DNA of 35,656 bases, taken from Dehalococcoidia bacterium. Its GTDB lineage: Bacteria > Chloroflexota > Dehalococcoidia > DSTF01 > JALHUB01. The notes beneath the pieces were generated by a model, which saw only the letters and a list, made by a program, of their open reading frames with translations, ran no database searches and was not told where the DNA came from. The stretch's first letter is position 1, and the number at the start of each line of letters is the position of its first letter. Position numbers and translations under genes: made by a program. Shown here piece after piece: positions 1-35,656 of the stretch. The stretch lies in assembly GCA_049511815.1 (NCBI GenBank), contig JBEKXP010000024.1, positions 1-35,656 of the forward strand, written 5' to 3'.

Positions 1-4054
<4,054 letters not shown>

Positions 4055-4080
4055 CCGGCGAATTCATTTCAATACGAGAG

Positions 4081-4105
4081 AGCCCCGGAATTCCGGGGCT
4101 TTTTC
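4081..4105 (+). terminator. Rho-independent terminator after rpoC
   Basis: Perfect palindrome agCCCCGGAATTCCGGGGct is followed by TTTTTC, 27 nt after the rpoC stop. A T-tract is present only on the + strand. Confidence 0.8.
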
Positions 4106-4164
4106 TTGCCCGTCGACAAATGTGGAGAACATGTAGGGGAGGACTTCAGTCCTCCCGCATATAG

Positions 4165-6015
4165 TCATGAGCGCTTCGCCGCGCCCCGCATTTCCACCAA
4201 TCGCGCCGCGCACGCCTCCGAGTACGCTTGCAGGCCGCAGACGTTACAACCCGCCAGACGGCAATCCGGCGTCGTCTCGCCGCTGAGCGCCTTGCGCCAT
4301 TCGCCTCGCAGGAACGCCTCGCTGACGCCGCTGTCGATGTGCGACCAGGGCAGCACCTCGAACTCTTCGCGCTGACGCCGGGCGTAGAACTCCGCCGATA
4401 GCCCCGACTCCGCCAGCGCCGACCGCCAGGCGCCTGCGTCGAGCAGCTCGTTCCAGGCGTCGAAGCGGGCGCCGTGGCGCCAGGCGCCCTCGATGACATG
4501 ACTGAGCCGCCGGTCGCCGCGCGACAGCATCGCCTCGATCAGGCTTTGCTGCGGGTCGTTCCAGGTGAAGGCCACGCCGAGACGCTTAAGGCCGCGTCGC
4601 AGCAGGTCGTGGCGGGCCTCGATCTCGTCGGCGGGCATTTGCGGAGCCCACTGGAAGGGCGTATGCGGCTTGGGCACGAAGATTGACGTGCTCACCTTCA
4701 CCTGCGCCCTGCCGCCGTGCCGTCGCCGGCCCGCCTCTCGCACCGCGGCGGCCAGGTCGACTATGCCTTGCACGTCCGCTAGCGTCTCCGTCGGCAGCCC
4801 GACCATGAAGTAGAGCTTCAGGTTCGTCCAGCCGTGCTCGAACGCCGTTTCCGCCGCTTGCAGGAGGTCGGCGTCCGTCGTCGGCTTGTTGATGACGTTC
4901 CGCAGCCGCTGGCTGCCGGCTTCCGGCGCGAACGTAATGTTGCGACGGCCCGGGCCCGAGGCGGACGCGGCGAGTCGCACCGAGAAGCTGTCGACGCGCA
5001 GGCTGGGCAGCGCGATGGCGAGCCGCTCGCCGAACTCGCGGCGCAGCGCCTCGACGATTGGGCCGATCTCCGAGTGGTCGGCGGTGTTGAGGGAGAGCAG
5101 GCCGAGCTCATCGTAGCCGGTTGCGGCGAGGAGGGCGCGCGCAGCGTCCAGCACCTCGTCGCAGGACCGCTCGCGGCGCGGCCGGTAGATGACGCCCGCC
5201 TGGCAGAAGCGGCAGCCACGCACGCAGCCGCGCTGGATCTCGACGGCGGCGCGGTCGTGCACCGTCTGCATGAACGGGACGATAGGTCGCAGCGGCGAAG
5301 GGAAGAGTCTCTCCAGGAAGCGGCGTCGCACCTTTGCCGGCGCGCCTTCCCGCGGGCGAATCTCCGCCACCGTGCCGTCGCTGTTGTAGTCGACGTCGTA
5401 GAGGCTGGGGACGTACACGCCCGGGATCTGCGATAGCCCCTTGAGAACGTCCGCACGCGGCTTGCCTCCCGATGCCTTGTCCTGTCGCAGAATGTCGACG
5501 ATCTCAAGCATCGCCTCTTCGCCCTCGCCGAGCACGAACGCATCGATAAAGGCGGACAGCGGTTCCGGGTTGAGCGCGGCCGTCCCGCCGGCGAGCACCA
5601 GCGGATGGTCCGACGTCCGGTCGGCGCTGCGCAGCGGCAGGCCGGCGAGGTCGAGCATGTTGAGCACGTTGGTAAAGGTGAGCTCATAGCCGAGCGAGAA
5701 GCCGATGGCGTCGAAATCGGCCAGGGGATGGCGCGTCTCCAGGCTGAAGAGGGGAAGGCCGCGCGTCCGCAGCTCTTTCTCCAGGTCCGGCCAGGGGGCA
5801 TAGACGCGCTCGGCCAGCACGTCGGGCAGGCTGTTGACGATGTCGTATAGGATAGCGAGGCCCAGGTTCGACATGCCGACCTCGTAGACATCGGGGTAGG
5901 CGAGGGCGAGGCGGAGGGGCGTGGCGTCCCAGTCTTTGACGACGGCGTTCCACTCGCCGCCGGCGTAACGGGCGGGCCGGCTGACGCTCTTGAGGATGGA
6001 ATCGAAGTCCGGCAT
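4165..6015 (-). CDS. Radical SAM protein, TIGR03960-like (B12-binding-domain radical SAM, function unknown)
   Basis: 616-aa ORF. The N-terminus ILKSVSRPARYAGGEWN is typical of this family. The CxxxCxxC cluster motif is GCVRGCRFCQAG. The gene is convergent with rpoC. Confidence 0.8.
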   Translation of the reverse strand: MPDFDSILKSVSRPARYAGGEWNAVVKDWDATPLRLALAYPDVYEVGMSNLGLAILYDIVNSLPDVLAERVYAPWPDLEKELRTRGLPLFSLETRHPLADFDAIGFSLGYELTFTNVLNMLDLAGLPLRSADRTSDHPLVLAGGTAALNPEPLSAFIDAFVLGEGEEAMLEIVDILRQDKASGGKPRADVLKGLSQIPGVYVPSLYDVDYNSDGTVAEIRPREGAPAKVRRRFLERLFPSPLRPIVPFMQTVHDRAAVEIQRGCVRGCRFCQAGVIYRPRRERSCDEVLDAARALLAATGYDELGLLSLNTADHSEIGPIVEALRREFGERLAIALPSLRVDSFSVRLAASASGPGRRNITFAPEAGSQRLRNVINKPTTDADLLQAAETAFEHGWTNLKLYFMVGLPTETLADVQGIVDLAAAVREAGRRRHGGRAQVKVSTSIFVPKPHTPFQWAPQMPADEIEARHDLLRRGLKRLGVAFTWNDPQQSLIEAMLSRGDRRLSHVIEGAWRHGARFDAWNELLDAGAWRSALAESGLSAEFYARRQREEFEVLPWSHIDSGVSEAFLRGEWRKALSGETTPDCRLAGCNVCGLQAYSEACAARLVEMRGAAKRS

Positions 6016-6243
6016 AGGGCCTTTCGGCGATTACGAAGCTATGGAGATCATACCTGAAGCGCCGTCGCGCCCGCAATTTCGATCCAGTCTGCCGGCAGGA
6101 ATAGGGGAAATCCTTGCTTTACGGCGTGCTGCTGCGCTGTTATCATTTATCTTGTAGGACGTAACACTGAATAGGCCGGTCCAATGTTATTCGCCCAAGG
6201 CTATCCCGCCTCTTCTTGGGTCGAAAGAGTATTGGCTTTTGTG

Positions 6244-6278
6244 AAGAGCGTGCTGAGCTGCGCTCTTTTCGTTTTCTC
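6244..6278 (+). other. Terminator-like hairpin in the leader of the PIN/TRAM gene
   Basis: 7-bp stem AAGAGCG(6244-6250)/CGCTCTT(6261-6267) is followed by the T-rich run TTCGTTTTCTCC, ending about 12-20 nt before the gene start. Its function is unknown. Confidence 0.3.
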
Positions 6279-6289
6279 CTGGGAAGGGA

Positions 6290-7351
6290 GTGATCGGCAT
6301 GAAAGTGGTCTTATCCCGTGGAGCGGGCGCTCTTCTCCTCGGCGGGGCCGGCTTTGGGCTGGGCTGGCTCGCTACCGCGGAGGAGAGCGGCTCGACGAAA
6401 GCAGCGATTTCGATCGCGTTACTCGTGGTAGGGGCGATTCTTGGGGCAGGCATATTCCCTATCATCTTCCGTGCGCCGGTGGAGAGAATGCGACGCTACT
6501 TGAGACACCTTTCGCTGCCGCAGGTCGGCCTGGCGACACTGGGTCTGACATCTGGTCTTATCGTGTCCGCGCTACTGGTGCCGGCCCTGTCGCGCCTGCC
6601 TGACCCGGCCAGTTGGATTGCGCCGCTGGTCGCCGCGGTCGTCGCCGGCGGTGGCGGTCTACTGCTGTTTGCCGGCCGCGCCGACGAGCTGACGGCACTG
6701 ATAGGTAACCGGCCAAAGAATGGAGGGAACGGCTACGGCGGCAGGAGTTGGAGCAGGGGGCAGCGCTTCCTGGTGGATACCAGCGCCATCATCGACGGGC
6801 GCATCGCTGACGTGTCGGAGGCCGGCTTCATCCAGGGGTCGCTTGTCTTGCCGCGCTTCGTCCTCGATGAGCTGCGCCACATCGCCGACTCGCCGGACGC
6901 GCTCAGGCGAAATCGGGGCCGTCGCGGCCTCGACGTGCTGAACCGCCTTCAGAAGGAATCGCCGGTACCGATAGAGATTACAGACAAGGATTTCGAAGAC
7001 CTGGCGGAGGTTGATAGCAAGCTGGTCCGGATGGCATCGATTCTCGGCTGCCCGATCATCACCAATGACTTCAATCTGAATCGGGTAGCGGAGATAGAGG
7101 GCGTCTCCGTCTTGAACGTCAACCAGCTTGCCAACGCCGTCAAGTCGGTCGTCCTGCCGGGCGAAGAGATGATTGTGCGCGTAATCCAGGAGGGCAAGGA
7201 AGTCGGCCAGGGAGTAGGCTTTTTGGACGATGGGACGATGGTAGTGGTGGAAGGCGGGCGCCGTCGCCTGAATGAGGAGATCGAGATAACCGTCACGCGC
7301 GTCTTGCAGACCGTGGCGGGACGGATGATCTTCGCGCAGCCGAAGGGGTAA
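6290..7351 (+). CDS. yacL: Membrane-anchored PIN + TRAM domain protein (YacL-like)
   Basis: Four hydrophobic N-terminal helices come first. Then a PIN-like core (FLVDTSAIIDGRI ... ITNDFNLN) and a C-terminal TRAM-like beta domain (GEEMIVRVIQEGKEVGQGVGFLDDGTMVVVEGG). It sits upstream of ispD-ispF, as in Bacillus. The ATG at 6299 lies about 8 nt after GGGAAGGGAG and may be the true start. Confidence 0.75.
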   Translation: MIGMKVVLSRGAGALLLGGAGFGLGWLATAEESGSTKAAISIALLVVGAILGAGIFPIIFRAPVERMRRYLRHLSLPQVGLATLGLTSGLIVSALLVPALSRLPDPASWIAPLVAAVVAGGGGLLLFAGRADELTALIGNRPKNGGNGYGGRSWSRGQRFLVDTSAIIDGRIADVSEAGFIQGSLVLPRFVLDELRHIADSPDALRRNRGRRGLDVLNRLQKESPVPIEITDKDFEDLAEVDSKLVRMASILGCPIITNDFNLNRVAEIEGVSVLNVNQLANAVKSVVLPGEEMIVRVIQEGKEVGQGVGFLDDGTMVVVEGGRRRLNEEIEITVTRVLQTVAGRMIFAQPKG

Positions 7352-7360
7352 GCTTAGAGC

Positions 7361-8077
7361 ATGCCGGATGATAACGAAGCCGCGGGACGGGCGAAAAAGG
7401 GCGTCGGCGCCATAATCGTAGCGGCCGGCCGAAGCCTGCGCATGGGCGGCGGCGACAAGATATGGGTCTCCGTCGGCGGCAGGCCTTTGCTGGCCCATAC
7501 CGTCTCCATGTTCCAGTTCTCCTCGGCGGTCGACAAGATCGTCCTGGTGCTCTCTTCGGACAGGCAGAAGCTGGGGCTGTCGCTCATCAAGGGCGCGCAC
7601 TTCGGCAAGGTTGCGGAGATCTGCTTCGGCGGCGAGGAGCGGCAGCAGTCCGTCCGCTCTGGGCTGGAGGCTCTCGGTCCCTGCGAGTGGGTGATAGTGC
7701 ACGACGGCGCGCGGCCGCTGGTCACGACGAAGCTGATCGAGCAGGGGCTGGCCGCGGCGCGTCAGACCGGCGCCGCTACCTGCGCCGTGCCCGTCCACGA
7801 CACGCTTAAGCTTGTGAACGAGCGCCATATCGTCGAGAAGAGCCTGGAGCGCAACGGTCTCTGGCTGATCCAGACGCCGCAGGTCTTCCGCTATGACATA
7901 CTGATGGAGGCGCACCGCAAGGCGGACGGCCGCGCGTTCGCCAGCGATGACGCCGCCCTTGTCGAGCGCCTGGGTTACGAGGTCAAGGTCTTCGAGGGCT
8001 CGTACCACAACATCAAGGTCACGACGCCGGAAGACCTCGTGCTGGCGCAGATGCTCCTGAAATGGCACCGGATGTAG
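7361..8077 (+). CDS. ispD: 2-C-methyl-D-erythritol 4-phosphate cytidylyltransferase
   Basis: 238 aa. It has the N-terminal GAIIVAAGRSLRMGGGDKIW nucleotide-binding motif, VHDGARP and IQTPQ.F motifs, and is adjacent to ispF. Confidence 0.93.
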   Translation: MPDDNEAAGRAKKGVGAIIVAAGRSLRMGGGDKIWVSVGGRPLLAHTVSMFQFSSAVDKIVLVLSSDRQKLGLSLIKGAHFGKVAEICFGGEERQQSVRSGLEALGPCEWVIVHDGARPLVTTKLIEQGLAAARQTGAATCAVPVHDTLKLVNERHIVEKSLERNGLWLIQTPQVFRYDILMEAHRKADGRAFASDDAALVERLGYEVKVFEGSYHNIKVTTPEDLVLAQMLLKWHRM

Positions 8078-8078
8078 C

Positions 8079-8546
8079 ATGAGGGTCGGCATCGGCTACG
8101 ACATCCACCCCTTTGACGAAGCGCGGCCGCTGGTTCTGGGCGGCATCCGAATCGAAGGGTCGCCGGGCCTGCGCGGCTACAGCGACGCCGACGTTCTCCT
8201 GCATGCCGTCATCGATGCGCTGCTGGGCGCCGCCGGGCTGGACGACATCGGCAGGCACTTTCCCCCAGGCGACCCGGCGTACAGGGACATCGATAGCGCC
8301 GAGTTGCTGCGGCGAACGCGGGAACTGCTGGAGGAGGCGGGCCACTCGATTGGCAACGTCGATGCGACGGTGATTGCTGAGGCGCCGAAGCTGGCGCCGC
8401 TCATCCCCTCGATGCGGAAGGCGATCGCCGCCGCGCTGGCGATCGACGAGTCGCGCGTGAGCGTGAAAGCGACCACGCACGAAGGCATGGGAGCGATAGG
8501 CCGGGGCGAAGGGATTGCCGCGATGGCTGTCGCCTTGATAGAGTAG
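8079..8546 (+). CDS. ispF: 2-C-methyl-D-erythritol 2,4-cyclodiphosphate synthase
   Basis: 155 aa. MRVGIGYDIHPF..., GYSDADVLLHAVIDALLGA and ATTHEGMGAIGRGEGIAA are typical of IspF. The gene starts 1 nt after the ispD stop. Confidence 0.95.
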   Translation: MRVGIGYDIHPFDEARPLVLGGIRIEGSPGLRGYSDADVLLHAVIDALLGAAGLDDIGRHFPPGDPAYRDIDSAELLRRTRELLEEAGHSIGNVDATVIAEAPKLAPLIPSMRKAIAAALAIDESRVSVKATTHEGMGAIGRGEGIAAMAVALIE

Positions 8547-8728
8547 AAGCAGTGGACGCTAATTCCCCACAGAACGCGGTCCGAAAGCCGGACCTGCCGA
8601 GCCGGCCCTCGCTGAAGGGCAGGAGATGCCGCTGCGTCTGTAGCAGCGGGCGGTCGCGCTGAGCGACGCCCGAAAACGGCACAACCCGCACCAGCGGGCC
8701 CATCTTCTGAATCGATATCGAGGGCAAG

Positions 8729-9409
8729 ATGAAGGTCTTACAAAGCATACTTCGTGACATCCAGGCGGCCAGGCGCAACGACCCGGCGGCCACGAGCAAT
8801 CTGGAAGTAATCCTGGCTTACCCGGGCTTCCACGCCCGCCAGTTCCATCGCCTGGCGCACACGCTATACGATCGAAAGGTGCCGCTGGCGCCGCGCCTCG
8901 TCTCGGCGGCGGGCCGCTTCATCACCGGTATCGAGATCCACCCGGGCGCGAAGATCGGCGAAGGGCTGTTCATCGACCACGGCATGGGGACGGTCATCGG
9001 CGAGACGGCGGAGATCGGCGACGACTGCCATCTCTACCAGGGCGTAACGCTAGGCGGCATCAGCCACCGGCGGGAGAAGCGCCATCCGACGCTGCGCAAC
9101 AACGTCACCGTCGGCGCGGGCGCGGAGGTCATCGGCGCGATTGAGATCGGCGACAACGCGCGCATCGGCGCGGGATCCGTCGTCATCACGAACGTTCCGG
9201 CCAACGCCACCGTCGTCGGCGTCCCGGGCCACGTCGTCGCCTTCCAGGAGCCCGGCGAGGAGACGGTGATGCGGCTGCCGGACCCGGAATGGGACCGAAT
9301 CCGTGCGCTTGAGGACCGCCTCGAGCGGCTGGAGAAGCGTCTGCTCCCGTCCAACGGACAGTCGCCGGACGCCACCGAAATCAGGGCTAGCGAGGAAAGC
9401 GAAGCATGA
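8729..9409 (+). CDS. cysE: Serine O-acetyltransferase
   Basis: It matches the short Bacillus-type CysE (DPAA...[41 protein letters not shown], hexapeptide repeats). Its stop overlaps the cysS start (ATGA). Confidence 0.92.
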
Positions 9410-10767
9410 GGCTGTACAATACGCTGACGCGCCGCGAAGAAGAGTTCGCGCCCGCCGACGACACGGTGAAGATGTACGTCTGCGGGCCCAACCTGTACGC
9501 GCCCTGCCACGTCGGGCATGCCATGAGCTACGTCGTCTTCGACGTCTTGCGGCGGTACCTGGAATGGCGCGGCTACAAGGTGCGCCACGTCCAGAACTTC
9601 ACCGACATCGAGGACAAGATCATCGCGCGGGCGCAGGCGACTGGCGTCTCGACGGAAGAGCTGTCGCGGCAGTACGTCGACCGCTTCTTCGCCGATATGG
9701 ACCGGCTTCGCATCCAGCGCGCGCACGTCTACCCGCTGGCGACGCACGAGATACCCGGCATGATCGAGATGATCCAGGGACTCATCGCCAAGGGACACGC
9801 CTACCCCGTCGACGGCGACGTCTACTTCCGCGTCCGGAGCGACCCGGACTACGGCCAGCTTTCCGGCCGCTCGCTCGACGACCTGCAGGCGGGCGCGCGC
9901 ATCGAAGTCGACGAGCGCAAGGAGCACCCCATGGACTTCGCGCTCTGGAAGGCATCGAAGGAAGGCGAACCCTCCTGGGAGAGCCCATGGGGGCCGGGCC
10001 GCCCGGGCTGGCACATCGAGTGCTCAGTCATGTCATTGCGTTATCTGGGTCGACTGGACATCCACGGCGGTGGCCAGGACCTCATCTTCCCGCATCACGA
10101 GAACGAGCTGGCGCAGTCGGAGTGCTATACGGGGGTGAAGCCGTTCGTCCGCTTCTGGGTGCACAACGGCCTCGCCCGACTGAGCAACGGCGAGGAGAAG
10201 ATGACGCGCTCCTTGGGCAATCTCGTCGCCATCACCGACGCGCTCGACCAGCATGGCGCCGACACGCTGCGCCTGTTTATCCTCAGCTCCAACTACCGCA
10301 GCCCCCTCACCTACGCGGACGAGGCGCTGGCGGCGGCGAAGCGCGGCGTCGAGCGGCTGCGGACGGCGGCGCACGCCCCTTCGCCGGACGGCGGCGAAGC
10401 GCTGGACGCGGCGCCGTTCCGAGAGCGCTTCGTCGAGCAGATGGAGAACGATCTGAACACCGCTCAGGCGCTGGCCGCGCTGTTCGATCTGGCGCGCGAG
10501 ATCAACCGCGCCCGCGACGGAGGGCGAAGCATCCGGGAAGCGCAGTCGACGCTGCTGGAGCTGGCGGGCGTCTTCGGACTGGCGCTGGAAGAGGAGGAGA
10601 CGGCGGTCCCCGCCGCGCCCTTCATCGAGCTGCTCATCGAGACGCGGGAGAAGCTGCGGCAGGCGAAACAGTTCGCTCTGGCGGACGACGTCCGCACCCG
10701 TCTTGAGGCGCTCGGCATCGTGCTGGAGGACGGCCGCGGGGGGACGACCTGGAAGCGCAAGGATTGA
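9406..10767 (+). CDS. cysS: Cysteine--tRNA ligase
   Basis: 453 aa. The class I HIGH motif is CHVGHAMSY and the KMSKS variant is KMTRSLGN. It also has the GWHIECS zinc/cysteine site. Confidence 0.96.
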
Positions 10768-10807
10768 CTTAGGGCGGGGCAATCCCTATACTTACGTATG
10801 CTAAGAG

Positions 10808-10832
10808 CCCCGATTGTCGGGGGCCTACTTTT
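10808..10832 (+). terminator. Possible terminator after cysS
   Basis: Short stem CCCCGA/TCGGGG with a 3-nt loop, then CCTACTTTTG. Both the stem and the T-run are weak. Confidence 0.3.
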
Positions 10833-10875
10833 GTTACGCCCGAAAGGGATTGGGCCCTTGGGTGGAGCGCGGCAA

Positions 10876-10951
10876 GCCCGAGTGGCGCAATGGTAGCGCA
10901 ACCGACTTGTAATCGGTAGGTTGGTGGGTTCGAATCCCCCCTCGGGCTCCA
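10876..10951 (+). tRNA. tRNA-Thr (anticodon UGU), CCA encoded
   Basis: Hand-folded cloverleaf. Acceptor is GCCCGAG/CTCGGGC, D arm GCGC-AATGGTA-GCGC, anticodon arm ACCGA-CTTGTAA-TCGGT, and T loop TTCGAAT. There is one U-C mismatch in the T stem. Confidence 0.85.
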
Positions 10952-10964
10952 GTTGTTGGCAGAC

Positions 10965-11052
10965 GGAGGGGTGGGTGAGCGGCTAAAACCGGCGGTCTGT
11001 AAAATCGCTGCCTTGACAGGCTACGCAGGTTCGAATCCTGCCCCCTCCACCA
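10965..11052 (+). tRNA. tRNA-Tyr (anticodon GUA), class II with long variable arm, CCA encoded
   Basis: Acceptor is GGAGGGG/CCCCTCC, anticodon arm GCGGT-CTGTAAA-ATCGC, long variable arm, and T arm GCAGG-TTCGAAT-CCTGC. Confidence 0.92.
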
Positions 11053-11145
11053 CTCGAAGGCTTGAACGGGAAACCGAAGAACAAAGCACCGGACCAGGGG
11101 GCGGCAGGGAGGCAGAAACGCTGCGCAGCCGCCCATAGTTCAGGT

Positions 11146-11221
11146 GCCCACATAGCTCAGCAGGTAGAGCACGTTCTTGGTAAGAACGGGGTCCTCGGTT
11201 CGAGTCCGAGTGTGGGCTCCA
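11146..11221 (+). tRNA. tRNA-Thr (anticodon GGU), CCA encoded
   Basis: Perfect cloverleaf. Acceptor is GCCCACA/TGTGGGC, D arm GCTC-AGCAGGTA-GAGC, anticodon arm CGTTC-TTGGTAA-GAACG, and T arm CTCGG-TTCGAGT-CCGAG. Confidence 0.95.
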
Positions 11222-11245
11222 CAAATCTAGGAGGAATTAAACGAC

Positions 11246-12445
<1,200 letters not shown>

Positions 12446-12481
12446 GATAGAGAGGGCCGGCCTGAGCTGGCCGAGAGCTAG

Positions 12482-12646
12482 ATGGCGAAGAAAGAAGATC
12501 GAGTAATAATCACCCTGGCGTGCACAGAGTGCCGGGAGCGCAACTACGTAACCGAGAAGAACCGGCGCAACGACTCCGAACGTATCGAGCTGCGCAAGTA
12601 CTGCCCGCGCTGCCGCTGTCATCGCGCGCACCGTGAGGTCAGATAA
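12482..12646 (+). CDS. rpmG: 50S ribosomal protein L33
   Basis: It is too short for the ORF track. My translation is [54 protein letters not shown] (54 aa). This is a CxxC...CxxC zinc-ribbon L33 in the conserved position between tuf and secE. Confidence 0.9.
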
Positions 12647-12702
12647 GTCGGTGTCAGTCGGATGCGAGCGGTACGGGGCGAAGGGCGTGGGAGGCGAAGA
12701 TC

Positions 12703-13005
12703 ATGAGTCGTGCGCTTAGACGGCATCCCGTCGTCAGCAAGTCGTCCAAGAAGGCGCCTGCGCTGCGGACCGGGCGGCCACCGAAGGGCGGCGCGCCTAC
12801 GCGCACCCGCCAGGGCTGGCGCCGCTTCCTTCCCGGCTGGGCCGACGACATCATCAGCGAGCTGCGCAAGGTCACCTGGCCGACGCGTCGGGAGACCATC
12901 AACCTGACGCTGGTCGTCATCGTTGTCTCGGCGGCCATCGGCGGGCTGCTCGGCGGAATCGACATCCTTTTCAACTGGTTGATGAACGCCACGATATTGC
13001 GCTGA
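12703..13005 (+). CDS. secE: Preprotein translocase subunit SecE
   Basis: 100 aa. A basic N-terminal extension is followed by the SecE signature ELRKVTWPTRRE and a single C-terminal TM helix. It lies directly upstream of nusG. Confidence 0.9.
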   Translation: MSRALRRHPVVSKSSKKAPALRTGRPPKGGAPTRTRQGWRRFLPGWADDIISELRKVTWPTRRETINLTLVVIVVSAAIGGLLGGIDILFNWLMNATILR

Positions 13006-13016
13006 CGGGGATTAGA

Positions 13017-13661
13017 GTGCCCAGAAAAAAGAAGACAGCAGTAGTCGACAAAGAGAAGACGAAAGAAGCGCAGCCGGAGGCGCAGGCCGCCGAGGAAGAC
13101 ATAGCCGCGCCGGTCGAAGGCCGCGCCTGGTACGTCATCCACACCTACTCGGGTTACGAGAACAAGGTGAGGGCGAACCTGGAGCACCGCATCGAGTCCA
13201 TGGATGCGAAAGAGCTCGTCTTCCTGGTCATCGTGCCGACGGAGGACGAGATCGAAATCCGCGACGGACAGCGCCGAACAGTGGAGAAGAAGGTCTTTCC
13301 CGGCTACGTGCTGGTGCAGATGATCGAGCTGCGCGACGACGATCCGGAATCCAGCCGTGCCTGGTTCGTCGTACGGAACACGCCCGGCGTCACCGGCTTC
13401 GTCGGCTCGGGCGTCAAGCCGACGCCGCTGGAGTCGAGCGAGGTGCGCAAGATCGTTCGCCAGATGCGCTCGGAGGAGCCGCGCGTCAAGGTCGGCTTTA
13501 CCATCGGCCAGAGCGTGCGTGTCATCGACGGCCCGTTCATGGACTTCGTCGGCCAGGTCGACGAGATCAACCTGGAGAAGGGCCGCGTGCGCGTGCTCGT
13601 GTCGTTCTTCGGCCGGGAGACGCCGGTAGAGCTGGACTTCCTCCAGGTGGAGAGGCTGTAG
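13017..13661 (+). CDS. nusG: Transcription termination/antitermination factor NusG
   Basis: GTG start. It has the NGN domain ([14 protein letters not shown]) and a C-terminal KOW ([21 protein letters not shown]). The N-terminal extension of about 30 aa is Lys/Glu-rich. Confidence 0.95.
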
Positions 13662-13662
13662 A

Positions 13663-14085
13663 TTGGCAAAGAAAGTCCGCGCCATCGTCAAGCTGCAAAT
13701 TGAAGCGGGGAAGGCGAACCCCGCGCCGCCTGTCGGCCCGGCTCTGGGCCAGCACGGCGTCAACATCATGGCGTTCTGCAAAGACTACAACGAGAAGACG
13801 GCATCGCAGGCGGGGACGATCGTTCCGGTCGAGATCACTGTCTTCGAAGACCGCTCTTTCACCTACGTCCTCAAGACGCCGCCGGTCTCGGAGCTTCTGA
13901 AGAAGGCGGCCGGCATCCCCAAGGGCAGCGCGCAGCAAAAGCGGGAAAAAGTGGGCGAGATCTCCCGCGACAAGGTCCGCGAGATCGCCCAGATCAAGCT
14001 GCGCGACCTGAACACGACGGACGTCGAGGCGGCGATGCGCATGGTTGAGGGAACGGCCCGCAACATGGGAATAGAGGTCACGTGA
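13663..14085 (+). CDS. rplK: 50S ribosomal protein L11
   Basis: TTG start. [40 protein letters not shown] is canonical L11. Confidence 0.97.
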
Positions 14086-14801
14086 TGGTAACCAAGGTCG
14101 GCAAGAAGCACGCTGAGGCGCTGACGCTGGTAGACCGCGAGACGACGTACGCGCCGGCGGACGCGATAGCGCTCGCCAAGAAAGCGGCGCACGCCCGCTT
14201 CGACGAGACGGTGGAGCTGCACGTTCGCACCGGCCTGGACGTCCGCCACGCCGACCAGCAGATCCGCGGCTCGGTGCTGCTGCCGCACGGCCTGGGCAAG
14301 ACCGTCCGCGTGCTGGTGTTCGCGGAAGGCGAAGCCGAGAAGCAGGCGCAGGAGGCAGGCGCCGATTACGTCGGCGCCGATGAGCTGATAAAGAAGGTCG
14401 AAGGCGGCTGGACCGACTTCGACGTCGCCCTCGCCCAGCGCGAGATGATGGGCAAGGTCGGTCGCCTGGGTCGAGTCCTCGGGCCGCGCGGCCTCATGCC
14501 CAACCCGCGCTCCGGCACCGTCGTCGACGAGCAGGACGTGGCGCGGGCGGTGCGCGATGCCCGCCAAGGAAAGGTCGAGTACCGGCTGGACAAAAGCGCC
14601 ATCATCCACGTCCCCATCGGCAAGATCGGCTTCGAGGAACAGCAACTGCTGGAGAACCTGGCGTCAATCGTCGAGACGATCGTCAAGTCGCGGCCGGCTG
14701 GCGCCAAGGGCCAGTTCGTCCGCAGCGTCACGCTGGCGACGACGATGGGGCCGGGGATCAAGCTTGAGTTGGGCTCCACGCTCGGCCTGACCACATCGTA
14801 G
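14082..14801 (+). CDS. rplA: 50S ribosomal protein L1
   Basis: 239 aa with L1-typical blocks ([40 protein letters not shown]). The start is GTG 14082 or ATG 14085, overlapping the rplK stop. Confidence 0.96.
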
Positions 14802-15005
14802 CATTGCCTGGCGCGGACATCTTGTCCGCCAGGTCGACTGAATATAGACTAAGCAATACGCCACAGACAGCGGGTTCCGCTTTAAGCGGATTAAACTGCC
14901 AGCCCGCCGAGGCGAAGGCTGACGGCAACAGGGCGGAACGCCCGGGCCGTTCTCTGGCTCTTGTCTGTGGCGACAAGGGCCGTTTTCGTTGCCCGGGAGG
15001 GAAAG
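14802..15005 (+). promoter_or_regulatory. Structured rplJ leader (candidate L10(L12)4 autoregulatory leader)
   Basis: 204-nt untranslated gap in an otherwise gap-free ribosomal operon. It has a long bulged hairpin at 14807-14833 (CCTGGC(GC)GGACA-TCT-TGTCCGCCAGG). It also has the nested pairing CCCGGGC...TTGTC-TGTGGC-GACAA...GCCCGGG at 14941-14997. Its position matches known L10 leaders. Confidence 0.45.
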
Positions 15006-15563
15006 ATGCCGGCACCAAAGAAGATACGAATCGTCGAAGAGCTGACGGAGCGGCTGACGCGCGCAACCATCGCCATCGGCGCCGCCTACCAGGGGCTGCG
15101 GGTCTCGGAGATGACCGCCCTGCGACGCCAAATGCGGGCCAGGGGCGTCGAAGTGCGGGTCACCAAGAACACGTTGCTCCGGCTCGCGGCCGCCGCCGCC
15201 GAGAAGCCGGAGATAGGCGACCTCGGCGAGGGTCCAACGGCGGTCATGCTCGGCTACGGCGATGCCGTCGACGTGGCGAAGGCAGTGACAGAGTACGTCT
15301 CGTCGGCGAAGAATGCCTTCGCGCCGCGTCGCGCCTTCGTCGAGGGCCGCCTGCTGACGGCCAAGGAGCTCGGCGAGCTTTCGACGCTGCCGCCGCGGCC
15401 GGTGCTTGCCGGCCAGGTCGCGGGCGCGCTGCGGTCGCCGGTGTGGCGGCTGGCGCAGCTACTCGCCGGCGCGCTTGTCCAGCCGACGCCGCAGCTCTTG
15501 AACTCGAGCCTCTTCCAGCTTCAGGGCCTCCTCGACGCGCGGGCGCAGCAGTTGGAGGCCTGA
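15006..15563 (+). CDS. rplJ: 50S ribosomal protein L10
   Basis: The in-frame ATG at 15006 follows GGGAGGGAAAG. MPAPKKIRIVEELTERL... is a normal L10 N-terminus. The track start at 14961 adds 15 unlikely residues. Confidence 0.93.
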   Translation: MPAPKKIRIVEELTERLTRATIAIGAAYQGLRVSEMTALRRQMRARGVEVRVTKNTLLRLAAAAAEKPEIGDLGEGPTAVMLGYGDAVDVAKAVTEYVSSAKNAFAPRRAFVEGRLLTAKELGELSTLPPRPVLAGQVAGALRSPVWRLAQLLAGALVQPTPQLLNSSLFQLQGLLDARAQQLEA

Positions 15564-15607
15564 CACTCATTTCATTCAAACGGTAATCGCTTCGAAAGGA
15601 GATTCAC

Positions 15608-16036
15608 ATGCCAGCAGCAAAGACAGCCAAGAAAGACGGCGGTCGTGTCGATGAGGCGTTCGACCTGATCAAGGAGATGACGATCCTTGAGCTGCGCGAC
15701 CTCAACAAGCGCATCGAGGAGGAGTTCGGCGTCGTTGCCGCCGCGCCGGTCGCCGTGGCCGCCGCGCCGGCCGCTGCCGCCGGGCCCGCCGCCGCTGCCG
15801 CCCCCGTAGAGGAGGCGGAGGAGCAGACGGAGTTCACCGTCGTTCTCAAGGACATGGGCGCCAACAAGATCAACGTCATCAAGGCGGTCCGCGAGGTGAC
15901 GACGCTCGGCCTGAAGGAGGCGAAGGACCTCGTCGAGAGCGCGCCGACAAACGTCAAAGAGGGCGTGAGCAAGGAAGAGGCCGAGGTCGCGGTCAACAAG
16001 CTGAAGGATGCCGGCGCCACCGTCGAGCTAAAGTAA
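15608..16036 (+). CDS. rplL: 50S ribosomal protein L7/L12
   Basis: It has the N-terminal dimerisation helix, an Ala/Pro hinge and the C-terminal domain [25 protein letters not shown]...[12 protein letters not shown]. Confidence 0.97.
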
Positions 16037-16107
16037 CCATTTTTCTCCAGCGAAAATAGCGCAGGCGTCTAGCGAAAGAGCGGGAAAGCTGCTATATTTC
16101 GCGTTGC

Positions 16108-16632
16108 ATGAGGTGCTATAGCTGCGACAAGGATGCGACGCACGAATGCCGCCGTTGCGGTAGGCTCTACTGTGACGAGCACGGCGATGAGCTGTGCGGA
16201 CAATGCCTCAAGCCGGCCGGCGCCCTGCCCTCCTTCCTGCTCTATCGCGGCACGCTGCTGGCGCTCCTCCTGGGTACGGTCGTCGCTCTCTGGTTGCTCC
16301 TTAAGCCGCCGAAAGAGGCAAGCCAGTCCACTTTCAACGTCGTCCAGCCGACGGCCACGACCGCCGTTGTCCGTACGCCGATCGGCGAAGCTACGCTAAC
16401 CCCAAACGCCTCGCCCAACGCCTCCCCGAACGCCTCGCCGACAGTGACGCCAACGGTCAACGTGATCGACTACACGGTGCAGCCCGATGATACGCTCATC
16501 GACATCGCGACCCGCTACCTGCCGCCTGGCATGAGCCTCAACGACTTCATGTGGCAGATCGCCACCCACAACGGCCTCGACGTATCGAACCCGATTCTCC
16601 AACCCGGGCAAGTGCTGAAGATCGCCCAGTAG
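16108..16632 (+). CDS. Zinc-finger / single-TM / LysM domain protein
   Basis: The N-terminal Cys/His cluster is CYSCDKDATHECRRCGRLYCDEHGDELCGQC. A TM helix (LLALLLGTVVALWLLL) and a Thr/Pro/NASP-repeat linker follow. The C-terminus is LysM (YTVQPDDTLIDIATRY...NPILQPGQVLKI). Confidence 0.8.
   Translation: MRCYSCDKDATHECRRCGRLYCDEHGDELCGQCLKPAGALPSFLLYRGTLLALLLGTVVALWLLLKPPKEASQSTFNVVQPTATTAVVRTPIGEATLTPNASPNASPNASPTVTPTVNVIDYTVQPDDTLIDIATRYLPPGMSLNDFMWQIATHNGLDVSNPILQPGQVLKIAQ
16405..16440 (+). repeat. 3 x 12-nt in-frame tandem repeat (NASP)3
   Basis: AACGCCTCGCCC / AACGCCTCCCCG / AACGCCTCGCCG lies within the linker of the LysM protein. Confidence 0.9.
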
Positions 16633-16749
16633 ACCGGCGATCTCCTGGAAGAGGGATTTCGCTTGCCGGACGCTGCTCGTCGGGGCCCCACCGCATCCAC
16701 GCCAACCTCGCGGATGACCGCGCGAGCGAAGTGAGTCCTGGAGAGTAGG

Positions 16750-17493
16750 ATGGAGGAACAGGAGCCCTTCTCGTCGGCGGGGGTACCTCGCAAGGCGGAA
16801 TACTACACGCTGATCAAGGACCTACCGAGTTCGGAGCGGCCTCGCGAGCGCCTGCGCGACTTCGGCGCCAGCGCCCTCTCCAACGCCGAGCTGCTGGCGA
16901 TAATACTGCGCACCGGCGCGCACAAGGAAAGCGTTCTGACGATGGCCTCGCGGCTGCTGTCGTCGTATCGCGGGCTCATCGGACTGGCGCGCGTGAGCTT
17001 TGGCGAGCTGTGCAACGAGCGCGGCCTGGGCGAGGCGAAGGCAGCGCAACTGAAAGCTGCGCTCGAGCTGGGCCGCCGCCTGTCTTCGACACAGCCGGAG
17101 GAGCGGGCGGTAGTGCGCTCGCCGGAGGACATCGCTAACCTGCTGCTCAGCGAGATGGGCCTTCTTGAGCAGGAGCACCTGCGCGTCGTCCTGCTGAACC
17201 AGCGCAACCAGGTGCTCGGCGTGCCGGAGGTGTACCGCGGCAGCGTCAACACGTCGCTAATCCGGGTAGCGGAGCTGTTCCGGGAGGCGATCCGCCAGAA
17301 CTGCCCGGCGGTGGTCCTCGTCCATAATCACCCCTCCGGCGACCCGACGCCATCGGCGGACGACATCGCGATGACGAAGCAGGCCGTGGAGGCGGGCAAG
17401 CTGCTGGACATCGAGGTGCTCGACCACGTGGTGATCGGGCAGGGGCGTTACCTCAGCTTGAAGGAGCAGGGGCTCGGGTTCGGCCCGCCGTAG
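16750..17493 (+). CDS. radC: RadC-family JAB/MPN domain protein
   Basis: It has an N-terminal helix-hairpin-helix region ([13 protein letters not shown]) and a C-terminal JAMM motif ([18 protein letters not shown]). Confidence 0.92.
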
Positions 17494-17530
17494 CTCATAG
17501 TGCAGCGAACGCCTTTGACCCGCGCTCAAA

Positions 17531-17560
17531 TTGACGGGCCAGGCGATTTCGCGGGATAAT
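17531..17560 (+). promoter_or_regulatory. Candidate sigma70-type promoter for the lipoprotein array
   Basis: TTGACG (17531-17536), an 18-nt spacer, then GATAAT (17555-17560), about 45 nt upstream of the first lipoprotein start. Confidence 0.35.
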
Positions 17561-17603
17561 CAGCCCAAGTCTGCTATACGATTTGCACACAAGGAGGTGT
17601 CTG

Positions 17604-18146
17604 GTGAAGAGGTCATGGATTTGCCTGTTGATGGTGCCGGCAATCGTTACCAGCCTGGCTATTGTCGCCTGCGGCGGCAGCAGCAAGACGTCGCCGACGG
17701 CAACGGCGAAGCAGGGACAAACGGCATCGACGCCGGCGGCGCAGGCGACGACGGCAAAGCAACCTACGTCGGCTTCGAGCGGCGGCGGGTCGGCTGGATC
17801 GATAAACGACGTTCCGGTCTACCCCGGCGCCACGAAGGTCAGCAGCGGCGAGTTGCCTGGCACCGCGGGGTCGATACCGGCCATCGGCTCCAACTTGAAC
17901 GCGGCAGACTACGCGACCGTCGACTTCGCAATTTACCAGACAAATGACGATGCGCAGACGGTCGTCGACTGGTACACCAGCCATATGAGCGGTTGGACAA
18001 AAGCAGGATCGTTCAGCGGCGGCACCGGGGAAAACACCGGCGCCTTCGCGGCGTGGACGAAGGACAACGGCAACGAGGCTGCCTGGATAACCGTTGGCGC
18101 AAGCGGCGGGCAGACGTCACTCAGCGTCTGGTTCGGCACAAAATAA
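17604..18146 (+). CDS. Small lipoprotein, paralog 1 of 3 (unknown function)
   Basis: The GTG at 17604 is 6 nt after AAGGAGG. The signal peptide with lipobox is LAIVAC-GG. A Thr/Ala/Ser-rich linker is followed by conserved blocks shared with the next two genes: DVPVYPGAT, AIYQTNDD, VVDWY..M..W, AAWTKDNGNEAAWI. Confidence 0.8.
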   Translation: MKRSWICLLMVPAIVTSLAIVACGGSSKTSPTATAKQGQTASTPAAQATTAKQPTSASSGGGSAGSINDVPVYPGATKVSSGELPGTAGSIPAIGSNLNAADYATVDFAIYQTNDDAQTVVDWYTSHMSGWTKAGSFSGGTGENTGAFAAWTKDNGNEAAWITVGASGGQTSLSVWFGTK

Positions 18147-18207
18147 GAAACAAAGGCTTAACGGCAGTCTGACGTAGCTTGCTGGTAGGTCGGGAAGAAA
18201 GACGGGT

Positions 18208-18708
18208 GTGAGGAAGGTTTGTTGCGGTCTACCGGCGGCGTTGGCGCTTGCTGTTGCGTCGGTTCTGATCGGCTGCGGTGGAAGCAAATCAACCGGGTCC
18301 GGGACAACGACGCCTGTCCAGAGCACGCCTTCGACCGCCGCGATTCTTGGGGACGTGCCCGTCTATCCAGGTGCCACAGTCGAAATCAACTCCGGCGCAG
18401 ACGCCCCTGGCGTCGCGCTGGCTGGTAGTCCGGCCGCTCCCCCTGCCGACCACGACGTCGACGTCGAGAGCTACTCAGACGTCAAGACCGCAATCTACCA
18501 GACAAGCGATTCCCCCAGCCAAGTGCTCGACTGGTACCGGAGCAACATGGCGAGCTGGCAGGAGCATTGGTCATCCGCTACCGGCGGTGGCACGGCCACC
18601 GCGCTGGCAACCGCCATCTGGACCAAAGATAGCGGAAAAGAGGCTGCCTGGATGGCCGCGAGCACGCAGGGCGGAATGACTATTCTCTACCTATGGTCCG
18701 GCTCTTGA
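18208..18708 (+). CDS. Small lipoprotein, paralog 2 of 3 (unknown function)
   Basis: GTG start with lipobox VLIGC-GG. It has the same blocks: DVPVYPGAT, AIYQTSDS, VLDWY..M..W, AIWTKDSGKEAAWM. Confidence 0.8.
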   Translation: MRKVCCGLPAALALAVASVLIGCGGSKSTGSGTTTPVQSTPSTAAILGDVPVYPGATVEINSGADAPGVALAGSPAAPPADHDVDVESYSDVKTAIYQTSDSPSQVLDWYRSNMASWQEHWSSATGGGTATALATAIWTKDSGKEAAWMAASTQGGMTILYLWSGS

Positions 18709-18858
18709 AGCTCCGGCCTGAGTTTCGTTGCCGCTTCTGAGCCGTAGAGCCGCCCGACTGTCTGGGTATTCACCTAATTGCCCCTCTAATTGACGGCCTT
18801 CAGGATTCCGACGATAATGCGGCGACATCGACGCTGCCGGCGCGCAAGGAGACGATTC

Positions 18859-19391
18859 GTGCAAAGGTTGTGGAGTCCTGCCTTTCTTGTCTTCATGGCT
18901 GTGGTCGCCGCTTCTATCGTCGCCTGCAGCGGTGGGAGCGAGAAGGCAGCCGGATCGCCGACGGCCCCGCAGAGCGACAGCCAGGAATCGTCGCACCCTC
19001 CTCGGGCGCCCGTCGAGGAGGAGAGCACGCCGGCCGCGAAAGACAATCCTGCGGCTGTCTCCCTGAACGACATCCCGAAGTCACCCGCAACCAGTGGTCC
19101 GGCGCCGACGCGGCGATACCGGTCATCGGGGCAGAAGGAAGCGGGTCGATTTATGCAACAGCCGCCAGCACCATGTATCAGACGGACGATAACCCCCTGG
19201 TGGTCTTCGCCTGGTACAAGGAGAAGATGAGCGACTGGACTGAGGCGCACCCCACGGGCGGCGACTTCAGCGACCCGACGCTTTTGTCGGCGGCCTGGAC
19301 GAAGGATGGCGGCAAGACGGCTGCCTGGATCATTCTGGCGAATAACGACGACGGGACGGCCTCGCTCACACTCTGGGCTGCCTCGCAGTAG
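18859..19391 (+). pseudogene. Small lipoprotein, paralog 3 of 3, interrupted by a frameshift near 19085-19097
   Basis: The GTG at 18859 is 6 nt after AAGGAGA. The signal/lipobox (ASIVAC-SGG) and LNDIPKSPAT are in the frame of ORF 18790..19230. The remaining family blocks are in the frame of ORF 18870..19391 (IPVIG, TMYQTDDN, VFAWY..M..W, AAWTKDGGKTAAWI). Confidence 0.7.
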
Positions 19392-19414
19392 GTCCCGCCG
19401 GCCGGTCTTCCGCA

Positions 19415-20608
19415 CTAGCGCTCCGCCGCGCCCGCCTCGAGCTGCGCACGCGCTTCCGATTCGACGATGCGGTAGACTTCCGCCAGCGGCAGCCCGCGCT
19501 CCAGCGCCAGACGGCGGCACGCCTCGTACTCCGGCGAGACCTGCGGCTTGCGCCCGGGTAACCGCTTGACCTTCACCGCCGCCGGCCCCAGGCTCGACTC
19601 GAACTCGAACGTCTCCCGCCGCGCCTCATGGCGGCGCACCTCCTGCACGCGCACGCCCAGTGTCGACGTCTCCTCCAGCAAGACGCGCGTGAGGCCGTCC
19701 TCCCGCTCCACGGAGCACAGGAGGGACACCTTGATCGCCGGCCGGTTCTTCTTCATCTGGATGGGGGTGAACCAGACGTCCGCCGCGCCGGCCTCGAACA
19801 GCCGCTCCTGCACGAAGCCCAGCAGCTCCGCGCTCATGTCGTCGATGTTCGTCTCGATTAGAAGCATGGCGCTCTCTGCCTGCGGCAGCGGCTCGCCGAG
19901 CCAGAGGCGGAGCACGTTGGGGCGACCCGCGGTGTCGCGAGTGCCGGCGCCGTAGCCGACGCGTTCGAGCGTCATCGCCGGTCGCTCGAAGCTCGCCAGC
20001 GTGGCGATGATCGCCGCGCCGGTCGGCGTCACGAGCTCGCCCGGCTCGCCGGAGTCGGAGATGGGCGCATTCGCCGCCGCGAGAAGCTGCAGCGTCGCCG
20101 GCGCCGGGACCGGCAGCGTTCCGTGCGCGCCCTGCACTTCGCCGCGTCCGACGGGCAGACGGGAGGCGAAAAGCTGCTCGACGCCCAGAAGGCGCAGGCC
20201 CGCTACCGCCCCAGCCACGTCGATCAGCGTATCGAGGGAGCCCAGCTCATGCAGGACGACGGAGTCGACTTCGACGCCATGGACGCGCGCTTCCGCTTCG
20301 GCGAGGCGACGGAAGACGGCGGTTGCCTTCTCCCTGTCGGCCGGCGGCAGGGCGCTGCTGTCGATAACCCTCAGCGCGTCGCGCAGCCGCGGAAGGGACG
20401 GCGCGTCCGCCGCCAATTCGACCGTGACTTTCGTGGCGCCAAGCTCGCCGCGCTGCGTCCGTTCCGCCGTCAGCCGGTAGCCGGAGACGTTCAGCTTCGC
20501 CAGCTCCGCCTGCAGCGTCGCCAGCGGCAGGCCGGCGTCGACCAGTGCGCCGAGGAGCATGTCGCCGCTGATGCCGGAGAAGCAGTCGAGGTAGGCGATG
20601 CGCGTCAG
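19415..20608 (-). CDS. larC: Nickel-pincer cofactor biosynthesis protein LarC (DUF111 nickel insertion protein)
   Basis: It resembles the DUF111/LarC family throughout. The conserved N-terminal YLDCFSGISGDM lies upstream of the first ATG (20560). I extended the call to the in-frame CTG at 20608, which is 6 nt after AAGGAG. There is no ATG/GTG/TTG between the upstream in-frame TGA and 20560. Confidence 0.8.
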   Translation of the reverse strand: MTRIAYLDCFSGISGDMLLGALVDAGLPLATLQAELAKLNVSGYRLTAERTQRGELGATKVTVELAADAPSLPRLRDALRVIDSSALPPADREKATAVFRRLAEAEARVHGVEVDSVVLHELGSLDTLIDVAGAVAGLRLLGVEQLFASRLPVGRGEVQGAHGTLPVPAPATLQLLAAANAPISDSGEPGELVTPTGAAIIATLASFERPAMTLERVGYGAGTRDTAGRPNVLRLWLGEPLPQAESAMLLIETNIDDMSAELLGFVQERLFEAGAADVWFTPIQMKKNRPAIKVSLLCSVEREDGLTRVLLEETSTLGVRVQEVRRHEARRETFEFESSLGPAAVKVKRLPGRKPQVSPEYEACRRLALERGLPLAEVYRIVESEARAQLEAGAAER

Positions 20609-20624
20609 CGTCGGCTCCTTGCCC

Positions 20625-21398
20625 TCAGCCCTGGGCGTGGGCGAGCTGGTTGATCACGGCTGCCAGGTAGCCGGCGCCAAAGCCGTTGTCGATGTTGACG
20701 ACGGCGACGCCCGGGGCGCAACTATTCAGCATCGTCAGCAGCGGCGCGATGCCCTGGAAGCTGGCGCCGTAGCCCACGGACGTCGGTACGCCGATGACCG
20801 GCATCGCGACCAGCCCGGAGACGACGCTGGGGAGCGCGCCCTCCATGCCGGCGACGACGACGAGCACGCGCGCCTCACGCAGCTTCGGCAGGTGGTCCAG
20901 AAGACGGTGCAACCCGGCAACGCCCACGTCATAAATCCGCTCGACGCCGCTGCCCATGAGCGCCGCCGTGACGGCCGCTTCCTCCGCCACCGGCAGGTCC
21001 GCGGTACCGCCGCAGACAAGGCACACGCCGGGCAGCGCTTTGGCCGGATGCCGGTCCAGCGTTGCCGCCCGCGCGACTTCGTGGTAGACGGCGTCGGGGA
21101 CCTTTTTGACGATTTGATCGAATACGTCGCGGTCGATGCGCGTTACCAGCAGGCGTCCGGCGCGCTCGGCGAGGCGCTCGGCGATCGTCACCACCTGCTC
21201 CGGTGTCTTTCCCTGGCCCAACACGACCTCCGGCAGGCTATCGCGAAGGGCGCGATGGTGGTCCAGCTTGGCGAAGCCGATATCCTCGTAGGGAAGGTGG
21301 CGCAGCCTTTCCAGCGCGCCTTCGATGTCCGTCGTCCCTTCGGATACGGACTGGAGTAGCTGCCGCAGGCTCTGCTCGTCGATAGTGTCACTCTCCAG
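20625..21398 (-). CDS. larB: LarB (PurE-like pyridinium-3,5-biscarboxylic acid mononucleotide synthase); start uncertain
   Basis: It has a PurE-like core (CGGTADLPVAEEA, VVVAGMEGALPSVVSGLV, PVIGVPTSVGYG). The in-frame upstream sequence YEDIGFAKLDHHRALRDSLPEVVLGQGKT matches the LarB N-domain, but no canonical start occurs upstream of GTG 21224. The 5' end is set provisionally at CTG 21398. Confidence 0.75.
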   Translation of the reverse strand: MESDTIDEQSLRQLLQSVSEGTTDIEGALERLRHLPYEDIGFAKLDHHRALRDSLPEVVLGQGKTPEQVVTIAERLAERAGRLLVTRIDRDVFDQIVKKVPDAVYHEVARAATLDRHPAKALPGVCLVCGGTADLPVAEEAAVTAALMGSGVERIYDVGVAGLHRLLDHLPKLREARVLVVVAGMEGALPSVVSGLVAMPVIGVPTSVGYGASFQGIAPLLTMLNSCAPGVAVVNIDNGFGAGYLAAVINQLAHAQG

Positions 21399-21423
21399 GC
21401 ATATTTTGTTGACTGCGAATGAA

Positions 21424-21432
21424 ATTATAGCA
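21424..21432 (-). promoter_or_regulatory. Candidate extended -10 promoter element for larB-larC
   Basis: The minus strand reads TGCTATAAT (TGn + TATAAT), about 25 nt upstream of the provisional larB start. No good -35 is present. Confidence 0.35.
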
Positions 21433-21475
21433 TCGCAGGTTCAGAGGACGAAAGCGCCGCCGATTCTAGATAGGG

Positions 21476-21505
21476 TTGACGGCCTTGCAGTTGCAAAGGT
21501 ATTAT
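21476..21505 (+). promoter_or_regulatory. Candidate sigma70-type promoter for the riboswitch-like leader
   Basis: TTGACG (21476-21481), an 18-nt spacer, then TATTAT (21500-21505). It is divergent from the larB promoter candidate. Confidence 0.4.
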
Positions 21506-21511
21506 CAATCC

Positions 21512-21715
21512 GGCGGAGCTGCGTCTTGTAGCGCAGCGTGAGGCATTAAACGGTAACATGGAAGCCGACGACGGCGGCGATCGTAGCCGCCAAACAGAAA
21601 ACAGAGGAGACGATTCGCGGTCGATGAGTCGCTGCTAGAGCGCTAGCGCGCCCGGCCGCGGCTCGTCCGCGGCGAACCACCTCCTGGCACGACCTTCTTG
21701 AGGAGGTGGTTTTTC
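21512..21715 (+). promoter_or_regulatory. Candidate Mg2+-sensing (M-box/ykoK-like) riboswitch leader
   Basis: This is a leader of about 200 nt before a Mg-transport-related gene. By eye it resembles conserved M-box segments: GCGUGAGGC, CAAACAGAAAACAGAGGAG, GCUGCUAGAGCGCUAGCG. It ends in a terminator that also sequesters the RBS. It has not been verified with a covariance model. Confidence 0.45.
21675..21714 (+). terminator. Intrinsic terminator / RBS-sequestering hairpin (expression platform)
   Basis: 11-bp perfect stem AACCACCTCCT (21675-21685) / AGGAGGTGGTT (21701-21711). The T-run at 21710-21714 is immediately followed by ATG 21716. The 3' arm contains the GGAGG Shine-Dalgarno sequence. 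Confidence 0.8.
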
Positions 21716-22951
21716 ATGCCTTTCCTCAGCCAGCTCTTGGGCCGGCCCACTCTCGACGCCGAGGGCGTGCGCATCGGCGTGCTGCGAGACCTCCTGGTAT
21801 CGAGCGATAACCCCTATCCGGCGCTGAGCGCAATCGTCGTCGCTGACAAAGGTCACTTGCACGCCATCCCCTGGATTCACGTCGCTTCCGTCACGCCGCG
21901 CGGCGCCGTGCTGCGCAGCCGCGTCCGCCTGGAGGCGTTTCCCGCGCCGACCGACGACATGATCTGGCTGGGGCGCGACCTGCTGGACAAGCAGATCGTT
22001 GATACGCACGGTGTGAAGCTGGTGCGGGTGAACGACCTGGCGCTGACGCCCATCAACGGCGACCTGCGCCTCGCCGGCGTCGACAACAGCGTGGCCGGCC
22101 TGCTGCGGCGGCTCGGGATCGAATGGCTGGCCAACATCGCCGGTCGCGGGCGGCCGCGACTCATCGATTGGGAGCAGGTGGACATCGGCCCGGCGGTCGA
22201 CGAGATCCGGCTGAAGGTGCCGTTCCACCGCCTGCGCCGGATGAACCCGGCGGACATCGCGTCGGTCATCAGCCAGATGTCGCCCGGCGAGGCGGCGGAC
22301 GTGCTGGAGGCGCTGGACGACGAGATCGCGGCGGACGCCCTGGCCGAGCTGTCGGACGAGCACCAGGCGGCGGTCGTGAACGCCATGGAGCCGGAAGAAG
22401 CCGCCGATGTGCTAGAGCGCATGGCGCCGGACGAAGCGGCGGACATCCTGGGCGACGTCCACGAGGAGCGCGCCGGCGAGCTGATGCGCCTGATGGAGCC
22501 GCACACGGCGCAGGAGGTGCGTTCGCTCCTGATCTACGAAGAGGACACCGCCGGCGGCCTGATGAACAGCCGTCTCTTCGCCGTCGCCGAGATGGAGACG
22601 GCGGGCCGCGTGCTGGAGGACCTCAGGCGCACGTCTCCGCCGGAAGACGAGATCTACTATCTCTACGTTGTCGACAGTGGCGGGCGGCTGTGGGGCGTCC
22701 TCTCGCTGCGGGACCTGGTCGTCGCCGAGCCGGACACGCTCATCGCTGACTGCGCGCGGCAGGACGTGGCGTTCGTGCGCCTGGACGACTCCAAGGAGGA
22801 GGTGGCGCGCAAGCTCATCCACTACAATCTGCTCGCCATCCCGGTCGTCGATGAGCACGGCCACCTCAAGGGCATGGTGACCGTGGACGACGTGCTGGAC
22901 CTGGTGACGCCGCGCGCCTGGCAGAACCAGCCGCGTCGAATGGCGGGATAG
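21716..22951 (+). CDS. Soluble MgtE-like cytoplasmic module: 2 PRC-barrel-like segments + MgtE_N + CBS pair, no transmembrane pore
   Basis: The ATG at 21716 is preferred over TTG 21698 because of RBS spacing. It has the acidic helical MgtE_N repeats SPGEAADVLEALDDEIAADALAEL and EPEEAADVLERMAPDEAADILGDV. The CBS pair is GGLMNSRLFAV...LYVVDSGGRLWGVLSLRDLV...LLAIPVVDEHGHLKGMVTVDDVLD. The ORF ends right after CBS2 with no hydrophobic helices. Confidence 0.8.
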   Translation: MPFLSQLLGRPTLDAEGVRIGVLRDLLVSSDNPYPALSAIVVADKGHLHAIPWIHVASVTPRGAVLRSRVRLEAFPAPTDDMIWLGRDLLDKQIVDTHGVKLVRVNDLALTPINGDLRLAGVDNSVAGLLRRLGIEWLANIAGRGRPRLIDWEQVDIGPAVDEIRLKVPFHRLRRMNPADIASVISQMSPGEAADVLEALDDEIAADALAELSDEHQAAVVNAMEPEEAADVLERMAPDEAADILGDVHEERAGELMRLMEPHTAQEVRSLLIYEEDTAGGLMNSRLFAVAEMETAGRVLEDLRRTSPPEDEIYYLYVVDSGGRLWGVLSLRDLVVAEPDTLIADCARQDVAFVRLDDSKEEVARKLIHYNLLAIPVVDEHGHLKGMVTVDDVLDLVTPRAWQNQPRRMAG

Positions 22952-22965
22952 ACGGATGAGGGACG

Positions 22966-24285
22966 ATGACAAACCAGGCTATCCCCCCGATGCGGCTCGG
23001 CCGGCCGTTGGCGCGTGGTCTGGAAGTGCTGGCCCGCATGGGCCCGTGGCGGCGGGCGGCGCTGTTCCTGGCCGTCATGGGGCCGGGCCTCATTACCGGC
23101 ATCGTCGACGATGATTCGACAGGGATTGCTGGCTACGCGATTGCCGGTTCACGCTTCGGCTACAACCTCCTCTGGACGCTGGTCCTCGCCGCCGCGGCGC
23201 TTGCGATCGTGGGTGAGATGGCGGCCCGAATGGGCGCTATCACGGGGAAAGGCCTCGGCGAGATAATCCGCGAGCGCTTCGGCGTACGCATCACCTCTTT
23301 CGCGCTCCTCATCCTGCTGGTTGCCAACACCGCTACCGTAATCGCCGAGTTCGCCGGAATTGCCAGCGCTTCGGAGATATTCCACGTTTCGCGCTACATC
23401 ACCGTTCCGTTGGCTGCGCTCCTGGTGTTCGTCGTCGTGGCCTACGGCTCCTACCGGCGAATGGAGAGGGTGCTGCTGGTGTTCTCCGCCGTATCGGTGG
23501 CCTACATCGTCACCGGCTTCCTGGCGCGACCGGATTGGGGCGCCGTCGCGACGCACTCGGTCGTTCCGCACGTCCAGGCGAACCTGGCGTATCTCTCCAT
23601 CCTCATTGGCGTCATCGGCACGACGATAACGCCCTGGCAGCAGTTCTACCTGCAATCGACGGTCGTGGACAAGGGCCTGGGCGAGCGCGAGTTCAAGCTG
23701 GAGCGTCTGGACGTATTCGTCGGGGCGTTCGCGTCGGCGGCCATCGCTTTCTTCATCATCGTGACGACCGCCGCAACCCTGCACGCCCACGCTGAGCCCT
23801 CGGGAACGGTGGAGCAGATAGCGCAGTCACTGCGACCGCTAGCCGGTGACTTCTCGGCCAATCTCTTCGCCGTCGGCCTGCTTAACGCGTCGCTGCTCGC
23901 GGCCGCGGTCCTGCCGCTCACCACGGCCTACGCCGTCTGCGGCGCTTTCGGTTGGGAGCGCAGCGTCAACCTGCCCATCCGCGAGGCGCCCGTGTTCTTC
24001 GGCCTTTTCGGCGGGCTGCTGGTCGTCGGCGCGGCGGCGGTGCTCATCCCGGGAATGCCGCTCCTGGTCCTGCTCCTCATCCCCAACGTCGTCGGCGCCG
24101 TGCTCCTGCCGGTTATCCTCATCCTGATGCTGAAAGTGCTGAACGACTCGAAGATCATGGGTCGCTGGACGAACTCGACGGGCTGGAACGTCGCGGCGTG
24201 GCTCGTGACAGGCGCGCTTATCGCGCTGACTGTCGTTTACGCCTTCACCGCCGTCTTGCAGGCGACGGGCGTCGTTAGCGGCTGA
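22966..24285 (+). CDS. NRAMP-family (SLC11-like) permease with non-canonical metal-site motifs
   Basis: 439 aa with about 11 hydrophobic helices and NRAMP-like TM1 and TM6 regions. TM1 is GPGLITGIVDDDSTGIAGY and TM6 is GVIGTTITPWQQFYLQS. The canonical DPGN and MPH motifs are replaced. It starts 14 nt after the preceding gene. Confidence 0.8.
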   Translation: MTNQAIPPMRLGRPLARGLEVLARMGPWRRAALFLAVMGPGLITGIVDDDSTGIAGYAIAGSRFGYNLLWTLVLAAAALAIVGEMAARMGAITGKGLGEIIRERFGVRITSFALLILLVANTATVIAEFAGIASASEIFHVSRYITVPLAALLVFVVVAYGSYRRMERVLLVFSAVSVAYIVTGFLARPDWGAVATHSVVPHVQANLAYLSILIGVIGTTITPWQQFYLQSTVVDKGLGEREFKLERLDVFVGAFASAAIAFFIIVTTAATLHAHAEPSGTVEQIAQSLRPLAGDFSANLFAVGLLNASLLAAAVLPLTTAYAVCGAFGWERSVNLPIREAPVFFGLFGGLLVVGAAAVLIPGMPLLVLLLIPNVVGAVLLPVILILMLKVLNDSKIMGRWTNSTGWNVAAWLVTGALIALTVVYAFTAVLQATGVVSG

Positions 24286-24339
24286 CGGCGAGTCGTGGTC
24301 GCGCTCGCGAGGCCGCCCCGCAATCCGCGATAACCCCAA

Positions 24340-24368
24340 TTGACGCTCGGTCGTCCCTGGCCGACAAT
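24340..24368 (+). promoter_or_regulatory. Candidate promoter for the zinc-ribbon/His-rich membrane protein gene
   Basis: TTGACG (24340-24345), a 17-nt spacer, then GACAAT (24363-24368), about 80 nt upstream of ATG 24450. Confidence 0.3.
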
Positions 24369-24449
24369 GCCCGAAAGGATCGTCGCGGGTCGTTTGTTGC
24401 AGCGGCTTCGGCGGAGCGATCCGCGAGGCCGGGACGGGAGGAACCTGAG

Positions 24450-25934
24450 ATGGCAGTGCTATGCAAGGAGTGCGGCGCCGAATCGCCGGACGACGGCGTT
24501 TTCTGCGAGCAGTGCGGCCTGAAGCTCGAAAGTCCGGCGGCCGACGCGGTGCCCACGGTGGCCTGTCCAAACTGCGGCACGGCGAACCCGCCCGATAGCG
24601 CTTTCTGCGAAGAATGCGGCGCCGAGATTCCGCCCGACGCCGAAAAGGGCGGACGAAAGCCCGGCTTCCTCGGCTTCGCTGCGAAAGCGGGCCTGGGCGG
24701 GGCTGCCCTTGGAGGCGCTGGCATCGGACTCGCCTCTGTGCTCGGTGGCGGTGGTGGAGGCGGCGTGGCAGGGGCTGCGGGTGGCGCGGCGGCCCAATCA
24801 GGCGCCCAGGCTGCGGCGGAGACGCTCGGCCAGGCGGCGGGACAAGCCGCAGGCGGGGCGGGCGGATCGGCCGGCGGAGCGTCCTCCGGCGCCGCCGCGG
24901 GAGGAGCGCACACAGGCTTGTACGGTGGCGCGCAGGGCGCCGGAACCGCGCCCGGAGGCACAGCACCCGGCGGAACTGCGACCGGCGGAGGCGCGGCAAC
25001 CGGCGGCGGAGCGCCTGGGAGTGGCACGGCCACCGGAGGTGGCGCGCCCGGCGGCACAGCGACCGGCGGCGGTGGCGCACCCGGCGGCGGCGGCGCACCT
25101 GGCGGTACGGCAACCGGCGGCGGCGGAGCGCCCGGAGGCACAACGACCGGCGGTGGAGCGCCCGGAGGCACCACGACGGGCGGCGGACCGCCATCCGGAA
25201 CGACGCACACGGGCCCCGGTTGGGGCCATCCCGCCGACGGGCATGGCCATCGTGGGCATCATGGACATCACGGTCACGGCGGCCATGTTGGCGCTGGCGC
25301 CGGTGCGGGGGCGGCGGCAGGCGGTGGTGGTGGAGGACTGCTCTCCATCGGTGCGCTCATCGGCGCGATCATCAAATGGGGGCTAATCGGTCTCATAACG
25401 CTGGTGGGCCTCGGGATCGGAGCATCCGTCGTTGGGGCGGCGCTCATCTTCACCGGCAACCCCAGCCCTTGCGTCAACCGCCCGATCACGCCGTCGACGG
25501 CGGCGAGTCAGGCGCTGCGCGACCAGTGGAACGCTTTCGAGCAGCAGGCGCTCAGCGGCAGCGCGACGATCACTTTCGACGAGACCGGCGTCACGTCACG
25601 CGGTGTCGAGTACATCAAAGAGAAAGACCTGCCGCTCAAGGACCTGCAGGTCAACTTCTGTCCCGACGGCCTCGGTGAGGCGCGCGGAACGATTGACTCG
25701 CCAGGACGGCCCATTCACGTGCTGCTGCGCGGAACGCTCGACCTGTCGGGCCCGCAGCCGCGCATCGACGTGACGACGATCAAGGCGGGCAATCTTCCCA
25801 GCATCTTCGGCGGCACCGACTGGATAATCACGAACATCATCAAGAAGAGCAACGCCGACATCCTCGACGTGAAGCCGCATCTGACGAAGCTGGTGATAAC
25901 GGACGGCTCAGCGACGCTGACGGGAGGACCTTAG
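24450..25934 (+). CDS. Double zinc-ribbon / Gly-Ala-Thr-rich repeat / His-rich / single-pass membrane protein (unknown function)
   Basis: Two CxxC-x11/12-CxxC ribbons are present (CKECG...CEQCG; CPNCG...CEECG). About 190 aa of low complexity includes GGTATGGGAPGG-type repeats. The His cluster is GHPADGHGHRGHHGHHGHGGH. The hydrophobic segment is LLSIGALIGAIIKWGLIGLITLVGLGIGASVVGAALIF. A non-repetitive C-terminal domain of about 160 aa follows. Third-position GC bias supports this strand over the Pro-rich antisense ORFs. Confidence 0.7.
   Translation: MAVLCKECGAESPDDGVFCEQCGLKLESPAADAVPTVACPNCGTANPPDSAFCEECGAEIPPDAEKGGRKPGFLGFAAKAGLGGAALGGAGIGLASVLGGGGGGGVAGAAGGAAAQSGAQAAAETLGQAAGQAAGGAGGSAGGASSGAAAGGAHTGLYGGAQGAGTAPGGTAPGGTATGGGAATGGGAPGSGTATGGGAPGGTATGGGGAPGGGGAPGGTATGGGGAPGGTTTGGGAPGGTTTGGGPPSGTTHTGPGWGHPADGHGHRGHHGHHGHGGHVGAGAGAGAAAGGGGGGLLSIGALIGAIIKWGLIGLITLVGLGIGASVVGAALIFTGNPSPCVNRPITPSTAASQALRDQWNAFEQQALSGSATITFDETGVTSRGVEYIKEKDLPLKDLQVNFCPDGLGEARGTIDSPGRPIHVLLRGTLDLSGPQPRIDVTTIKAGNLPSIFGGTDWIITNIIKKSNADILDVKPHLTKLVITDGSATLTGGP
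24936..25202 (+). repeat. Imperfect in-frame tandem repeats encoding (G-G-T-A/T-T-G-G-G-A-P)n
   Basis: The protein segment is GTAPGGTAPGGTATGGGAATGGGAPGSGTATGGGAPGGTATGGGGAPGGGGAPGGTATGGGGAPGGTTTGGGAPGGTTTGGGPPSGTT. The DNA units of about 30-36 nt are degenerate. Confidence 0.85.
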
Positions 25935-25947
25935 AAGTCGCAGCCGC

Positions 25948-26616
25948 TCAGATGCGATGCTCTTCCCGCACGACGCGTCGCGCGCCCGCGTGCCAGCTCG
26001 TTCGCCAATCGCGCGCCGGAACGATATCCGCGAGCCTTTCGAGCTGCCCGATAGCTTCCAGCCGCCGGTAGATTAGCTGCCAGGCGCAGGGTCGCTCCGG
26101 GTCGACCTCGCAGCCGTTTTCGCTCGAGCCCGCGCACGGCCCGTTGAGCATGCGCTTGGCGCAGCGGGTGATGGGGCAGATGCCGCCGAAGTCGGCCAGG
26201 ACGCAGGCGCCGCAGCCCAGGCACTTCTCGGTCCAGACCCCCTGCTCTTCGAGGATGCCGATGAACTGCGTGTCGAGCGCAGCGTAGACGGGCTTCTCAG
26301 GGAAGCGCTCCGCTATCGCCTGGACGCCGGCGCCGCAACCGAATGACAGGATCGCTTCGTTGCGGGCCGCCGCGGCCGCCAGGTCGGCGATGAACTCGTT
26401 CTCGCACTGCCGCTCGATAGTCATCTGCTCGATGTCGATTGGTCGGCCTTGCAGGCGTCGCGCCATCCGCATCGCGTACGACATGATGCCGACTTCGCGG
26501 TCGCCGCCGGCAAGACAGACGGTGACGCACGTCCCGCAGCCGACGAACAGCACCTTGTCGTGACGCATGAGCAGACTTCTGACTTCAGCGATTGATTTTC
26601 CGGTTGCGACTATCAT
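25948..26616 (-). CDS. metV: MetV-like subunit (methylene-THF reductase C-terminal-domain protein, Cys-rich)
   Basis: 222 aa. Cys-rich motifs are FVGCGTCVTVC, SFGCGAG, CLGCGACV, GICPITRCAKRMLNGPCAGSSENGCEV. It is the last gene of the hdr/metF operon, overlapping mvhD by 4 nt. Confidence 0.8.
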   Translation of the reverse strand: MIVATGKSIAEVRSLLMRHDKVLFVGCGTCVTVCLAGGDREVGIMSYAMRMARRLQGRPIDIEQMTIERQCENEFIADLAAAAARNEAILSFGCGAGVQAIAERFPEKPVYAALDTQFIGILEEQGVWTEKCLGCGACVLADFGGICPITRCAKRMLNGPCAGSSENGCEVDPERPCAWQLIYRRLEAIGQLERLADIVPARDWRTSWHAGARRVVREEHRI

Positions 26617-27074
26617 TCTTGCCCTCTATTCTCGACCAGCCGCAGCGGGCTGGGCCCCAGCCGCTCGACCGTCTCCACCATCTCCCGCACGCGCGCCACG
26701 AACGTCGGCGCCTCCGACGCGGATAGGTTCACCATGCGCAGCCGCTCGCCGCCGATTCCGATCTCGTCCAGGAGCTTCTGCGCGGCCGCTATGCGACGCT
26801 TCGCCCGCAGGTTCCCCTCGACGAAGTGGCAGCCGCCCTCCAGGCAGCCGGCGATGAGCACGCCGTCGATGCCGTGCTCGAATGCGGCCAGTATCTGCTG
26901 CACCTCCATCTTGCCGCTGCACGGCACGTGGACGATCCGCACGTTCGCCGGATACTGCATGCGCCGGGAGCCGGCCAGGTCGGCGGCGGCGTAGGCGCAG
27001 AAGTTGCAGCAGAACGCCAGAATCTCGCAACGCTGCGTCGCCGGGCCGGCCTTCGTCTCTTCCGTCTCAATCAT
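26613..27074 (-). CDS. mvhD: MvhD/FlpD-like iron-sulfur subunit
   Basis: The MvhD pattern is ILAFCCNFCAYAAADLAG...VRIVHVPCSGKMEV...DGVLIAGCLEGGCHFVEGN. It overlaps the hdrA stop by 8 nt. Confidence 0.88.
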   Translation of the reverse strand: MIETEETKAGPATQRCEILAFCCNFCAYAAADLAGSRRMQYPANVRIVHVPCSGKMEVQQILAAFEHGIDGVLIAGCLEGGCHFVEGNLRAKRRIAAAQKLLDEIGIGGERLRMVNLSASEAPTFVARVREMVETVERLGPSPLRLVENRGQE

Positions 27075-30000
27075 TTCGAATTCCCACCAGCAGCTCGTCC
27101 AGCATGGCCGAGACCTGGCCTTCCTCCTGGTTCTGAAGCTGAATCGCCTGTGCCGGGCAGGCCGCGGCGCAGCTCCCGCATCCCAGGCACTTCGCCGCCT
27201 GTATCGCGACCTTGTGGTCGACCAGGACGGGCGCGCCGTACGGGCACACCTTGACGCAGGTCATGCAGGCCGTGCAGGCGGAGGCGTCGACCTTGGCGAT
27301 CTGGCCGCCGACCTCCAGGTACGGCTTGGAAAGCACGGTCGCCGCCCGGGCGGCCGCCGCCAGCGCCTGCGCAATCGTCTCGTCGACGAAGCGCGGCGAG
27401 TGCGCCAGGCCGCAGACGAAAACGCCCTCGCTGGCCAGGTCGACAGGCCGCAGTTTGGGATGCGCTTCCAGGAAGAAGCCGTCGGCAGTGAGCGACGTGC
27501 GGATGATGGACGATAGCTTCGGATTGTCGGCCGCCGGCGCTATGCCGGTGCTGAGCACGAGCAGGTCCGGCCGCAGGGCAAGCTTTCGCCGCGTTCCGGC
27601 GTCGGTGACGCGCACGGTGAGGCCGCCGTCGTCGCTTGTCACCGGTTCCTCGTCCTCGCGGTAGCGAATGAACAGCACGCCGGCCTGGCGCGCCTTCTGA
27701 TAGTACGTCTCGCGGAAGCCGTAAGTGCGCATGTCTTTCATCAGGACGATGACGCGCGCGTCCGGTCGCGCCGACTTGATCGCCAGGGCGTTCTTCACCG
27801 CTTCGGCGCAGCAGACGCGACTGCAGTAGTTGTTCTCCTCCGTGCGCGAGCCGACGCACTGGATCATCACCACCGTCGGGCTTTCGCCGAGACCTGCCGC
27901 GTCGCCGGCGGCCAGTCGCGCCTCCAGCTCGCGCTGGGTTACCACGCGCTCGTTCTTCCCATGCAGATGCGCCTCGGACGCGCGCTCGACGCCCCCGGTC
28001 GCAATGATCGTGACGCCGTGCGAGATCGTCTCCTCGCGTCCGTTTGACATAACGATGCTCTTGAAGTTGCCGACGTGGCCGTTGAGCTCGAGAAGCTCCG
28101 TGTTGAGATGCGTCCGAATCTGCGGATGCGCCTGCACGCGCTCGATCAGGCCCGCCGCGAACTGCTGAATGTCGTCGCGCTCCAGCGTGTAGTGGAGCTG
28201 GCGCAGGTTGCCGCCGAGGGACTCGGTCTTCTCGACTAGGTGCGTTTCGAAGCCCTGGTCGGCGAGCGAAAGCGCCGCCGTCATGCCCGCCAGGCCGCCG
28301 CCGAGCACCAGCGCCGAGCGCGTTATCGGCAGGCGGCTCCGCTCCAGCGAGCGCAGCATTCGCGCTCGCCCGACCGCCATGCGCATCAGGTCGCAGGCCT
28401 TCTCCGTCGCCTGGACGGGGTCGTCGCGGTGCACCCACGAGCACTGGTCGCGGATGTTCGTCATGGCGAACAGGAACGGGTTCAGGCCGGACTCGCGCAG
28501 CGTCTCCTGGAACAAGGGCTCGTGCGTTCGCGGCGAGCAGGAGGCAACGACGACGCGGTTAAGCCGCTTTTGCTTGATGACCTGCTTTATCGCCTCCTGA
28601 CAGTTGTCGGAGCAGGTGTAGAGATCGGTCTCCGCGTGGACGACGTTGCCCATAGCCGCCGCCTCGCGCTTCACCGCTTCGACGTCGACGACGGAGGCGA
28701 TGTTGTGGCCGCAGTGGCAGATGAACACGCCGACGCGCGGCTCTTCGTCCGTCACGTCGCGCTCCCAGGGGTACTCGTGGCGCGTGACCTGCGTGCCGCG
28801 GCCCTCGCGCAGCAGCTCCATCGCCGCCGCCGCCGCCGCGCTCGCCTGAGCCACCGACTCCGGGATGTCCTTCGGTTCCTGGAACGCGCCGGCGACGAAA
28901 ACGCCGGGTCGAGACGAGACGATGGGCGTCAGACGGTCGGTGCGGCAGAAGCCGAACTCGTCCCGTTCGACGCCGAGACGCCGGGCAAGCTCGCCGGCAC
29001 TGGCTCCGGGCTTGAGGCCGATGGACAGCACCACGAGGTCGAAGTCCTCCAGCTTCTCCGCGCCCTCCTCGTCGAAATAGCGGAGGCTGAGGTCTTTCGA
29101 TCCCGGCCTCTCGACGACGCGCGAGGGGATGGCGCGCACGTAGCGGACGCCGTACTCGCTCTGGGCGCGGCTGACGTAGCGGTCGAATTCCTTGCCGAAA
29201 GCGCGCACGTCGATGCAGAAGACGGCAATCTCTATATTTGGGTCGTGCTCCAGCGCGACCATCGCCTCTTTCGTCGCCGACATGCAGCAGACCGCCGAGC
29301 AGTAGCCGTTGCCGCAGGCGCTGTCGCGGGAGCCGACGCACTGGATGAAGGCGACGCGCCGTACCGGTCCGCCGTCGGACGGGCGGACGAGCGTGCCCTC
29401 CGTCGGGCCGGAGGCGCTGAGCATGCGCTCGAACTGGATGGAGCTGAGGACGTTGGGGTAGCGCCCGTGGCCGTACTCGCCGCGCAGCGATGCCTCGATC
29501 TCCTCCGTCCCCGGCGTCAGGATGACGGCGCCGACCCGCAGCGTCTCCGTCCGCGGCTGCATGTCGTGGACGATGGCGCCCGGGCCGCAGGCTGTCTCGC
29601 AGAGGCGGCAGTCGGAGCAGAGGCCGCAGTTCAGGCAGCGCTGCGCTTCGGCGACCGCCTCGTCCTCCGAGTAGCCGAGGTCGATCTCACGCATGTCGCG
29701 GCGGCGCTCGACGATGGGCGACTGTGGCATGGCGTGTCGCGGCTGGACGGCGGCGGCTGGATTAGGATTCGGCGCTTCTGCCCTGGTGTCGCTATGCTTG
29801 GGCTGAGGCGATGCTCCGCGCAGGTAGTCATGAATCGCCTGGGCCGCGCGATGCCCGTGCGCCATCGCCTCGACGAGCGAGGCCGGACCGAGGACCGCGT
29901 CGCCGCCGGCGAAAACGCCCGGAAGCGAAGTCGAAAGGCAGTCGTCGCAGTCGATGCGCGCGGCGCCGGCGAAAGGAAGGCCTTCCAGGTCGGAGCTCTG

Positions 30001-31488
30001 GCCGATGGCGAGGATGACCGTGTCGGCGTCGAAAACGAAATTGGAGCCTTCGATGGGCTGGGGCCGCCGCCGGCCGCTTTCGTCCGGCTCGCCCAGCTTC
30101 ATGCGCAGGCATTCCAGGCCGGTTACCGCGCCTTCGCCGATAGCGCGCACTGGGTTTGCGAGATAGAGGAATTCGACGCCTTCTTCTTCGGCCAGGCGGA
30201 TCTCTTCGTCCATAGCCGGCATCTCAGCGCGGGAGCGCCGGTAGACGACGGTGACTTTCTCCGCGCCGAGGCGCAGCGCCGTGCGGGAGGCGTCCATCGC
30301 CACGTTGCCGCCGCCGATGACGGCGACTCGCCTGCCGACGGATACGGCCTCGCCCAGGTTCGCCGATTTCAGGAAGTCGAGGCCTTGCACGACGCCCGGC
30401 AGGTCCGCGCCCTCGACGTTCAGCCGTTCGCTGCGGTGAGCGCCGCAGGCGACGAAGAACGCCGCGTATCCTTCCTGGCGCAGGCCGTCCAACGTCACGT
30501 CGCCACCGACGCGACAGCTAAGGCGGACGTCGATGCGGTCGTTCAGCAGGCGGCCGATTTCGAACTCCAGCACGTCGTAAGGCAGGCGGTAGGCGGGCAC
30601 GCCGAGGCGCAGCATCCCGCCCAGGAACGGCAGCGCCTCGATGATCGTCGCGCGGTAGCCCATGCGGCTGAGGTCGTGCGCCGCCGTCAGCCCCGCCGGC
30701 CCGCCGCCGATGACGGCGACCCGCTGCTCGCGCAGCTCCGCAAAGCCTTCCGACGCGTCGTCGCCGAGCTCGTCGCGGTGCGCGTACACCCAGTCGGTAG
30801 CGAAGCGCTTCAGGTCGCGAATGGCGACCGGCGCGTCGATTTCGGCGCGGTTGCACTGCGTCTCGCAGGGGTGCTGGCAGATGCGGCCGCAGACCGCCGG
30901 CAGCGGGCACTGCTCGCGGATGACCTCGTAGGCCTCCTTGAAGCGCCGCTGCCCGATGAGCGCGACGTACGCCTGCGCGTTGACGCCGGCCGGACAGGCC
31001 AGCTTGCACGGCGCCTCTCCGTCGGCCTTGGCGATGGTGAAGGCGTTGGGCACGGCCTGCGGGTACTCACGGAAGATGGCCTTGCGCTGGCCGAGGCCGC
31101 GGTCGAAGGCGCTCTCCAGGCTCACGGGGCAGACCTCCGCGCAGTCGCCGCAGCCGTTGCACTTCGCCAGGTCGACGTAGCGGGCGTTCCGCTTGACGGT
31201 CACGTCGAACCGGCCCGGCTCGCCGCTGATCCCTTCGATCTCGCCCAGCGTGATGATCTCGATGTTCTTGTTGCGCCCGCACTCGACGAGCTTGGGCGAG
31301 AGGATGCACATGGAGCAGTCGCCGGTGGGGAACGTCTTGTCGAGTTGCGGCATGCGGCCGCCGACCGCGGAGGAGCGCTCGACGAGGTAGACCTTGAAGC
31401 CGGAGTCGGCCAGGTCAAGCGACGCTTGTATGCCGGCGATGCCGCCGCCGTAGACGAGAACGGCGCCGCTGGGGCGTTCGTCTGTCAT
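27067..31488 (-). CDS. hdrA: Giant HdrA-family flavo-iron-sulfur protein: HdrA-like module split by a GltD/NfnB-like NAD(P)H module, fused to a second complete HdrA
   Basis: 1473 aa with four modules.
- aa 1-150: FAD fold (VYGGGIAGIQASL) plus CNGCGDCAEVCP.
- aa ~160-560: GltD-like (CKLACPAG...PLPAVCGRICQHPCETQC, VIGGGPAGLTAA, GVPAYRLP, VIGGGNVAMDA, VFAGGD).
- aa ~618-900: CLNCGLCSDCRLCETAC, IQCVGSRD...GYCSAVCC, PGVFVAGAFQEPKDIPESV.
- aa ~918-1473: a full HdrA (VFICHCGHNI, VVVASCSPRTHEPLF, VLGGGLAGMTAAL, IQCVGSRTEENNYCSRVCC, CTACMTCVKVCP, CLGCGSCAAACP). Confidence 0.9.
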   Translation of the reverse strand: MTDERPSGAVLVYGGGIAGIQASLDLADSGFKVYLVERSSAVGGRMPQLDKTFPTGDCSMCILSPKLVECGRNKNIEIITLGEIEGISGEPGRFDVTVKRNARYVDLAKCNGCGDCAEVCPVSLESAFDRGLGQRKAIFREYPQAVPNAFTIAKADGEAPCKLACPAGVNAQAYVALIGQRRFKEAYEVIREQCPLPAVCGRICQHPCETQCNRAEIDAPVAIRDLKRFATDWVYAHRDELGDDASEGFAELREQRVAVIGGGPAGLTAAHDLSRMGYRATIIEALPFLGGMLRLGVPAYRLPYDVLEFEIGRLLNDRIDVRLSCRVGGDVTLDGLRQEGYAAFFVACGAHRSERLNVEGADLPGVVQGLDFLKSANLGEAVSVGRRVAVIGGGNVAMDASRTALRLGAEKVTVVYRRSRAEMPAMDEEIRLAEEEGVEFLYLANPVRAIGEGAVTGLECLRMKLGEPDESGRRRPQPIEGSNFVFDADTVILAIGQSSDLEGLPFAGAARIDCDDCLSTSLPGVFAGGDAVLGPASLVEAMAHGHRAAQAIHDYLRGASPQPKHSDTRAEAPNPNPAAAVQPRHAMPQSPIVERRRDMREIDLGYSEDEAVAEAQRCLNCGLCSDCRLCETACGPGAIVHDMQPRTETLRVGAVILTPGTEEIEASLRGEYGHGRYPNVLSSIQFERMLSASGPTEGTLVRPSDGGPVRRVAFIQCVGSRDSACGNGYCSAVCCMSATKEAMVALEHDPNIEIAVFCIDVRAFGKEFDRYVSRAQSEYGVRYVRAIPSRVVERPGSKDLSLRYFDEEGAEKLEDFDLVVLSIGLKPGASAGELARRLGVERDEFGFCRTDRLTPIVSSRPGVFVAGAFQEPKDIPESVAQASAAAAAAMELLREGRGTQVTRHEYPWERDVTDEEPRVGVFICHCGHNIASVVDVEAVKREAAAMGNVVHAETDLYTCSDNCQEAIKQVIKQKRLNRVVVASCSPRTHEPLFQETLRESGLNPFLFAMTNIRDQCSWVHRDDPVQATEKACDLMRMAVGRARMLRSLERSRLPITRSALVLGGGLAGMTAALSLADQGFETHLVEKTESLGGNLRQLHYTLERDDIQQFAAGLIERVQAHPQIRTHLNTELLELNGHVGNFKSIVMSNGREETISHGVTIIATGGVERASEAHLHGKNERVVTQRELEARLAAGDAAGLGESPTVVMIQCVGSRTEENNYCSRVCCAEAVKNALAIKSARPDARVIVLMKDMRTYGFRETYYQKARQAGVLFIRYREDEEPVTSDDGGLTVRVTDAGTRRKLALRPDLLVLSTGIAPAADNPKLSSIIRTSLTADGFFLEAHPKLRPVDLASEGVFVCGLAHSPRFVDETIAQALAAAARAATVLSKPYLEVGGQIAKVDASACTACMTCVKVCPYGAPVLVDHKVAIQAAKCLGCGSCAAACPAQAIQLQNQEEGQVSAMLDELLVGIRND

Positions 31489-32372
31489 CGCGCCACCGCC
31501 TTCTCCGGCTGGACGATGCCTTTCCGCGTCAGGAGCGGCAGCGGGTCGACCAGCAGGCTTTGCAGGCCTAGCCGCTGCGGCGGTAGGCCGAGCGCGAGGC
31601 CCAGGAGCTGTGTGAAATAGAAGACGGGCAGCCCGAAATGCTCGCTGTTCCTCTTCTCGATGTCGCTCTGCCGCAGATCCAGGTTGAACTGGCAGAGGGG
31701 GCAGGCCGTGACGATGCAGTCGGCGCCGGCCTCCCGCGCTGCAGTCAGAATGGCGCGCGACAGGCGGAGAACGATCTCGGTCTTCGTTATGGAGAAGCTG
31801 GCGCCGCAGCAGTCGGTCTTTGCCGGCCAGTCGATGGCTTCAGCCCCGGTGGCCGTCATCAGCTTGTCGATAATCGTCGGGTTCTCGGCGTCGTCGAATC
31901 GCATTATCGCCGCCGGCCGGACGAGGAGACAGCCGTAATAGGCGGCCACGCGCAGGCCGGCGAGCGGCTTTTTGACCTTGTCGGCGATGGCGGCCATGCC
32001 GATGTCGTCACGCAAGATCTCAAGGACATGCTTCACCGGCGTCGAGCCGTCGTAGTCGGCGCCGAGGGCGTCGGCGACGAGGCGGCGGCTATTCGCGTCG
32101 CCCACGATCTCATGGTTTGCCGTTTTGAGGCGGCTGTAGCAGGCGGCGCAGGCCACCGCGACCGTCTTTCCGGAAGCGGCGGCGAGGTTGGCGGCCGGCA
32201 GCGCTAATGCCAGCAGGGCGTCGGTCTGGTGCGCGGCCGTGGAGCCGCAGCAGGTCCAGCCGGCAAGCTCCGGCAGGTCGATGCCCAGGGCCGCCGCAAC
32301 CGCATTCGTGGAGAGCGCGTAGTCCTTCGCCGTCGATTCCAGCGAGCAGCCGGGGTAGAAGACGTAGCTCAC
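31485..32372 (-). CDS. hdrB: Heterodisulfide reductase subunit B-like (CCG-domain protein)
   Basis: 295 aa. MSYVFYPGCSL..., with two CCG-type motifs (WTCCGS, AACYSRL; DCCGAS, TACPLCQFNL). Confidence 0.9.
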   Translation of the reverse strand: MSYVFYPGCSLESTAKDYALSTNAVAAALGIDLPELAGWTCCGSTAAHQTDALLALALPAANLAAASGKTVAVACAACYSRLKTANHEIVGDANSRRLVADALGADYDGSTPVKHVLEILRDDIGMAAIADKVKKPLAGLRVAAYYGCLLVRPAAIMRFDDAENPTIIDKLMTATGAEAIDWPAKTDCCGASFSITKTEIVLRLSRAILTAAREAGADCIVTACPLCQFNLDLRQSDIEKRNSEHFGLPVFYFTQLLGLALGLPPQRLGLQSLLVDPLPLLTRKGIVQPEKAVAR

Positions 32373-32935
32373 GGCGCCTTCCTTTGCTCTCGCGCCCGAC
32401 GGAAGATGCGCTGGCGCTTCGCGCGGTCGCCGTGCAGACGCGGCAGGAGCGCAAACTTGCCCTTTCGCAGCATCGTCGGGAACCTGCCGAAGTCCTGCGA
32501 AAAGCGGCGCGTGCGCAGCTTGAAGGCCGCCATCAGCGCCAGCTCGTGCGTCCGGCCGAGTTGTCGCACCGTGGCGAGGAAGATATCGTTAAAGGCGGGA
32601 ACGGCGGGATCGGCGGCGAGCTTCCTTTCGCGCGAGAGGCGTCGCAGGGCGTCGATGGCCGCGGGCAGGGCGACCGCCTGCGGGCAGCGTGCTTCGCAGG
32701 TGCCGCAGGACGTGCATTCCCAGATGAAGCGACTGGTCAGGAGCTCGTCGGTGGCGCCGAACTGGACGAGGCGAACGATCTCGTGCGGCTTCACGTCCGC
32801 TTCGGCCGCGACCGGGCAGCCGGACGTGCACTTGCGACACTGGAAGCACAGCGAAAGCGCGTCGCCTGTTAGGAGCGCCTGCAGGGCCGCCGGCGGCGTT
32901 GAGAGCGAAAGCGGGCGTTCGACGACGGCCGTCAT
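32369..32935 (-). CDS. hdrC: Heterodisulfide reductase subunit C-like (2x[4Fe-4S])
   Basis: 188 aa. It has CFQCRKCTSGCP and CTSCGTCEARCP motifs. It has 4-nt overlaps with both metF and hdrB. Confidence 0.9.
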   Translation of the reverse strand: MTAVVERPLSLSTPPAALQALLTGDALSLCFQCRKCTSGCPVAAEADVKPHEIVRLVQFGATDELLTSRFIWECTSCGTCEARCPQAVALPAAIDALRRLSRERKLAADPAVPAFNDIFLATVRQLGRTHELALMAAFKLRTRRFSQDFGRFPTMLRKGKFALLPRLHGDRAKRQRIFRRAREQRKAP

Positions 32936-33822
32936 GAGATGCCCTTCCCGCCGCTACCAGCGAGGCCTGCGCGCGAGATGACCTCCGCGGCGACGCCCGC
33001 CGTCCCGCCCCAGGCGATGTGAACGCCGCGCACGCCTTCGAGGCCGGCCAGCTTCGACGCCGTCTCCGCGCAGATCGCGATGCCTTCGGCAACGGTGTCC
33101 GTTGCGTTTCTGAGGCGCGCGACGACGGCTTCGGGCACGCGGCCGCGGCGCTGGAGCGCTTCCGCCTGCGCCACGTCGGTCAGCGGCTGGACAGTGGCGA
33201 TGATCGCGACTTCTTCGTCGATCTTCTCCTGTCGCGCCGCGTCGAGCCATTCGATGAAGGACGCGGCGTCGAAGATGGGGCTTGTCAGAAGGAATCGGGC
33301 GCCGGCCTTCGCCTTCTTCCGTGCGTCGATGAGGCTCAACTCGAGCGGTCGCAGATGCGGATAGGCCTCGGCGCCGATGAAGAGTGAAAAGGGTGCGCCG
33401 GTCAGAGAGCCGGCGAGCAGTTGTATGAGCTGAACTGGGTCGACGTCGTACACGCCGGCGGCTTCGGGCTGCGCGCCGAGCGTTTGGTGTTCGCCGGGCA
33501 GGCAGAGAATGTTTCGAACGCCCATAGCCCCGGCTCCGGCGGCATCGGCGAGAAGGGCTGTGCGGTTGCGGTCGCGGGTCAGCAGCGCCAGCACGGGCTC
33601 GACGCCCAGCGCCGCGAGCAGCGTAGACGAGATGACGGCGGAGATGGCCGGTTCGCCGCCGCTGGAGACGACGAGCGCGTCCAGCGAGGAGGGAAACGCG
33701 GCGGCAAGCGTTCGGACCGCGTCGGCGTCTTGGGTCCCCGCCGTCACGAGCTCCGCGGTCACGACGCGCCGGCCGCTCTCCAGGGCCTGCGCCAGAGTCG
33801 AGGTCGCCGCAGTCTCACTCAT
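32932..33822 (-). CDS. metF: Methylenetetrahydrofolate reductase, acetogen-type MetF
   Basis: 296 aa. It has TIM-barrel MTHFR-like blocks (VVTAEL, LLTRDRNR, GVRNILCLPGE, VDPVQLIQLL, RFLLTSPIFD). The context is hdrCBA-mvhD-metV. Confidence 0.8.
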   Translation of the reverse strand: MSETAATSTLAQALESGRRVVTAELVTAGTQDADAVRTLAAAFPSSLDALVVSSGGEPAISAVISSTLLAALGVEPVLALLTRDRNRTALLADAAGAGAMGVRNILCLPGEHQTLGAQPEAAGVYDVDPVQLIQLLAGSLTGAPFSLFIGAEAYPHLRPLELSLIDARKKAKAGARFLLTSPIFDAASFIEWLDAARQEKIDEEVAIIATVQPLTDVAQAEALQRRGRVPEAVVARLRNATDTVAEGIAICAETASKLAGLEGVRGVHIAWGGTAGVAAEVISRAGLAGSGGKGIS

Positions 33823-33823
33823 C

Positions 33824-34294
33824 TTAACCGCCTCTCTGGCTAATGCGCTTCGACAGCGGGCTCGGCTGGAGGCCGGCGAGCGCCGCGGCTGTGGCTCGAG
33901 CGAGGTCGCCCTCGCCGCCGTCCGGCGCCGGCTGGACCAGGGCCAGCCTTTCTCCGCCGAGGCCGATGTCGTCCAGGATGTTCTTCACGTAATCGATTCG
34001 TCGTTGGACGCGGCGCCGTCCTTCCAGGTAGCGGCAGCGACCGTCGCCGCAGGTGGCCACGAGCACAAGGTCGACGCCCTGCTCGAACGCCTTGAGGAAG
34101 TGCTCCGGTTGGAGCTTCCCGGCGCAGGGCACGCCGATCTCGCGCACTGAAGGCGGGGTAGGCTGGCTGGTGGGCGGAGCTTCGCGTGCCGCGCCATCGG
34201 GCGGCAAAGTGACGCAGCGGAAGAGGACGACCTCCAGCGGGGCGTCAGAGGGAGGCGCCGCAACGGCCCCGCTCTCGCTCAAGCTTCCTTCCAT
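33824..34294 (-). CDS. Second, divergent MvhD/FlpD-like protein
   Basis: It retains VPCAGKLQPE...VDLVLVATCGDGRCRYLEGRRRVQRRI, parallel to mvhD. The N-terminal CCxxC segment is replaced by RCVTLPPDG plus a Pro/Thr-rich insert. It is the first gene of the operon. The start codon is uncertain because RBS spacing at ATG 34294 is poor. Confidence 0.65.
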   Translation of the reverse strand: MEGSLSESGAVAAPPSDAPLEVVLFRCVTLPPDGAAREAPPTSQPTPPSVREIGVPCAGKLQPEHFLKAFEQGVDLVLVATCGDGRCRYLEGRRRVQRRIDYVKNILDDIGLGGERLALVQPAPDGGEGDLARATAAALAGLQPSPLSKRISQRGG

Positions 34295-34509
34295 ACCCCA
34301 GCACGTCCCTCCGATTGCCCCAACGGGCTGTCAACTAGTCTGCCACAATCGCCGAGACAAGGGAACGGCCCGCCCCCCTGGGGCAGGTTTGGGATGCTTC
34401 ACCCGGCTTGTCGATGCGGCAACCGGTTACCGTTAGCCTGCTTATATGATCGGCGGAAGCTGGGGCCGTGTCAAGTCGGAGGACGACAGCAATGGCGCAC
34501 AGCGGAGAA

Positions 34510-34551
34510 GGGCCGCTCGGTATGCCTGCCTGCAGGCAGACCGAGCGGCCC
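34510..34551 (-). terminator. Large GC hairpin between marR and the hdr/metF operon (possible marR terminator or insulator)
   Basis: 12-bp perfect arms GGGCCGCTCGGT / ACCGAGCGGCCC enclose a second palindrome CTGCC-TGCA-GGCAG. On the minus strand only a weak TTCTCC follows. Confidence 0.3.
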
Positions 34552-34653
34552 ACGAGAGCGCAGCGTCGGCCGCTTGCGGCTCGACGTTGCTAGACAACTG
34601 AAACGCCGGTCGAATCGATCGGTCGTGGTCGCCTTTCGACGCGGCCCCGGGTC

Positions 34654-35151
34654 CTACGGGCGCACGCCTGGCTTGCGAGACAGGCCGGCGGCGGCGGCGT
34701 CACGGATCTTCTCGCACGACGTCTTGAGATGCTCCTTCTCGGCCGCCGTCAGCGCGCCGAACAGCTTCGACGCGGCCTGGTCTGCCACCGCCGAAGCCTC
34801 TTCGTACTTCTTGGTGCCTGGCTTCGTGAACTCAACCAGCCTCTTGCGGCGGTCCTTGGGGTCGCCGTGCGTGTGCACCCAGCCCTTCGCCTCCGTCCGG
34901 TCAACGAGACCCGTCAGGCTGTTGGGCTCCTTCACCATCCACTTTGCGAGGGCGCTGATCGTCAGCGGGCGCCGCTCGCGGGCGAGAAGGCCCAGGAGCT
35001 GCAACTGCGGCAGGGAGATTCCCTGCGGTATGAGCGCGGATTCTTGCACCTTGAAGACAGCGTTGTATGCCTGATACAGCGGCTGCCACTCACCATTCAC
35101 TTGAGCTTTGCCTGCACTGGCGGTCTTTGGGGCAGGGGTTTTCCTTGGCAC
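34654..35151 (-). CDS. MarR-family transcriptional regulator
   Basis: 165 aa with GTG start. The winged-helix region is LPQLQLLGLLARERRPLTISALAKWMVKEPNSLTGLVDRTEAKGWVHTHGDPKDRRKRLVEFTKPG. Confidence 0.88.
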   Translation of the reverse strand: MPRKTPAPKTASAGKAQVNGEWQPLYQAYNAVFKVQESALIPQGISLPQLQLLGLLARERRPLTISALAKWMVKEPNSLTGLVDRTEAKGWVHTHGDPKDRRKRLVEFTKPGTKKYEEASAVADQAASKLFGALTAAEKEHLKTSCEKIRDAAAAGLSRKPGVRP

Positions 35152-35656
35152 TATTCAGGTCCTTCCTTTCGTTTTAGTTAACGCTCCTTCGATTGGAGCA
35201 TTGTCCTTGGGCGGTCATTCGGACGTACTGTTCTTTGGTAACTTGAATGATACCAAATTGTCAAGCCCTTTGCGTTTTTCTGCAAGAACTGAGGGCAGAT
35301 GGTCATTTCCCCCGGCCGGGAATTGGGGGCAAACCCTTATTCCCTGTGGCCGAGTCGCGTTATATGCTGGCCGCGGGGTTGTCGGTTCCAGGGAGGGACA
35401 CCAGAATACCGGGCTTATGCCGATATTCAAGTCGAGTCGAGGAGGGGCGGAAGTAGTGCGGCGCACGCTTGAGGACGCAATCTCGACCAATCCTCCAAAA
35501 GTCCCATCAGCGCGCTTGCCCGGCGCGAACCAAAGACGGGTGCTAACCGTATCTGCGCGAGCCGGAAGCGAAGCCAGGACTTTTTACAGATTGACAACAA
35601 TTCCTTGAGTTCCCTCGGTTAGCATCCGCATCGACATCAGTGCTTCGTCGTTGCTG

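Follow-up and report, generated by a model that had tools for sequence, protein, structure and literature searches.

A pore-less MgtE-like sensor gene and an NRMT-clade carrier gene form a Chloroflexota operon of a type known since 2014

Most genes of the NrmT clade were reported by Shin et al. 2014 (PLoS Genet, PMC4072509) to lie next to one that encodes the cytoplasmic N-terminal part of MgtE, and for this MgtE-like partner two roles were proposed, cytoplasmic feedback regulation or a chaperone function. When the Acidobacterium capsulatum pair was co-expressed in B. subtilis, Mg2+ rescue was unchanged, and the A. capsulatum NrmT, which has such a partner, proved to be mainly a Mn2+ transporter (PMC4072509). 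Both NrmT (PMC4072509) and EleNRMT from Eggerthella lenta (7QIA; Ramanadane et al. 2022, eLife, PMC8806188) function without a partner; EleNRMT was studied alone, the MgtE-like partner being left undiscussed in that paper, and we found no characterisation of the MgtE-like NrmT partner in the literature after 2014. In MgtE, Mg2+-dependent closure requires the Mg4 ligands D91 and D247 and the Mg6 ligand D95, and the cytosolic sites are regulatory, of low affinity, in the millimolar range (PMC5882242).

The window analysed here is a stretch of 35,656 nucleotides from a Dehalococcoidia bacterium, and its positions 21716-24285 are a two-gene operon of this published type, in which the gene of an MgtE-like ancillary sensor is followed by that of an SLC11 carrier of the NRMT/NrmT clade. 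The gene pair and the carrier clade are those of the NrmT operons, and the gene order matches that of A. capsulatum, where the MgtE-like gene lies upstream of nrmT (PMC4072509). The original prediction rightly described a detached MgtE sensor beside a LeuT-fold NRAMP protein, but the novelty that it implied does not hold, since both the pairing and the regulatory hypothesis are already in Shin et al. 2014 (PMC4072509), and the locus is a further case of a pairing known since then. Our additions to the 2014 report are the PRC fold, the invariance of the Mg4 and Mg6 ligands, the loss of the plug sites and the conserved basic tail. The coding features are the following.

21716..22951, plus strand: sensor gene, 411 aa, PRC-PRC-MgtE_N-CBS-CBS, pore-less and soluble (ORF, Pfam, TIGR00400, structure matches, hydropathy)
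21716..22213, plus strand: two PRC barrels in tandem, residues 1-66 and 85-166 (weak Pfam matches, AF2 and Foldseek)
22241..22909, plus strand: N domain of MgtE type, residues 176-277, with CBS pair, residues 283-398; counterpart of the cytosolic domain of T. thermophilus MgtE
22910..22948, plus strand: P-R-x-W-x-x-R-P-R-R-M, a basic C-terminal tail where MgtE has its acidic plug helix (conservation)
22966..24285, plus strand: NRMT-clade NRAMP permease gene, 439 aa (PF01566, EleNRMT 7qia match, about 11 hydrophobic segments)
23113..23124, plus strand: metal-site motif D-S-T-G (DxxG) of helix alpha-1, aligned to EleNRMT D55-A-G-G58
23620..23637, plus strand: motif T-T-I-T-P-W of helix alpha-6 (TxxT, with Trp for the proton-pathway His), aligned to EleNRMT TTIAPW

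Both reading frames are present as predicted, the permease frame beginning 14 nt after the end of the sensor frame, on the same strand and with a GAGGGA ribosome-binding site in the gap. The ATG at 21716 is backed as start codon by homologs, in which M1, F3 and S5 are conserved. The two genes are co-transcribed, and they are probably translationally coupled.

The sensor frame matches the Pfam families MgtE_N (E 1.6e-24, residues 176-277), CBS pair (2.1e-18) and PRC (6.8e-6), and gives no match to PF01769, the MgtE pore; TIGR00400 (mgtE), with 161 bits, stays below its cut-off of 233, and the match spans just positions 27-254 of the 450 in the model. Structure comparisons agree with this domain content: the sensor matches 2yvy with an E-value of 6.5e-46, and Foldseek aligns it with 2zy9/2yvy (E 1e-21, TM 0.77 on the target, 43% identity), its AF2 model being confident outside the C-terminal tail, where pLDDT is <50. 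No TM segment is predicted because the maximum 19-residue hydropathy is only 1.01, and a search of the whole window for MgtE pore coding found none anywhere, so that a frameshift joining the sensor to a pore was rejected. The MgtE_N domain, the CBS pair and the absence of the pore, all initially read from the letters, are thus upheld. Compared with the T. thermophilus MgtE channel (2YVX/2ZY9), the sensor has an N domain and CBS pair of the same fold, 43% identical, and lacks the five-helix pore.

As the frame ends right after CBS2, where full-length MgtE enters its pore, and as such proteins are often annotated as magnesium transporters, it might be taken for a decayed, truncated mgtE pseudogene devoid of function. 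We give this next to no credence, because more than 100 sensor clusters, down to 44% identity, keep the length of about 411 aa and the architecture, the family reaches many phyla at 36-45% identity, invariant residues are spread over the full length, the tail past CBS2 is conserved and the AF2 model is confident. A truncated mgtE pseudogene is refuted by this family-wide conservation.

Sensor residues D239 and D392 match the Mg4 ligands D91 and D247 of MgtE, and D243 matches the Mg6 ligand D95; these three ligands, common to the sensor and T. thermophilus MgtE, do not vary in either of two sets of homologs, of 75 and 80 (155 in total). In contrast, the acidic plug helix that carries the Mg2 and Mg3 ligands in T. 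thermophilus MgtE is absent: plug-helix residues E258 and D259 are replaced by Q403 and N404 in the window sensor, and by K or R in distant homologs, and the basic tail gained by the sensor has P399, R400 and W402 conserved at 90% or more. The neutral or basic residues at the plug-ligand positions, together with the conserved basic tail, suggest that coupling to a pore was lost.

The sensor N domain is very acidic (D+E make up 26% of residues 172-280). This acidity and the conserved metal ligands could mean that the sensor is a cytoplasmic Mg2+/Mn2+ chaperone or buffer that receives ions from the NRMT, or delivers them, rather than a gate, which is the alternative offered by Shin et al. (PMC4072509). 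This appears quite unlikely to us: the cytosolic sites of MgtE, millimolar, of low affinity and regulatory (PMC5882242), are a poor fit for such a function, free Mg2+ is plentiful enough to make a chaperone unnecessary, and the PRC barrels and the basic tail would be left unexplained.

The two PRC-barrel-like segments noted in the original prediction, another gain relative to T. thermophilus MgtE, are weak Pfam matches when each half of the sensor N-terminus is taken separately (E 0.013 and 0.0026), and it is the modelled fold that confirms them as two PRC barrels. The AF2 model of residues 1-169 (pLDDT 84, pTM 0.80) resembles the tandem PRC-barrel proteins CdpB1/CdpB2 (Foldseek 8qzo, E 1e-6, TM about 0.6), and Foldseek also matches it to single PRC barrels, those of MTH1859, the reaction-centre H subunit and RimM. 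PRC barrels are not mentioned in PMC4072509, which says of the partner only that it is small and homologous to the cytoplasmic N-terminal part of MgtE, whereas the window sensor has two. The same module, 39% identical to the window sensor and with a PRC match on the first barrel, is found in PRC-MgtE_N-CBS-MgtE proteins of Ktedonobacteria (L055, from Dictyobacter alpinus, and L066), but these proteins, of 658 and 676 aa, still include the PF01769 pore in the same chain, and no NRAMP gene adjoins theirs. The likeness to CdpB1/B2 and to the reaction-centre H subunit supports the idea that the barrels would act as docking modules.

The second frame has the predicted NRAMP fold: it matches PF01566 (Nramp, LeuT-type fold) with an E-value of 2.8e-88 over 356 of 357 model positions, and hydropathy gives about 11 hydrophobic segments. 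Its closest solved structure is EleNRMT (7qia, E 1e-100), MntH structures scoring about 1e-22 or weaker, and on sequence grounds we assign it to the Mg2+-type NRMT clade (Nramp-related Mg2+ transporters) of the NRAMP/SLC11 family. The NRMT binding-site signature is DxxG on alpha-1 and TxxA/T on alpha-6 (PMC8806188). The permease shares with EleNRMT the DxxG motif, the TxxA/T motif and the alpha-6b Trp, its T-T-I-T aligning with EleNRMT T224..A227, so that it has TxxT where EleNRMT has TxxA. In alpha-6b (TPWQQFYLQS), W and L occupy the canonical NRAMP His positions, which are W and N in EleNRMT; both proton-pathway histidines are lost in the permease, as they are in EleNRMT. Residue Q379 on alpha-10 of EleNRMT, needed for transport (PMC8806188), is Asn in the window clade (PNVVG), a conservative swap, and Gln in most other partner NRMTs. 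Among the NRAMP partners of sensor genes, DxxG is found in 95 of 98 and ExxG in the other three, and the alpha-6 motif reads T-x-x-T/A/S in all 92 that cover it, with P-W/Y/F coming next in 91 of them. This binding-site signature points to Mg2+ and/or Mn2+ as the substrate, Mg2+ specificity being uncertain here because the A. capsulatum member acted as a Mn2+ transporter. The label 'split transporter' used in the original prediction is misleading, as an NRMT is a complete carrier and EleNRMT is active alone in vitro (PMC8806188).

The pairing is systematic. Among 80 sensor-anchored genome loci, sampled from many bacterial phyla and Methanobacteria, 63 carry a same-strand NRMT-type gene, nearly always directly downstream, and the sensor was found in all three NRMT-anchored look-ups; co-occurrence beyond this genome, on which the original prediction depended, is thus widespread. 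The window lineage is Chloroflexota, and we also find the pair in Methanobacteria, two points on which our material differs from that of PMC4072509. In 98 pair loci the two genes are always on the same strand, with the NRMT downstream in 97, a median spacing of about 13 nt and 4-nt overlaps at 13 loci, and the pair is retained across relatives while flanking genes differ. Natural sensor-NRMT fusions were seen neither among the best 120 NRAMP homologs, all of which have PF01566 only, nor in the loci.

Of the 17 sensor loci without a permease, three are truncated beyond judging, and at about 12 of the 77 assessable ones, from Pyrinomonadaceae among other groups, an NRAMP gene is absent within 4 kb of the sensor; therefore the sensor can exist apart from an adjacent NRMT. 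Such orphan genes, which in Pyrinomonadaceae adjoin Ser/Thr kinase genes, would be expected if the sensor were an independent Mg2+/nucleotide-responsive regulator of other targets, co-expressed with the NRMT without contacting it, and CBS pairs and PRC barrels are indeed generic signalling and interaction modules. We regard this explanation as unlikely, because the arrangement of the genes (their order and strand, the tight spacing, the 4-nt overlaps) is kept in different phyla and in archaea, the partner is invariably an NRMT-type protein, and the two proteins diverge in parallel, their identities to the window pair being correlated (r=0.97).

The region upstream of the sensor gene contains the following features.

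21476..21505, plus strand: promoter-like site TTGACG-18 nt-TATTAT (consensus scan)
21510..21715, plus strand: conserved structured 5' UTR with several hairpins (covariance model R1; no Rfam match)
21558..21638, plus strand: candidate uORF of 26 codons, MEADDGGDRSRQTENRGDDSRSMSRC, open in all 47 distinct leaders
21604..21611, plus strand: pseudo-Shine-Dalgarno GAGGAGAC, complementary to the anti-SD (base covariation)
21675..21711, plus strand: anti-SD/SD helix, AACCACCTCC (21675-21684) with GGAGGTGGTT (21702-21711), ten pairs, 100% paired

The blocks GGGTTGACG and GTAnnaTCA at the promoter-like site are kept in relatives with different flanking genes. Each of the 48 leaders found by covariance model R1 precedes a sensor gene, and the leader is conserved and structured in 47 distinct sequences. 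In the model-based alignment (chosen because RNAalifold on a plain MAFFT alignment of the 48 leaders placed the variable 5' hairpin wrongly) paired cells make up 89.7%, and 16 pairs are changed on both sides, compared with 11.8 in shuffles, none of 500 reaching 16, and with 5-11 in slid controls. The sensor gene has its ribosome-binding site buried inside the anti-SD/SD helix, whose closing pair changes from C-G to U-A in eight sequences; the invariance of the helix core (helix 9) in metagenome loci is a consequence of the search pattern. Sequences from one clade support a structured leader with a platform predicted to sequester the ribosome-binding site. The base preceding GGAG in the pseudo-SD varies together with its counterpart in the anti-SD, A being combined with U in 11 of 12 sequences and G being combined with C in 31 of 35, which fits an alternative pairing of pseudo-SD and anti-SD, although this tracking may reflect just one or two evolutionary events. 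R1 detects the leader in one Chloroflexota clade alone, where sensor identity is about 65% or higher, so that the gene pair as such does not imply this leader; the distant loci L003, L090 and L165 share with it just the anti-SD/SD platform.

The leader had been called riboswitch-like, which stands as a description though not as an identification, since it is conserved, covaries and hides the ribosome-binding site. It is no M-box, and Rfam contains no family that matches it: neither the window with 20 related genome loci at gathering score, nor the leader with 10 further leader-bearing loci at E<=10, matched the M-box (RF00380) or another riboswitch family. The window locus differs in this from the clostridial examples of PMC4072509, which are M-box regulated. 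As a long structured leader before a Mg2+-transport operon, it invites a functional analogy with the M-box (ykoK) riboswitch and with the mgtA/mgtL leader peptide, but its platform is of the translational kind and not a terminator.

We consider it an even bet that the leader is not a ligand-binding riboswitch but attenuates translation through a leader peptide (the uORF) or a protein, or is no more than a stable 5' UTR. In support of this idea, none of the 47 leaders interrupts the candidate uORF, which has 22-28 codons and any of the stops UAG, UAA or UGA, the pseudo-SD falls inside it, and no Rfam aptamer matches. The uORF N-terminus ME[STA]D[DEQ][GDE]G is conserved, and most sequences keep the uORF stop at a constant distance from the anti-SD. 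Against it, several hairpins covary as RNA, and the codon-position and synonymous-change signals of the uORF barely exceed those of the other two frames; the codon-position signal being weak, we make no claim of uORF translation.

Taken as a whole, the locus is best explained, with a probability of roughly 60%, as an operon of the published type in which a Mg2+-sensing partner slows the NRMT and the leader provides a second layer of control. The sensor would still bind cytosolic Mg2+, and possibly ATP, at the N domain/CBS interface as MgtE does, and would close in the Mg2+-replete state; the closed form would dock on the cytoplasmic face of the NRMT via the PRC barrels and/or the basic C-terminal tail, and would thereby slow uptake, a post-translational negative feedback on an otherwise uncoupled carrier. 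In the Chloroflexota clade the anti-SD helix of the leader would add the second layer by hiding the ribosome-binding site, the pseudo-SD within the uORF being its alternative partner.

That the sensor gates the NRMT in trans is what we infer. Against the overall explanation speak the loci without NRAMP (about 12 of 77), the lack of fusions, the lack of a co-expression effect, the activity of NrmT and EleNRMT without the partner, the Mn2+ transport of the A. capsulatum member and the Gln379 to Asn replacement. A further point is that in MgtE the sensing domain works as a dimer joined to the pore of the same protein, so that a detached domain may no longer respond in the millimolar Mg2+ range. 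The absence of a gain in Mg2+ rescue on co-expression (PMC4072509) is, in that assay, the result expected of an inhibitory subunit. A more specific proposal, in which the sensor forms a complex with the NRMT and gates it by cytosolic Mg2+/ATP while the leader is a novel riboswitch class or an acidic leader-peptide attenuator, seems rather doubtful.

The locus leaves existing knowledge unchanged and contributes testable details: the Mg4 and Mg6 sites are kept whereas the plug sites are lost, the tail and the PRC barrels are candidate docking elements, and the leader may be a second control layer. In practical terms, 'magnesium transporter', a frequent public annotation of these proteins, misfits pore-less sensors. 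If the partner is a trans-acting gate, this would be a clear exchange of a sensor domain between unrelated transporter folds, from a channel to a LeuT-fold carrier; gating would explain how an uncoupled Mg2+ uniporter avoids overloading the cell, and the published biophysics of isolated NRMT, an uncoupled, low-affinity uniport, would describe the unregulated half of the native system.

The original prediction described two adjacent genes, and both are present, 14 nt apart, within the following set of features (window coordinates).

10876–11218, +: three-tRNA gene cluster
21476–21505, +: conserved promoter-like site
21510–21715: leader, a 5' UTR with covariation support, a helix that sequesters the RBS, and a competing pseudo-SD
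21558–21638: candidate upstream ORF, 26 codons, acidic, MEADDGGD...
21716–22951, +: sensor ORF, ATG start, GGAGG ahead of the ATG
22966–24285, +: permease ORF, Nramp family PF01566 (E 2.8e-88)
24079–24096: NRMT residues 372–377, IPNVVG, with Asn at the EleNRMT Gln379 position
24340–24368: promoter-like site of the downstream gene
24450–25934, +: downstream gene

The first ORF encodes the sensor, a soluble MgtE-like protein of 411 amino acids with a conserved N-terminus (M-P-F-L-S-Q). Its Pfam domains are MgtE_N (E 1.6e-24), a PRC barrel (6.8e-6) and two CBS domains (2.1e-18); PF01769, the pore domain, has no match, and the NCBIfam full-length mgtE model matches over its positions 27–254 of 450 only, with a score below the cut-off. 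The pore is indeed missing, as claimed: the sensor has no hydrophobic segment, and no MgtE pore is encoded within the whole window. Residues 172–403 align to the cytosolic domain of T. thermophilus MgtE (E 6.5e-46), and Foldseek superposes the AlphaFold2 model of the sensor (pLDDT 81) on 2ZY9 and 2YVY (E 1e-21, TM 0.77 on target, 43% identity). The two PRC-barrel-like segments proposed at its N-terminus are confirmed as barrels at the level of the predicted fold, because residues 1–169 modelled on their own (pLDDT 84, pTM 0.80) match the tandem PRC-barrel proteins CdpB1/CdpB2 as well as the single PRC barrels of the reaction-centre H subunit, MTH1859 and RimM.

The permease ORF begins 14 nt past the sensor stop codon, with its own GAGGGA ribosome-binding site. 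Its sequence assigns the product to the NRMT clade of Nramp-related Mg2+ transporters, defined as NrmT by Shin et al. (2014; PMC4072509), which is more specific than the "divergent NRAMP" of the original prediction. EleNRMT (7QIA) is its closest solved relative (E 1e-100, versus about 1e-22 for MntH structures); D-S-T-G on helix 1 and T-T-I-T on helix 6 fit the clade signature, DxxG and TxxA/T (Ramanadane et al., 2022; PMC8806188), and the first proton-pathway histidine is replaced by Trp. In contrast with EleNRMT, the window clade carries Asn at the position of the functionally important Gln379, mutation of which compromises transport in EleNRMT (PMC8806188); Gln is retained in most partner NRMTs outside this clade.

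The two families are systematic neighbours. Scanning a single genome of each species yielded 80 sensor loci, and 63 of them have a same-strand NRAMP homolog, immediately downstream in nearly all cases; the 80 loci span Chloroflexota, Armatimonadota, Acidobacteriota, Nitrospirota, Deltaproteobacteria, Actinomycetota, Caldiserica and Methanobacteria. When metagenome loci are added, all 98 pairs are on the same strand, with the NRAMP downstream in 97, a median spacing of about 13 nt and a 4-nt overlap in 13 pairs. D/ExxG is present in 98/98 partner NRAMPs and T-x-x-T/A/S in every one covered at the alpha-6 motif; sensor and NRAMP identities to the window pair are correlated (r=0.97), flanking genes vary among close relatives while the pair stays, and NRAMP-anchored look-ups found the sensor directly upstream in 3/3. 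Where no NRAMP was found (17 loci), 3 loci end just past the sensor gene, 2 encode Ktedonobacteria full-length PRC-N-CBS-pore MgtE proteins, and about 12 are true orphans.

PRC, MgtE_N, CBS and MgtE pore occur in one protein at L055 3965–5941 (Dictyobacter alpinus) and L066 3908–5938; these proteins, of 658 and 676 aa, share 39% identity with the sensor, have no adjacent NRAMP and may represent an ancestral or re-fused state of the PRC-bearing sensor. After each of the orphan sensors of Pyrinomonadaceae/Blastocatellia (L051, L054, L063, L067, L070) comes a large convergent gene encoding a product that starts with a Ser/Thr kinase-like motif; these sensors may be paralogs, since other Pyrinomonadaceae loci have the NRMT pair.

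A riboswitch-like leader had been proposed ahead of both genes. It is conserved, covarying and RBS-sequestering, but no Rfam family, M-box included, matches it. Relatives whose neighbouring genes differ show strong conservation of the 206 nt from the promoter-like site to the ATG. A metagenome pattern scan and an nhmmer search gave about 55 copies, confined to the upstream region of sensor–NRMT operons in one Chloroflexota clade, and the sensor gene follows every copy that extends far enough. In the terminal helix, AACCACCTCC pairs with GGAGGTGGTT, sequestering the ribosome-binding site, the invariance of this anti-SD/SD helix being partly by construction as the search pattern fixed it; an upstream GAGGAG segment that covaries with the anti-SD is its possible alternative partner. 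In a covariance-model alignment of 48 copies, 89.7% of cells are paired, and 16 pairs show both-sided changes (11.8 in shuffles, 0/500 reaching 16; 5–11 in slid controls), although the leaders belong without exception to one clade, with sensor identity of about 65% or more, and few evolutionary events may underlie the covariation. A candidate ORF of 22–28 codons starting ME[STA]D[DEQ][GDE]G, which spans the pseudo-SD and ends in UAG, UAA or UGA, is open in 47/47 distinct leaders; its codon-position signal is weak. We regard the leader as a genuine cis-regulatory element that would act as a riboswitch or as a leader-peptide attenuator.

Two related loci, L137 (1634–1720, E 0.004) and L113 (679–765, E 0.095), give weak sub-threshold Rfam matches to GRIK4_3p_UTR some hundreds of nt ahead of the leader, probably by chance. 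Just upstream of the leader promoter, several clade members (L083 5432–5697, minus strand; also L084, L197, L191, L198, L085) carry divergent short ORFs similar to the MgtE pore's C-terminal TM5 segment, one of which (49 aa) matches PF01769; the window has none, and these ORFs could be a pore-gene relic or encode a small membrane peptide. Divergently upstream in the window lie larC-like and larB-like genes (19415–21224, minus strand), whose counterparts in the syntenic L081 belong to the Ni_insertion and AIRC Pfam families. The product of the 24450–25934 gene has a zinc-ribbon-like CxxC pair at its N-terminus; it also contains a His-rich stretch, a hydrophobic segment and a very long low-complexity region rich in Gly, Ala and Thr.

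That the sensor regulates the permease in trans is a reasonable reading, but the pairing and the regulatory hypothesis were already published in 2014: Shin et al. (PMC4072509) reported that an MgtE cytoplasmic-domain gene neighbours most NrmT genes, and speculated that this partner might serve as a chaperone or in "cytoplasmic feedback regulation". In their work the Acidobacterium capsulatum carrier rescued Mn2+ transport, and co-expression of the pair in Mg2+-transport-deficient B. subtilis did not increase rescue. This null result does not discriminate, because an inhibitory subunit would give the same outcome in a low-Mg2+ rescue assay. We found no later characterisation of the partner in the literature, and the 2022 EleNRMT structural paper (PMC8806188) does not mention it. 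The new points are modest: that the sensor carries PRC barrels and a basic tail, which Mg2+ sites it has retained or lost, that the pairing reaches into archaea, and that the leader is specific to one clade.

The Mg2+ ligands of MgtE were mapped onto the sensor using the site assignments of Maruyama et al. (2018; PMC5882242).

MgtE Mg2+ ligands and their sensor equivalents
Mg4: MgtE D91 and D247; sensor D239 (invariant in 75 close and 80 distant homologs) and D392 (74/75 close, 80/80 distant)
Mg6: MgtE D95; sensor D243 (likewise invariant in both of these homolog sets)
Mg5: MgtE D250; sensor D395 (retained, Asp or Glu in nearly all homologs)
Mg5: MgtE D226; sensor N371 (Asn in most homologs)
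Mg2/Mg3 (plug helix): MgtE E258/D259; sensor Q403/N404 (Lys or Arg in distant homologs)

The plug helix, whose sites link the cytosolic domain of MgtE to that protein's own pore, is replaced in the sensor by a conserved basic tail, P-R-x-W-x-x-R-P-R-R-M. As the Mg4 and Mg6 ligands are kept and the plug segment is now a basic tail, the sequence indicates that the Mg2+-sensing part of MgtE, the N domain closing onto the CBS pair, is preserved in the sensor, and that the part contacting the MgtE pore is replaced. PRC barrels act as protein-docking modules in other systems. The retained sensing sites, the replaced pore-coupling segment and the added PRC barrels agree with a model in which the detached sensor would act on another protein.
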